A stretch of 63,992 nucleotides of DNA, filler included, from Basidioascus undulatus (lineage: Eukaryota), in NCBI GenBank assembly GCA_000826855.1. It is 6 parts of 6 records of this genome, joined end to end, with 100 filler letters (N's around TTAATTAATTAA, not from the genome) between each part and the next. Parts side by side here need not be neighbours in the genome. Positions count along the whole stretch, not along the records: positions 32,607 to 43,390 come from JTLS01001088.1; 5 more parts are not named here. The stretch is one strand, 5' to 3'. The translations under genes and the position numbers were made by a program. This document shows, piece by piece, positions 1 to 63,992 of this stretch (positions are counted from its first letter, which is position 1; the number at the start of each line of letters is the position of its first letter). The notes beneath the pieces are model-generated. The model saw only the letters and a list, made by a program, of their open reading frames with translations, did no database searches and was not told where the DNA came from.

Positions 1-220
1 GCACCTCGTTCCTCAAGCGCGCTACCCGCCGCCTCGGTCTCTCGGGCAAGAGCGTGCACATGTCCCAGAACGAGCTGCAGCGCTTCGGCTCCATCCAGGC
101 TCATCAGGTGCGTCTTTCTCTGGTCGTTCCGTCTTTGATCGAAGTCGTTCGTTACTGACTGTATTTTGTGGTAAACAGTCTGGCCAACAGCTCCAGCGCT
201 CCGCGTCTCGCCAGGCATGA
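1..220 (+). CDS. PMA1: 3' end of plasma-membrane H+-ATPase (partial, 5' truncated)
   Basis: Reads TSFLKRATRRLGLSGKSVHMSQNELQRFGSIQAHQ, then an intron (GTGCGT 108..AG 178), then SGQQLQRSASRQA*. This matches the basidiomycete Pma1 C-terminal tail as I recall it (SFxKRAxRxxGxxGKxVHMSxxELQRxxSIQA). Confidence 0.8.
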   Translation, partial: HLVPQARYPPPRSLGQERAHVPERAAALRLHPGSSGASFSGRSVFDRSRSLLTVFCGKQSGQQLQRSASRQA

Positions 221-1449
221 GTTTATAGTTCCCTCATAGAGATTGATTGTTCCGTACATCCGGTGCCGCCATCATCCTCCTTCCTCCTTTCTTGTCGGCT
301 CCTACCGTAGTTCTTTTCCGACTTGCGGGTTCATTAGAGCCCGGGCATCATTTATCTTCAACCTTCATATTTGTACCGTCTTTCGCGGCATTCAGTCCCT
401 CTTTCACCGCCCTACCTCCAACATGATGCATCGTAGCCAGCAGTATGTTCTATGCGCTGGGAAGACTGCCTGACAGATGTGTTGTTGCGCGTAATTCTCC
501 ATATGCAGAACAGAAAGGAGTTCAACTGGCACCGATACCAACTGTGCGGCGTACGGCGCAGCTGAGCGACTTCCTGTCCGACCGCACCCACATACCGACA
601 GCCGGAGTGTGCTTTCAACTGATATTTATAAGTCAACTCTGAAGGCAAATGTATTTGGCCAAACCGTGGCAGCAAGTGATGATACTCAGCTCAAACCGGT
701 CCTCACCAGCGACTTCCGTTATTGAATCTCAACGCTAGTATTGAATTTTCCGCATTCGATCTCCCATTTCAACCTCCTGCTTGCCGTGGTAATGACTCGC
801 TCTGCCCGCTTCTCTCCAACTAATACGCTCTTCTTTGCCCCGCAACTTGTGCGATTGTTGATAAGCACCTCCGTCCGTCCTTGCGGCCGTGGCCTGGCAT
901 CGGGCGGAACAGGGTGTCGATGCTGGCAGCACTTCAACCCTTGCTGTCTTTGCTGGCGAGTCTTGCAACAATGCTGCGAAAAAACGACCGAATAATTAAG
1001 TACATAGAAGGAACTGGATTTTTTGGCAGTGGTCAAACATAGGCTTCGTGCGGCTCCGGCATGCAAGCGGGTGTGACTTACCTCGACGCTGTAGTAGCGG
1101 ATCCACCCTCACACGTCCAGTCAACCACAATTCGAATAGTGGACGGTCTCGCATCGTAATTCGAGCAAGAGACAAAAGCTTACATACATCAAGTAAAGCC
1201 GAACTACTCACAAGAGAACAAACAGCCCAGAAAATGCGACCACGAGCCCGGTCAAGATCAGCCGTCGCAACCCCGCCATCCAGTTCGAACGTCCTCCCGC
1301 CGAGTTGCCTTCGCTCGGCGGCGATGTGGAACTCAGGTCAGCCCCGAGGATACCATCTTGGGTTTCCGAAGCCCGAGAAGGCTCGGTGGTAGGACTCTGG
1401 GAATCATCGAAGTTGTTCAGGACCCGCCGTTTCATGCAGCTACTTCAGG

Positions 1450-2472
1450 AACGAAAGAGCAGGTCACCTTTGACGAAGAGGGGCTTACGGGCTGCGACGG
1501 AACTACGCCGCCAGTAGCATCGAGACGGAGGCCATTCGAGATGGTCGAGGTCGTCTTGCACTGCGACGTTGCCGGCGTTGAGTAAGGTCCAGCGGGCGTG
1601 GCTGTTGGGGCAACGAAGGTGTCTCAGTCGACGTCGAACCCAGAGGAACACAGCGGGAAGAGGAAGGACAGAAGCATTGCGTACCTCCGTTTCGTTGCTG
1701 AAAGATCGAGTACGAGGTAGACTCACCAACCTCGACCGGGTACCATCCTGCAAGCGGCAAGCGCAGAAGGACGGGTCGGTTTGCAGTCAAGAACGAAGCA
1801 AGAAGCACCATGCAGCGGACCTGGGGGATACATGGGGAGGAAGCATTCTAGATTAGAAAGTACGCACAGGGTTCCCCTCACCGGTTGCCCCATGAGGGTC
1901 AAGCTCTCCGCCCGCGTCTCCCCTCAGCAAGTTTATCTCGGTGAAGTCGCCGAGCGCCATGACCTGAGCGTATGCGTCCGTATTCACCTGTAGATGAGGC
2001 TTAAGCTGTGAGACTAAACATAATATTACTTTCTTCGCGGAACTCACGAAATGGGCGGCAGTGATTGTGCCATCCGGCACCACGCGAGCTTTGTTGGCGC
2101 GGCTGCGTGCACCAAGCGACGACGAAGGGTTCCGCCTCGCCGATTGCGGGACCTGGCTCGGGTGGACCCCACAAGCAGAAGTCCTAAAGCGCTACGGTTA
2201 TCCGCAGAATGATCAACAGAAGGGCTTGCGATTGGACTCACGTCGACGCTGTTGACGGTTACGAGGCGAGAGTATGTCTGGTTGATGAGCGTACCCGACG
2301 TCGCTAGGGAGGAAGCCAGTACCATGTCAGATTGGAGGAAATATCATTTTGGATTATGAGGGAAAATAAACGCACCGGCAGGTGGGTTGTTCGGACCCTG
2401 TGTTCCAGAGGCGGTCACTTGCGCACGAGCCGCAGCAGACAGCAAGAAAACCAAAGCAACGAGCGGAAACAT
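1450..2472 (-). pseudogene. Secreted basidiomycete 'macrophage-activating glycoprotein'-like protein, probably degraded; 3' boundary approximate
   Basis: Signal peptide MFPLVALVFLLSAAARA. Family motifs DFCLWGPPEPGPAIGEAEPFVVAWCTQPR, ARVVPDGTITAAHF, YAQVMALGDFTEINLLRGDAGGELDPHGATGEGNPV and PYSTPATSQCKTTSTISNG. There is a +1 frameshift near 2096, and the central Cys-containing block after GNPV appears to be missing. Confidence 0.7.
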
Positions 2473-3750
2473 GATAAGGTACGGGTCAGGAGGGACAAAA
2501 AGGGCGGAGGCATAAGGAGATGAGGACATCTTGCTGGACTTTAAATGCACGGGTAGCTGCACCGCCCAGACGCGGGCGGAGCAGCCGGTGCAGCATCAGA
2601 ACTGGTCTTCGGGCCGAACGGCACTCGTTGGCGTCCGTGCGATTTCAACCCGCGTCTGCAATCTCGACATATTTCTAGTGATTATATGAGAAGTTGAGAT
2701 GAAGAGTAAAGCTCCCGCCTCTAGGGGCTGAATGAGGACGCAGAGCAGCTATTATTGCGATAGGGAAGGTTACCGCATTGGCACCGAGCAGACCGCGCAA
2801 ACACTGCAATGCTCTGCGCCCCAGTTCACGTCCCCATGGTCCATCAATTAAAGTTAAAAGGTAGACAATTTGGGACGCAATATCTTCGGATGATGATTCT
2901 GATGCGGTTCTTGAAGCCCGGGCGCCTATATCAACTGCAATCATGCCAGGGGATCAACATTTGTGATCGCACGTATCGTTCATAACAGCACGTTATTCCA
3001 TCAAAACATAGCAGGATAATACAGATCTTTTCCATATCTTAATTGAAAACGTTACGGACAGCGCATTGTTTCCGGAGTGATTCTGTTCAGACAGAGACAT
3101 CACTGCCCTTGGGTTGTGCCAATCTTCGAGCTGGAACCCTTGGAGCAGTGCGAACGTCTGAGCTAAGAGAAAGAATTTTCTAGTAGGATAGAAACTTCTT
3201 TCACGGACATGTAGTCAAGCTCAGCTACAACATGCCCATCCTGCGAAGGTGCATGTGCCCTACCTCATCACAGCTCGACCCGCTCCGACTCTTTCTTTAC
3301 CTTGCCTTCGCTGAGCCGCTTGTCTTCACAAACTATAGACGATTTGACTGAATTGGATGAGTCTTCTTACAGGCTGAGGAACAATGGACGCGTCCCGTCA
3401 TTCGACCCTGCAAATCGTGCGGGCAGGCATTATCAGAGGCAGGCAGCTTGATGGGGCCAGCAGCGTACCAGGCACATCCTGGTGCACCGTCAATCGTTCG
3501 GTCGATAGAACGCCGCTTGGAAATACATATAGAATAAGCAACCACCCCAGAGTCCTGGAAAGGTAAAAATACTTGTGACAGGGCGTCCACGCAGGCTCGC
3601 TGTCCAGCTTCCGATCGCGTGCTTGCCTGTACATGGTCGCCTTACCTATCCTTCGTACCGCTTCTCTTCCTTCCTGTATCCCCTCTCAAACTTCCCACGA
3701 TCCTGATCAAGGCGCCACTTAAAGGGCCTGCCGGAACCCTATCCCACATA

Positions 3751-6639
3751 ATGGACGAAACACAGGCCAGAAAATCATCTCTTGATTCAGGCGAGGTCAT
3801 CACCGTCTTCGCGCCCAGCACGGATGCGGGGGTAGGGAAGACTCAGCGGCAGCTCAAGTCCAGGAATATTCAGGTGAGTGGTTCATAATATATCAAAACT
3901 ATCGGTGAGATGGCACTGACCGGTCCGAACGGATGATTGGCTTGGGTGGAGTGGGTAGACTTGTCGCTGTCTGAAAGATAAGGCCTGACCGAGCCTGTGG
4001 CTGTGGGCAGTCTATCGGAACTGGGCGAGTCCGGTCGATGTACTGTAGCCCTGAATAACTCTCTTCTAACCCAGAACTGTATCCACAGCCTCTTCGTCGG
4101 TTCTGGATACGTGCTGTCCACTGCAGGACCCACTCTTTCCTGGGTGCGTGAAATGTCTTATTCCTCGTTTTTCTCGAGACATGACGTCTCCTTCAGTTCT
4201 GAATGCACTTGCATACTTTACAGCGCCGGGTCATTTCCTCACTTCGCAGGTCGATTCATAGACCCTGCTCTCGGGTTTGACATCGGATTGAATTACTACT
4301 ATGGTCTGTACTCTCAAGCTGCCGGTATTCAAACGAAGCTCCCAGGAAATGCCATCTCCTTCGCATAGGAGCTGTCTGCTGTCGGGGCGCTGATTCAGTG
4401 GGGTCCAGTCTCGTCTGCAGGCCTCTATCGCATGACTACAGGTTATGGCCTTACACAGATATTGGAACACCGATGTCGTGAGTCCTGGAAGCCTTGATCC
4501 GAAAGAGTACTTGCTCAATTTCCGCAAACCGCTGCAGGACCTGGCTGTCTGGATGTGAGTCCCCTTGTCATCCTGTCACCCAGCACTTGATAGAACTTAT
4601 GTACGTCCATTGTACAGCACAGTATTTCTTGTTCCTTCCGTGATCCTCGTCTTCCTCGACGTGCGCTTCTTTGGTGAAATCGAAGTTATCGTAGGCCACA
4701 TCCTGCACTCTTCGCTCTAGCCTCAAAGCTGGCCCAAATGTCTCACTAGACCTCCACGCTCAAGGTCCTAGCTTTTCTAGTAATATTTATTATTGGTCTA
4801 GTAGTATGTAGATCTGCATTTCCTACCTGACAAGTCTTTGCTCATTGGGGCGCTCCCTTGCCAGATAGATCTTGGTGGTGCTCCTTCGCATGACAGCCTT
4901 GGGATGGTCAGTACAATCAGCATCTATGAAGGATAATTTAAGCGAAACTGATGCTGTGTAGCTCCTCCTGTAGCGGTACTGGAGTGATGCAGCCTTTGTA
5001 CAATACGAAGGGATTCCGGGCGCTAAGGGCCGTTTCTTGGTGAGTGAGCAACTTTCATGCCGATACCGCAATAGCTAATCAAGACCTTCTGTGCCGTTGA
5101 AATACGAAAGGCTTTCCTGAGTGCAATTATCAAGGCTGCGTACACATATCTAGGCACGGAAGCAGTTGTACGTCGTCAGGACGGGTAGCGAACGTGCGGG
5201 ACCTCACAGTCGAATGTGTACGTCTTCGCAGCGGGTGAGACAGCCAATCCGCTGCGCGAAATACCGCGGGCCATCAAGAAGGTAGCATACCGCGTAATTT
5301 TCTTCTACATCGGCGGCATCTTGCTGGTGGGTATGCTTGTGCCAACCACCAACGAGCGTCTCACTGGGGCCTCGAACGGTGCGTCTGTTGCTGCTTTTCA
5401 CGCCTATATGAGAGCTGCCAGCTAACAAGGGGTGTTGAAGCCTCTTCGGATGTTTAAACTTGCTCGTAACTCTTCAAACCGTTCCGCTCAAGTTCAGGGC
5501 CCACAGCTCGCCCTTGGTGATCGCCATTGAGCTGGGAGGGATCAAAGTTCTTCCTCACATGTACGTCGCAGGTTATCTAGTGGAAGACAAACCTTTGAGA
5601 ATACAGTAAAAATAGCCTGAACACTCTATGCCCTATTCCTTGTAGCTGCTTGGAGTGCCTGCAATTCCTATCTCTGTGCGCCTTGAAGGTCGACTTGTTC
5701 GGAAGACTTCGCTGACACCTTGTCTGCCTACAGACGTCTCGGTCCGATCCCTCTATTCCATGGCGATTTCCCGCCGCGCTCCACCAATCTTTACCTGAGG
5801 TATCAATTTCCTGTCCCTGGAAGCGCCAGCCGTATACTCACGTCAAGGAGACGCCAGTCACAAGCGGGATTGATCAACTGGGGTAAGCCGCCGCTTCCTC
5901 ATGTCAGCCCCACTGGCTAATAAGGGCAGAAACAGGTTGCATATGTCTGTCCTTGATCCGCTTTAATAAGGCGCGCGAGCTGCAGGGCATTCCGCGCAGT
6001 GACCTTCCATACCGTGGACGACTTATGTTGTACGCCGCCTACTTCGCCATTGCACTCTCTTGGTCTCTAGGCTGTCAGCGGATTTGGCGTTTTCGTTACA
6101 GGTGCGAATTGTAGTTTAAAAGTCGAAGCTGAACGGAACGTCTGACAAGACTTTCCCGCTCCAGGTGATTGGGACGCACAATCGTTTGTTTCGAACTACA
6201 TTAGGTGCGCTCGTCACCCTTGCCAGGTTTGCTCTCTTACTGAAGGGGGTGAAATTTTCAAACCAGCATTCCCATCTTCCTCGGGCTCTAGTAAGCCCGC
6301 TTGGGAACATTCTTGTATATGGCCAAGTTGTGCTCACCCTTGCTCACTTCAACCATTGCGTCTGCGATGAACAGCCATGGCTGGAAGGTGTACCACAAGA
6401 CCAAGGCAAGACATTATTTTTGATGAGGCTGAGAGCAGAGACGGTTCTTACAAACCATTCTCCTTCGCCCGGACATCTAGATCGTCCCGCTGGCCGACAT
6501 TGACCTTATTTCAGGCCGTGGCACACTCGGCGAGGATGACACCAAGGTCACTCTTGAGCAAGAGCGCAAATTGGCGGAAGAGCAAGGGCAGAAAAAGACA
6601 AAGGCGCCGTGGGACAAGTTCCTCGGCTGGTTGCTCTGA
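3751..6639 (+). pseudogene. Amino-acid permease (APC/YAT family), multi-exon, apparently degraded
   Basis: Motifs TQRQLKSRNIQ-MIGLGG-SIGTG-LFVGSG, FAGRFIDPALGF, AGETANPLREIPRAIKKVAYRVIFFYIGG, SPLVIAIELGGIKVLPH, AAWSACNSYL, RFNKARELQGIPRSDLPYRG and terminal PWDKFLGWLL*. In-frame TGA near 5796 (APPIFT*), and some transmembrane segments appear to be missing. Confidence 0.8.
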
Positions 6640-7458
6640 CGTAATAGAGCCAGATGGTCGTTTTGTGCGAGTCGAAGTGCGTCTTGCGTAGATTCTGCTC
6701 CGGTGTATTGATTGGCTTGTGTGATAAAACTGACGAGAAGAGGACTCTGTGCGGGTAACGATCTGCTTCCTAAGGAGAGCTGCGAAATGGCTACAAGAAG
6801 CCTTAACAACACAACGTTGAAGTGAAACCCGCGGCTGTCATCTGATTAAATTTAGGAACGAAGAATACCCTGTAACAGGCCTTAGATTTTCACGTCCGGC
6901 GAGACCTTCGAATTACTGAACGTCTAAGGATGGCGGAGTTACGATGGCTCTGATATTGACCGTGCTCGTGATCGCCATGGCCGGGCTGTTCGTACTCGTA
7001 TAAATGGATGCAAGAAGCTTGGACAATTTCGTATTGTATTGTTTGCACTGTGATGTCGTTGTGTATCCATCCCGTTTGTGAGAGGCTTGAGTGGTGGGGC
7101 AAGCAAGGTGTGGGCGGTCATGGGGGCGGTCAGGATGCGAGGCTGCAGTGCTCAGCATCGCAGGACGGCCATTGCTCGAAAAGCCCGTTCTCAATATTGT
7201 AGTGGGGTTCTCCATAATTTTGTGCAGGCTGTTTCGGAAACCCACCTCCTGAAGGCTTTAGGCCTGCCCTGGTGCGCAGGCGTGCTCAGCGCGCCAACGT
7301 AGATCTCCGTTCCGCCAAAGCTGCCCGTGCTGGCAAGGACTAGTCTGAGGTGTTGAATCGACCGCGGCGCAAGGTGATTTGGACGCAAAGACAAGCATGT
7401 TAGTCGGTGAGGCGCGGGCAGAGCGAGCCAGTTACCGACTACCAGGCGAGCGGGACTG

Positions 7459-7672
7459 AATAGCGGCAGATTCAATAGTAGCGGGAGATTCAATAGCAGC
7501 TGGAGATGCAATAGTAGCGGGAGATTCAATTAATAGTAGCGGGAGATCCAATTAATAGTAGCGGGAGATCCAATGTATAGCGGGAGATTCAAGAGTAGCT
7601 AGAGATCGAATAGTAGCGGGAGATTCAATAGTAACGGAGGATTCAACAGTAGCGGGAGATTCAATAGCGGAG
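7459..7672. repeat. Minisatellite, about 11.5 copies of 18-bp unit AATAGTAGCGGGAGATTC
   Basis: Tandem units are directly visible, with substitutions. Two units carry a 4-nt AATT insertion. Confidence 0.95.
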
Positions 7673-7902
7673 GCCTCCCGTCGCTGCGCCAGTCGGGGCT
7701 GGTTTGAGCATCGGCTCCGCAGCTGCCACGGCCTGGTCGAGTCTGTTTGTTTCCAGAATGGGAAGAAGTATTCTAGTTGGAAAGGAGTTCATTACCCGGG
7801 CTGTGGGTATGGCCGGTTTCAGCTCGTAGACAAGCTCAAGTACCACCGCAAGCTGGAAGACATGCTGATAGTCGACACGTATAATGATAGTCTACATTCA
7901 CA

Positions 7903-9661
7903 TCAGGACCGCGTAACGAGCAGGGGCGCAAACAGCAGCGGATCCAAGGCATGCACCGCAGTAAGGTCGGCCTGATGTACGAGAAATGCGTGAGCAACTC
8001 GAAAGTCGAAACGGCCAAGGGTCTTTTCGGCTCACCTCAACTTCCGGACAAGCTTCGCGCAGGGCAGCAAGAATGTCGTACAGAGCGTGCTCGAGCTCGT
8101 CGTAGCCTGCTCGACGCATATCATTCAACTTGAATCGATGTTGGATGGCGGCTCACAGCACATACCTGCTTTCCCTGGAGCAGAAGCCTCACGCAACCCG
8201 ACCCAACAACGCACTACGCCGTCCAGCACCTTCCCTCTCCATCGCGCGACACGCGGCGCACAGACGTGCAAGACGTGCTCAAGCGCCTTCGCATTGCGAA
8301 CTTGAAGTGGAAGCGAGACGGTGGTGGGAGGAGAGGGGAAGGTGAGGAGCAGCGTGAGGTGTGGGATGAACGCCTGTGTGTGAGGCAAAGTCAACACAAG
8401 GAGCCCAAGCGTCTTGAGATGGTTAGCATACCTTGAGGAAGCGCGCAGAGACGATTCCCAGTGCGTCGATGATCGCCGGAAGATGTGCAAGTGTCGGCAT
8501 GATGACCGCGATCCGGTCCCCCGCCATCGACCAAGGCTGTAGGATGCCTTCGCTCACAAGCACGCTAAGCGCGTTGCTGCGCTCCGCGCTCGCGGGAGGG
8601 GTCGTGAGCGTGATGAGGCGGAGGGAGGTCGGGAGGGCGTGGTCGAGCAATGGGCCGGAGAGGGGATGAGTGAGGAAGGTGAGGGCGGTGGAGAGCGACT
8701 ACGAGCGGAACGTCAGCTTCTTGATTGGAAGACGTCCATGGTCTCCCAGGCGCTTACCTTGGAGAAAAGCGTCGCAATGCCGGTGCGTTGGACCAGGCCA
8801 GCGTCGGACACGGAGAGGAGGAGGTTGCAGAGCTGGATACCTCGGATCTTGTAGAACGGCTCGTAGTCGTCCATCATCGTGATCAGCGGCGGAACGACGA
8901 GGTGCCATAAGTCCTGCACGTCTCCCCGCTGTTCGGGTAACTGTGCTATCAGCCTTCTTGCCGAGAGAAGTCAAGCGCGAATGGCGCGCACCGACATGGC
9001 CTCCAAGCAAACCCGAAGCACGCCCCACGATCCGAACCCGCTCCCGCTCTTCCAGCCCTGGGCCTCGGGCAGGTCATACCCCGACGTGCCCTCGCCTCCA
9101 CGAGGCCGAGGCAGCATGCGACCGGTGGCGGGATTGACCGAGGTATGGAGGTTCCGCGCGAAGAGAGGCTTGAGATGTGAGGTCAGGACGTGGGTAAGGA
9201 TGGGCCGTGGAGTGCGGGTCAGGAGCGTCGGAAGAAGACCTGATGCCGGACCCAGCTTCAGTTGATATCCGGCGCACGTGCAAGCACCCAAGCTTACGTC
9301 TAGCGAGCTTTACGGATTCGAGAGTCGACCACGCCTCGTCCTCAAGTGTAAACGGCGCAACAGCGACGACCGCCGTTGCGCGGTCCTCCTCGTCCATCTT
9401 CGTCCCGCGCCTCTCGACAAGCTCCGCGAGCGCCTGCAGCAGCTTGGGCGCCGCGTCGCGCCATGTCCGCAAGTCGCCCGACAGCACAGGCTCGTACTGC
9501 ATCTGTTCCTCCTCCGAGTTGGACGCCCACGGCGCGGGGGTCGCGAACCCGGAGGGGATGACGAGGCGCATGCAGAGCTCCGGAAGGTTCGACGGGAGCG
9601 CGCGCGGAGTGGGGCGGGGCGGCGAGGGCGGGGCGTCGCCGAGGTCTTCGATTATGGCCAT
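7903..9661 (-). CDS. TTI2: Tti2 subunit of the TTT (Tel2-Tti1-Tti2) PIKK co-chaperone, multi-exon
   Basis: Motifs HLKPLFA, WHLVVPPLITMMDDYEPFYKIRG, LVQRTGIATLF, IIDALGIVSARFLK and CAPRVARWRGKVLDGVVRCW. The last exon reads ADLTAVHALDPLLFAPLLVTRS*. Confidence 0.85.
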
Positions 9662-10541
9662 TCTGAAACGTTTTTGTGTGATATTAGCCAAGAAGGCGAT
9701 AGATGTGTGGGCAGCTGCCGAAGAACGAACGATTAAAACCGAGGAGATTCAGGTGAACGGTAGTGAGAACGCCCGGTCGATGTGCAGCCGGCGGAGCAGT
9801 TCGAAGATTATGCTCGAGTTTCTGAACGCGAATACGCTAGGAGCTCGAAACTTAACGATGGCGACGGAAGCTTTGGTCAGTAGGCGGCGGACGGGAAGAG
9901 GAGACGATGATGGTCAGGAGCTAGCTGCAGCTGTGCAAGCCGCGCGAAAACCGTTGGTTCGCCTGTAGCGACCTCTTGCGACTTGCTTTTACGGTCCCCT
10001 TGCGCTTGTCGCATCAAAAGCTCTATATTCCTGCTCTATATTCCTCAGGCAGATCAACAGTTCAAAACAAGCCCAAGCCAGGCCCGCGGCATCCTCCTTC
10101 CGAAGCGTGAGCTTCATGTAGCAGCATTGCGGGACTGAGTGCAAGCAATCGTTGCGTGAGTGATAAATTAGCGGGTAGGGAACTACAACAGCGGTACAAG
10201 CCGGAAACTTTACTATAAAAATAAAGATGCGTATGGAGCGCAGGGTTGCTCGTGACGGAGACTGACAGACCGTGGTGGTGAGAAGAGACCTGCTGGCGCG
10301 CGAAAAGGGAGGGGAGAAAAGAAAGAGGAGTGTACGTTGCGAAGACAATGGGAACAAGGGAATGTACAATGTCGAGGAAAGTTAAGAACGGCGGTCGAGA
10401 TGAAGAGTGAAGGAAACGGAAAAAGCGAGGAAAAATGCTGTTGGTAGGTGGGAAGACGGGAAGGGAGAGATCAGCGATCGTCTTCAGAAAACCAACCGGG
10501 AGACCGATGAACAACGCACCAAGTCCGCTTCCAACCCCGGT

Positions 10542-10794
10542 CTCACGACGCCATCCTCGACCCGCCGCCCGCAACAGCGACCTCCTCCGCCCTCAGCGCG
10601 TCAATCTCCTCGCGCATCTTCTTATTGCTCAGTTTGAGCTGGTGCAGCTCGTACTGCCAGCTCGTGCTCCTAGTTGTCTCGATCTCCTCAAACACGTTCG
10701 CCTCCCAGTCCTGTGTGATGAGGGGGACGAAGTCCGGTGTCGCAGGCGGCGGCCGGAGCTGGACGACGAAGCAGCGAAGGGGACGACATCGCTA
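10542..10794 (-). CDS. C-terminal exon of an unidentified gene (coiled-coil tail), truncated by the contig end
   Basis: The minus frame reads PDFVPLITQDWEANVFEEIETTRSTSWQYELHQLKLSNKKMREEIDALRAEEVAVAGGGSRMAS* with coding-like codon bias. A pyrimidine-rich 3' UTR-like region follows. Confidence 0.5.
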
Positions 10795-10894
10795 NNNNNN
10801 NNNNNNNNNNNNNNNNNNNNNNNNNNNNNNNNNNNNNNTTAATTAATTAANNNNNNNNNNNNNNNNNNNNNNNNNNNNNNNNNNNNNNNNNNNN
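10795..10894. other. Artificial contig linker N44-TTAATTAATTAA-N44
   Basis: 100-bp N spacer with a six-frame stop palindrome; identical at five positions in the window. Confidence 0.98.
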
Positions 10895-10914
10895 TTGGGG
10901 GGGGGGGGGATACA

Positions 10915-12544
10915 GACGCTGCAAAGGCGATCGTTCTGACTTGCCGTGGCAGTGCGTATCCATCATGGTCATTAAACAGGGGTACTAATGGCGCGCTGAT
11001 GCGGTGTTGCGGATGATCCAGCTCTCGGACTGTCGGACGTTCTCGTCGACCTGATGTGCGAGTACGAGGAGATACAAGTCGAGGGCGGCGACCCCGACGC
11101 GTACTACGCCGTGCACCAGGGCATGCTCGCTTCCGCGCTCCAGCTCAAGTCGAGCACGAGTACCGTGCACGCGACCGTCAAGCGTGCGCTGCAGGACCAT
11201 CCGGAGTACGGGCTCGTGCTGTGCGGACACTCGCTCGGCGGCGGGGTGGTAAGTCGTGCTTGTTCCTCGGACAGAAGAGATGCAGGGAGAGAAATGGCTG
11301 ACACATTGGCGACGGTGACGGCAGGCCGCGCTCCTGTCAATATTGTGGGGGTGCCCGCTCGACATCTTCCGTCAGCAGAACGAGTCTCGCGTCAGGCCTG
11401 TGCCGATTCCCGACCCGACGCCATTCGTTACTGGCTGTGAGTCGAGCTGTTCATTGCTTGCGTAATGACGCGGCTGATTACGTGCGACCCCAAACAGTCT
11501 TGTCCGGTCTGCCGCCTGGCCGTCCGCTCGCCTGCTACGCGTACGGCGTGCCCTGCGTGACGTCGCCCGATCTCTCGCGATACGCTCGCGGGCTCATCAC
11601 GAGCGTCGTGAATAACTACGACGTCGTGCCGACGCTGTCGCTCGGGCTGCTGCACGACCTGCGCAAGGTCGCCGTCAGTCTGCAGGAGGAGGGCTCGGTC
11701 GCGGAGGAGATTGTGGGGCGCGTGCTCGGCATCAACCGGCGTCGGCTAGCATTCGGACGCGGGGGTTCGCCCGACACCGAGGGCGACCTCCCGCCCAACA
11801 TAGACGGCGAGCCTACGCCCGCCGAGCTCGCGGCGTCCCTCGCGCCGGCGCCCTCGCCGAACCACGAGGTCGAGGACGAGCTCGTCCTCCCCACGGAGGA
11901 TATCGAGTCCGGGCGGACACCGAACCGCGCGCTCATCCCCGGCTACCGCGACCCCGCGCTCGCCAAGGCCCAGGCGGAGGAGGAGCTCGCGGACGGGGAG
12001 CTCAGCGACTGGCTGTGGAGTTTGAGGAAGACGATGCGCGCCGACATGGACAACCTCAAGCTCATGCCGCCTGGCGAGGTGCGTTGCAATGTTCCCCCTC
12101 CCCTTCTCCCCTTCACTTCGGCGCTGATCGTTGCTATTTGTCGCCTGAGCAGGTCTTCGTCGTCGAGCGCTTCACCTGCTTCGTCTCCCCCGATGAGGGC
12201 GCCGCAACCCCGCCGCCCAAGAAGGGCGAGAAGGTCGCGAGGCACGAGGCGCACCGCGTCATCTTGCGCCACTGCGAAGACGTCGAGAAGCGCTTCTCCG
12301 AGCCGGTTTTCGCTCGGTACGTACTCTGGTGCTCAGCGGCCTCGTTTCCCCGCAGTCTCTGACGATTGTCGCGTTCGTGCAGCTCTATGTTCACCGACCA
12401 CAGCCCGTATGTTCTGTCCTTCTCAGGCGCTTTGGGTCTGCTGCTGACTGCTGTCTTGTTCCGGCTCCTTGCAGTGTCGAGTACGAGCGCGCGACGCAGC
12501 TGCTCTACGACGGCGTCCAGTCCGATATGCGCCCCTCGAACTGA
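10915..12544 (+). CDS. Lipase class 3 / diacylglycerol-lipase-like protein (5' truncated)
   Basis: AIVLTCRG..SLGLSDVLVDL, VHQGML, nucleophile motif LCGHSLGGGV, CYAYGVPCVTSPDL and VVNNYDVVPTLSLG. Terminal exons include MFTDHSP and VEYERATQLLYDGVQSDMRPSN*. Confidence 0.88.
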
Positions 12545-13399
12545 AACTCCCTTCATTCTCTCCATCTCTCCCTCCTGCATCTACCGGACTCGTTCTTTCG
12601 GAAATTTCCGTCGTCGTCATCTTCGTCGCATCGCCGTCCTGACTTCCCGCTCATTTCGAATTCCCCGTCCACGTCCGCACGACAGCCAGCCACTTTTCCA
12701 TCTCACTCCGCACGCTGAACGAAATATCTATTCCATGCTTGAATTCTTACTTCTTTCTAGTCCACCTTTATCTCATACTTGCGCTTCCCTTCTCTTATCA
12801 TCGCCACATTTGTTTCGTCCTAGCAACACGCCATGACCTCTGTCTCGCTCTCAACCACCGCACTCGCATTCGTCCGCCAGTCCGCTCCCCGTCACGTCCT
12901 GTCTTGCATGTTGATTACTGTCCCCCGTAACTCATCATTATCCTCATCGTCATCATCGTTCCGTCCGTTGTTGTCATAACGTCACCTTGCCGTTGTGCAC
13001 TGAGTCTGTTCCCTCGAGAGCTGAGCTCGGCATGCTGCACTGTCTTCCAACTACTGTACTGCTGTAGCGATTGATATCACATTCACTGCAACTTGAATGG
13101 TACGGGGATGGTCTGCGCTGTCTGGGCTGTGAAAATGCGGCTAGCCTACATTTTGGCATGACATCATACCCCTGGAAAATCCTTTGAACGCACTGACGGT
13201 GGTGTGGGACGGATTGGACAGAGCACCGGGAGAAATGGGCGTGTATGAGAAACGGGGAGAGGCTGCTCCATGACTGGTATTGTGACGAGCAAAACATGCA
13301 ATAAACAAATCTGCGTATGAGACGCGGCCCATTACAAGCATCTATCGGATTCCTCCTCACGCCGTACTTTGAGATGTGCTTGCAGCAAAGCGAAAGAAA

Positions 13400-14673
13400 G
13401 ACTGCGCGACTGCTGCAGTTCAGCCAGTTCTCGACCATCCGCATCGCTGTAGCAGTCCTCGGAGATCCACCCTCCCTGAATGTGCGCACATAACAACCCT
13501 GAAAGCCTTTGAGTTCAAAAGGTCTCCCCAGAGGCACGTCAAGGCAACCACTCTCTAGCGTGCAGGCGTGACTAATCTTCCTCAGAGTGAGTCGGAGAGG
13601 ACATTTGGCTCGAAGGGTGCTTCAGCTCGAGCGTCTATGCGAACTCGGACATCCCCAAAGATGCAGGTTAAAGACCGTCCATACTTTCCTGGAGATCACG
13701 TTCAAAAGTTCAAGCATTGTGTTGGGGAAGCCCCCGAATACCGAGGACAAGTACATGCGACATCAAAGACACAATCGCGCTTTTGCTCTTGCACCGCTGA
13801 CCGCTCTATCCCGTCCAGTCACCCTAAAACATCCTCCAAGCTCGTACACTGCCAGTCCCAGAGCGTTCCATCCCGCAACCTCTCGCGAGCCCACTGATCC
13901 ACGCCTATGCTCGCTCCTTCGTCATCGTGCGCATAGACGAAAAATTTGGCTGCGCTTTCTGCGAGGGCCGAGCTCACACGAGAGAGGTCCTGTATTACCC
14001 GTAGCTCCTTGGTGATGCTAGATCCAGAATCGCCACTACGCGTCGCAGCGCCGGGATCCTGGGCAGAACTGAGCTCCCATCCGATAGATTCCAAAGCGTA
14101 CGCTCGGATAGGATCAGTGTAGTCAGCGAAGTGAAAGCCCTGATCTGATTGGCTTCAAATGGACCCGTAGCAGTGCGGGTCATCGGAAACCTAGAGGCGG
14201 CGAAGATGCTCTGTGGCCGGTCCAAAGGCCATGCGCGGGTAAATGCGGGTGTAGGTGAGCTCCTCCAGCTGAATCCTGCCCAAAGCTCGACAACAACGAT
14301 CTACCCCTTCGAGAGACTGCGCTTTGTTCAAGACAACTCGGCGCAGGCGCGGAGCCAAGACTGCGACGAGAGCAACGAAGGACCAGATGCGTGAGCAAGC
14401 GAAGTTGTCGCCCACGCCCAGATACAACGAGTCCATGAAGCGCAGATGCGGGACCGCGGCCAGGGCGGTGAGGGGTAAGAATTTAAAGTCGTTCGGAATC
14501 ACCACTGTTCGGTACATCTGGCGGACCGCGCACTCGTTGGCGTAGTGCGAAACGAGCGTGAGCGAGCAGAGGGTCTCCCAGACAAGAGGGTCGTGCCCGT
14601 AGGCGAGCGGGTGTTGCGGCTGAGCCAGCATCTTGACGTGCGACACGATTTCGAGAGGGAGCTTCGGGGCCAT
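13400..14673 (-). pseudogene. F-box-like protein of the basidiomycete expanded type, probably disrupted; 3' end approximate
   Basis: N-terminus MAPKLPLEIVSHV..LCSLTLVSHYANECAVRQMYRTVVI. LRR-like segments continue after a TAG at 14191 in a shifted frame (FTSLTTLILSE). Confidence 0.5.
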
Positions 14674-16036
14674 GGTACGGGTTGTGCGAACAGTATGGGT
14701 CTGGTGACGAAGTGTTCGTGGTGGGAGGAGAAAGGAGACGTCTGAGGGTAAGATCCGCGAGTCATGCCGCCAGTCCGCGCCGCGCCGGACGTACCCGCCT
14801 TGGATTTAGAAAAAGGGTAGGATACGGTAAATGACCAGTTCAGTCTGACACGCCAACCTAAAGCAAAGAATGAAACGCACACAGGTTGTCCCGCATTTGT
14901 CCAGCCTGGACTATCATTGCGCTCTGAGCCTGCACTGGGGGCATCCGTGAATCCACGGTCGGCCTACTCAGACATTGCTCGAAATTCCGAGATGTAAATG
15001 GACAAAGTACCGTAAGGCACAATAATTCACCAACGCACTTACATCCAGTTCATGCTAGAACGAAGGACTACCATGCGCAGCGAGTAGTAGTAGACATCCG
15101 TCTTCGACCGCACAGCGCCCGATGTGACAGACTGTATCCCAGCGCATGACTGAGATGGAGCTTACTTCATAATTGCAGTTTACTCCATTCATGTCATGGT
15201 CCCATTAGGGCCTCACTCGTACAATTCGACTGGACAGCCAAGATGAAATATGAAACACGGCTGCGTTTCAATATGTGTCCAACGGCTCCATTCACAAGTC
15301 AAAGTTCAACTCCCAACGTGTTCCAACATAAAGGTAAATGATTTTCATATCTAAAACTCTCGGGCGATACCTCAGGCTGCTAATAATCATAGTAACCACT
15401 ATTCGGCGGGCCGTGCAGCGTGAGGCCAACGTCGGGCAAAGCAAGACCATCCACCTCTATTCCCAATCAATTCCAGGTGTTAATTCTGCCTTCTAGGCTT
15501 CAAAGTACAAGGAAACTAGAAGGTACATGAGGACAGAGGGGGGGTTGCGGGAGCAAAGAGTATGGGGACAGCGGCAGGGTTGCCGTCCAGGACCACTTCA
15601 CGCCTTTGCAATATAGTCGCCGCAGACATTGCTCATGCAGGCCAAAACTTACTTGGCGTCTAGGACTAATGGGGCCTGATCCACTATTATAGACCTGTTA
15701 GGGCGTACACTATTAGTTAACCATGGCAGCTGCGAGGTTCTGCCGCCACTTCCGCTCTGCCACCTTTGAGTCCTTACCACAACATCATGCAAACCGTGGA
15801 TCAGAAGCTTTAATGAAAATGAATGCACAAATTCTGCACTATATGTTCGACCTATCACAGTCCTGACCGGGAAGCAGAGAAGGTAAAGATGACATGTCCT
15901 CTTCATGTCTTCGTATCAATGTCCGTCCCGGCGTATACTGTCGTTTCCTTTCTCCACCGATCGTATATCCAAAGAGGGGCAACCAAATAAAACGGAAAAG
16001 AGAAAATCTGGCCAGAAAGAAGCAGGGCAGAGGCCC

Positions 16037-18083
16037 TCAGGCAGCATAGCCCGGCGGAGAGGCCAACTTCTCGTCGAGGACGGGCTGTCGGCCATGGCAA
16101 AGCGGCGATCATCAGCGTTCCGGTCTTTCTTTTTTTATTTTTAAAAAATTAATAACTTACGGGCTCCGGCGTCTTTCTACCCTTACTCAACTTGCTCCGC
16201 ACAAACTGCCACAGCCCCACAGCTGCGCCAGCCACGACGAGCCCGACTGCGGCGCCGATGAACCCAGCCGCAAGCGGGCTGACGTCCTGCCTCCCCAGGG
16301 TGCTCGCCGGGCTGGCGTCAAGCGCGTACTGCACGCGATCGCACCCGCGCGCGGACGTCTGGCCGCATTCGACACACCAGCTCTGGAGGTCCTTCACCGC
16401 GTGCGGGGAAAGGCGGTCCTCGAGCTCGCTGAGCGACAGGCGCTCCTGCCCGAACAGCGGGTACGCCGCGAGTTCGGACGGCGAGGTCAGGGACGAGTTG
16501 TGGAAGTTGAACTGCACGAATTGTGTGTTGTCGAAGGTGGACTGGCGCAGCTCGAGCGAGACGACGGACGCGTAGTCGACGATCCCCGGGAGGGTGGAGG
16601 AGAGCTCAGTGAGGTTGAAGAGGGAGAGGAACTGACGTGCGGGGCGTCAGGCTTGGAGGGAAAAAAGGAAGAGGAAGGGAAACGACTTACGGGCTTGTAG
16701 GACAGCCCGAAATAGACGAGCCTGGGGCTGGACGTGCTGTTTGCGATGTCGTTGAGTGCATCAAGGATGGACTGCGATGCCATCGCGTTTGCGTATAAGT
16801 CGTGAAGTTCTACAGTGTCTAAGCGGAGAGAAGACGCACGGGGATGATCGTCCGTCCCGCGAGGTGTCCCACCCCGCTCGGGTCAGCGTCGGTGAAGACC
16901 GCCGACTCGTGGTAGTTGGCAAGGTCGCGGGCTTTTGCCTGGGCGCAAAAAGGGGAACGTCAGAGATTTGATAATAGTGCACAATGAGGCAGTGCGTGGA
17001 CCCACCATCGTCTCGTTCGAGACTGCGTTATGGAATGTTTCGTTGTGGATGTTGTTCACGTTCACTGTGGGACACGAGCCATCAGTTCTCTGGGTTCTAA
17101 AACTGAATTTTCAAGAACGCGACGAACTGTAGTCAAAAATGTTCCACATATTGGCCAGCGAGACCTGCACAGCGCGTCCTGATCAGTAAACACCTGCCGC
17201 ACGCATACAGCGGGTCAGACGTACCGAGCGCCCGCCGACAAGTGGCTTCAAGCTCTGGAGGAACTCGGCATTGTCGTTCTCGACCTGCTTGAACGCTGCG
17301 CTGTCGTACACCTCCTGCGTGCGCTCCGAGAACGCCGGGCAGTCCGTCCACCCCTCGAGCGAGACGTCGTCCACGGGCTCGACGGACGTGATCGGCACGT
17401 AGACGTAGCCCGAGAGCGGCCTGCGTTATCGGGCGCAAGAAGGAGCTTGTTTATCAGCGGGGAGGTGTGAGGGAGGATCTTGGGGGGACGGGGGACGCAC
17501 GAGGTGATGGTCGTCCCGTTTGCCAGACGTGTGTTGGACGCGTTGGTGGCCGGGTAGAACCCTTGCAGAAGCGCCTGGGCGGAGTTGACGATCACCCCGC
17601 CTTCACCGCCCGCGCTGTTGTTCCCCGTAACAGGACTGTGAGCGCTCTCTTCTCCCAACAATCACACACAAGCAGTGACCTACTCAGCCCGGACATCCAG
17701 AAGCCTCAGGTCCGGCACGGCCGCGCTGCTCGCAAGCGCCTCGATACGGTCTGCGGAGTCCTCGGAGAGGTACCGCGCGCGGAGGGCTTGGCCGTTTTGG
17801 AAGTGCTGTGGAGAGCAGAGGGGAGAAGGCCTGAGGGGAGATAAGGGCCCCGATCGACCGGCGGGCACGCACCTGCACCTCGCCGAGGGGGGTGATGGTC
17901 GTGTGGGAGGCGGTATAGGCTGTGTTGGGGTGGGAGATAGTGAGTGCGGGTTGTATGCCAGGTAACTTCATGGTGGATGGATGAGAGGGAGCGCGAAGAC
18001 GCACACGAGTCGGACTGATAGAATCCCTGGCGGTCGCCGTGGCGGAAGAGGACGACGGCACCGAGGACGCGCGAGTCGGACAT
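16037..18083 (-). CDS. Histidine acid phosphatase (branch 2) with C-terminal transmembrane anchor
   Basis: Catalytic motif VVLFRHGDRQGFYQ. Other motifs ITPLGE, GGEGGVIVNSAQALLQGFYP, PITSVEPVDDVSLEGWTDCPAF and SYKP. TM segment AAGFIGAAVGLVVAG. The probable last exon is PVLDEKLASPPGYAA*. Confidence 0.9.
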
Positions 18084-20207
18084 GGCCTGGTGCTATTATC
18101 GAGCGGTGAAGGAAATGGGGGCAGGGTGGGAAGGAAAGAGCAAAGAGCTGAATCATGGGGCGATCGTTATTATGCGGGCCGGGAGTGCAGCCGCATGACG
18201 GCGAAGTAATAGTCGGCTGGCTATGTATAGCCCGGGGTTGACAGCAGGGCAGATAAGCTGATCGACTGATTGAGGCGAGGAGCCCATACCATTCGCTGGA
18301 GCGTCGGGACGATATCTCTAGGAGGGAGAAATGTGGAGGAAACGCATGGGCGGGGTCGATCACTGAAGGTTGAGAGAGTATTTTGAAGGGCGAATAGGCC
18401 GAGGTTGAGTCTCCATCGACTCCTCGACGTCTTGACCTGGAGACCGAGCTCGGTGTCACGATACCGACAGAGAAAAGCATTTACAGCGGGGACGCTCTGT
18501 GATCAATACCCAAGGAGGTCTGGCTTCCATGTTTGACTGTCAGCGAGGACGAGGCTGGAGGACCTCACTTCCTAAGACTGTGCGCCGTACATTGCGTGGT
18601 CAGGGAACCTACGGAAGTAATGCGCGACAGTGTCCGACGGGCTTCCAGGGCCAGAGCAAGAGGGAAAGGAAATAATTCCTATGGCGAGTAAATTGAAAGA
18701 TGAAGCTACGGAGTGTAGTTGCAAAGAGGCAGCGCACCAAGTTGCTGATCACACTGCAACCGCAGCTAACGCATGTTGGAAGGAGGCGCCTCGACGTAAA
18801 GCTGGCCCAACACAGGAGAGTGTGAACTAAAATCATCTGAAAGTTTTCTTAGATGAGTACCATTTCCCCGTCCCTCTCAGCCATGAGAATGATAGAAGCG
18901 GCTGGGCTGCTGCTCTGTCACGGCCAGAGTTCGCACCGCTGCGAGCGGCTTTCACTGACCAAGTCTGGCACACTACGCATATTCAACTTGAGATAATTTT
19001 ATGGTAATATCACTTTCGCCTTACAAGAACATCACCTTGCAGGCCACTGGAGCGCACGGCATGCCCTTTCACAACGGCAGTCACAGTGCTCACAGCAGTC
19101 CCCTGCCGTCTCCAGTCGCTCTCGCAGCTTACAGCGCATCCTGAACCGAGAGAGAATGTGCTATGAAAAATTCAGTTACCTTTTTCAGCGGTAAAGGGTT
19201 GCCGGGATGTGCAATGACGGACTTGCGAATTGCAGGGTAGGTCCACATAACTACCCCTCACGCTGCTTTTGTCCGGTCTCTTCTCCCATCTGCGCCCACA
19301 CAGACCTTCATTGCACTTACACCCTTCTTAATCATATTCAGATGCTCCCAAAAATCTAAACAACTATCTCGAAGCACGATGGCACCCTCACCATGCTCAC
19401 CCTCAACAGCTTCTTCTCATCGACACGCACAATCGGGCCCGGCAAATGACGCAATGAGCCGCGGCTCGCCAATCACATGGACATTCCAGCGCTTTCTCGA
19501 GCCCCGTGAGACCCATGCATCCTGCATCTCTGCTGGTATTTGAAGCACTCCTACTCCTGCTGTTGCGAAGGAGCGTAGAATCAGCTTCAAGTCCGGATCG
19601 TGAGTGTCCACCTCCCTTGCAATTATCTATAGCGGGGCCATAACGGGGCCAGAGAGGGGGCGTCGAGTGGGACGGCCACGCGGAAATGCATCCGAGACTT
19701 GGCTGCGAACCCCGACTGACCTTGAATCCCCTTCTTGTCCTCCTCCTCATCAGTCATCTTTCGTTCTTGGATCCACCAACCACATTGATCCGACGCCCTG
19801 TACCATCCGACGCTGTGAGTATCCGCCTTCTTGGTCTTCTTGCACAGAGACGCAGTAGAGGGGCGTCAGAGGCGCCGTGGGATGCTCGTGCCTGCAGCAC
19901 TCTCCCTCGGGTTTGTTGGGAGAACGTTGAGGAGGCTTTGGTTTGGCACCGGAGGGCCCTGTCTGCCAGAGAAGGGAGCTAATGAGCAGGGCTGGATGTT
20001 GGACTGATCAGCGCTGTCAAAGGAGAGCTTGCCGTGCTCACGCGACTGTCGTTCTTGTGCAGTGCAGCCCTCGAGCATCATCTCTGCCGCCAGGTCCCAC
20101 GTTCCCCTTGCCTTCATCCTTCCTCGATCTCCTTCCTGACCAGGGTGAGTTTCTTTTGCTCTCCCTTTCAGATCCCTTGCTAGAGCTGAAACTCTCCCCA
20201 AAGCACC

Positions 20208-21619
20208 ATGCCGACGCTCCACCACTCGCGCTCGCACCCGTCGCCGATCCTCATCCCCACACCCGCCCCGCCTCCCACGACGACCTCCCCGGCGCCTATG
20301 TCCCCATCTTTTGGCCTGGCCTCCTCGCCCAAGCCCCAGGCGCTCTCCCGCAGGAGCAGTCTGGCCTCTCACTCGTCCCAGCCGTCGGCCCTGGGCTTCT
20401 CCCGCCTCACCCTCGTCCGCGCGCCCTCGTCGGACGAGGACGATGTTGAGCAGCTGCAGGACCGGTGAGTCCCTGATAATTATCTAACTAAGATATTCTC
20501 CAGCTTACTTTGAATTGATTCTACACCTCGGAAGCGCCCACTCCCGCTTAGGCAGCCTCGGCCGGCGCGGCAGCAACGGCAGCATAGGCAGTTTCAGCCG
20601 ACACAGCTTCGCCTTCCCCCTCTCTCCCATCAACGCGGCCCCCTCCCTTCCTGGCACCTGTTCACCCCGCTCCCCAGGCGGTACGCACGCGCTCTCTTCC
20701 CGCCGCCATTCCTCCGGATACCAGCAGCGGCCGGCTGGGGCGGGGCATCTTTCGGCCCTCTCCCCAATCCGCGCGCTCTCGCCCCTGCAACCCCCGTCGT
20801 CTGGTCTCTCCCCTGAGCAAGTCGTCTCCTTCGCTGCGTCCACGCACGACCCCTCTCTGGTCGAGCACGCGCAAGCACCGTCGCACCGCCAGAGCCGGCA
20901 CCGCTCCTTCTCGCTTGTATCGGACCCCTTCACCGACCGCTCGTCCTCGCGCGGCGGGTCGCCCGTCCCCGGCGGCGGACCCTCCTCGGCACCCTCCGAC
21001 TTCGCGCACGTCCAGTTCACGCCCCAGCCGGACGACGAGCTCCTTCCCTTTGCTGCGCGCCCTACTGAAGTGCGCGCGCTCCTCGAGGCGTACGAGAACG
21101 AGGGCATAGTCAACTCGCTCGCCGACGTGTTTGGCTTCCGCGAGCCTATCCGCTTCTCCGCCCTCCCCCCTGCGCCTGCCGCCTCCTCGACCCCGCGCGA
21201 CTGGACGCTCCCCGAGCTCCTTGCCTGGCTGTGCGGGGCGACGCGCGAGACGGTCCCGGACCGCCAGTACGTTCTCCGCGCGCGGGAATGCGTGCGCAGT
21301 CGCTCCACCGCGGTATGGGAGAAGCTGGGAATGGCGCTCGGTGTCGACCCGTCGGACTTTACTGAACCCGCTTCGGAGGCTGCTACTTCGGAGTCTCCTA
21401 CCGCAGCCGGCCCCGGCTTGCGGGCGCGGCGGACCTCGACGGCGTACGTCCGCACGGGTAGCGACGACGACGACGATGCATTCAGCGCTGTCCGCGCTGC
21501 CGCGCGCGCTGCTGCCGCCGCGGGCGGCGGGGCGGACGAGGAGGGTGCGGCGGCGCAGGACGCAGAGGACGCTGCGGCTGCGCTCCAGATGGATGAGATC
21601 CCCGAGGCGCCTGAGGAAC
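20208..21619 (+). CDS. Conserved hypothetical basidiomycete protein (Ser/Pro-rich N-terminus), 3' truncated
   Basis: Long ORF with an intron from about 20465. Globular-looking block LLPFAARPTEVRALL..PRDWTLPELLAWL..RETVPDRQYVLRARECVRSRSTAVWEKLGMALGV. Confidence 0.65.
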
Positions 21620-21719
21620 NNNNNNNNNNNNNNNNNNNNNNNNNNNNNNNNNNNNNNNNNNNNTTAATTAATTAANNNNNNNNNNNNNNNNNNNNNNNNN
21701 NNNNNNNNNNNNNNNNNNN
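21620..21719. other. Artificial contig linker
   Basis: N44-TTAATTAATTAA-N44. Confidence 0.98.
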
Positions 21720-22199
21720 CCCCGGCCCCGCCGCTTCTCTGAACACCTCGTCCGCCCTCATCCTCGGCGTCCTCTCCACGTCCCTCCCGCTCCCCGCTCT
21801 CCTCGGCGTCCCCGTCCCGCTCCCATCCGTGCTCCCCTCCTCCACAGCAGCGCGCCCCGCCCTGCGGCGGTACTTGTCCCGCTCCGCGCGAATGCGGTCC
21901 AAGTCCTTCTGCATCCCCGCCTGCGTCGCGCGCTGCCGCTCGATGAGCTTCCACAGCTGGGCGTTTTGCGCGCTCAGCGTGTTCCGCTCGGCTAGCACGG
22001 CCGTGAGCGCCGCTGTCGCGTTTTGCTGGTGCGCGGCAAGGAGGACGGGCAGAGTGAGGACGTCGGAGGGAGCGGCGGTGGAGGAGGAGGAGATCGAGGA
22101 GTGGTGTGAGGGTCCGGAGGAGGAGCGGACTGGGTTAGGGCGAGGGGACGGCGCAGGGGATGTCCCTGTTGGGGGAGTGGGCGGGTTCGCGAGCGCCAT
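21720..22199 (-). CDS. N-terminus of Bem3/Rga2-like Rho GTPase-activating protein (3' truncated)
   Basis: Coiled coil ERNTLSAQNAQLWKLIERQRATQAGMQKDLDRIRAERDKY matches the N-terminal motif I recall from basidiomycete PX-PH-RhoGAPs. The catalytic domain is not in the window. Confidence 0.65.
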
Positions 22200-23719
22200 G
22201 GCCAGCTGTAAGGAAACGCAGAGGGATATCGGATCAGTGGTGTGGCTCAACAAGGGATTGTGGACTGTTTGTTCTGCTCCAGCTGAAAGCTCTCCCTCGC
22301 TACGCCCTCCACCGGCGCTCTTTCCCGTCCACCTGGAGACTACACTTCCAGGACTAGCTGCACCGCACCAGCAACTCACCTGCCCCAAATGTCCCGTACG
22401 ATGTCCGTCGTTCCCTAGTAGTCCTGCAAGCTCTAAGCCTGAAAAGCGCGAACGCGTCAGCTCGCTGGTTGTGGTCTGTGATGGGCTGACAGCCTGCGCG
22501 CAAGACAACAAGCTTCCAGCGTTCAGGTTTGACTTCCAACGGGAGGTTACTATAGTGTGTAATTCGGCGGGTAATGAAGGTGACCCGCTCCGCTGCAGAT
22601 CGTCGCGTGCATGCGCGGCGGAATGCCCCTCGAGCAATATGCGATGGGCCGGCCGTTCGCCCGCCAACGCACAATGAAGTGTACAGGAGAAGAGTGTGCT
22701 CACCTCGTATAAGCTGTACACTGATCCTTCAGCGTTGTGCTGCGCGCTCAGGCAGCGAGTCGAGGAGGGAAGACGCCCTGCCTAAGGCGCGAGAAGGGGA
22801 CGAGGGCAGCTGGGGGCGCGTGCGTCGGGCTGAGGGGAGGAGGAAGGCGGGGATTAATGCAGAGGGAGCAACGGAGACCTCCAAGCGTCCAGTGGTTTTA
22901 ATGAATAGTGCGCCCAACGGCGAGGACGAGGCCGACGATGGGCAGGACCGCCGAGGGAATGAGCAAGGCGAGGCCACGAGCGAGCGAGCGGTTGAGCGTA
23001 AACGTCCAAGAGCCGAAGGCGCACGCAGGACGCGGCAGACGCGTTCTGGCGGCCGACAGCGATATTCGGCCTACGTTTACTGAACGTTTTGACACACTCT
23101 GCTCGGTTTGCACCATGATAAAATAAGACAAACGTGTACGCTACAAAGACGGGACAGCCTGCCAGTAACGATCCTCGCGCTGGCGGCAGCCTGGCCGTGA
23201 ATTGCTTCGGGACAAGCTCTGGGCATCAGGGAGGCAGAAGAAGTTGTCTTCTGCTGATGTTGGGAAAGTAATGCACTCAGCAGGAAGCTCCATCTCTTTA
23301 AAGTTCGCCCGGTTGAGATCAATGAGGGCAGGTGAGGGAGCAGACGAGCAAGACAGTATTCCGCAAGTCGCTTTCCAGAACGCACCCTGACTGCAACTTC
23401 TAGGACTTTTGAGAGAAGAAGTGGATACCGAACACTTCAGGAGCCCGAACACCAGTGAAGGTGCTCATTGTATTGAGGGGATAGCGCAATCTTCAAGGTC
23501 GCAGCTGCCAGTCAATCTCTCACACGACTTCTATCTCAGCCTTCAAGTCGCTAAGCATGCCCAAGCACGACATTACAGAAAAAGCATTATTATGCGTATA
23601 TTAGTTTGAAATCATACAGAGGCAGCCAGAGAAAGCTTGCCGCCCTACTCCTACAACGGTCCACATTGCACTGTCCTCTCCTCTTCCTCCTCCTCTAAGC
23701 GCACCATCCCATCCCACCC

Positions 23720-24457
23720 CTAATAGCTTGATCCCTGGCGCCCCATCCTTCCCCCCTGCCTCTCCTCTCCCTTCCCCTCCCCAGCGCCCGGCGGGAGCTG
23801 CGCATGTGTGCGCGCGTAGTTGCTCTGGTCCACAAACGCCTCGCCGCCCTCCGCGGGCGACGGCGGGGCGTCCGTCGAGTGGCCCCGGTGCCCGACGACG
23901 CTGCTACTCCCCGTCATCGCGCTGGGTGCACCCCCCGCCCCCGGGGCAGAAAAGTCTGGGGAGCTTCCGAGCCAGCTGCCTTGGCCCAGCTTCGCGCGGT
24001 CCCGGTTTGCAGAGTCTAGGGGGCCGCGCTCGCGACGGGTTGACGGGTCGATGTTCTGTTGGGCTCCCAGATCAGCTCCGTATCTTTGTTCGTCTGGGTA
24101 ATACAGCCGGGAAAAGGAGATGGGGCTACTGACACTTGTGCGCTGCAGCCTCCCCCCCATCGCACGCGGACTCGACCCCCCGCTCCTGCTCGCGCTGCTG
24201 CCGTCCACATCGCCCGCTCCAACATCCGGCTGGCTAACGTCCAGCGTGCTTGTACTATTATCTCCCTCCGCCGCCGCCGCTCCTCCTCCTCCAGGAGGCA
24301 TGAGCCCCAGATCCAACTCGCTCCTGTTCGCCTCGCCGCTGCCGGTCCTCGTCGTGGGTGTCTTCTGGAGCGCCGCGTCCCCTAGGCAAATAGAGTGGCT
24401 GTCGGGGGGTGGAACGTCTTTGGGTGTGCGGCGGAAGGGGAAGCAAAGGAAGGGCAT
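23720..24457 (-). CDS. Hypothetical low-complexity protein
   Basis: ORF from MPFLCFPFRRTPKD, with a probable in-frame intron at about 24060-24140. No recognisable domain. Confidence 0.5.
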   Translation of the reverse strand: MPFLCFPFRRTPKDVPPPDSHSICLGDAALQKTPTTRTGSGEANRSELDLGLMPPGGGGAAAAEGDNSTSTLDVSQPDVGAGDVDGSSASRSGGSSPRAMGGRLQRTSVSSPISFSRLYYPDEQRYGADLGAQQNIDPSTRRERGPLDSANRDRAKLGQGSWLGSSPDFSAPGAGGAPSAMTGSSSVVGHRGHSTDAPPSPAEGGEAFVDQSNYARTHAQLPPGAGEGKGEERQGGRMGRQGSSY

Positions 24458-25038
24458 GCTCGGTGGGTTGGGGGGGTGGGGGTGGAAGAGAGTGCGGGAA
24501 CTTGGGTGTGGGGAGACGAGTTCTCTGAGGGCCGTTGGAGGGGAGAGGATAAAATGTCCGGGACATGGCTCGGCTGTGAGTTGCTTGGGGAGTGTTGCGG
24601 GATGTAGCGAGACGACGCAGCACTTAGCTTTTACAGGAGAGACAAGCTGTCGTGCAGCCAGACACTGCCGGGGAGCGCTGCGAGTTCTTCGATCATACTG
24701 CTTTCTTGACATACAACTTTCTTTCTTTTTCTTTGGCATAATATTACCTCACACCCTTTTAGCAGGCCAATGGATCAAGCACGCAGCGCAGCCGCGAACT
24801 GCAGCCACATAGAATCCGCGACACCCTTGTCATTGTACCGGATTCAAGCTGATTGTTGAAAATATTTCCTATGACATTTTACTGTGCATATACGTCTTTT
24901 CCCCTTGGTGATAGAGGTATCGTAGAAGGGGGCTCTCGTCCTTGCAGCTCACCCAGCTTTCAAACCGGCCCTAAACCACGCATGCATCCCCATGCCACTT
25001 CGCAACCTCCTTTCACTTTCAGCCTTTTTCAACCCACA

Positions 25039-26549
25039 ATGTCTTCTCACTCATCCCCCTCATCACTAACCCTTCTTCTCGCGCAATACGCCGCGCTCGT
25101 CCCCACGCGACTGACCCACTTCCCCGCGTCGCTCGATCTCGCGCGCTCGCAAGACGCGCTCATCGCGGACCTCCTCGAAAACCCTCGGCTCGCATCGTAC
25201 CCCCCTGCAAGGCAGCATCGCCATGCGTTCTGGAAGGACGTCGTGCAGAGGGTGGAGGAGGGCGTGAGGGAACACAATGGGAATGTAGAGAGCGAGGAGG
25301 ACGAACTCGTGCGTCGTTTGTCATTCTCTTGCTGTTTTTCATTTTGTTTCGCTCACTGCGACTGCGCTTTTGATAACACTAGGAAGTCGATGAACGTATA
25401 TACGACATTCTGGTATCTTCTATGAACGCCTCGGCCGACACGTTAGTCCATCGGCGGCACAACCCGCATTCCCATGCTCATGCATCTTGGTCGCGACCTT
25501 CAGCGCCCCTTCGGGCCCTCCGCCTCCCTCCTACAAAACCTACTTCTACCCCTCACCCTCCCCCTCCACGGATTATCTGAGCGCCATCACGCTGCACGAA
25601 GATCAGACGACCATATCAGCTGGCACCACCGGCCTGCGGACCTGGCAGTCGTCGCTACGCGTCGCGGCGCACCTCCTCCGCACGCCGAAGCTCCTCGAAG
25701 CCGCTGGAGGCCGCTCGGTGCGTGTGCTGGAGCTCGGCGCCGGAGTCGGGTTTCTCGGCATCCTGGTTGCGAAGCTGTTGCACGCGAAAGGGGAGGGGGA
25801 GGGGGAGGAGCCAAAGGTCGTCATGACCGATGTGGACGAGGGCGTGCTGAAGCGCTGTAGGGGCAATGTGGACATCAGTGCGTCCAACATTAAGCTGTTG
25901 TTCTGCGGAATGTTCGTCAGCTGAACCTACAGAGACTCAATTGCAGATGACTTGAGCGACCGCGTCGACGTCCGGGAACTCGACTGGGAGGAAGTCCATC
26001 TCTCGCCGTCTTCTTCAGCGTCCGCCGACTTTATACGCGCCTTCTTACCCACACTGGTTCTCGCCGCGGACGTCGTGCGTACCATTATTCTTCCGCATTA
26101 CTAACTTACAGCGACCCTTGACGACGACCGGTTGACCTCTGACAACCGTTACGCAGATCTACGACCCGACCTTGCTTCCCACACTCCTGACGGTCCTACA
26201 CATCGCGCTGGGTTCTAATCCCTCTGCATCGGTTCTCCTAGCCGCAACTATTCGCAATCCAACTACGTTCGACCTTTTCCTGTCCTTAGCAGGTGAGCGC
26301 GCGTCTCCTCCCGACCACTTCTTCGTCTCACCCTTCCGCACCTCCTCACTGTTGCTTACTTTCAACATAATATATATTCCCTTCACAGAGCAGCGCGGAT
26401 TTCAGGTTCGGCGCGAAACACTCTCACAGCTTCCCGTCTCGGAGCGCGTCTTCTTCGGCGGGGAGGAAGGGACAGGCATAGAAGACGTGCAGCTGCTGTG
26501 GCTGACATTGTTGCCGTCCGAGTCGCGGGACTCATCACCATTGATATGA
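25039..26549 (+). CDS. EFM3: Protein-lysine N-methyltransferase, EFM3/FAM86A (eEF2-KMT)-like, multi-exon
   Basis: FAM86-like N-terminal YPPARQHRHAFWK, then ISAGTTGLRTWQSS, SAM motif VLELGAGVGFLG, VVMTDVD, ELDWE, LVLAADV-IYDP and LAATIRNPTTF. Confidence 0.88.
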
Positions 26550-26761
26550 GGCCAGGGGTGTCCGGTTTTAGAACGATAGTGGTTGTTTGGCATGCAGAAG
26601 ACTGAAAGGCCAATCCTCGTTCACTCGCTCGCCTGCTCATGCAGATTCACCGCAACCCAGTGACTTGCTAGTAAGAAGACTGTCCAGCAAGCTGAAAAGG
26701 AGCTTAGGGATTCAGCGTTTGGTATACATGTAGACAATGAGCCCAACTCCAGCGCGTTCCC

Positions 26762-28485
26762 TTACGCGTTGCTCGTTCCGCGCCCCGAGTGCCCGTGCAG
26801 CTTCTCGCCAGAAATGCGCTCCAGCCGCTGCTGCCTTCCCTCGGAGCTGGGGTCGAAGTACGGCTTCTCTCCGAAGACGGTTGTGCGCACGCCGCGGCGG
26901 GTGGCCTTGTAGGTGCCGGGGATCACCTGAAAAGCAAGCGAACGCTCAGCATGCTCCTTGGAGAGAGGGTTATTGATTTTCTCAATTTACGCGATGAACA
27001 GCGGGGCGGTTGTCCCAACTAGACGATCGAGGTAAAGGTGTTTCATCAGATGTGCGGGCAAATAAAACAATCGGCGAAACCTTGAAGGGCTCACAAGGCG
27101 ACGCTTCCGACCTCCCACTTCCACCGCACAGTGGTCGTCTGCGCTGTGGATGTGATAGTCCAAGTAGTCGAGGACTTTGTCTGGAGGTGGGGAGGTTTCT
27201 GGCCTCAGTTTCCTTTTTTTTTTCATATACTCGATCTTAACCTGGCTCGCACTTACCGCTCTCCTTCAATTCCGCAAAGCCATCAACGAAGCCCGAGTTG
27301 ACTTTGAGAGCCCTGAGGCCGGTGACAGGGTGCGTCCTCACCGCAGGGTGGTGACTGTCCGTTGGCGGACGGCGCGGCTTCAAGCTCGAGGATCGTCTCG
27401 CCTGAAATGCGATAAACACAAATCAGGAGACAAGAAGTGTGGTTTGTGAAGCTGCACTCACACTGGTGGCGCGAGGTGTGAACTGCCTGCAAACCCGAGA
27501 CGAAGTTCTTGTACGCGTCGCTGAGGGCGTCATACGTGCCGTATTGGGAGACCCTGGAAAGAGAGAAGAATGTTAATGAAAGCCAATCGAGGTCGACTAA
27601 ATGTCATAGTCACCGCCTCTCCCAACTCACCAGGCTGTGTCGCTGCCAACATCGGGATGCTCTTCCATTCGAAGCATCGTGTACCTCGGAAGGTTGATCT
27701 CGAACGAAGTGTGGGCGTGGAAGTCGCCTGGCCAAACTGGGTCAGGACGATGCAGAAATTTTAGTGAACCACGGATTCAGACCAGCCTTGCCCCCAGGGC
27801 GTCTGAGGGCCGCAGTGACTGAAAGTCAGCACCTCATGTCTCGACAAAAAATAAAAATGATCGCGCACGTAGAGTCCTATCGGTGGCCGCGGGTGGAGCC
27901 TGAGATGGTGACGAACGGGTTGCCAAGTTCTCAGCCACTTGTGCCAGCACGAAGGTTAAAGGCACACTGAGACTTACCTTCTGGTCTTCCTGTGCAGATG
28001 CTTGTCGAGCGTGCCGTAATGCTGGAAAAGCTCTACTTGTTTCTCTGTCGTCAAGTCCTGGTTGTGGAAGAAGACAACGCCGCGCTCAGCAATGAGGAGA
28101 GCCAGTTCTGTATGGTGAGACGACGAGGTAAGCTCAGAGCTGAGTCAAGCAGGATGAGAAAGCTACCGTCGAGTTGCCGCCCGTCCAGCTGAGAGAGTTG
28201 AACGTTCTCAAGCAACGTGCCGATGCTCTCGGTGAGATCCACGCCTTTCGCGACAGAGAAAAGGGCCTTCTTCTCCGTGAAGGAAGCACGGTCGGGGCCG
28301 ATTTCACGCGTGGCATGCGGTGCATCGGGTGGGACGTGATCCCGAATCTTCTCATCTGCCGGGGGAACTGGGCGTTGGCGGGGAGGCAACACTCGGATAT
28401 CAGATTGAACAACGGCTCACTGGAGAGGGTGGATCTTGCGGGGAAATCCCGAGTCAGGATCCGGCTGAAGGTGAGCCAACGACAT
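26762..28485 (-). pseudogene. TauD/TfdA-family 2-oxoglutarate-dependent (sulfonate) dioxygenase, degraded; start approximate
   Basis: Motifs DLTESIGTLLENVQLSQL, LALLIAERGVVFFHNQDL, FHAHTSFEINLPRYTMLRMEEHPDVGSDTAW (HxD changed to HxH), YDALSDAYKNFVSGLQAVHTS, HHPAVRTHPVTGLRALKVNSGF, LWDN and RTTVFGEKPYFDP. Frame breaks are present. Confidence 0.85.
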
Positions 28486-29216
28486 GTTGCGCCGCTCAGA
28501 TCAAGGGGATGAGGTCCGATGGAGGATGGGGAGCGTGCAGGTTGAGCGAGGAAGGGCAGGGAGGACTTCCGCGGCGAAAGGAGTGCGCTTTATGGCAGTT
28601 CTCGGCGAGCTCAGTCCCGTGACATTCTCGACCTTATCATCCCGGCTTAATATCGCTACCATTACGAGGACGTCTTCGGCCCAAAAACACGGAGCCCTGA
28701 TACAAGAGACAGGAGAGCACGCAATTGCCGTGCAGCATATTCCGCTCGCTGATGTGCAAGTCGTGCCTGACTGCCAGTGTCGAAATCTGGACCTATCAGC
28801 CTTGCCGTTGGCCCTCTCCAAGTGGATATCTGACTCACTGCTAGCCGTACGACGAGGAAGTCAGCAGAATTTCACATTCCACATCACCTTTCTACATGGA
28901 GTGCCCATTATGTCCCGTATCGTAGCGTGGGCAGTCCGTTTGGAGAAGTTTATTCTCCGACGATTTCTGCTGCACTCACTGCCTTCACTTCCTTTGGCGG
29001 TCACGCCATGCTAAGTAATATCAAGCCATCGTGAGGCTCCGTGTGTCGACAGCGGGGCGAGTTGAATGACCGCGACACGATGCCAGAGCATTGGAGCCAG
29101 TCAGAGATTGCACAATTTACTACAAAAGCTAACTCCAGAAGGTAGCGCACTGAGAGCTCCTCCCTGCCCGAATACCTTCACTGGCATCCGCATCTGCGAC
29201 CACTTCGCATCTCGAC

Positions 29217-31463
29217 ATGCCCGCCTCCTTATCCCGTCCTTCTGACCCTTCCAAGAAGGAGGGAACGGCTGCGCTGTCCTACAATTGGAGTGAAACTACG
29301 ATACAGGTCGACTGGATTGCCCGACGAAGAAGCCAAAGCGAAGCGGAAAGTCGACCTGGTGGTGATGAGTCTACTTTGCTTGGGCTTTTTCGCTCCAACT
29401 GGATAGAGGAAACATGTGAGTCCTTCACTCCTCATGACCGACCGTCTATCAGCTGAACAGTCCGCTCCAGTGCCAATGCTTTGACCGACGACGTGAGCGC
29501 CTCGCTGAACGAGGACTGATAGATTAACGAACATTTGGCATGGTGGCTGACGTCATTGTGTGCTGGGGTTGCACCGTTCTTATAGGACGTCGGCATTACG
29601 CAAAACCAGTTCAAGGTGGGACAACAGTTATTTTTGGTAAGTAAAGACCCATAGCTTGCATTGAATGTTCGCCCACAACCGTCTCTCTCCTACAGGCAGG
29701 CATGTGGGTGACCATATTGGCTGGAAGTCCTTCGCAGCGACTGACGGCTTTCTTCGTTACAAACAGTGTTATCCTCGCGATACGTCCTGAGCTCCACTCA
29801 GACTGCCAAAACATCTTGCTGATTATCCCAAGTTCAGATCCTGAGCAACATTCTCCTGTACAACTGGGGCCCCAAAAGTGGATCAGCGCGCAGATCATCG
29901 CTTGGGGCTTTGTGGCGCTTTTCCAAGCCTTTCAGAACGGCCTGGGGAGCTTCCTTGCGACTCGAATGCTACTGCGTCTCGGTGAAAGCGGGTAAGTCTT
30001 AGCATCTCGGATTGAAGCAGTCGAAACGCGAGGTCGTTGACGGACGAGCGAGGACAGCTTCATCCCTGCGGGCTTGTACACCGTGTCGACGTGGTATAAA
30101 CGCAGGTTATCTTATCTGGAGGTTATCTGGGCCCGGAGCTGACTCTCTAAATTCTACAGGTGATGAGACTGCCAAACGCTTCTCGTGGTTCTTCTTGGGC
30201 AAAATGACAGCCGCCGCTTCGATGGGGCTGACGCGTATGGAGTTTTGCAGATGCGGGGACTAGCTGGGCTGGCGGTTGGCAATAGCTCTTTATCGTGAGC
30301 ATCCCTCTATCTGTTTCCTATTCCGTGAGGCTCACAGGAGATCTGTCGTACAAATCGAGGGTCTCTTCACTGTCCTCGTTGGGCTCGCATTCCTCCTCCT
30401 CTTCCCCGGCGGCCCATCCAATCCAACTCCCTGGTTCTTCCCGACCTTCCGCTACTTTACCGAGCGGTAGCGTCATATCCTGGCTATGCGGATTATCATC
30501 GACGACCCCAAGAAGGCCCAGGGGCCGCAGCGACCGAGACTGCAAAAAGCTGAGCTGCTGGCTACGGTAATTCGTGTTTCTCTGTCCTTCAATCCTGATC
30601 TTTGGCAAATATCTTGACTACGATTGTTCCATGATGCAGCGTGGGACCAGCGCATTTACCCTTATCTTCGTGAGTGCCGCTCGCCCCTCATGCAGCAAAA
30701 CAGGCACAGCTGACTCTCTTCCTGCCCATGGAATAGCTGAGTCCGGCCAGCGCCTATATGTCGTACGCCCCGACGCTCGTGCGCGGATTCGGTTTTGACC
30801 GCCTGCGCTCCAACGCGTTCCTCTCGTTGGGGGGCTGGATCCTGCTGGTCACGAACACCTTAGCAGGGATCATCTTCGACCGGACGGAACCGCGCGGCGG
30901 TGGTCATCGCTGCGGGGGCGATCTACTGGGGGTGCATGCTCGCGACTCAGCAGCTGGCGGACTCTAACGACCGGAATGCCCGCTATGCGGTCCTCACCCT
31001 CGTCCTCGCTTTCAACTCGGCTTTCCATCCCAGCAACGGCGCCTGGCTGTCGCTGAACGCGAAGACGCCGGCTGAACGAGTATGTTGGCAGCGTCTGACT
31101 TTGATCATTTCGCTCACTGTACCTCCTTTCAGTCTATCACCCTGGCGATGTGGATGATGTCTGGGAACTTCTCGGGCATTATTGGGAGCCAGCTGTTCCG
31201 GTCGGACGACTCCCCCAGGTAGCTACCTCCTTCCCCTTTGACCGGTCTTACTGCGCCATTTCGTCAGTAAGCTGACCGCCGTTTGTCGTTCATGAACAGA
31301 TACCTGCGAAGTGTCGCACTGGTGTCCCTTGCTTTGCCGTACAGTACTGGTGGTCTAACCGCGTTCTGGACCGTAAAGGCGCCGAAGCCGTTGGAGACCA
31401 TGAAGAGAAGCGGGACGGCTCAGTCGAGGCTGAAAACGGGGCGCTGAGGAGGTACCACCTGTA
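29217..31463 (+). pseudogene. MFS transporter, allantoate permease/anion:cation symporter family, degraded
   Basis: Motifs PQKWISAQIIAWGFVALFQAFQNGLGSFLATRMLL..ESG-FIPAGLY..WYK and IEGLFTVLVG. In-frame stops at GWQ*LFI (TAG 30283) and TER*RH (TAG 30468). Ends RYHL*. Confidence 0.85.
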
Positions 31464-31739
31464 ACTGTCAATGTACCAATTGTGCTGCGAAAAACATAGC
31501 TGTAGAGACTGCTAAATTCTTTCGAGAGTTGTCATCAACGGCCTTGAAGAAATACACCTCGACCGATCGTAACCTACGAAAATCAATGTGGGCCAAGTCC
31601 AACGCACGTGGTGAAAAGCCAGCACTCCCGGCCAATACTCGCTTGCTCGACGACCCGCTTGACTTCTCCCCATAGCAACCGCTCCCAGCTCCTTCGTCCT
31701 TTAAACCCTCGCTTAACCTCCCTCACTCGTCAGACTACA

Positions 31740-32393
31740 ATGGCCTTCAAAGTTCGAACCCAAATCATCGACAGTTCAGTGGTGCCAGGCGAAAGTGGTG
31801 TGCCAGCGCATACCCTTTTCGAACTCAAGGGCCACCACGCCGTCTGGTCGTTCTACGCAGGGAGCGTGGATCCGAACTCCCCAACCCGTGGCCTGCGCGC
31901 GGAGGGAGACGATCAGAAGGTATCGAGCAAGAAGCGATACGCGCTCATTCGGTTCATGCTCCTCTTCTCTATCACACCGCTGCTTCAGGAGCTCTTGGGC
32001 GATACTGCCGGGGCACCGTGGGGAGAAGCCGTCCAAAACGGCAATTACTCTTTCCGGCAGTACCTTGAATTCTCTCGATCCATCGCCGAGCGTGCCCTGT
32101 TGCAGTATCTTGCGGACTTGTTCTGCGCCGAGTTGAACATCAGCAATAACGGCAGAGAGGTGACTGTCACTGCGGCCAACCTAAACAGCGTGGGCTACGT
32201 GCTAGACCACTTCAGCCGCTATCGGTTCCCTGCAGGGTCGAAGGCTGACCTGTTCGGCGTCTGGCGCCGGTTTTGCCGTCTGGCTAGCAACGGAGTGAAG
32301 AACACCGACGCCGAAGATCTGGACGAGTTGCAGCGGCTCAGCAGGAAAATGACGCGACTGCGACACTCGATGGGCAAGTCAGGCCGATCATGA
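31740..32393 (+). CDS. Nuclear-style ORF with a degenerate LAGLIDADG homing-endonuclease-like C-terminal domain; probable 69-nt spliceosomal intron 31920-31988
   Basis: Start context acaATGgcc after a CT-rich leader. The C-terminal segment LEFSRSIAERALLQYLADLF..VTVTAANLNSVGYVLDHFSRYRFPAGSKADLFGVWRRF..DLDELQRLSRKM follows the LAGLIDADG-domain pattern (..IIxHFxxYPLxxxKxxxFxxW..LxxIxxLxxxM). It is directly followed by cox1 sequence. Confidence 0.55.
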   Translation: MAFKVRTQIIDSSVVPGESGVPAHTLFELKGHHAVWSFYAGSVDPNSPTRGLRAEGDDQKVSSKKRYALIRFMLLFSITPLLQELLGDTAGAPWGEAVQNGNYSFRQYLEFSRSIAERALLQYLADLFCAELNISNNGREVTVTAANLNSVGYVLDHFSRYRFPAGSKADLFGVWRRFCRLASNGVKNTDAEDLDELQRLSRKMTRLRHSMGKSGRS

Positions 32394-32506
<113 letters not shown>

Positions 32507-32606
32507 NNNNNNNNNNNNNNNNNNNNNNNNNNNNNNNNNNNNNNNNNNNNTTAATTAATTAANNNNNNNNNNNNNNNNNNNNNNNNNNNNNNNNNNNNNN
32601 NNNNNN
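32507..32606. other. Artificial contig linker
   Basis: N44-TTAATTAATTAA-N44. Confidence 0.98.
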
Positions 32607-32923
32607 AGCATGCAGCGCTGCGGTGAGGATCCCGGTCGACGGCCGAGGCAAGGCAGCATACGGGAATGAAACGGCATCGTGGCTCGTACTGAAAGTGTAC
32701 TCTTTCTAACAAAAGGCCGGGGCATGAAAGAAACATTAACACCGCCGCCCCACTGTCGCACATGGTGGCCACACGCAAGAACCAGCGGCTGGGACCACAT
32801 TGTTGGGACGAAAAAAATTGAATTAATTAAGGGATATATCATAGCAGAATTTATCGTCAAGATCATGAAGTCAAAGTCATAATGTCATAGTCGTCGATGC
32901 GCGAGCGAGCCCGAAAGGCCTAC

Positions 32924-35900
32924 TCAGAGATAGACTGTAAACAGCAAAGATCAGCCTTCCGAACTGTAGTTTTCAACACCCGAGGTCTTACTGTCAGCCG
33001 TGATGGGGTTCTACAAAGTGGGATGAAGCGTTTAACATCAGCATGGTGGAGGGGAATTCCAGGGGCATGCCGACTCACCACTTCCAGGCCGCCTTCGATC
33101 AGGTCGACGTCTTCGAGGTAATGAAGCGGCATCTCGCAGAGAGTGCCCTGAAGGAGGGAGTGTAGCTCCGATCAGCATCTTCGAGAGGAATGATCTGATT
33201 GTCTCGCTCTGGGCTTACGCGAACTTGAGCGAGTTGCTCCTTGATGTAGCGCAGGTCAAGGCTGGGGTCGACGTGCCCAACTAGAGCGCTCGTGCGGTAG
33301 TTCTAAGAGAAAAGAGAAAGACTTCAGGAACTTTGAAATGATCGGTTTTAGAAGACGTGCTGACCTTGTAGTCTTCCCAGTTGCGGACTAAGTCCGTCGG
33401 CTGAACGTGGAACACGTCCTCAAAGATCTTGGTGTTCTTGCGGGCCGTAGATCGGTAGAGCTCCAAGAACGAGTCGGAGAGCGGGTCCTGTAACCCAAAG
33501 ATCAGGGCTGAACACGGAGAGAGCGTGGGGGTAAAGGGTGCCGTTTTGCTCACCTCAACAAGCTTGTCCTCCTCAGAGCCAAAGTCGTACGCGTTCGGGT
33601 TCGGATAAGCGCGCATGTTCTCGTCGACCCGCTCATCGTAATTGCAAGGCTGAGGCGGAATGAGGCTGCGAGAGCAGCAGATGAGTACATGCGGCAGCAA
33701 ATTGAAAGTATCATGCGCACCCGAGGTGGAAGCGGGTGAGCTGACGACGGAATGTCGTGGCAAAGCGGCCCGCCAGAAACTGCGACAATCAGAAGACGTG
33801 AGCAACCTGATTTCAGAATCTGCGAAGAGCTATCGCACCCGTTGACCATCCATCTTAGACTCGACGAGGTCCCTGTCCTCGAAGACGAGCCTGGAAGAAA
33901 CAAGATGTTAGCTGGAGACTGCAATGCCCCGACGTCGAATAAAGTGGCCTACGCAGTCTCGCTGTCACGGTCGCCGTTCATACTCCTGTCGTTGACTGAG
34001 CGGATCATCCCTATGTCAGCCAAGTTCCTTTCTGAGGAAGCAAACATCGCGTACTGTTCGCAGAGCCGATGAGGACACGGCGATCGTCGACAATCAGGAT
34101 CTTGGAGTGAACGTAGCACTTGGAAATGAAAACTGGTCAGCCTCGTTAGGGAAAAGCTTCAAGTTACAGACCCACCTGCTCTGTGCTGCAGATTGACGCC
34201 TATGCGTTAGCCGCTTGGATTGACATGAATGTACAGGGCTTCGGGTGCCTTACACGAAACTGGCAAATCGCGAATAAGGTGAGCACGCCGCACGGCAACG
34301 AAGCTTACAAGACCTACTTGTTCTTCTCGTCTTCCTCGGAGCCGAGCCACTGCTCGTCCAGAAGGCTCGTTGAATCGCGAAGCGCGTGCCCGGCGACGCT
34401 GTCGCTGACCTCCTGGTCGTCACGCGGCGCCGCAGATATAAACCGGTTGACGACGTCGCGAGCCTCCTCGACCGTCGCCGGCATCTGCACCGCCTTCTTC
34501 TGGGGCTTGGCGTTCGGGTCGACGCTGGCCGCCATCTGCTGCGGGTCGATCGAAGTCTCCCCGACGGGCTGTTGGATGAAGACCGCGCGATCCTTCGGGC
34601 CTTCGCCCTCTCCGAGCCAGACGCGAGCTTGCTGTATTGAGGCATGATAGTCAGAAACAGAAAACGAAGTGCTTGCGTGGGGTCTGCTCTTACAGCGACC
34701 TGGGCTTGGTGGAACGACACCCCGCTCTTCTCCTCCATCTCGCGGATGAGCTTGCGGTCGTAGTTGATACGGTCGTAACTGCACATGAATTGTGCCGGTC
34801 AGCGCTAAAGTGTAAGTCCCGAAATCGCGCAAGGGCATTACCTGTGCAGGTTGTAGAAGCTGTACCACAAGACGGCATTCAGATGCCGTCTCGAGAGACG
34901 CTTGCACAAGGTGAAACGCACCGAATATACTCGTCCGGGTTCACACCAGCCTTGCGAATTACTTCCATAATGGACTTGCCCTTGCGGCAGATGCTGGCGT
35001 ATTCTGGGTTTATGCTTTCACGTCAGTACTGACACTATTATGGGAGTGCGTGTCGACATACGAGCGTGCATGATGGCCCTGACGTGCGGATGAGGTTAGC
35101 TTATTGTTGTCGAGGCGGAAGCAGGGAAGCTCACTTGGTACCTGCAGCTCCTTGGATGTCGCCTGTTCGGAAGAGCGTCAGAAAAAAAGCACACAGAAAA
35201 TGATATCGCTGCGAAACGGACCAGCGAATCCTGGAACCGCGGGGATGACAATGGTCACCTGCATCGGAAGTACAGCGCTTCAGAGGGACCATGATGCCGT
35301 GCGACGACATGGGAGAAGACTGCGTACCAGGAACTTCTGCTTGTCTTTGGCAGACTGCAGGATACGCTCGACTATGGCAGCGCCAATGCGGTTGTCGACG
35401 GGGCGGCCATCGCCAACGGCCGTCTGGATGCTGCATCAGAAACCGACTGGAAGACAAGGCTAACTGCTTGGGAAGACGCACGATGAAGAACTGCGGAACT
35501 TTCGTAGTCAGCTTATCCGGGAAATATTAATCACGACAGCTGCGTTGCCTACCTGGTTCCTGAACGAATCGTCGAGCGGTAAGTAATATATCTTTCCGAA
35601 GACGCAGGACAGTACCTACTCGATCCAGATGGAATGCGATGCCTCGCGGATCCTGTAGGCGAGGAGGCTCGTGAGGGATACGTTGTTGGAACGAAGACCA
35701 CAGTCCACGTACATCTCGATGTACGCATTCTGGATCGACTTTTCCGTCAGGATGCCGTTGCTCCAGTCGCCCGCGGAGCGCAGAACCTGAACGTTGACGG
35801 TGCCACGGTGACTGCGTGAGGTTCAACGGACAGGTGAGCCAGTGGTGAACGGGAATTTTGATGCACAGCACGCACGGTTCCTGCGGGTCTTTGAAGTCCT

Positions 35901-38129
35901 CCCTCGAGTTCTCGTGGTCGCCGGACCAAGGGTGCTTGAACGAGCGGCCGATCTGTATCGGAAGAGGACATTCAACTTCCACATCGATCAAATCCAACAT
36001 TGTTGGTCGGACCGCACCTCCTTCCAGCGCCCGAGGTGGGGGTGTCTGTTGACGGGCTCGTCCTGTGAGGCCGGCGAGGGTTTAGCCTCCGCGCGGGGTG
36101 TTCGAGAGCGCAGATGCTGACCTCGGGCAAGTTGTGCGGAAGCGCGAGATGGTGGTACTTCTTCTCGAGATAGTACTTCTCTGCTAGGGCAAAGTTCGTC
36201 TTCAGAGCGAGTTAAACGGAATGAGACCCTGAAAGACCGGCTCACCGTCGTAGATGTGGTTCCAGCGCTCAACGAAAAGCTGCGTCAAGTCGATCACGGA
36301 GGGGCTGGAGAACGAGGATGATTATGAGCACGCGGAGAGGTGGGAGCTGAATGCGTCGGATGAGGAAGAGGAGGAGATTGAGGAGGGCCTACCCCTTGAT
36401 AACACTGTGAATGTCGTGCCACGGGCCCCTGGGAGCTTGAAGGATCGAGATCTCGTTTCCGACATATTCGGAGACCTTGGTGAAGTCGAGAATGCGAGCG
36501 TCTTAATGGCGCGGCGCTGCTTAGCTCAAGCTCGCGAAAAAATATCCCGCATGAGCGAAAACGTACTGTCTGTTAAGCAGGGCAAAGTAAGCACCGTGTT
36601 GCGCGGTGACGACCACATGCGGATAGAAGGACTTACTGTAGTCCTGCCCCGGGAACAGCGCGCGGTCGAAGTTGGTCGGGTGCGCGTCGGCAAGGGGGTG
36701 GTTGTGCGTGTCCCACCTTCCGAAGCAGAGATCGATCCCCCCGACGAACGCGATGCGGTTGTCGATGATCTGTTATCCTTGATTAGGCAACCAGACACTC
36801 TCGGTGACCTCAGCGGAGTCAACTTACGCAGACTTTGCTGTGGTGCGAGTAGTACAGCGTGATGTCGCCTGGTGGATGAATGTAAGTATCTGCGCAGCTC
36901 CATCGGGTCGACAGGAACACACCGCCGATGTGGTCCGGCTGTATGTGGTGGAGCAGTCAGCGCGACGGGAAATTTAAGTAAGGAGGGCGAGTAAAGAACG
37001 TACGTGACGCATAACCAGGATGTTCTCGTGCAGGCTGAGAGTTGAAGATCAGATAGATCTCGTGATTGATGTTCGATGGCAACACAGGACGTACTTCATG
37101 AGCGAGTGCTTGGTGTGCGCGCTGGACATCGTCATGGTCTGCGTCACCTCCTTGTATACGACCACGTACTAAAAGAACCCAATCAGTTCGCTCTCTTCAA
37201 GTCGCAGCCGCCTTCTGAACCCAAGCGAGACCCTGACGTACAATGCGAACACCCTGCTCGGCCTTGCGCTTCAACACCCTGTCCAGGCGCCACTCCTCGT
37301 TCTTTGTGGGAGGCCGGCGGAGGTAGAGCTCGGGCGACACTGGGAATGGTAGATCGAGACATACGACACAGCAAAGGTTAGCAAGGCTGTGAAGAAACGG
37401 AGTGCAGGACCCAGCACGGACGCCACCAGTCGAGAATCTGTAAGTACGCTCGCACTTAGTCTCAGAGTCCCCTTGTTTAATAAAAACAAGATGCGGCTCA
37501 CGTAGATGGACTCCTGTGCATTCTCGAGCGCCCTGTACTCAATGTCAGCGCTTGCCGCTCATGTCAAGGCTAGCGTAGACTGCCACGCTTACTCCGAGAG
37601 AGCGTAGAAGTAGTCATGACCGTCGATAAACCTTCGATATGATCCAGTCGTTAGTGCACAGTCATAGACGGGCTTGCAGCAGAGGACGAAAGGAACGTAC
37701 CACCTCGCGCGGTTTCCCTCGCGCGGCGGAGCGAAGCTCTTGAAACGATGAGACTCGGCGATCTCGGTCCTGTAACACGGTAAACGAATTCAGCGTGCCC
37801 TTCTGGCAGATGAGATATTCCACCTGGACGCACCTGATTCTGTCCGCCTCCTGCAAAGCCCCTCCAATGAAACCTCAGCACAGCCCCCTCGCATATGATT
37901 CCCTCCTCAACAGGCCCAATCTGACCTTCTCGTGCTCCTCGTCGTGACGATCTGCAGCCAAACATGTTCAGTGCGTTCGAATGCGAAGGATGCACGACTT
38001 CGACCTACGATTCGGGTTCACCACGAACCGGATGGTCCTTCCCGTCTGGTGCAGGCGGTTGTTCGCCTCGACGCTAAGGTCCTTGAATTGGTCCCCGATG
38101 TCCTTGAGCGAGTCAAATAACTTCGACAT
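32924..38129 (-). CDS. Phospholipase D (fungal short form without PX/PH domains), many introns
   Basis: NPNR-RHDEEHEK, FKSFAPPR, IDGHDYFYAL, ELYLRRPPA, VVVYKEVTQTM, first HKD region (IDNRIAFVGGIDLCFGRWDT), IVRLPKQ, second HKD YVHSKILIVDDRRVLIGSAN and GDRDS. Ends NPITADIYL*. Confidence 0.92.
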
Positions 38130-38669
38130 TCTCGATGCTTTGGTCAGTAGCGTGGTTGGTATTCGCGATGAAGATGAAGGTGGACGTTGTCGCGGCGGAC
38201 GTGCACCTTCGCCTCCCGAACTCCCGAACGCGATATCGGGGCGGTGCTGCGGCGCCCCCTTGATTTCCACGTGAATCAGTTTCGGAAAATGCGGCGATTT
38301 CACTCAAACGTCGAACAAGGCTGCAAGCTTGGGAAGTTGTCATCTCTTGTTAACATTGTCTACCATATTTTAAAGCCGAGCCGGTGTATTGTGAGGGATC
38401 CTCCAGGTGTTCGTGCTTACAGTACACTCGAAGTCGCGGAGACACTGCGGTGCCACAGTCCGCTTTCCCGACACTCCATCGCGTTGGCCTGCACCAGCTT
38501 CATTGCACCATGCCAACATACAAAATATTGTAAGTGAATACAAGTACCCACCTCGGACACTCACTCAAATACAGACCACAACAAAAGTTAACGCCAATAG
38601 CACAGCGAACACCTTTTTGCGTCCCCAACTTCAAGCCGCCTACCCTCCTCTCATTTCTGCCGGGACCCT

Positions 38670-39329
38670 TTATATTAGCATGTAGGATACTGTTAGATCT
38701 ATAACCATGGTCTGAAGACAACGTCCTGGACACCTCTGCCGGTATATGCTGCGTAGCTCGCAGCCGCCTCCTTGAGGCGACAATCACAAACGCCCGGACC
38801 TCATACCTTCCAAGATCACATACGGACAATACAAATCGGTACAGTTTTTTGAAAGTACTCACGATTGACCATCGCATGCAGCTCGTCCCCGTCCACCAGC
38901 TTGAGGCCCTCCGGCGTGTCCCCACCGCGCACGCGCGCCCCCTCGAACAAGAACCTACGCTCCAGAAGACATTCAAATCGACAACACTGCCTAGACTTCT
39001 TCATTACCTAAACTGGCTCGGGATCATCCTGCGTATACCCGCGTACGTTGTGAACAGCCTGCTCATCCGCGTGTTGGGCTTGAGGCCCAGCCGAGTGACA
39101 TTCTGTGTCCGTCCCCACTGTCAAACAAAAACCGAAATTGAAAGAAAAGGGACCGCGTTTGCTCATGCCCCTTCCTGCGAAACGATCTGCTCATCCCAGC
39201 CGAGGTCAGCTATCCCTCGCACTGACAGTGCGCACGACGCACATGCAGCGTCATCCTCGCGACTGCCGGTCGCCTTGAGAGAGATGGGAGTGTCGCAAGA
39301 AAAGTTTTGGGCGCTTGCTGGGTACTCAT
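38670..39329 (-). CDS. Divergent SUMO-like protein A (Rad60-SLD/SUMO fold); C-terminal splicing uncertain
   Basis: Spliced reading MSTQQAPK..RMTLH|IVSQEG..|NVTRLGLKPNTRMSRLFTTYAGIRRMIPSQFR|FLFEGARVRGGDTPEGLKLVDGDELHAMVN, with a possible downstream (R)GG at 38763-38768. Needs a homopolymer correction near 39168. Confidence 0.72.
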
Positions 39330-39793
39330 AGTCAGGGGTGGTCGTGATAGTGGGAGGACAGAATAAAGAAGGCAGAAACGTGCGATCGGGATCAGGAGAT
39401 GGGTTGCAGCGTGCGTCTGCAGCGTGGTTCCACGACAAGTACAAATCCGAGCGTTCTTAGATCTCCACTGCCATGTCGGTTTGAGTTCGAGAGTTTTGAA
39501 ATAGATCTTGGTCGAGAACTGCTGTTGCTTAGGAGGACGCCGTACAACAAGGGTCGCTTTCGCGTTCGTTTCACATGAGCGAGTATGCCGCTCTGCCCTG
39601 AAACAGTGGAATTACCCCAACCCTGGCAAAGCTTCAAGAGCATGGTATATCTCTTCAATATATCGATTTTCAGTGCAACACGGCTCAATCTCAGCCCCAG
39701 AGGTCAGAATCACAGCGCCGCCCTTGCGCAGCCGCGGTCCAGCTCCGACCCCAACTTCCTACGCTACTTCTCAAGAACCACTTCCCAACCAGA

Positions 39794-40448
39794 TTACCAT
39801 GCTCCAATCTTTAAAGTTCCGCAATTAATCAGGGGTCGGTTTCTCCTCCGAACAAGCCAGCGCACTACTCACGCTGGACCACCGCCTGCGTACACCACGC
39901 CGCGCGGCCCCCTCGCGACGCTCTGTCAGCCGGCACCCGCTGCAAGATGTCCAGCAAAAGAGGTCTTACGTAGATAGTGTCGTCCTCCACCAGCTCCAGG
40001 CCCCCGCCGTGTCCTCGTCTCGGACGCGCTCGCCGTCGTAGAGTAGCCTTTGCCCCGGCGCCAGGCCACAGAGTCAGTAACGGTACCCGCGCCACCATTT
40101 GTAGAGGTTGGCGCGCACCGGACGGTCCCCGGGGTCGAGTCCTAGACGCTTGGCATAGGTCTTCTTGAGTTTGCCATCTGCCCGTGGGAAATGGAGGGAG
40201 AACGGGCAGGGTATAGTTGGAAGGCTCACCTTGCTCGTCTGCTTCAGCTTGAACGCGACCTCGCCCCCATCCTGTGCCCCTCTTCTTAGGGAATGGGAAC
40301 ATGAGAAAGTGAAGGTGCTTGACAAACCTGGGCGACTGTCTGCGCCCCCATTGCAAGCACGGGTCAGTGACCACCTCGCGGCACCCCTCCCCTCAGAACG
40401 CAGTGAGCGCACCCGGATCGAGACGTGATGCTCGCTTTCGTCGGCCAT
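39794..40448 (-). CDS. Divergent SUMO-like protein B; end approximate
   Basis: Spliced reading MADESEHHVSIR|TVAQ|DGGEVAFKLKQTSK|MGKLKKTYAKRLGLDPGTVR|LLYDGERVRDEDTAGGLELVEDDTIY|AVVQ. Requires three 1-nt corrections in G/C runs (about 40175, 40130, 40000). Confidence 0.78.
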
Positions 40449-40652
40449 GGCTCAGTAGGAGTCAGTATATGGGGATAAGGAAGATGTTTTGAGGGAGGTG
40501 AAGTGCCGCTGGAAGACGATGATGAGGGCAAGAGGCTGAGGAGGGCTCAGCAGCGACAGAGCGGATGTCCGCAGGGGATCGCCGCGTTCGCTCGCTTCCG
40601 TGCGCAGGTAACACGCGTCGGGAACGCGACGAACGAGCATTGAACAGTACCC

Positions 40653-40659
40653 TTTTATA
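40653..40659 (-). promoter_or_regulatory. Probable TATA box of SUMO-like gene B
   Basis: GTATAAAAGG on the minus strand, about 205 bp upstream of the ATG at 40448 and followed by a CT-rich leader. Confidence 0.45.
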
Positions 40660-41540
40660 CCTCCGTTTTTCTCCAAGATTAGTCCGCCAAGGACAAAGGG
40701 TGTCGCACGGAACGGCATTTGGAGCGCTCACTTCCTGGGGTCATCTTCCTCTCATAGGCTGTCTACCCTCTACGAAATAATTCATACGGAGTAGATGCTT
40801 CGAGGTGTATGAGAAAAATGGAAGCAGCACTTCCTTCAGCAGGTGCGTGAATCGACCGGTCTCCCCTCATGGCTCCGCCCCGCCCTGAGCGGCGGTATTT
40901 TCCTTCGGATCGCCCTGGAGACTAGGAACAATTTTTGAACTTCCTTCTGAAAAGAGCCCTTTATATTGTTTGAAACATTCTGGCCGGCAAGGGAGTCTCA
41001 CAGGCTGCCCATCGACATCCGCAGTTCTGCAGATTGCCATGTAACACCGGTGAGGAACGCCCGTACAGTTGATCTACTCATGGGAGGACGACGTTCATCG
41101 GCCTCGGTCTGTCTTGAGCGCGGTCATCATGGAAAGTTTTTAGTTCTTTTTTTTGATAATTTTCGGATTCTTTCATGATCTGAGTCATGATTGTACGTGT
41201 CTGCTAATGCCACGAGAAACTGAGGTGTTATTGGCCACCGTGACCTTTTGTGCAAACCCCTTCCTTCAAAGTTCATAATCCGAGACTGAAGGTCTCTTTC
41301 AGGCCGCAGAGAAAAATAAAAGGCTTTGTCGCTCATAGCAAATCCACTTCGTACAGTCTGCCCTATAGCAGTACCGCAAGGACTTGAAGGAATCTGGCTG
41401 TCAATAACCCCGGGCCGGCGACACGCCAGTACATTTGCTTCCGAACGACGTCGCGTCTTGCTCTGGTCCTCTCGCCGTCTCCTTCTCGCTCTCGGTCTCC
41501 GCCTTCCCGTTCTTGTACCTCTTGCCTCGCATCGCCAGAC

Positions 41541-42843
41541 ATGTCTCAGGAAGAGTCCGCGTCAACCTCCAAGATCAACTTGGAGGTGCACTACGACGAG
41601 GCGGGGCGGACCGAGTCGCTTTCGTTCTCCGTCAAGCCGACCACCAAGGTACGCGTCCAGGCTCGTCCCCTTCTTGCGATGTATGCTGAGCTCGGACCCT
41701 GGACGTGCAGTTCTCGAAGGTGATTATAATTGATGGTAGATTATGCTTTCTGAGCGCTTATGTGTGGGTCTGGATAGATCTTTGCCGCGTTTTGTGCGCA
41801 GACGGGCAAGTCGCTCAGTGCGTGCACTCTCCTCCGGCCCCCTCCCGTGCGAGCGCTCTGCTCCGGCTGAGCGACGCATGCCACTGCAGACATGCTCAAA
41901 TTCACGTACGACGGCAAGCGAGTGAACGGTGAGGATACGCCCAAAATGCTCGAGATGGTGGGCCGACGCTTCGCCCTCCTCCCCTCCGCGGCGACGATGG
42001 AGCTCATGGGTCGCTCGTCGTGGGTTTCAAAGGAGGACGGCGACTCGCTCGATGCGCACATGGAGCAGGTGCGCTTCTCCCCCACTTCTAGTGCACCGGG
42101 CGTAGCGGACCGTCTGTTGATCGGTTGGAAGAGCGCTTCAGATTGGTGGTGCTGCGGGGGAGGACGAGGACGCGCCTGCGGCGAAGGCGGAGGGAAAAAA
42201 TTCGTGTGCCCATCACCCTGTTCCCCCTTCTCCAACATATTCCCTTACCCTTCTTGACATGCAGACTGAATATTGAGTACCAAGAAGGGGGTCAAATGAA
42301 AGGCACGTCGCTCCCACCTCTCCAACCCCACCACCAGCTCACGCCGGTTCTTTATAGACCTCACTTTTCAGGTCAAGCCGGCAACGAGGTCCGCCATCCT
42401 GCTCACCTCCTTTCCAGCGCCGTACCATCTCACCTTGCTCTTCCCAACGCAGTCGAAAAGGTCTTCAACGCATTCGCAAAAACAGTCGGAATGAACGCCG
42501 GTTCGTCCCGCGTCCCGCGTCCTATTCCCTATCCCCACCCGCTCCTCCGAATCTCACTTCCCCCTTCGACCCGCAGGCATGATCCGCTTCCTCTTTGACG
42601 GCAAGCGAGTACAGAAGCAAGATACGCCTAAGATGGTTTGTCCTCCGCTGCCTGACACTTTCTCAAGGACGCGGATGCGCTGACATGATATATATCCTGG
42701 CGCAGTACGAGATGGAGGACCGTTGGATATTGTCGAGGGTGAGTGTGCTCAACGTTGTGTTTCCTTCAGAGTCCTGCTTACGCGAGGATGGGAGCAGCGC
42801 ACGTGGAGCAGGTCGGCGCTGCGCAGCGGCAGTGACATGGTGA
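41541..42843 (+). CDS. Tandem di-SUMO-like protein (two SUMO-like domains separated by QIGG and an acidic linker)
   Basis: Domain 1: KINLEVHYDEAGRTESLSFSVKPTTK|FSK|IFAAFCAQTGKSL|DMLKFTYDGKRVNGEDTPKMLEM|EDGDSLDAHMEQ|IGG. Linker: AAGEDEDAPAAKAEG. Domain 2: LNIEYQEGGQMK|DLTFQVKPAT..EKVFNAFAKTVGMNA|GMIRFLFDGKRVQKQDTPKM|YEMED..DIVE|AHVEQVG(A/G). Confidence 0.85.
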
Positions 42844-43212
42844 CTGGTCGGAGGTGGATGTGCGTGGGTTCTCACTTCAGCTACACATTCTGGAACTTTT
42901 GGTTGAGTGGGACGGTCAATGCCTCGCTCAGGCGTGGTGGTTTTTGGGGCACGGGTGGCGGGTGACGGACGTGGGTCGGGAGCGAGCAGTGGACGGCGGG
43001 GGGTTTTCGAATTCGAGGACAGGATTCGCTTTTAACTTCATCATTTCGGGGGCTCCGCTGTGTCTCTTTACACTGGTCATGCCAACATGATCGCCTTTCG
43101 TGCGCAGCTCTCGGGATGACCCGCTAGTTTGCGAGCGAGCGGCGCTACTATCGCTCGTCCTTCTGACCATTTTTTTATCCGCAACTGCTATAACGACCCT
43201 CTGAAACGACTT

Positions 43213-43390
43213 ATGAAGCATTCTATCTCTATTCTCGCTGCAGTTGCAGCGCTCCCCGCGGCGCTCGCAGCACCCCTGACCAATTCGAAGCGCCAGCTGG
43301 GGAGCGTTACCGGGGCGTGAACATCGGTGGATGGCTCCTGATGGAGTAAGTCTTACGTGTAGTCGCTTGAGAACTGAATGCAGCGTGCTT
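43213..43390 (+). CDS. 5' end of a probable secreted protein (truncated by the contig end; frame broken at 43318)
   Basis: Signal peptide MKHSISILAAVAALPAALA, then AP and a Kex2-like KR site (NSKRQLG). Donor GTAAGT near 43346. Confidence 0.5.
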
Positions 43391-43490
43391 NNNNNNNNNN
43401 NNNNNNNNNNNNNNNNNNNNNNNNNNNNNNNNNNTTAATTAATTAANNNNNNNNNNNNNNNNNNNNNNNNNNNNNNNNNNNNNNNNNNNN
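43391..43490. other. Artificial contig linker
   Basis: N44-TTAATTAATTAA-N44. Confidence 0.98.
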
Positions 43491-45099
43491 AATCCAAAGC
43501 CTCCTCCCTCTCTATTCCTCCGCTGCCTTCCTCTCCCCCCCGTCCTCCCTCCCTCCACAACTTGCTCAGCATGATTCCCGTCCCGCCACCCTCCGGCCTT
43601 CCCTCCCAAATCATCATCCCCGCCGCCGTCGCTGCCTACTCGCCAACTCATTAACCTGCACCCCACCATCCCGCCCGCTCCTTATCCGCGTCCACTTTCG
43701 CATGTACCGCATAGTTCAACTGTATTAACAGCTTTTCAACACTGTTGTGCCCTGGAGGGGAGGCTGTGCGGCGTCGGGTAGGCGAGAGCGAGGGGAGAGA
43801 CGATGCATGGGAAGGGCCCGGGTGGAGGGAAGAAGGGAGGGCGAAGATGAATCGCTCACTCTACAGGCCATCCGGACCTTCGCGCTCGGACGCTCTCAGA
43901 TATCCTTACGGACTCGCAGCCGTCTTCGATTTCAAGCGCCCGTCTACTCGTTCCCGCATCTCGATCGCTGGTCCTCCCTCGACCTGGCTTCTTCCAAAGC
44001 CCTACCATGTGAACATCCCGCTCGGCGTAAAGGGGGCCACCCTGAGGCGAATTTGTGTTTAATCCCATGCGGGAGATTCTTCTCTTGAGGTTGACCCAAA
44101 TGATATCTCCCGACGTCGTCTACGGGCGCTGCTCGGCCTATCGGCTCCCTCAATTGCCGTCCGCGCAATCCCGTCCCTTTTTTCTCATTCCCTATGTTCA
44201 GCCACGAGCGTCTTCGGCCTCCTCGACCCAGTTTCACCTCGCACTTGCCACACCTGCGCTCGACGTGCCCAGCATCTCACCGCAGCAGCAGCCAGGTTCT
44301 CCCGCCCCACAGCCATAACCGGCATGCGCCCTCTTTCCTCTCCGCTCTTATTCATCGCGCGCCTGTGTTGATAGTTCGAGAAGCACGTGCGGCGGATAGA
44401 CACATGTGAGTAAACAGTGATGGACGCTAAATAGGGCAAAGCTGCAAGATCCGCTGCGGAGTGGAATCGTCTGTTCTTCCTTAGGAAGGGACACCCTTTT
44501 TCATGAGCTTTGACCGTGCACTTCTCATGACTTTGACGATGCACTGCCTCCGCACAGTGGAATCGACAACCTTTCATAGGTCTCAAGGGCGGATTGAAAA
44601 CTTTAAATTGATCTTAAAGGACTAGCCAGGACGTTCGTGGGAGTACAGATAAGGGGGGAGGTAGGGACAACTTTGTAGGAGCAGGTGTTGACGAGGTTTC
44701 TCGCGCAAATGGCAGAGCTGGAGTGGCAGAGCTGGAGTCCACCTCGCAGCCAGGCCTTCGCCCAGCTTTCTCCAGGACCGACGCAAGTCCATGTACCCTG
44801 CGGCGGTATAGAGATAGAGAAAAGGGCCCCTTTCGCACCGGTAAGTAGAGCAGTAGGTTGGGAAGCGTTGCTCGTTTATCTCTGTGGCGTCGGGCCGTTG
44901 CACCACGGCAGTAATGAGGACCGCTTCGATGCCTTCGCAGACCGAGACGCACAAGCGGACACATGCATCACATAAAGAGAAATGCACAAGAAAAATCTCG
45001 TAAACAGCGGCGATTGACACGTCACGCTCTTCCCAGCCCTACGGGGAACCGCCGACAACCGAAGAGTACGCCTGCGCATCGATCCAGCGGGGAATATAC

Positions 45100-47733
45100 C
45101 GAAAGCAAAGTCTCTCATAGCGCTACCAGTCTCCCGTAGTCTGGCTTCGAGCGGCTGGCCGTCCATGTGCTCCATTTCCAGCAGGCCAAACGCGCCGTCC
45201 TGGACCGAAGCGAGAGCCGCATCAGGAGCGGACGAGAGGCTCTCGGTCTTGAAAACATCGAAGAAAATCTTTGATCGGATTAGGGAGACGCTGGGGCATG
45301 GACGGAGGACGTCAATACACTGGAGAATGTCACGAGTAGAAGAGCGCTCCTTAGCACAGCGTTCACGAGCTTCTGCACCGAGACGAAGCGCGGCTTTCGA
45401 TCTCCCGTCGAGATCTCGATTCACACGGACAAGCTCGAAAAGGCGCACAGGAGGAGATAGGCGGCCGTGAAGAGGCCGTACAAAAGCAGGAGCGCGAGGA
45501 AAGTAATGAGCGGCGCGAGAGCGTATGCGAAGACGACCTGCGTGCTGTTGCGTCCCGCGGTCGAGGGCGGCTTGCGCTTTGGTCATGTGTGCAGCGTATG
45601 CAAGAGCAAGGCGAATGATGTTCTGCTCCAGGGCAGCCATGACCTCGTCGGAGCTGTTGCTGCTCAGGGCGAAAGACCTTTTGAGGTCAGGCAGTCTGTG
45701 AGAAAATGATATGCAACGAAACAACGGGCCAAGATGAGCGCACTCGACTGCGAGTTGGATTCTGTCGTCGGCGAACGAGCGCTCTGCCATACAAGACGTG
45801 AGTCACGGTAGGCCGCAGCTAAACGAGTATTTGCAACCCTACACACGTAGGGGGTAGCGTAAAGCGACAGTCTCATTCAGCAGAGGCGGCTTCCGCCAAA
45901 GCACGGATACCTGCGTGCCGTTCCGCTGCAGCTCTCCCCGCACGACGGACATGCTGCAACGAGCGAAAGCAAAGAGGGCGCTATCGAACCAGGTGACGGC
46001 CTTGTTCGGAACCTCGTCTACAGCCACTTCGGGCCGGGGGAAGGCATACCGCAGCGTCGTCCATGCGACAAAGTCGGGTGAGTCGACAATATTTGTTGAA
46101 CCAGGGCGGTCGGACGGCCCGTTGCGCGCTATGCAACGGGGTGCTTGGTCAACGAGCTGTAGAAGGGAACTAAGGTCAAAACTTCATATCGATTGTCTAC
46201 CAAGACAGAGACTGGACGTACAGTGAGCACGCAGTCAGAACCAGGCTTGTACGATATTTCCACAGCTCCACGCGGTCCTTGTCGGTCCAGACCGGAACAG
46301 ACCGGGCAGTCAGTTGTAATCGGATAGATCGCAGGCGATAGACGAGTCAGACAAGTTGTGTGTGCAATGCGGAATCAAGTTCTCGCAAGATGCGCTGAGG
46401 CCAAGCGAGGAAGCCGTCGCATGCATGTCGTCTGTGAGCGTCGGCGGAGCAATCACCCAAGGGCTGAAGTCGCGTCGGCTAGGATGATTTGATACTCTAG
46501 GGAAGCGTTGGATGCAACCCGAGACGCTATGATGGGAAGGGAAGCCCTTACCGAAGTCCCGATGAGATAATTGTCGGTGCAGCCTGACGTGTTGTAGCCA
46601 GAAAGCGGACCGGTGAAGTCCGTCTCTCCAAATGAACAGACTGAGGGATCGATGTTGAATGCGAGCTTTGGAAGCGCGTCGGTGTCGAAAGGGACGCTCG
46701 AGTTGAACGTGGTCGCGAAGGACAGCGAGTGTAGCAGGAAGTCAGCGAGCCCGATGAGGTGGGACGCGACGTAGAGCAAAGTCAGTATCGATAACTGTTG
46801 AGTGGACAGCCAGTCAGCCTTGGAAGCCTGACAAGATCGTTTGAAACAAGGGCGCACGGCTTTCGCGACCATGAACGTTGCGGTTTTCCTGCGGCACCAG
46901 AGGAAGTAGAATCCTTCGCAGATGGCGGGGGCGTTGGCGGAACCGATCAGGCGGAGGAGCAGTCTGAAGAGAGGACCTTCCATAAGCAGAGAAATGCCGA
47001 GGGACTCTGTTTCTCGGCACGCACTGGATTGGAGTCAACGGCCGAGCAGTCGACCTAAACAGGCAGTCGGTTCGGCTCGGAGAAAGGGCCAGATCTCTCA
47101 GAGTACGTACGTTTGCGGGAGCGGGCTTGAATTATCAGCGGCGGCAGGCTTGCCGTTCGTCGCGGCGGGAGCAGGCGCAGCGCCTTGGCTAGGGAAGACA
47201 GGATAACAATCAGTGGAAGCTTCCCAGTCGACCAGAAGAGGCCCAATAACGTACCCTTCGCAGCGCCCTGCATGTGCCCACGCCTCATCCGAGAGCCAGT
47301 GCCGACAGTCAGACTGCCATGCGAATGTGCTCCTGGTTTCACTCCCCGTCGAGCGTCCCACATCGACGTCATGCACCACGAGCTTCTCAGAAAGGGTAAG
47401 TCGTCCAGCTCACCTTTGTCAAGCAGTTGCTGCGCGCTTGAAGCTCAGCCCAGTCGAGACGGGCTCGAGGTGCAGAGGCGAGCTCTTAGGACCGCCTCGA
47501 TTGTAGGCCGGAGATAAGTGAGAATGATTAGGCGGAGGGGTTGAGCGAGGTAATGGCTGTGAACGATGTGCGATATGGAGTGGCTTGCGCTAAGTCATTC
47601 CCGGGAGCAGGCGAAGTACTCTGAGGCGGGGGCTCGAAATCTCCCAAAGCGGGTCGTGAACTCGGCGGGAAGAGGAACGAAGATGATTCCGCAGAGGACG
47701 CCCAAAAGCAATTTGAAGGAACAGCAAGGCGAC
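45100..47733 (-). pseudogene. Basidiomycete membrane protein of unknown function, with frame breaks; boundaries approximate
   Basis: Consecutive minus-strand coding blocks: LSILTLLYVASHLIGLADFLLH (TM), FARCSMSVVRG, VMAALEQNIIRLALAYAA, then frameshifted VVFAYALAPLITFLALLLLYGLF (TM). Confidence 0.5.
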
Positions 47734-47853
47734 ATGAGGGCTGGATGCCAGCGTTTCAGCGTCAGCTTCGAGCCCGCCTGCAAGCCCAGCACACCTGCTC
47801 GTCGACGGGGTATCATGCTGCCTGCATCCCGATCCCATCCATCGCATCTCACA

Positions 47854-48381
47854 TCATTCGTAAACTACCCAGCCGACCACGCCCCAATCAGTCTCCTCTG
47901 GGTCCTCCTCCCTCTTCCTCGCGCCTCAATTGGGACTAACCATGTACGAGCCCATACCCCAGCGTCCAAGCCAGCACGAACGCATAGAAGCTATCGGCCG
48001 GGGGCAAGAAAGCTTCCTTCGACCCGTCCTGGAAGTACCTCCCTGGTTGCCCACCCGCCAAGACGAGCGCGAGGAGCGTCCCTGGGAGAAGCACCGAGAC
48101 GAGGAGGAAGAAGAGGAAGCCCCAGAGGTTCGTCAGGCCAAGGACACCAGCCGCAAGCTGTTCAGAGCCACCCGCGCGTCAGTTCGGCATCATAGCATAT
48201 GGGACTGTGATCGGTGACGACGCACGCCCGAGATCATGGAGATTGTTGAGCGGATGAAGTACGCTTGCCGCGCGTTATGCTGGGCGTGCTCGATGTAGAT
48301 GGGTTCTTTGAGCGGCAGCCCGTCAGGCCCGAGCAGGCCTGCGGAAGGGTCTTGTCCAGCTTGAGCGGCGGCGAGGTCCAT
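47854..48381 (-). CDS. EMC6: ER membrane protein complex subunit 6
   Basis: HNARQAYFIRSTISMISG|LAAGVLGLTNLWGFLFF..GRYF..FYAFVLAWTLGYGLVH|VYE*, matching EMC6/Rab5ip motifs. One homopolymer frame slip near 48000. Confidence 0.85.
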
Positions 48382-48662
48382 GGCGGATGAGATGGAGCAG
48401 AAGGGTCGTAGTGCGTGGAGAAAGTGACGGTGAGAGTGAGAGTGCAAGCGACACGGCGGCTTGCGGCGGCAGGGCCGTGGGAATCGCAGTGGACCTCCAG
48501 GCGCACAGGCAAGACACAAGCAAAGCAACGCGATATATCTGGCAGTATCAATTCGTCCCATTCCAGATTGTCCCGATACAAGCGTTCTACGATAAACTTA
48601 GAGCACCATCCCTATCCAAATCAGCCCGCAGCGAAACCCCACGCTTCCCTCGCATCCCCCTT

Positions 48663-51600
48663 TCACCACCTCCTCCCACCAGGGTACCCCTCGTTCCCGC
48701 CCTGCTGCTGCGCGCCGGGGTACCCGCCACCGCCCGGGTTGATGAAGCCCGGCCCGCCAGTGGGGCCGGGCGGCGGGGCGTAGTAGCCTCCTTGGTGCTG
48801 CGGCGGGGGAGGACCGCCGTACAGCGCTACAATAGCAGACTTTTCAGTACCCGGCACCGGTATCGAACCGCAATAAGGTGAAGAACGTACGCTGGTTGTA
48901 GTATCCGCCCTGAGGAGGCGGCGGACCAGGCGGAGGCGGTGCGCCGTACGTCCCATAGTTCTGGACGCCGGACCAGTCGCCTCCGGGCTGAAGGAGCAGG
49001 CAAAGTCAGCGATGTGGCATCGCAGAGCTACAGGCGAGAGCATGGGATGCGCGGCGTACCTGAGGTTGGTACTGCGCCGCATACTGGCCCGGAGGCGGCG
49101 GCGGCTGAGCGTTGTACGCTTCATAGCTGTTCGTCCGAGTATGGTTATTAGCCAAACCGCCGAGCTTGGTGGGCTGAGCGAGAACGACGACGCACCCTCC
49201 TTGCGGCTGGTAGCGCCCCGGTTTCGGGAACCCAGGCGTCGCCGTCGCGCCACCGCTGTACTTGAGGCTTTCGCGCTCCTCCTTCTCGCGCCGCTTGCGC
49301 TCCTTCTTCTCCTGCTTGCGGCGCCGCTTGTCGTAATCTCCGTCGTCGTCGGACGAGTCGTCCGAGTCCGAGTCGCGGCGCCCGCCGTGCTTCTTCTGGC
49401 CGTGGCCGTGCCCATGCTCGTGTCCGTACGCACCAGGCACAGCGGGCGAGGGGAAGCCCGGCATGGCGGGAGCGGGCAAACCGCCGTGCGAGCCGCCGTA
49501 GGGCGCCGCGACTGGCGGGCTGGGCGCGGGGAACGCGGCCGGCTGACCGCTATACCGCTCCTGCCCCGCAAACCCGCCGTGCGGAGGCTGCTGTAGCGTC
49601 GGGTGGGTCGGCTCAGCCTCGCGCCTGTAACCCCCGCCGCCGCCACCACCGCCGGGTCCGCCGAGGCCGAGCGACGACATCCCCCCCTGGATCTTCTCGA
49701 GCCCGCTCTGGACGCCGCCGAGCCCTGGCACCTTGCTGATCGTGCCCGCCCCGATCATGCTCTGCAGGCCGCCCGTGGACCACTTCGAGTCTGCGCCCTG
49801 CTGGCCTTCGATCGACGGGTCGTTCACGACGTGCTGCTGGCCGTGCACCTTGTTCGCCAAGCACCGGCACGACTCCTTGTCGAGCTTGCCGATGACCGTA
49901 TTGATGTTGTGGCCCTGGGCTAGCAAGCGATGCGGCATGTCGATCAGCGTCAAACACAGTAAGACGAGAGGACAGAATTTCTTCTCGCTTACCTTGGACC
50001 CACTACCGAGCCAAAGCGTCCCTCATAAATAGTCAACGACCAGAGCCCCTCTATGCCCTCGAAAAATTCCCCTCGCACCTTCTGCATGAACTGCATCATC
50101 TCGTTCTCTGTTGCATGCAAACCATCGTCAGCACTTCTCGCCCACCAAACACACAAGTGTTACAACGCACGGATCTGCGAGTGGCCGCTCGCAAAGTACG
50201 GGTGGTGAATGCACTCGAGGATGGAGTCGATCGCATGGTGCGGGTTCGAGGAGTCGCCCCATGCGTCGACGATGATCTTTACCGAGTGGATGAGGATGAT
50301 GCGGGCTGGTCGACGGGCGAAGGGAGGCACGTCAGAAGGGACATTACAGCGTGATGGAAAAGTGGAATGAGCGTACCGACGTTGCTGTTCAAACGAGAAA
50401 GCCTTAGACTGTCAGTGCGAACGCTCAGGCGGAACGTAACGGCGGGGTGCGTACCCGGCGGGGTTGTTCAAGCTGTGAATTGGCAAGATGCTCAGCGGTA
50501 TTCTTTATGAAAATACGGGAGAACGCCTCACACCAAGTCAAAGTGCTGCGTTTTCACTCGTCGTAGTCAGCCATATGCACGGACTCAGTCTCGCTCGCAC
50601 GGCTACTCACGTCCTTCGAAAGCCTGCATCCCCTACCAAAATTAGCTAAGCCGTCAAAACGCGTGAGCAAATGGACTACTCAAATGCTGTGAGTCGGGTC
50701 ACTAGCCTATTCAACGCGCAATCTGAGTCAGCCCCGCATCTTGCACAATCGGGCGGCGATGCGCCTACGCACGTTCGGGTTGTTGAACACCTCAAGCTGG
50801 TCTTGGCGGTCCTGAGCGAGATCAATGGTGCATCAGCGTCTATTCAAAAGACGCAAATGAGATAAGAGCATCGATACGTACGAGAACTTCCTGCGAGCCC
50901 ATGCCGACGGATTGCTGCGCGCCCTTGATGATGGGCTGATGGCGCAAGGCTGTCAGCAACGCTTCTCCACGAAATGAAGAGGATGTAATAGTACCTTGAG
51001 GAAGGGCTGTCCGCCATGGGCCCCAAAAATCAGCTTCAGCTCTTTAACGCACCCCACCGCAGCGCACGTACGTCCAGCGTGGTGAAGACGAACACTACCA
51101 CCCGCAGCCCTGTCAGCTCTCCATATTCTTCCGCCTCCGTCCCGACATCCCTCCAAAACAACGCACCAGCGATCGAGTTCGAGATCTTATCCACGAGCGC
51201 GCTCAGCCCGGGAATCCGATCAATGGTATTCTCGATAGTCTTCATCACGCGATCGCGGAACGCGAGGACTTTCCAGAGCGTCGCGTGGAGTTCCTGCGGG
51301 CTCATCGTCTCGGGGTTGCGCGCGCCCGGCGCGCCGGCGCGCATCGCGTTGATGTCGTCCATGTCGCGGCTGAGCGAGTTCCCCCCGCCGGAGGAGCCGC
51401 CGGACATGCCCTCGAGCTGGAAGAGCAGATCGCGCAGGATGTCGGCCGGCGAGCTGGACGAGCCGCCCAGGCCGCGGGAGCCCGTCTGCGTGGACGCAGC
51501 GCGAGAGGAGTCCAGCTGCTTCGTCAGGTCTGTGACGGACGCGGAGGACAGGTGGTCCGTCGCTTCGCCCCTGTGGAGTACCACGCCGACTCAGCAAACC

Positions 51601-53246
51601 ACATTCGAGGTGATAGAGCAATCACGCGCACATGAGGGAAGCGAAGCTGCGTTGAAAATGAGGAGTCAGCAGTCGCTTCCAGCCAGTCCTGCCGCATAAA
51701 AACAACTCACAAGTCGACACCGCCAAACGAGCCCGTCACGATGGGCGGGACCGACTCGCCGCTAGGCGCGCGAACGCGCACATTGTCGCCGACATGGCAG
51801 AACACGTTCCGGAAGCCGAGCTTGACCAGCGCGATCTCGCACCAGTTCTGTTTGTCCACATCAACATCAGCGCCACCTATCCTGGACTGCCTAAGATTGT
51901 AGAGCAGCATACGCTGTGCGCCGGGAAGTCCTCGAGAGTGTGCATCTGTCATGAAGCGTGTCAGCCCTGCCACTTCAGCAACCCCACAAAGCAGCGCGAG
52001 GAAGACGCACAGCCGTCCCCAAAAGCCTGTACGCCTCGTACTCGTCCTTCTCTGCGTTCGGCCCGCCCGAGCGCGAGCGTCTGCCGTGCTCGATGCACGC
52101 GAGGAGCACGCGGCGGACGTGTGCGGTCGACGTGTCCCAGCCGCCTTGCTCTGTTCGCCCCATCTCTCTCTCGCTCAGCAAACGTGGGGGCAGTCTGAAA
52201 GAAACACGCGCGAAGACCGACCGTTCGCAATGTAGTTCTTCATCCCCGTCCGGTGATCGATCTCGAGCTCGCGCGGGTCGACGGGCGGGCGGAGCTTAGG
52301 GTGGTACTTGCGCGGGTCCTCGCCTTCGCCGTAGCCCTGCAGCCCCGTCCACACATTTTCAGTCCACTCCTTCCATACAGCCCAAAAGCTGCAAAAGCAT
52401 ACCTTTGGGTTGTCCTGCATTCCCCGAATGTATGTTTCAGCGCCCCTCGTCCACAGTCTCGCCCTCCAGAGTCCCTTACGATGTGCTCGACCTGTCCCGC
52501 ATTCCAAGCATGAGCAAGACCTCCTCGCTCCCCACCTAAATCTCACGTACCGGAAGATACGTCCCTAGACGCTCCTCAGTAACCTCGAACTCTGCATCAA
52601 GCCCAGCCCCAACCTCAGCCACCCGCCTCCTCGGTCGCCCTCAACCGACAAGTCGCGCACCGGCCGTAGCGTATCCGTGCGCCATAAATCCGAGCGCCAT
52701 GATGAGATTCAAGATAGTCATTCTGTCCGTCTTCTTCAGGGCAGCTATGTCCACCGCTTGACTGTAGTCGCGCAGCCAGTTGCCGAAGTATACGCGCTGC
52801 GAGGGAGCGAGCGGTACAGCATGAGGGGCAACAGCCGAGGTAGGGGTCGGGGAGACGCACCTTCACGTCCAGCCCAGAGAACTTTGTCCCCTTGCTAAGT
52901 CCCAGCAGTCCACCCCCAACCTTCTTATACAGGTCCACTAGGGCGTCGGTAAGGTCGCCTGGCATCCCACCCCTATGGTCAGCCTCCCGTTCCATCTCCC
53001 CATCGCCCGCCTCCCGACCAGCGCTCACCGTGCCGGAACGCCACGCCCTCCACATGCGAATGCGAAGGCCTAACCTCCCCAAAAACACCCCGGTAGGCAG
53101 CAAGTCAGCTCCGGAGACCAACACAGGTGGTTGTGCGTTCAGAAGACGCACACGTTCCCCGCGCCGAACGCGGATGCCGAGGGCGTGAGGACGACGAGGA
53201 TAACGATTACGACGAGAAGAAACAGGAGCAGTCTGTGATTGCCCAT
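48663..53246 (-). CDS. Het-C domain protein (HET-C2/TinC-like) with Gly/Pro/Tyr-rich C-terminal tail
   Basis: Signal peptide then AFGAGN, AFRHGD, RVYFGNWLRDYSQAVD, EHIDNPK, HPKLRPPVDPRELEIDHRTGMKNYIAN, EYEAYRLLG, EDFPAH, NWCEIAL, PPIVTGSFGGVD, PTHS and HFDL. Confidence 0.93.
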
Positions 53247-53691
53247 GGTGAGTGATGTGAGGGAGGTGATGACGGAGAGTGTTCAAAGAAAGATAGAGAT
53301 GGAGATGGACGACCAAGAGACCCCGAGGCGGTGTCGGTCCGGATTCCCACGCTCCTCCGAGACTGGCGTCACTTCGCGAAACGAAACGAAGACGAAGCTG
53401 CAAGTTACTTTTTCCCATCCAGGTTCTGTAGTGGACAATGTAAATTTCCAAGGCAGTACCACCAAAGTGGTCCTTCAATCCTCTTGATCGCGAGTGCGAC
53501 AGCCGTTCCGACAGCCGAAGTCATCAGCCAGTGACGGACTGCCGAACCAACAATAGCCGCCCAGTCCTTTTATTCACTTTTCCCAGCGTAAATTATACAA
53601 CAAGCATCCCTTCCCTCCTGCCCTGCAATCTGTATATACTCCTGCCGCATGCTTCTCCTCACCATCCTTCTTTTCCCCTCTCCCTCACCGT

Positions 53692-54260
53692 CTACTTGCA
53701 CCGCATCCCCACGATCGGGCGCCCGACCTCGCGCCATTCCTGTGCCTCTCAAACATCATCAACCTCCAAGCCTGCTAGAAAAGAAATAGGGGGAGGAGAC
53801 GACGCACATCCTGCGAGATCCACAGCTGGTGGAACGTCCCCAAGCTGGCGAGGATGCTTCCGCCGAGCCAGGGCGCGAAGCGGCGCTCGACGGTGTTGGC
53901 GGGCGAGTGGATCTTTATCTTGTTCTGTTGTCCGAACCGCCATCGATGTCCTTCTCATCAGCCACAATGCCGCAGACACAGGGAATAAAGCCCGAACGAG
54001 AGGAAGGAGGGAGGGAGAAGGGAAAGGAAAGGAAAGGAGAGAAGTAAGACACGCACCCCAGGAGCCAGCGCATTAACCTCCGCCGCCACTCGATCCGCCA
54101 ATCCAGGGGTCAAGCTCGCTCCCCCGACGAGGACGATGTTCCCCAGGAGGACAGCGCGCACGTCCGCGTCGGCGGCGAGGACGCTGTTGAGCAGCATCTG
54201 CGCGATGGAGACGCACGCGTTCGGCTCGGTGGGGGGGATGGTGGGGCGCTCGAAAGAGGG
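53692..54260 (-). CDS. ARP4: 3' end of actin-related protein Arp4/BAF53 (5' truncated)
   Basis: [62 protein letters not shown] (the LGTFHQLW signature of Arp4), ending MRCK*. Confidence 0.88.
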
Positions 54261-54360
54261 NNNNNNNNNNNNNNNNNNNNNNNNNNNNNNNNNNNNNNNN
54301 NNNNTTAATTAATTAANNNNNNNNNNNNNNNNNNNNNNNNNNNNNNNNNNNNNNNNNNNN
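54261..54360. other. Artificial contig linker
   Basis: N44-TTAATTAATTAA-N44. Confidence 0.98.
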
Positions 54361-54872
54361 AGGGCTGGAAGGGTGGGGGGGTCTTTAGGCTGTGCACCGC
54401 GGCGAGCGAGCGGAAGCAGGGTGAGGGTGTTGGACACGAAGCTCGTCGAGGACGTGCCTCAGCTTGAGACTAACATGCCCCGCTTGGCACAGCCGTGCTA
54501 TGTGGAATACGAATTTACACCATATGCTCTTGTAGATAGCATTCAATACATGCGAGGGTCCAGGGGAAGGGTACCTGTGCGGACGGTGGGCAGGTAGGCA
54601 AGTGTGGGGAATGGCGGAGCGCGATGGAGTGCCCGAACGAAATGCATCACCTCGTAGAGCTGCTGATAAAGTGCACACGTCATTTTTAGGGCCGTTGCCC
54701 CCGCTTGTCGACTGTCTACGAAATGTGCGGGGAACTCAATGTTACTTGTTCCTTGATGTTTCGGTACCGCAACGCCATATTCTGGGATCGATACCTGCTG
54801 GTGATAACGAGCTTGGCCAGCATCTGCCATTCAATCCCCCGCATCTCTCACCTCTTCAGTACTCCTTTCTGT

Positions 54873-56220
54873 TCAGTCCTGTCTTCTTGTAACATCTCGT
54901 TGATCCCAAGAATGTGTTAAAATGTAGCGCGCCCATACATGCGGGTAACGCGATGCGCACATTGGCCCGCCGACTGGCACGACTGCGGACGACGATTCGA
55001 CGAGTGCCATGACGTCGCTGTTCCTCGCCGCCTCATGCACCAGGCAACCTCGGCGTCGATGGAGCATCAACCAGTCTTCGAACCTAATGAATTCATAAAG
55101 ATGATCGCCAAAATAACAAGCTGTTAGTTCGATTCTGGGGGTACCCTCCACACTCGCCACCCACAAAGCAGCGGTTGCTCGGCGGCCTTTCAGACAGCAC
55201 AGCACTTTTTTGCTTGCTCAAGAGAGAGCGGGATTCTGAAGAAAGGCTGTTTGAATCTTCAGTGGATGCATACTCTTGCCCGATGCCTGAGGTGCGCTCG
55301 GCAATGACGAAGTCCGCGATTCGGGCTGCGCAGGTACGCAAAAGGTACCGGGGTACGTAGGTGCGCTCCTGCGGCTCGGGGGAAGGCTCGCGCTTGCGGG
55401 CGGGTGTCGCGGTCCCCGCTCGAGCTGAGGCCGATAGCTGACAATGCGGTATGAATGCGGCCGCTTCTCCAAGCATAGGACTTGCTGATTGCCATGATGA
55501 TGTTGTCCAGAGTCTGAAAGATGTTGCCCAAGTTGTCAGTGACCGAGATTGGCAGGCGGCGGGCGAAGGCCAGGAACCTATTTCCGCTGAGCCACGGGAG
55601 CACGTACGGTGAGACGAGGTTCCAGGCGCGAACGGTGAGCTTAGGCGGGAGATGCATGGTGTACAGCGAGAAGATATACCGTTGAATGGCTCATGATTGA
55701 AAGTGTGGATATCTCAAGCGCACGAAGGAGGGTGACGAGCGCAAGGAAGTACCATTCCACGCGGTGCGGCAGAGGCACTGGTGTGCAATCGAGCGGGCCT
55801 GAACCGCCCGTTCCCGGTCGATCGAGGAAGAGGACCCGCACGCCAGCTTCGCCGACGAAACCATCTATGGGAGCAGCGGTGACTCGGTGACCGCTCATGC
55901 CACCTATTAGGACGAGGACATGCTGCCCGGCGGGATCCCTTAAATTGGCGTAGGTGACTCTGTGCGTGGCATGCTGTGGGTGAGGGGCGGGCGATGGAGG
56001 TGAAGATGTGGCTGCGGTGAAATCGAGAGTCACAGAGGTAGATGCCGGGGTCTCCGAGACCGTTTGGAATCTCCAGGGCTGATGAGGAGGAAGATGAAGA
56101 AGGCAGAGGTGAAGGCAGAGATTGAGAAACTTTCCTGAGAACTGGGGCTGTGGCCACGGCCACCGGCTCGACGAGTTCCATTGAGCGAGAATCGAAGGTG
56201 GTCGGCTTAAGATGCATCAC
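54873..56220 (-). CDS. Alpha/beta-hydrolase fold protein with frameshifts (pseudogene or sequence errors)
   Basis: DSRFHRS, HRVTYA, VLIGGMSGHR, GVRVLFLDRPGTGGS, nucleophile region LSIMSHS and LVSPYV. Reading frame switches near 56000, 55680 and 55450. Confidence 0.65.
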
Positions 56221-57849
56221 GAATCGCTGACTGAGTCACTAACGAGAAGCGGACGGCACACATGACAATCGTTGCGTGTGAAGCTTGCCCATGTATGGAC
56301 AGATGACACAAAGAGTAACACAACACATGGATAATCTAATGGTACGCGAATGTAGCGAATGAATAGAAGTGCACTGGTCATCAAAGGACGGACGCAGGTC
56401 AGCATGCAGCTCGCGTAGCATCAACTGATCAACCAACAGGTGGCCCCGCGCAGAAGAGGACACGAGCATGTAACCATCATTTGGGGATGATACGATGCAA
56501 CATCGCGCACCAAAAGCGAATGTAAGAAATGAGCGGTGCGACTAAATGTCGATACGAGGCTATCATCTTAATCCTCGGAACATGCGGCATGCTGTCCCCT
56601 TCCGTGGGGGGCTGCCACAAGGACTACAAGACCGGAGGGGGAGCCGGGAACTCACGATTAGTACGGGAGGAGAGGGCGATAGAGAGATGTTGAAGGAGGG
56701 GACGGCGATAGAGAGATGTGGTGAAGGGGAGAGAGGTTAAGTCGTCGGTGCTTCAAGAGGCTCATGAGCCGCTGGAAAGCCGGCCCTTAAGAACGCAGCA
56801 GCTTGAGCCCTCAACTTCAGCAGTACCGACCACTGTTTTCATGAGGGCAGCTTCAACATCCGAATAAAGTAAAGACGTTCTAGAGGCCTTTCCAAGGGGG
56901 AGAACGGTGGAATCACCGACAAGGGCCAAGGTATCATGACCTGCGAAGTGCACCACACGCACTGGGAGATAGAGAACAAGGGAACGGCAATGCTGAACAA
57001 TTACAAGGCACTTGGTGCACCACAAGTCTTGCATAAGGGAGCCCTTCTCGGATCCTGCGCCGAAAATTCATGAGTGAGCCTCATTAGTGCAGCGGCTGCT
57101 TTCAATTCAAACGCCGCCGCATGCCTGTATGGTGGCACTGGACGCAGGATTTCCCAAAGGTGATCCGATCAGAAAAGGGTACTTATTAATTTCTAACGTT
57201 TATTATAGGGATACTTCCACTTGACAACCGCCTCATCAGCCTCGGCTCGCTGCTGGCACTGTGTGGACGTCAGACATAAGCTGGGCTGTGGCAGGCCTCG
57301 GTGTTCCGCAGTGCACGGTTGACTGCCCGGTGGGAAAGTAACGAAAGTTAAAAGGAATTCTCCCTTTTTAATTGCAGATTCTTGACCGTGAGTTACACTG
57401 CGATGACTCGGCAGTCACTGGCGTTGTAGTACGGCTACCTTCGGGGCACGAACAGATGCCCAACCCTTGCTTCTGTCGTTTAGAATGCCCTGGAACGCCC
57501 TAATTATAACTGTACTTACAGGGGCTTGCATTTCTGGTCCCAACTCTGCCGGCTTTCAAATGCCTGGCTCAGCTGTTCTCTCTGTGCATGCTCGCGGCCA
57601 CGTAAATGTCGAAACATTGCATTGGGACCGCTTCAATGCGAACTTATGTAATTGATTGCATTGTTTAGCATTGTTTACAGTGAAATAAGCCACGTAAATT
57701 TATGAGACTCGCTTCCCAGTGTGCTTGGAGCTTGGCTCGCTGTCTCTTGTCCTGTTGCATACATAATATCCTTTTGGTCTTCTTTTCACATGGTTGGATA
57801 GTATAAAGTATAACGGTTAGTACATTGGTCGTTATCTAAGGCTCCCAAA

Positions 57850-59710
57850 AATGTAAATTTTCTTGGCTCACTGGGAATCTCCCGAAGCCTCCGCGACCTC
57901 GTAGCTCATAACGATGCCGGGCACTTCAGGGTCAATCAAGCAGCGCAGCGTCGGCGTCCGCGTGTTCGAGTACACGGATGTTCCCAACCCGGCGTTGACA
58001 ACAGCAGCGAGGGGGCGGTGTTGAGCCATTTATGGTACAGGCCCTTGTAGAAGCTGTGCGTGCGCCTGCGGCCGAGCGCATTGCACCGGGCGCAGCAGTT
58101 CATCTCGTGCTCGCCGACGCCGGTCTCTTCTTTACCGATGAAGGTGAGGACAAGATATTGGACTTCGGGCAAGACATGCATGATCTCCTCAAAAGCCTGC
58201 GGAGGAAGCAGCGTCAACCATATGTACCGGCGAGTAAACTGGCTAACGTCACGCACCACCACAGCCGCCAGTTCCCCGCTCGCACTGCCGATAACGTGGA
58301 TGTGCAGTCTCGTGCTTGTTCGAATTCTCGAGGCCTATGATCTTCTCGATTCCGTACAGGATCCAAAGAGGAAAGTTCAAGCTCTTCGATGCGGTCACCC
58401 GCAGCTCAGCGGGAGTGATTGAATCGAAGGGGGACGAGACGCTGTCGAGCTAATCCCTGTATGGGAGCAGCCTTTGAGCCCACATACACTCTTGAAATTA
58501 TGGAACCAACTCAAGTCCAGCTCGGAGGAAGGGATGACGGAGTAGACGTGAGCACGCGGTCGGGCAGCCAGAGCCACGCCCTCGAGAGGAGGTCGGACGA
58601 AGGGCGCATCAAGCAGGCACAGTACTCGGGAAGACGCTGGAACAGCCTGCGGACAGGTAAGCATGAAAGCGGCGTACGCGCTTAGTAGAGACGCACTGGT
58701 ACTGAAAGCACCCAAAGCGTCAGCTCGCTTCCAGCTTTTTAGACAGCAAACGGCGCACCTGCGACAAGCCGTACGCGAGGCACTCCTCGTGCGCTTGCGC
58801 GCTCTTTGCAGGGTGCTCGACGCTGCAGTAGCCGGCCAAGCAGTTCGGGCAGCGCCCGAGCTTGATGATCGTGCCCGTGAGTGCGAAAATCCCACGTGCT
58901 TGACAAGCAGAGTAAGCAGCGCGGCTCGTTGTGCAGGAGGCCCGCCTCAGTGACCGAAAGAGGAGGTCCGAGCTGTAAAGATGAGAGGATGAGCTGCAAG
59001 AAGCGGGTATCTCATCACCCACCTTTATCTCTATCAACTGCAGATTGTAGGATAGCTTCTCGGGAAGGAGGTTCTGCCGCTCTAGCGAACCGATCGGACA
59101 TCCGGCAGGCGAAGGCATCGCAAAGTACCCATGATAAATGTACCCCTACGAATGCTTTGTGGGACGCCCAGTCCTTCGCCTGGCAACCGCGGAGCAGTCT
59201 GGAAAACCCAAGTATTCAGTACCAGACCGCCCGGCGCACAGGCTGGATTCCATGCTGAGTTTGGAGTGTAGATAAGGATGGAGGGAGGAGATGACGGGAC
59301 AAGGCAGGTTGGTCGACCCGCACGCCGGTCTCACTCGTGTAAACAGCTTCAGAGCCGGGGCGGAACGGAGGCTCCCTCAGCGGGTCTCCTCCATTGAGTA
59401 TCCCAATCCCCTTCAAATAAACCCGTGTGTAGATCCTCACTCGCCTAGTGAAGATGCCTTGCTGAGTGATGATGTCTTGCAAGATGAACTTTTGGGAGGG
59501 CGCAGAACACCAGAACCCCCTGTACCAGGAGGAAGACAACTCCCACGAGTCGGCTGCTGCCTCAAACTTGTAATACTCTGATATCTGTAAGTAAGATATA
59601 AAAGAATGATGTGTGGCTGGCGGGAAGGTGAACGATCCTCCCTTCGCAGAAGGGTGAACGGCGGGTTCGGTCCTGAAGCTCTCTCGCAGTCGTCTGATCA
59701 ACGGTATCAA
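57850..59710 (-). pseudogene. MYND zinc-finger protein with an MSS51-like C-terminal domain, degraded; boundaries approximate
   Basis: MYND remnant C..CQAKDWASHKAF (about 59150-59200), second finger CPNCLAGYCSVEH, LHIHVIGSA, FEEIMHVLPEV, CCARC, FYKGLYH and NAGLG. Stops and frame breaks are present. Confidence 0.6.
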
Positions 59711-60226
59711 GGCGCGCCGTTGTTTGGGATCTATTTCAGAAAATAAATACTATATCATTTTACATTCCACTTCTGGTTGTTCCTTGTTTCTTATGAATGT
59801 TGTCCGCGTCGGCGTCCAGCCCAGGCCAACCTTGCAGGGACGACGTCTGTGCAGAGTGCGTCCGATGAAATAGCTGAAACTGAGTCAGTTCGGCTTGCTG
59901 AGTAAAGCTCGAGGATCAGATTGTGATGTGCAAGCCGTGCACTTGCGCGATAGAACGGGTAGGCAGCGGTTGACGAGGCAGATCTGTATATTGCAGTGGC
60001 TCAGTGTGTAAATCTATATGTTTATAAGACCAAGACAAGCAAGCAATCTAAACTACCTCTGTAAGAGAACATGATTTGGGCTACTCCATGAGCTGGTTGG
60101 CAGCGAAAAGGGTCGGGAAGCCAGGCGAAGCAAGCGCACGTCCAAGCAATGCCTGCAATTCCGTGCGCTCAGCGCCAATGCAAGCAATCCATGAACTCTT
60201 CTATCCACCCCGTGAATGAAGTAACA

Positions 60227-61894
60227 TTATGCCACAATCCATCCTCCTCCGAACCACGGGTACGAATCCCCAGGCAGCATCACAAAACTCGGATCCAGGA
60301 TTGCGATCTCCATGGCGACCGCAACAGCTTGGACAGATGAACAGCTTTGCAAGCTTTCGGCGAGAGGACCCAGGAGTGCAACTTCCCGCGACGCCCAGTT
60401 GTGAGTCACGAAACTGAGGGTTTGAAGCTTGTCGAAGCGAGAAAGTTCTGCGGCCAGATACGAAGGCTGAGGGCGCCCCTGGTGGTCAGCAGGAGAAAGG
60501 AAAGCGCAGCACAACGTACGTACCTCGACATTACTGACGTCGTCACATACTATCGTTAGGTGCTCAAGGTGTGGGATGGCGCGCTCAACGCCGGGTCCAA
60601 ATACCAATGCGTTCGCATCGAACACGGGCATCGAGAGAGCGATAGAACGCAAATTGGAAAGCGACGCAAGCACGGAAAGAAAAGAAGGTGTGCCCATTGA
60701 AAGGATGAAGCTCGAGGTGTCGGGAGCGTCTTGGAGCGAGTCTTTGCCATCGGCGATGCCCAGCTGTAACCGCGCGAGCGAACGGCCGTTGTTGCGCAGG
60801 AACTGACTGAGCGCCTGGAGGAAGTCCTGCTCTAGGCTGGGAGAGTCCAGGTCTTGAGCGCGCGGCACAATGCAGAGGGTATCAAGATTGGGAAAGGCGC
60901 GACAGCTCGCAAGGGCATCGACGAAGGCCGCATTGTACGAAGTGCGCAGCTCGTTAAGTACGAGAGTCCGAAGGTTCGCACCGGGACTCGTCAGCGAGGG
61001 GACAGGTGGAAGTATATGAGATAGGTCCTGAGTTTGTATGCGGGTGAATTTGAGCCTGAGCTCGTCGATACGCGAGAGATCGAAGGACGATAGGTACGCG
61101 ACGTTGCCGGTCGAGGTTGGCTTGATACGCTTTACAGAAAGTGACACGATCGAAAGCCGGCGCAGGTTGGGAGGGAGGAAGATGTGTTCGAAGCGGCTTC
61201 TGACTTCGATTGTCATGAAGGCAAGCTCAAGTGAGCGGAGCGCAGGGAAGTGCCTGAAGTCGACGATTTCGACGAAAGACCGGTGGACGTCCAGGTCACT
61301 AGACGATCCAGGGTCAGACTCGTCCGGGGGAGAATTTGGATGATGGATGTTGGGCGCCGCTCACCTGATGCGTAGCTCTTCGAGGTGTGAGCCAACGTTC
61401 TGCAGAGCCAAAAACAGGATCGCGCCGGGGACGTCTGTGCCGCAGCACTCCCAATCGAAGACACGGATGCTACGAGCGCGCGCGAGTATATGCACGAGGC
61501 CTTGAACATAATATAGGGTAAGTCAAAAGGTCGTCTGCTCCAATGAGCAGAAGGATGTAAGGGATGGACGCTCACCAGTGACGACCGCGTCGCAGGCTTC
61601 CAGGGTATCCGCGTCTTCCTGGACGCCCAGGTCAATCTTGATCTTCCTCAGAACGTCCAATACCTCAAACCTATCGTTCAGCCTTTCCAACCGCCCCATC
61701 GTTTCGATCGCATCGTCCCTGTCCTTGATGCGGACAGAGAGCGTTTCGAAGACGCGCGTGAATGCCGCGTCATGCAGGCCTCGAGCGGAAGTGAGAGGGG
61801 CGACCGAGAGACAGGCCACGAGGTCTTCGTCGAATTCGAGATGAGAGACTATCGCAGGCCAAAGCTCGAGAGGCAGTGAGTCTGGGGCAGGCAT
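60227..61894 (-). CDS. F-box/LRR (RNI-like) protein
   Basis: N-terminal F-box-like DSLPLELWPAIVSHL. The 329-aa ORF carries repeated LxxLxL units (LRRLSI, LRTLVL, LDTLCI, LARLQL, LRSIAL, LEHLTI, LQTLSF). Confidence 0.75.
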
Positions 61895-63180
61895 TGAGAA
61901 GGACGACGTGAGGGTAAGAGGGCAAGACGCCTCGTCTATTACGTGTCGTTTCATTAGGGTTACCCCGAAACGATCTAGCTTTGAGCGTTTTGTGAAATGT
62001 CCGTTAAAGAGTCTCTTAGTTCATTATCATGGTTGAGTTGATTTAAAAACTTTCAGTATCTTTAGCGGATGGCTGTACGAGGGGGCAATCCCAAGTGGGA
62101 CTACCGCAAATTTTGCAGCCCCGCAATGCGAGCGTCAATCCCCAGAGGACGTGGAGGCCCCTTCTGGTCTCCGGAAATGGACTTTTATTTGTATCGAAAG
62201 TCAATTTCTTTACCGAAATCTTCATGACATTGCGGCGTGAAGGAGGGAGGCTCAGCGCTTTGCCACGGCATCTTACAGCGCAGCGCACGGATGCGTGTTC
62301 CTTCCCAGGAGACGCTGCAGCTGAAGTTATTCCGGTATCCCAATATGGTTGGTGGGTCATGTTGCGTTTTTCAATGAACGAATCCAAACTCCAAAGCTTT
62401 CTCGCTCACACTTCATTCAGCACACCTCATCCGCTGTCCCTTCTTCCCGAGATCGAGACCCAGAGTATCCCGGCAGGGCAGGTCCAGTCACCACAAATCC
62501 ATATCTTCTGCGGAAAAAGTCGGCATTGTGCGGGATGGCAGGCGTGGACAGTGCTGAATGTTCCGACACCGCTGCACTATTGGACCTTCTCTTCTGAAAG
62601 ACCGATCACTGTTGGGAACGGCGTGACCTTGAATACCCGTTAAATTCCTGTATATTCCCCATTAGGCTGGAGGTCCTTGACAACGTTCAACCTCTTCGTC
62701 CTCACCTTCTCGTTCATCCTCTCATCGGGCTCACCGCACTGCACTGCCGCCCCAACACCCCTACCCGCGTATCACAGAATCCGAGTCATCGATTCAACCA
62801 CCATTGCTTACGAAAAACATCACATCCCAGCCTCCATCTCCATCGTATCCCATCAACCCCTCACTCCTATGCGTCGCATCGAAGTCGAGCCCAATGCCGC
62901 GGCTCCCACCAAACACCCAAGCTCATTAAACTCAATTTTTGCGTTATGGTAGCATGCTCTTGGATATCACACATGAACAAAAGAAATCCCCAGACCGAGC
63001 TGAGGTAGTCGAAGAAGACGGAAGGGGATAGAGAAGGGGATAGAAAGGAGGGACGCTGCGACTGCGACTGCGAGGGGGTACTACATACATACGAACTACG
63101 ATCCTGCTGGGGATTAAATCACTAAGTGCGAAGCAGGACGAAACCGGAAGCGCCCAGCGCTAAACCTCCCGCACCGCACT

Positions 63181-63992
63181 TCACTTCCTCCTCTTCCTCT
63201 CCCTCCCCTCCGCCCCATCATCTTCCAGCTCGTCCTCGTCCTCCTTCACCCCCATCTTCTCCTTCTCCCTCTCGCCCACCCCAGCCACAACCCCGCCCTT
63301 CCCATCCGAACTCTCCACAACGGGATTCAACAGCCCCCTCAAGCTGCTTCCGCCTCCGCCTCCGCCTCCTGCTGCCTCCTCCCCGTCCTCCACCTTCACC
63401 CCCGCTGCCGCCGCGGGTGCGAACCCGACCGCCTTCGCCGAGCTCGGATGCGGCGGGCGCTGCGCGCTGATCGCGTGCGGGAGGTACGCCTGGCGTGTGC
63501 TGCGTGAGGAGGCGGGGGCAGGGAGGAGCGAGCCCGGGGGGGAGCGAAGGCGGTGTGGATCGGGGGGAGGCGCGGGCGGTGTTGGGGCCGAGGCGCGGGA
63601 GGGTATTGGAGGTAGGAGGTGCTGTATGGATGTGGAGGAGGAGGATGTTGCAGAGGGAAGAGCCGTGAGGGAAGAGAGCTCTTCTTCTGCTTTTCCCACT
63701 ACCCTCAGCCCAGGGCGTCAGCATTCGCTCAGGGGGAAGGTAAAGGGAAAAACCAAAAAGACGCACGTTCCGCCCTCCTCCTCTCCCTCCTTTCCCTCTT
63801 CTCCCTCCCCTCCTCCCCATCCACCTCCATCTCCTCCTCCCTCTCCAAGCTCCTCAGCACGCCGACCACCCTCCCAAGCGCACTAACCATCACCGCCCGA
63901 TCCCTGCCGGCCTCCTCCAGCCCGGCCGCAAGCGCACGCATGCGCGCGTCCAGCTCCGGGCTCGGCGGGGGCGAGGGCATCGGGTAGAACCC
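63181..63992 (-). CDS. C-terminal part of an unidentified low-complexity protein (5' outside the window)
   Basis: GC-rich coding-like minus ORFs PSPPPSPELDARMRALAAGLEEAG and ..SLRGLLNPV..RKRRK*, with a probable intron at about 63700-63770. Confidence 0.5.

Follow-up and report, generated by a model that had tools for sequence, protein, structure and literature searches.

Plants offer well-described examples of tandem SUMO arrays that include concatemers and pseudogenes (Hammoudi et al. 2016, PMC6680281), and the closest analogue of the probably fungal locus analysed here is found among them, in the GSUL2/DSUL locus of grasses and the tandem SUMO pseudogenes of Arabidopsis. As described there (PMC6680281), and as seen here, diverged SUMO paralogs are arrayed in tandem at one locus, head-to-tail concatemers and units lacking the diGly motif occur, and pseudogenised copies can still be transcribed. 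In contrast to the plant loci so described, the present one lies in a fungus-like intron-dense genome, forms a much smaller array of three genes with four units (genes A, B and C, the last with units C1 and C2), and has a second concatemer unit that is frame-shifted, beyond a mere loss of GG. Among fungi, more than one Smt3-like gene was reported in 5 of 41 surveyed species, including two Agaricomycetes; the multi-SUMO fungi include Trametes versicolor and Schizophyllum commune, and in some of these fungi one SUMO copy is without GG (PMC7691676). That survey dealt with annotated proteins only and, in its available portion, describes no cluster, concatemer or pseudogenes. A literature search, with most subscription journals outside its reach, turned up no account of clustered SUMO genes in a fungus that include a concatemer and pseudogenised copies, and a review of Agaricomycete fruiting bodies makes no mention of SUMO in the portion available.

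Unit C1 resembles Smt3/SUMO proteins (Rad60-SLD, PF11976) in its whole-domain beta-grasp sequence profile, acidic charge, ...EQIGG end and C-terminal extension; this extension, however, is 63 residues long and derived from a second SUMO unit, whereas in Smt3 the GG is followed by just a few residues. Gene A departs from the same family in its very basic predicted protein (pI 11.8) and in a first hairpin that is four residues shorter. Rad60, Esc2 and NIP45 also have SUMO-fold domains, which are not conjugated; these proteins are large, with SIMs in the N-terminal part and a pair of SLDs at the C-terminus. The proteins here are small (ORFs of 72, 129 and 153 aa), none is a large GG-less protein with C-terminal SLDs, and C1 and A, unlike the Rad60/Esc2 type, keep the GG. 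A further parallel might be struck with public SUMO concatemers (P0002, P0005, P0006, P0020, P0022, P0033 and P0035), which carry two to six Rad60-SLD units per chain, many of them GG-ended as in a polyubiquitin-style precursor, but whose chains are open throughout and at most 53% identical to C1; P0022 itself matches only generic eukaryotic SUMO clusters in the Atlas.

Layout and SUMO homology of the cluster

Within the window (the whole stretch of DNA analysed, 63,992 bases), six-frame translation yields four matches to the SUMO motif [FL]x[FY][DE]GxRVxxxDT, all within 38915-42626, and this 13-residue motif has no match in 100 mononucleotide shuffles of the window. An earlier, sequence-only reading had reported the signature in these four places, on two tandem minus-strand genes (A and B) and one divergent plus-strand gene (C), and both the motif and the layout hold; so does its claim of common intron positions in A and B, which have three intron positions and their phases in common. 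A and B are 70.9% identical over 79 nt, and this paralogous exon is the only repeat at the locus, where no inverted repeats or mobile-element signs were seen. Every SUMO unit is spread over four to six exons, and the cluster contains micro-exons of 9-13 nt and a single intron of the GC-AG type; the description as locally duplicated SUMO paralogs with tiny exons is borne out. The features are collected in the table.

Table. Features of the SUMO-like cluster, in window coordinates
Feature	Position	Strand	Basis
Gene A, predicted splice model only	38670..39329	-	splice model
Gene A exons	39329-39243, 39117-39008, 38954-38863, 38770-38670	-	splice model
SUMO motif, gene A	38915-38953	-	six-frame motif search
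Gene B, transcribed and spliced pseudogene	39692..40595	-	X3 record 6 (468 nt) and joints
Gene B exons	40595-40413 (ATG 40448), 40339-40328 (12 nt), 40271-40230, 40141-40119 (23 nt), 40047-39970, 39885-39873 (13 nt), 39808-39692	-	X3 record 6
Run of five G (C on + strand), B frameshift site	40001..40005	-	frames
SUMO motif, gene B	40008-40046	-	six-frame motif search
B intron 3, 88 nt	40142..40229	-	frames; X3 joint 40140>40229
Divergent intergenic stretch between B and C transcript 5' ends	40596..41478	.	X3 depth 0 over 40696-41187
Gene C transcript, 13 exons	41479..43050	+	X3 joints, records 7-9; intron ends
C unit 1, 90-aa SUMO ending ...HMEQIGG	41541..42150	+	ORF in spliced transcript; custom HMM
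SUMO motif, C unit 1	41901-41939	+	six-frame motif search
63-aa tail after C1 GG	42151..42598	+	ORF of spliced transcript
C unit 2 relic	42265..42843	+	frame analysis; X3 record 9 exon lengths equal the genome's
SUMO motif, C unit 2	42588-42626	+	six-frame motif search

The Rad60-SLD scan that the sequence-only reading had proposed finds the Pfam family in all four motif exons, at common profile positions 41-72 (E-values 0.0032, 0.34, 0.19 and 0.071), with single-exon scores of 17.7, 11.2, 12.0 and 13.4 bits that fall below the 23.8 cut-off because the queries are exon fragments. Solved SUMO/Smt3 chains are matched by exons of A (E 3.9e-5) and C1 (E 1e-4). Searched with their N-terminal exons alone, C1 and A have no match to solved structures at E <= 10. 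Full-domain scores accordingly rest on a custom SUMO-unit HMM, Pfam having been applied to single exons only; it was built from 79 units of 44 matched proteins (45 matches minus P0001), of which all 10 scanned are Rad60-SLD, and 100 shuffled controls score at most 2.5 bits on it.

No further SUMO-like copies were found by tblastn in the window's other five pieces, and Rfam has no match on the piece with the cluster. Among the 88 ORFs of at least 45 aa in 32607-38700, Pfam gives a single relevant match, to the PLDc motif (36524-36772, minus strand; E 2.8e-4); six others there are weak and belong to unrelated families, Exog_C among them (E 4.9e-4). Neither eleven long ORFs close to the cluster nor 20 long ORFs elsewhere in the window matched a Pfam family. 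The genes flanking the cluster are PLD-like and secreted-glycosidase-like.

Transcripts, open units and lesions

Sequencing run X3 is listed as 'DNA?'; its contigs are spliced and its depth is zero over introns and intergenic DNA, from which we infer that it is RNA. On this footing two of the three genes, B and C, are transcribed. All 12 introns of gene C are removed exactly in the spliced X3 contigs (introns 1-11 of 62, 58, 72, 75, 73, 61, 55 (GC-AG), 64, 76, 70 and 59 nt; intron 12 of 72 nt at 42860-42931, with the last exon then running to at least 43050), as are the six GT-AG introns of gene B, and the X3-backed structures of both genes contain three micro-exons in total. The splicing of B and C is in this way confirmed, while the model of A falls outside X3 cover. 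Record 9 crosses the joint 42203>42265 with fitting phases, placing both C units on one transcript, head to tail, and its length of 489 nt fits the summed exon lengths.

The gene C ORF of 153 aa consists of C1, ending in ...HMEQIGG (GG codons at 42145-42150), and the 63-aa tail, so that this RNA-supported frame has the Gly-Gly followed by a tail. It scores 90.9 bits, with residues 12-90 on HMM positions 3-78, that is, over the whole domain. C1 has a pI of 4.9, includes a 9-nt micro-exon (41711-41719), is free of lesions across six exons and five phase-exact junctions, and shares 44-53% identity with the SUMO units in unrelated proteins from eukaryotes. Judged by its sequence, it is an ordinary-looking SUMO, acidic and GG-ended, and the earlier epithet 'non-canonical' is not borne out for it. 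Word-indexed searches of 5.8 billion proteins with the C1 exon ORF gave no close relative, exon-sized queries being weak: of 25 longer candidates (124-2000 aa) and 12 of near length (66-212 aa), none reached E <= 10.

In the tail, an acidic linker and the two opening strands of unit 2 are followed by out-of-frame residues as far as a TGA at 42596-42598. C2 goes out of frame at the junction 42388|42453 and a second time near 42720, and its conceptual end (...HVEQVGAAQRQ*) has a single G in place of GG; read through, it scores 64.3 bits. With the first of these losses and the stop in place, gene C is not a concatemer whose two units are both translated in frame. Three further introns lie 3' of the stop and may make the C mRNA unstable.

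The gene B mRNA, rebuilt from the genome, is 468 nt long, equal to X3 record 6, and has an ORF of 72 aa with its stop at 39796-39794. Intron 3 takes with it most of the sequence that coded for the helix in the ancestor (GKLKKTYAKRLG..., 40175-40142), and use of the ancestral acceptor at 40178 would bring a TAG in frame; the frame then shifts at 40001-40005, between ...DEDTA and GLELVEDDTIY, and the X3 piece 39969-40046 over this run shows no other letters and no gaps. The mRNA product is without helix alpha-1, strand beta-5 and GG, for which reason B is classed as a pseudogene. Its true ORF scores 24.7 bits in two scraps, not as a whole domain, as against 58.2 bits when read through with X at the breaks; the predicted 72-aa product is non-SUMO. 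No sites with GT/GC-AG ends were found for alternative splicing that would rescue B or C2, and a partial rescue of B by a 66-nt intron plus a GC donor differs from the form seen in X3.

These lesions are not assembly errors. DNA contigs of runs X1 (depth 19) and X2 (depth 62) match 38400-43273 without a change, and since the window is matched by both sets of DNA contigs and by those from RNA, the frameshifts of B and C2 can be taken as real; X2 and X3 share a sample, and the window may itself stem from X1 and X2. As contigs drop rare variants, an intact allele of B or C2 may exist in a second nucleus or haplotype. Frameshifts confirmed in raw reads and a dN/dS near 1 had been named beforehand as marks of dead duplicates: at the level of contigs, the frameshifts are borne out for B and C2, while saturation at synonymous sites (pS 0.61-0.71) leaves dN/dS between units uninformative. 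When read through, neither B nor C2 has a stop codon, and each holds only two or three lesions, which, against 27-48% identity between the paralogous units, suggests that their decay is recent relative to the duplications.

Gene A is a prediction throughout. Its model introns (125, 53 and 92 nt) are all GT-AG and phase-consistent, the first carrying the relic of a 12-nt micro-exon whose donor is lost, and its predicted product of 129 aa would have the Gly-Gly and a tail (...MVNRGG, then 30 aa). The model scores 56.3 bits, with residues 33-98 on HMM positions 11-76, and has a long branch on the tree (1.22). X3 cover is absent over 38400-39547 and hence uninformative about the expression of A. 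No relative above about 50% identity over the exon was found among 1.84 billion representatives, and the 45 matches to the A exon search are all repeat proteins or weak. The claim of four SUMO-fold domains in three genes therefore stands for two units that are open and complete, C1 (RNA-supported) and A (model only), and fails for B and C2, whose frames are disrupted in DNA and spliced contigs alike.

On the tree, C1 and C2 are sisters (SH-aLRT 93), nested in a concatemer clade with P0022, P0033 and P0035 (support 96), the library sequences having come from a search that favoured repeat proteins. Their branches are 0.35 and 0.48, and between them pN is 0.35 and pS 0.71.

A probable SUMO gene family in birth and death

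The locus is probably a tandem SUMO gene family in birth and death, not a new modifier system. What is shown for this directly is the homology, the splice structures, the fact that B and C are transcribed, and the lesions. As to the order of events, an intron-rich SUMO gene would have been duplicated several times in place, with gene C beginning as a head-to-tail di-SUMO precursor. Processing and conjugation would then concern C1: an Ulp-type protease would cut the precursor behind QIGG, releasing the 90-residue acidic SUMO, conjugatable by E1/E2 enzymes, and the 63-residue remainder, a wrecked unit 2, would be discarded. Gene B would be a pseudogene that is nevertheless still transcribed and accurately spliced, and A a fast-evolving, very basic copy, open in silico, which has kept its RGG and propeptide and lost a micro-exon.

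A tentative alternative, holding some real though lesser chance, is that C1 is the organism's one canonical SMT3 and the rest of the cluster dead or dying duplicates, in which case no modifier at the locus would be 'non-canonical'. The acidic charge, QIGG end, whole-domain score and transcription of C1 all fit this, as does its identity to SUMO units of unrelated proteins, which is in the range usual between canonical SUMOs of distant species; on the other hand, the want of a close relative among 5.8 billion proteins would be odd for a conserved housekeeping SUMO, though exon-sized queries are weak, and C1 groups with concatemer units rather than single-unit proteins, in a library that favoured repeats. 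Conversely, all four units, C1 and A included, might be drifting relics while a canonical SMT3 elsewhere does the work. The branch of C1 is indeed not much shorter than that of the broken C2, that of A is longer still, and a long intron-bearing 3' part follows the C stop, but the lesion-free exons and junctions of C1, its retained GG and a pN below pS that fits past constraint make this quite unlikely.

The sequence-only reading had gone further and suggested that these may be co-regulated alternative modifiers, or decoys that bind SIMs; on that view the truncated product of B, gene A and the tail of C would each have a role of their own. B and C lie divergently and each has transcripts, B is precisely spliced at six introns, the A model keeps an open frame and RGG, and paralogs that still align at 27-48% identity would speak for long retention by selection; yet the B transcript and C2, the one without helix, last strand and GG and the other out of frame, cannot give a SUMO fold, and the search with its exon found no near relative of A. 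That all four units are usable as modifiers or decoys is not supported, and the broader proposal is very improbable. An extension of the birth-and-death reading would make the locus the fungal equivalent of the DSUL/GSUL2 'hotspot' in grasses, where SUMO units are duplicated, fused and discarded again and again, with A or C1 as a further conjugatable modifier, particular to the lineage and second to a canonical SMT3, and with the stop-bearing B and C transcripts perhaps persisting as regulated, decay-prone RNAs; this we regard as unlikely.

For annotation, the locus offers a worked case with micro-exons of 9-13 nt and a GC-AG intron that gene finders would miss, and a caution that motif-bearing copies are not to be counted as working modifiers. 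In the birth-and-death reading, SUMO, which in fungi is usually single-copy and highly constrained, can be duplicated locally, fused head to tail and left to decay in organisms other than plants as well. If C1 should prove to be conjugatable as a second SUMO, or A to be a SUMO-like tag of basic charge, sumoylation specific to one paralog would become testable in a fungus; otherwise, the cluster would reflect ordinary gene family turnover.

SUMO homology and the run contigs

The 13-residue SUMO motif [FL]x[FY][DE]GxRVxxxDT is encountered four times in the six-frame translation of the window and in none of 100 window shuffles. Each motif exon also matches Pfam Rad60-SLD at profile positions 41-72 (E-values 0.0032, 0.34, 0.19 and 0.071), with all four single-exon matches below the 23.8-bit cut-off because each exon comprises only a third of the domain. 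Against solved structures, the gene A exon recovers SUMO chains (E 3.9e-5), and that of C1, the first of the two SUMO units of gene C, recovers a di-SUMO2 chain (E 1e-4) and Smt3 (E 0.03). Thus, chance is excluded and, judged by sequence, the homology at the four signatures claimed in the sequence-only reading is real. Pfam was applied to single exons only; the full-domain scores below are from a script-based SUMO-unit HMM run on spliced products.

The window consists of six pieces of ~10.7 kb linked by N44-TTAATTAATTAA-N44; hence, neighbourhood arguments are valid only inside the piece that holds the cluster (32607-43390). GC content is 57%, and the introns identified at the cluster span 53-125 nt; the organism is presumably fungal, in line with the sequence-only reading.

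A single run search (three rows) found the whole stretch in sequencing runs X1 and X2 (depths 19 and 62). Over 38400-43273, their 10,616-nt contigs are identical to the window, with neither mismatches nor gaps, and the window itself may derive from these runs. Run X3, from the same sample as X2, is listed as 'DNA?'. Its short contigs lack 18 segments of 55-88 nt, 17 of them bounded by GT-AG and one by GC-AG, and its depth is zero over 40696-41187 and over introns, from which we infer that it is a transcriptome.

Features of the cluster and its surroundings
Feature	Position	Strand	Basis
Linkers	10795-10894, 21620-21719, 32507-32606, 43391-43490, 54261-54360		window
Motif copy, gene A	38915-38953	-	six-frame translation
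Motif copy, gene B	40008-40046	-	six-frame translation
Motif copy, C1	41901-41939	+	six-frame translation
Motif copy, C2	42588-42626	+	six-frame translation
Gene A exons (model)	39329-39243, 39117-39008, 38954-38863, 38770-38670	-	
Gene B micro-exon, 12 nt	40328-40339	-	spliced X3 contig
Gene B intron 3, 88 nt	40229-40142	-	
Gene B micro-exon, 13 nt	39873-39885	-	spliced X3 contig
Gene C micro-exon, 9 nt	41711-41719	+	X3 joints
Gene C GC-AG intron	42303-42357	+	X3 contig, joint 42300>42356, movable by 2
PLDc active-site motif	36524-36772	-	E 2.8e-4
ORF MSKLFDSL...	from ~38133	-	
Gene start	43213-43350	+	

Three genes in different states

X3 joints divide gene C into 13 exons that span at least 41479-43050, and the joint 42203>42265 places both SUMO units on one transcript. 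Its ORF of 153 aa (ATG at 41541) opens with a complete SUMO unit (residues 1-90, end HMEQIGG); an acidic linker then leads into strands one and two of the second unit, C2. A one-base phase mismatch at junction 42388|42453 takes translation out of the SUMO frame to a stop at 42596-42598. C2 has another one-base lesion near 42720 and, read conceptually, ends in EQVGA, not GG. The summed exon lengths fit X3 record 9 (489 nt), and hence the RNA has the same lesions as the DNA. The sequence of C1 has all the features of a functional SUMO precursor; the tail for trimming is exceptionally long. C1 may be the canonical SMT3 or a second SUMO.

Gene B (seven exons, two of them micro-exons; six GT-AG introns) yields a rebuilt mRNA of 468 nt that equals X3 record 6 (468 nt). 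Intron 3 excises the SUMO helix, genomic reading GKLKKTYAKRLG..., and the ancestral acceptor would put TAG in frame. Following ...LLYDGERVRDEDTA, the frame slips at the five-G run 40001-40005, no GG comes from the last exon, and the 72-aa ORF reaches 24.7 bits against the SUMO-unit HMM, split over two fragments. Gene B is a pseudogene that is still transcribed and correctly spliced. All read evidence consists of contigs, from two samples at most, and a second haplotype may carry intact copies.

In the four-exon model of gene A, the three introns (125, 53 and 92 nt) all have GT-AG ends and compatible phases; the predicted product is 129 aa long (...MVNRGG, then a 30-aa tail) and scores 56.3 bits over HMM positions 11-76. 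Intron 1 (39118-39242) holds a donor-less relic of the 12-nt micro-exon of gene B, so that, compared with C1, 4 residues are missing from the first hairpin. At pI 11.8 the mature part is very basic (C1, 4.9), and the tree branch is about threefold the median (1.22 versus 0.39). Gene A is without an X3 contig, which is uninformative on expression in either direction.

Among the neighbours, the PLDc motif lies slightly below cut-off, and the MSKLFDSL... ORF may be the start of the gene with this motif or of another minus-strand gene adjoining gene A. The gene start beyond gene C has a signal-peptide-like N-terminus and a RGVNIGGWLLME stretch, presumably typical of GH5 glucanases; a second contig in X1 and X2 differs from 43154-43273 by 6 changes and 3 gaps, indicating a paralog elsewhere. 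The match of one X3 contig is confined to 33 bases (41231-41263) flanked by dissimilar sequence, and probably reflects chance or a short shared repeat.

Relationships of the units

Pairwise identity among the four units is 27-33%, but C1 and C2 share 48%. Alignment at the DNA level is restricted to the motif exon (A versus B, 70.9% over 79 nt), and dS is saturated. Genes A and B have three intron positions and phases in common; genes B and C have in common the phase-0 intron that follows K(Q/P)T(S/T)K.

A full HMMER scan of the gene A exon ORF against 1.84 billion representatives gave 45 matches (E <= 0.001), nearly all of them chains in which 2 to 19 stretches match. Each of the 10 matches scanned carries Rad60-SLD units, 2-6 per chain, many ending in GG. 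From the 45 matches, 79 units were cut, omitting P0001 because its repeats are fragments, and combined with the four window units in a tree (83 rows, 79 columns) that is poorly resolved overall. In it C1 and C2 are sisters (SH-aLRT 93) within a clade with units of library proteins P0022, P0033 and P0035 (96), and neither A nor B has a supported placement. Of 230 candidates, 22 are related to P0022 at E <= 1e-5; these come from environmental assemblies and are 'small ubiquitin-related modifier' proteins of two to three units.

Open head-to-tail concatemers of 2-6 SUMO units are present in public protein sets (P0002, P0005, P0006, P0020, P0022), many units ending in GG as in polyubiquitin precursors; the Atlas suggests various eukaryotes as their sources, e.g., diatoms for a 181-aa cluster. 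P0001 (1027 aa, 19 matched stretches) repeats the SUMO motif exon alone with apparent read-through intron sequence, and probably represents, in a different genome, either an array of tandem gene fragments or an erroneously called ORF.

History and parallels of the cluster

An intron-rich SUMO gene was probably locally duplicated in several rounds, with divergence and then decay of gene B and C2. This decay is recent, because their read-through frames have no stop codons and two or three lesions each, and retain 58 and 64 bits, respectively, on the SUMO-unit HMM.

The closest described case is in plants, with tandem SUMO duplications, transcribed pseudogenes, and the GSUL2/DSUL array of grasses with head-to-tail concatemers, some lacking diGly (PMC6680281). 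Among 41 fungal species surveyed, 5, including two Agaricomycetes, have multiple Smt3-like genes, and some copies have a single Gly (PMC7691676). In the literature we found no description of a fungal SUMO cluster combining a concatemer with pseudogenes. The proposal of a new modifier system does not hold, with gene B a pseudogene and the C2 frame broken in both DNA and RNA; the cluster may rather be seen as an annotation and evolution case of moderate interest.

What the first reader, a model, noticed from the sequence alone, without database searches (positions are those of the whole stretch)
41541..42843. Di-SUMO-like polyprotein with an internal di-glycine processing site
Seen: domain 1 ends AHMEQ|IGG, followed by an acidic linker (AAGEDEDAPAAKAEG) and a second, clearly diverged SUMO-like domain ending AHVEQVG(A/G). 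Known: polyubiquitin precursors are cut after GG; SUMO is normally monomeric, and Rad60/Esc2 tandem SLDs are non-conjugated domains of large proteins. Inference: this could be a precursor cleaved by a Ulp1-type protease into two different modifiers, or a genetically encoded SUMO-chain mimic that binds STUbL/SIM proteins.
Basis: partly seen in the sequence, partly recalled or inferred. Interest (0 to 1): 0.78.

Follow-up and report, generated by a model that had tools for sequence, protein, structure and literature searches.

The report
SUMO gene with decayed second copy
This fungal gene makes one apparently working SUMO protein tag followed by the broken remains of a second copy, so it is a decayed double-SUMO gene of a kind already known from grasses rather than a new two-tag protein.

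Summary
The two SUMO-like domains, the internal di-glycine and the acidic linker are real. Spliced contigs of one public run support all 12 introns, and one contig runs from the end of domain 1 through domain 2. Domain 2, however, is not in frame. That contig is exactly as long as the genomic exon pieces (489 nt) and shows no indel, so the mRNA leaves the SUMO frame at 42388/42453 and stops at 42596-42598 (153 aa). Domain 2 has a second break at 42721-42725 and ends Gly-Ala. It scores 78 bits against a SUMO profile when read with X at the breaks, and 3 bits as spliced. Best reading: an ordinary SUMO paralogue precursor whose long, disposable tail is a decayed second SUMO domain. It lies in a small cluster with two more SUMO-like genes, one expressed and also broken. 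A separate single-domain SUMO gene and a Rad60-like gene lie elsewhere in the genome. Multi-SUMO proteins with internal Gly-Gly are known (maize DSUL, grass concatemers) and were common among database hits. No two-domain relative from this fungal group was found.

The parts
41479..43050 (+). Gene A, transcribed span; exons 41479-41648, 41711-41719, 41778-41817, 41890-41957, 42033-42068, 42142-42203, 42265-42302, 42358-42388, 42453-42500, 42577-42635, 42706-42738, 42798-42859, 42932-43050
   Evidence: 11 joints in X3 contigs covering 12 introns, one joint holding the 9-nt micro-exon; intron ends checked; contig ends are not transcript ends
41541..42598 (+). Reading frame of the spliced form: 153 aa = short N-terminus, SUMO domain 1, Gly-Gly, 63-residue tail; stop at 42596-42598
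41571..42150 (+). SUMO domain 1, intact, ends Ile-Gly-Gly (Gly-Gly at 42145-42150, next residue Ala)
   Evidence: 88.1 bits vs SUMO profile; best PDB matches of the exon 4-5 stretch are SUMO chains
41711..41719 (+). 9-nt micro-exon within domain 1
   Evidence: letters between joint 41648-41776 in table 5c
42151..42195 (+). Acidic linker (4 Asp/Glu in the 12 residues after Gly-Gly)
   Evidence: mean 4.1 after internal Gly-Gly in multi-SUMO hits
42196..42835 (+). SUMO domain 2, relic: first and last thirds in the frame of domain 1, middle in another frame; ends Val-Gly-Ala, old stop 42833-42835
   Evidence: 78.4 bits with X at breaks, 2.7 bits as spliced, middle piece alone 46.6 bits; frames
42303..42357 (+). 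GC-AG intron
   Evidence: joint 42300-42356 with 2 letters fitting either side; ends
42387..42454 (+). Break 1: the 64-nt intron 42389-42452 joins exons 8 and 9 out of the SUMO frame
42721..42725 (+). Break 2: frame offset inside exon 11, opposite in sign to break 1
   Evidence: no indel listed for X3
42815..42820 (+). Gly-Ala where a modifier needs Gly-Gly
   Evidence: no other letter in X1, X2 or X3
39692..40595 (-). Gene B: head-to-head SUMO-like neighbour, spliced in X3, broken (ATG 40448, stop 39794-39796; spliced product 72 aa, lacks the helix, ends Gly-Ala-Trp)
   Evidence: record 7 = 468 nt = exon model; 69.9 bits with X, 24.5 as spliced
38680..39329 (-). Gene C: third SUMO-like gene, modelled only; open frame with a Gly-Gly two residues early and a tail; low end approximate
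   Evidence: Rad60-SLD E 0.0032; core 44.5 bits; model; splicing not confirmed

Best explanation
Gene A is a SUMO paralogue that was once a head-to-tail di-SUMO. Shown: it is spliced as modelled, and the spliced frame gives domain 1 with Gly-Gly plus a 63-residue tail that breaks out of the domain 2 frame and stops. Inferred: a Ulp1-type protease cuts after Gly90 as with any SUMO precursor; domain 1 is activated and conjugated; the tail is discarded. Because the cut removes everything behind Gly-Gly, loss of domain 2 costs domain 1 nothing, so domain 2 could decay while its introns are still spliced. Inferred origin: tandem duplication and fusion within the SUMO subfamily that includes the single-domain gene L015, in a locus where SUMO-like copies are born and die (genes B, C).
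For: Frameshift present in the spliced contig. Domain 1 has no break and the highest profile score of the five domains tested. G+C at third codon positions: domain 2 53 of 81, domain 1 74 of 90 (Fisher p 0.014); domain 1 + L015 + B + C 273 of 326 (p 0.0005), fitting weaker constraint on domain 2. Domains 1, 2 and L015 are 43-49% identical, share a phase-1 intron position and group in the tree with one chytrid domain (SH-aLRT 91, below the 95 mark; quick tree of 61 rows). The linker resembles those of intact multi-SUMO proteins, where 107 of 123 internal domains end in Gly-Gly. C48 peptidases: 4 matches on 2 contigs. Grass concatemers show the same fusion and loss of Gly-Gly (PMC6680281 passages). 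Two long genes read by eye showed no frameshift (L044; phospholipase D, middle of the output cut), so the assembly does not look error-ridden.
Against: No protein evidence: cleavage and conjugation are untested. The early stop has three introns behind it (about 130 nt to the last junction), which may trigger decay of the mRNA; contigs cannot give its level. L015 could supply all SUMO, leaving domain 1 dispensable. No relative was found, so neither selection on domain 1 nor an intact ancestor is shown. The Uba2 ubiquitin-like domain gave only a weak match (E 0.06, under the cut-off). The C48 hits were not sorted into Ulp1, Ulp2 or DEN1. The breaks in domain 2 and in gene B cancel in frame, which plain decay explains only by chance or by survival of open frames. 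RNA rests on one sample.
Confidence: 0.7

Rival explanations
1. The whole gene is a dying paralogue: domain 1 is intact only because it has not been hit yet, and the real modifier is the single-domain gene L015.
For: L015 is intact by model and ends Ile-Gly-Gly plus two residues. Neighbour B is spliced yet broken, so transcription here does not prove function. Early stop upstream of three introns.
Against: All three lesions lie in domain 2 and none in domain 1, of similar length; domain 1 keeps high third-position G+C and the best profile score.
Confidence: 0.17
2. An intact di-SUMO protein is made after all, through rare splicing or ribosomal frameshifting, and acts as a two-modifier precursor or a SUMO-chain mimic.
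For: The two breaks cancel, so the last third of domain 2 returns to the frame of domain 1; gene B's breaks cancel as well. Upstream acceptors at 42417 and 42769 would keep the frame open. Contigs drop rare forms.
Against: Of 114 splice combinations that keep the frame to the domain 2 end, 39 have both introns of 45 nt or more; the 13 of these with GT donors were printed, and all delete part of the strand-helix turn and lack the last acidic strand (26 with a GC donor not inspected). With the donors seen in RNA the first intron must be 29 nt, against 55-88 nt for the 18 introns seen in RNA. None appears. The end is Gly-Ala in every case. A stop lies between the breaks.
Confidence: 0.05
3. The breaks are sequencing or assembly errors and the gene is an intact di-SUMO.
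For: The breaks are 1-2 nt offsets near short repeats; the window does differ from other contigs by one base at 43309, in a neighbouring gene; X1 and X2 may be the source of the window.
Against: Two DNA runs of different year and depth give the same 10,616-nt contig with 0 differences, and the spliced contigs agree in length and letters.
Confidence: 0.03
4. It is a Rad60/Esc2 (RENi) type stable two-domain protein.
For: Two SUMO-like domains in tandem; weak Rad60-SLD Pfam match (E 0.07), a model that also covers SUMO itself.
Against: RENi proteins have a long polar N-terminal region and lack Gly-Gly (PMC549199 passages); this gene has 10 residues before domain 1 and a Gly-Gly. A gene with the RENi layout lies on another contig (L006).
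Confidence: 0.02

Closest known systems
SUMO/Smt3 precursor
   Same: One SUMO domain ending in Gly-Gly followed by a tail; processing by removal of the tail is the standard first step (PMC7691676 and PMC2946365, passages).
   Different: The tail is 63 residues and derives from a second SUMO domain; a second single-domain SUMO gene (L015, 49% identical) exists in the genome.
Maize DSUL and grass GSUL2 concatemers
   Same: Head-to-tail SUMO-like fusions in a multi-gene locus with duplication, fusion and loss of internal or terminal Gly-Gly (PMC6680281 passages; Srilunchang 2010 seen only as cited there).
   Different: Fungal; no grass sequence was compared, so independent origin is assumed, not tested; here domain 2 is frameshifted.
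Unannotated di- and poly-SUMO proteins of diatoms and fungi (P0091 Thalassiosira, P0094 Stephanodiscus, P0012 Rhizophlyctis, P0014 Helotiales)
   Same: SUMO domains joined by Gly-Gly plus acidic linker.
   Different: Their frames are open as predicted; identity to domain 1 is only about 45-58%; no orthology shown; some may be gene-calling artefacts.
RENi family (Rad60, Esc2, NIP45)
   Same: Two SUMO-like domains in one gene.
   Different: No long polar N-terminus, Gly-Gly present, both domains close to true SUMO (for the definition).
Polyubiquitin precursor (from my own knowledge)
   Same: Units joined after Gly-Gly and freed by a protease.
   Different: SUMO, not ubiquitin; units 48% identical, spaced by a linker, second unit not translated.

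Membership tests
SUMO modifier precursor (domain 1) | SUMO-type ubiquitin-like domain by sequence | tested here: met
   88.1 bits vs best shuffle 6.3; 44 of the 46 PDB matches to the exon 4-5 stretch are named SUMO/SMT3
SUMO modifier precursor (domain 1) | C-terminal Gly-Gly in frame, acidic patch just before it | tested here: met
   joint 42065-42139; residues 88-90
SUMO modifier precursor (domain 1) | Transcribed and spliced | tested here: met
   spliced contigs in X3, one sample
SUMO modifier precursor (domain 1) | SUMO pathway enzymes in the genome | tested here: inconclusive
   C48 peptidases over cut-off; Uba2 domain E 0.06; Ubc9 and E3 not searched
SUMO modifier precursor (domain 1) | Cleaved by Ulp1, activated by E1, conjugated via Ubc9 | not testable with these tools
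   needs bench assay
SUMO modifier precursor (domain 1) | Beta-grasp fold | not tested
   no structure prediction run; the spliced protein was not available as a reference
Di-SUMO / poly-SUMO polyprotein (DSUL-like) | Two SUMO domains in one transcription unit | tested here: met
   record 10 bridges exon 5 to the 3' end
Di-SUMO / poly-SUMO polyprotein (DSUL-like) | Both domains in one open frame | tested here: not met
   frameshift and stop at 42596-42598
Di-SUMO / poly-SUMO polyprotein (DSUL-like) | Terminal Gly-Gly on domain 2 (needed for a second modifier; lost in some grass concatemers) | tested here: not met
   Gly-Ala at 42815-42820
RENi (Rad60-Esc2-NIP45) | Long polar low-complexity N-terminal region | tested here: not met
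   10 residues before domain 1; definition
RENi (Rad60-Esc2-NIP45) | No Gly-Gly on the SUMO-like domains | tested here: not met
   domain 1 ends Gly-Gly

The most novel reading that the evidence does not exclude
The locus is a SUMO birth-and-death hotspot in a basidiomycete-like yeast where gene B, which keeps conventional SUMO motifs, is the lineage's original SUMO and has died. Sumoylation has then passed to a divergent subfamily (L015 and domain 1). Relatives would still carry the intact di-SUMO, a single precursor that yields two different modifiers. For: three short-motif and protein searches of the genome found no other conventional SUMO gene; B keeps high third-position G+C, as if recently lost. 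Against: B has a long branch and at most 41% identity in the tree; intron-split genes are easily missed; the assembly has 2992 contigs; no relative was seen.
Probability: 0.15. Interest if true: 0.6.

Novelty: new member of a known kind. Interest (0 to 1): 0.27.

Why it matters
As it stands, little: a SUMO paralogue with a long throw-away tail. It is a clean snapshot of how a two-unit modifier gene falls back to one unit, because the protease cut shields the first domain from damage in the second. It extends the duplication-fusion-decay pattern described for the grass DSUL locus to a fungus. The side result may be more useful: multi-SUMO proteins with internal Gly-Gly are frequent among protist and fungal database entries, and my six literature searches on SUMO listed no paper devoted to them outside grasses; that library lacks most subscription journals. 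If relatives keep domain 2 intact, they would offer a fungal test of whether one precursor yields two modifiers.

Tried and rejected
Relatives in the same fungal group: none found. Protein search with residues 8-68 of the exon 4-5 frame: 1 candidate, 0 hits. phmmer of the 59-aa stretch: 14 hits, all multi-SUMO or repeat proteins, none close. Search with P0004: 59 hits of 290 candidates. Profile of P0004 plus nine exon pieces: 287 hits of 1276 candidates, only the best 120 seen. Metagenome motif scans: 0 loci; 79 loci, of which 1 is a SUMO gene and it has no intron like gene A. These queries were short or intron-interrupted, so absence is not shown. ESM Atlas: no usable hit, then unnamed clusters only. 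Run search: no RNA holder listed; X3 proved spliced only when laid. Gene C has no cover in X3, which is no evidence of silence. Pfam on 7 single-frame pieces: 2 weak Rad60-SLD matches, none over cut-off. No second copy of genes A, B or C by DNA search of the genome. Of 13 + 7 pattern matches, 4 lie in this locus; 13 of the other 16 were translated and none was SUMO; 3 were not inspected. First idea that the ~10.7-kb pieces were raw long reads with errors: rejected. Hidden micro-exon restoring the frame: rejected by the length sum and the 64-nt intron size, although a 3-nt micro-exon occurs in the neighbouring phospholipase D gene. The careful tree did not finish; the quick tree resolves little (6 of 58 branches starred). 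PMC5006051 (passages) did not settle whether decay depends on downstream introns in basidiomycetes. Earlier scan findings: nothing. No fold or complex prediction was run. Supplements were not read; alignments there (PMC7691676 file S1) may bear on which SUMO type is conventional in basidiomycetes.

Full report
Setting. The window is a string of ~10.7-kb contigs joined by N linkers; the finding lies on contig C100 of a 32.1-Mb, 2992-contig assembly. Short introns, a Het-C gene and other eukaryotic families (11 of 145 frames had a Pfam match) mark a fungus. 'Basidiomycete-like yeast' is my judgement from gene structure, not a call result.

Gene structure. From the DNA alone I modelled 12 exons from ATG 41541. 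Domain 1 read through to Ile-Gly-Gly and the acidic linker; domain 2 needed two frame changes. Three public runs hold the stretch. Laid on 38400-43390, X1 and X2 each give a 10,616-nt contig with 0 differences over 38400-43273; they may be the source. X3, of the same sample as X2, gives contigs that skip introns with GT..AG ends, so it is RNA in effect although labelled 'DNA?'. Its 11 joints in this gene support my 11 introns (the eighth with the donor one base earlier), including a 9-nt micro-exon and a GC-AG intron, and add one in the 3' untranslated part. Overlapping contigs of like depth (25.1, 24.9, 25.5) span the gene, and one of them, record 10, runs from exon 5 to 43050.

Domain 2 is broken. 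Record 10 is 489 nt; the nine genomic pieces defined by its joints sum to 489. No other letter or indel is listed for X3 in the gene. The spliced frame leaves the SUMO frame at 42388/42453 and stops at 42596-42598, giving 153 aa. A second, opposite offset at 42721-42725 brings the last third back to the first frame, behind the stop. The end reads Val-Gly-Ala. Against a profile of 16 outside SUMO proteins, domain 1 scores 88.1 bits, domain 2 with X at the breaks 78.4, its off-frame middle alone 46.6, and domain 2 as spliced 2.7; shuffles reach 6.3 and 8.5. I enumerated other splice choices: 114 keep a frame to the end of domain 2, none was seen in RNA, the 13 printed with normal-length GT introns damage the domain, and using the real donors needs a 29-nt intron where the 18 RNA-seen introns are 55-88 nt. 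Limits: one RNA sample, contigs only, and only one piece of record 10 printed. Errors of the assembly seem unlikely: dihydrolipoamide dehydrogenase and the visible parts of phospholipase D read without breaks by eye.

How it most likely works. Shown: splicing, the 153-aa frame, Gly-Gly at residues 89-90 followed by Ala. Established: SUMO precursors are trimmed to the Gly-Gly before activation (PMC7691676, PMC2946365; passages). From my own knowledge: Ulp1 cuts long linear SUMO fusions unless proline follows. Inferred: domain 1 is released and conjugated, the tail is degraded, and this is why domain 2 was free to decay. Third-position G+C is lower in domain 2 (53 of 81) than in domain 1 (74 of 90; p 0.014). 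C48 peptidases are present; the Uba2 domain match was weak. Against function: three introns follow the early stop, and another intact-looking SUMO gene exists.

The family in this genome. A Rad60-SLD search gave 18 matches, 7 or more of them ubiquitin or ubiquitin-like. L015 (contig C499) models as a single-domain SUMO ending Gly-Gly plus two residues, 49% identical to domain 1 and 43% to domain 2; domains 1 and 2 are 48% identical. The three share a phase-1 intron and group in a quick tree with one chytrid domain (SH-aLRT 91; weak). L006 has the Rad60/Esc2 layout. Beside gene A lie two more SUMO-like genes on the minus strand. Gene B is spliced (record 7, 468 nt, equal to my model), skips the helix through a downstream acceptor, shifts frame in a piece printed with 0 gaps, and ends Gly-Ala-Trp at what looks like its old stop. 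Gene C is modelled only. That the breaks in both A and B cancel in frame is unexplained; chance and survival of open frames are the simple accounts.

Comparison with what is known. It works like a SUMO precursor, and domain 1 meets the sequence tests for one. It is not a di-SUMO polyprotein in this strain (frame and terminal Gly-Gly not met) and not RENi (definition from PMC549199, passages). The ancestral layout is known: the grass GSUL2/DSUL locus holds head-to-tail concatemers, some without internal or terminal Gly-Gly (PMC6680281, passages). Among 155 proteins fetched, 92 have two or more SUMO domains; 107 of 123 internal and 56 of 92 last domains end in Gly-Gly. That set is biased, since most came from a di-SUMO query, and some entries (P0001) look like gene-calling artefacts. 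Named examples are two diatoms, a chytrid and an ascomycete. Two SUMO genes in some basidiomycetes, one without Gly-Gly, are on record (PMC7691676, passages). PMC4083429 was seen as a listing only. No two-domain relative from this fungal group turned up, but those searches were weak for an intron-rich gene.

Verdict. Observation partly confirmed; interpretation right for the first cut and probably for the ancestor, wrong for the present product. New member of a known kind, interest 0.27. The boldest open reading, a dead conventional SUMO replaced by this subfamily with an intact di-SUMO in relatives, I put at 0.15.

Noticed in passing
window 39692-40595 (-): Gene B: spliced SUMO-like transcript with two micro-exons; several inferred small indels and an acceptor shift leave a 72-aa open frame ending at the apparent old stop; TATA-like box at 40659; head-to-head with gene A.
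   Followed up: partly
window 38680-39329 (-): Gene C: third SUMO-like gene, open frame by model with a GC donor and a Gly-Gly two residues early; not confirmed by RNA.
   Followed up: partly
window 43213-43390 (+): Start of a secreted glucanase-like gene (label from my own knowledge of the motif); the window lacks one base behind 43309 and differs at two places from an X1 contig and an X3 contig, which read in frame: a paralogue or a contig-end consensus problem.
   Followed up: partly
window 33000-38130 (-): Phospholipase D-like gene (named from motifs, by eye) with many short exons, including an apparent 3-nt micro-exon near 36570.
   Followed up: partly
L015:973-1667 (G000:C499): Single-domain SUMO gene, 7 exons, intact by model; candidate main SUMO of this genome.
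   Followed up: partly
L006 (G000:C2612): Rad60/Esc2-like gene: long polar N-terminus and two SUMO-like domains without Gly-Gly.
   Followed up: partly
L012 (C2517), L017 (C32), L018 (C1712), L014 (C2414): Further SUMO-like domains inside larger proteins; L012 and L017 share a similar upstream region; L017 has Gly-Gly followed by more coding sequence.
   Followed up: no
L005, L011, L013: Degenerate ubiquitin-like copies, two with a stop inside the match.
   Followed up: no
P0002-P0014, P0024-P0056, P0082-P0123: Many unannotated di- to hepta-SUMO proteins with internal Gly-Gly and acidic linkers in diatoms, other protists, a chytrid and ascomycetes; may deserve a survey of their own.
   Followed up: partly
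window 51039-52564 (-): Het-C heterokaryon incompatibility gene, three exons matched.
   Followed up: no
window 10795-10894, 21620-21719, 32507-32606, 43391-43490, 54261-54360: Artificial N linkers with stops in all frames: the window joins six separate contigs, so neighbourhood beyond 32607-43390 means nothing here.
   Followed up: yes
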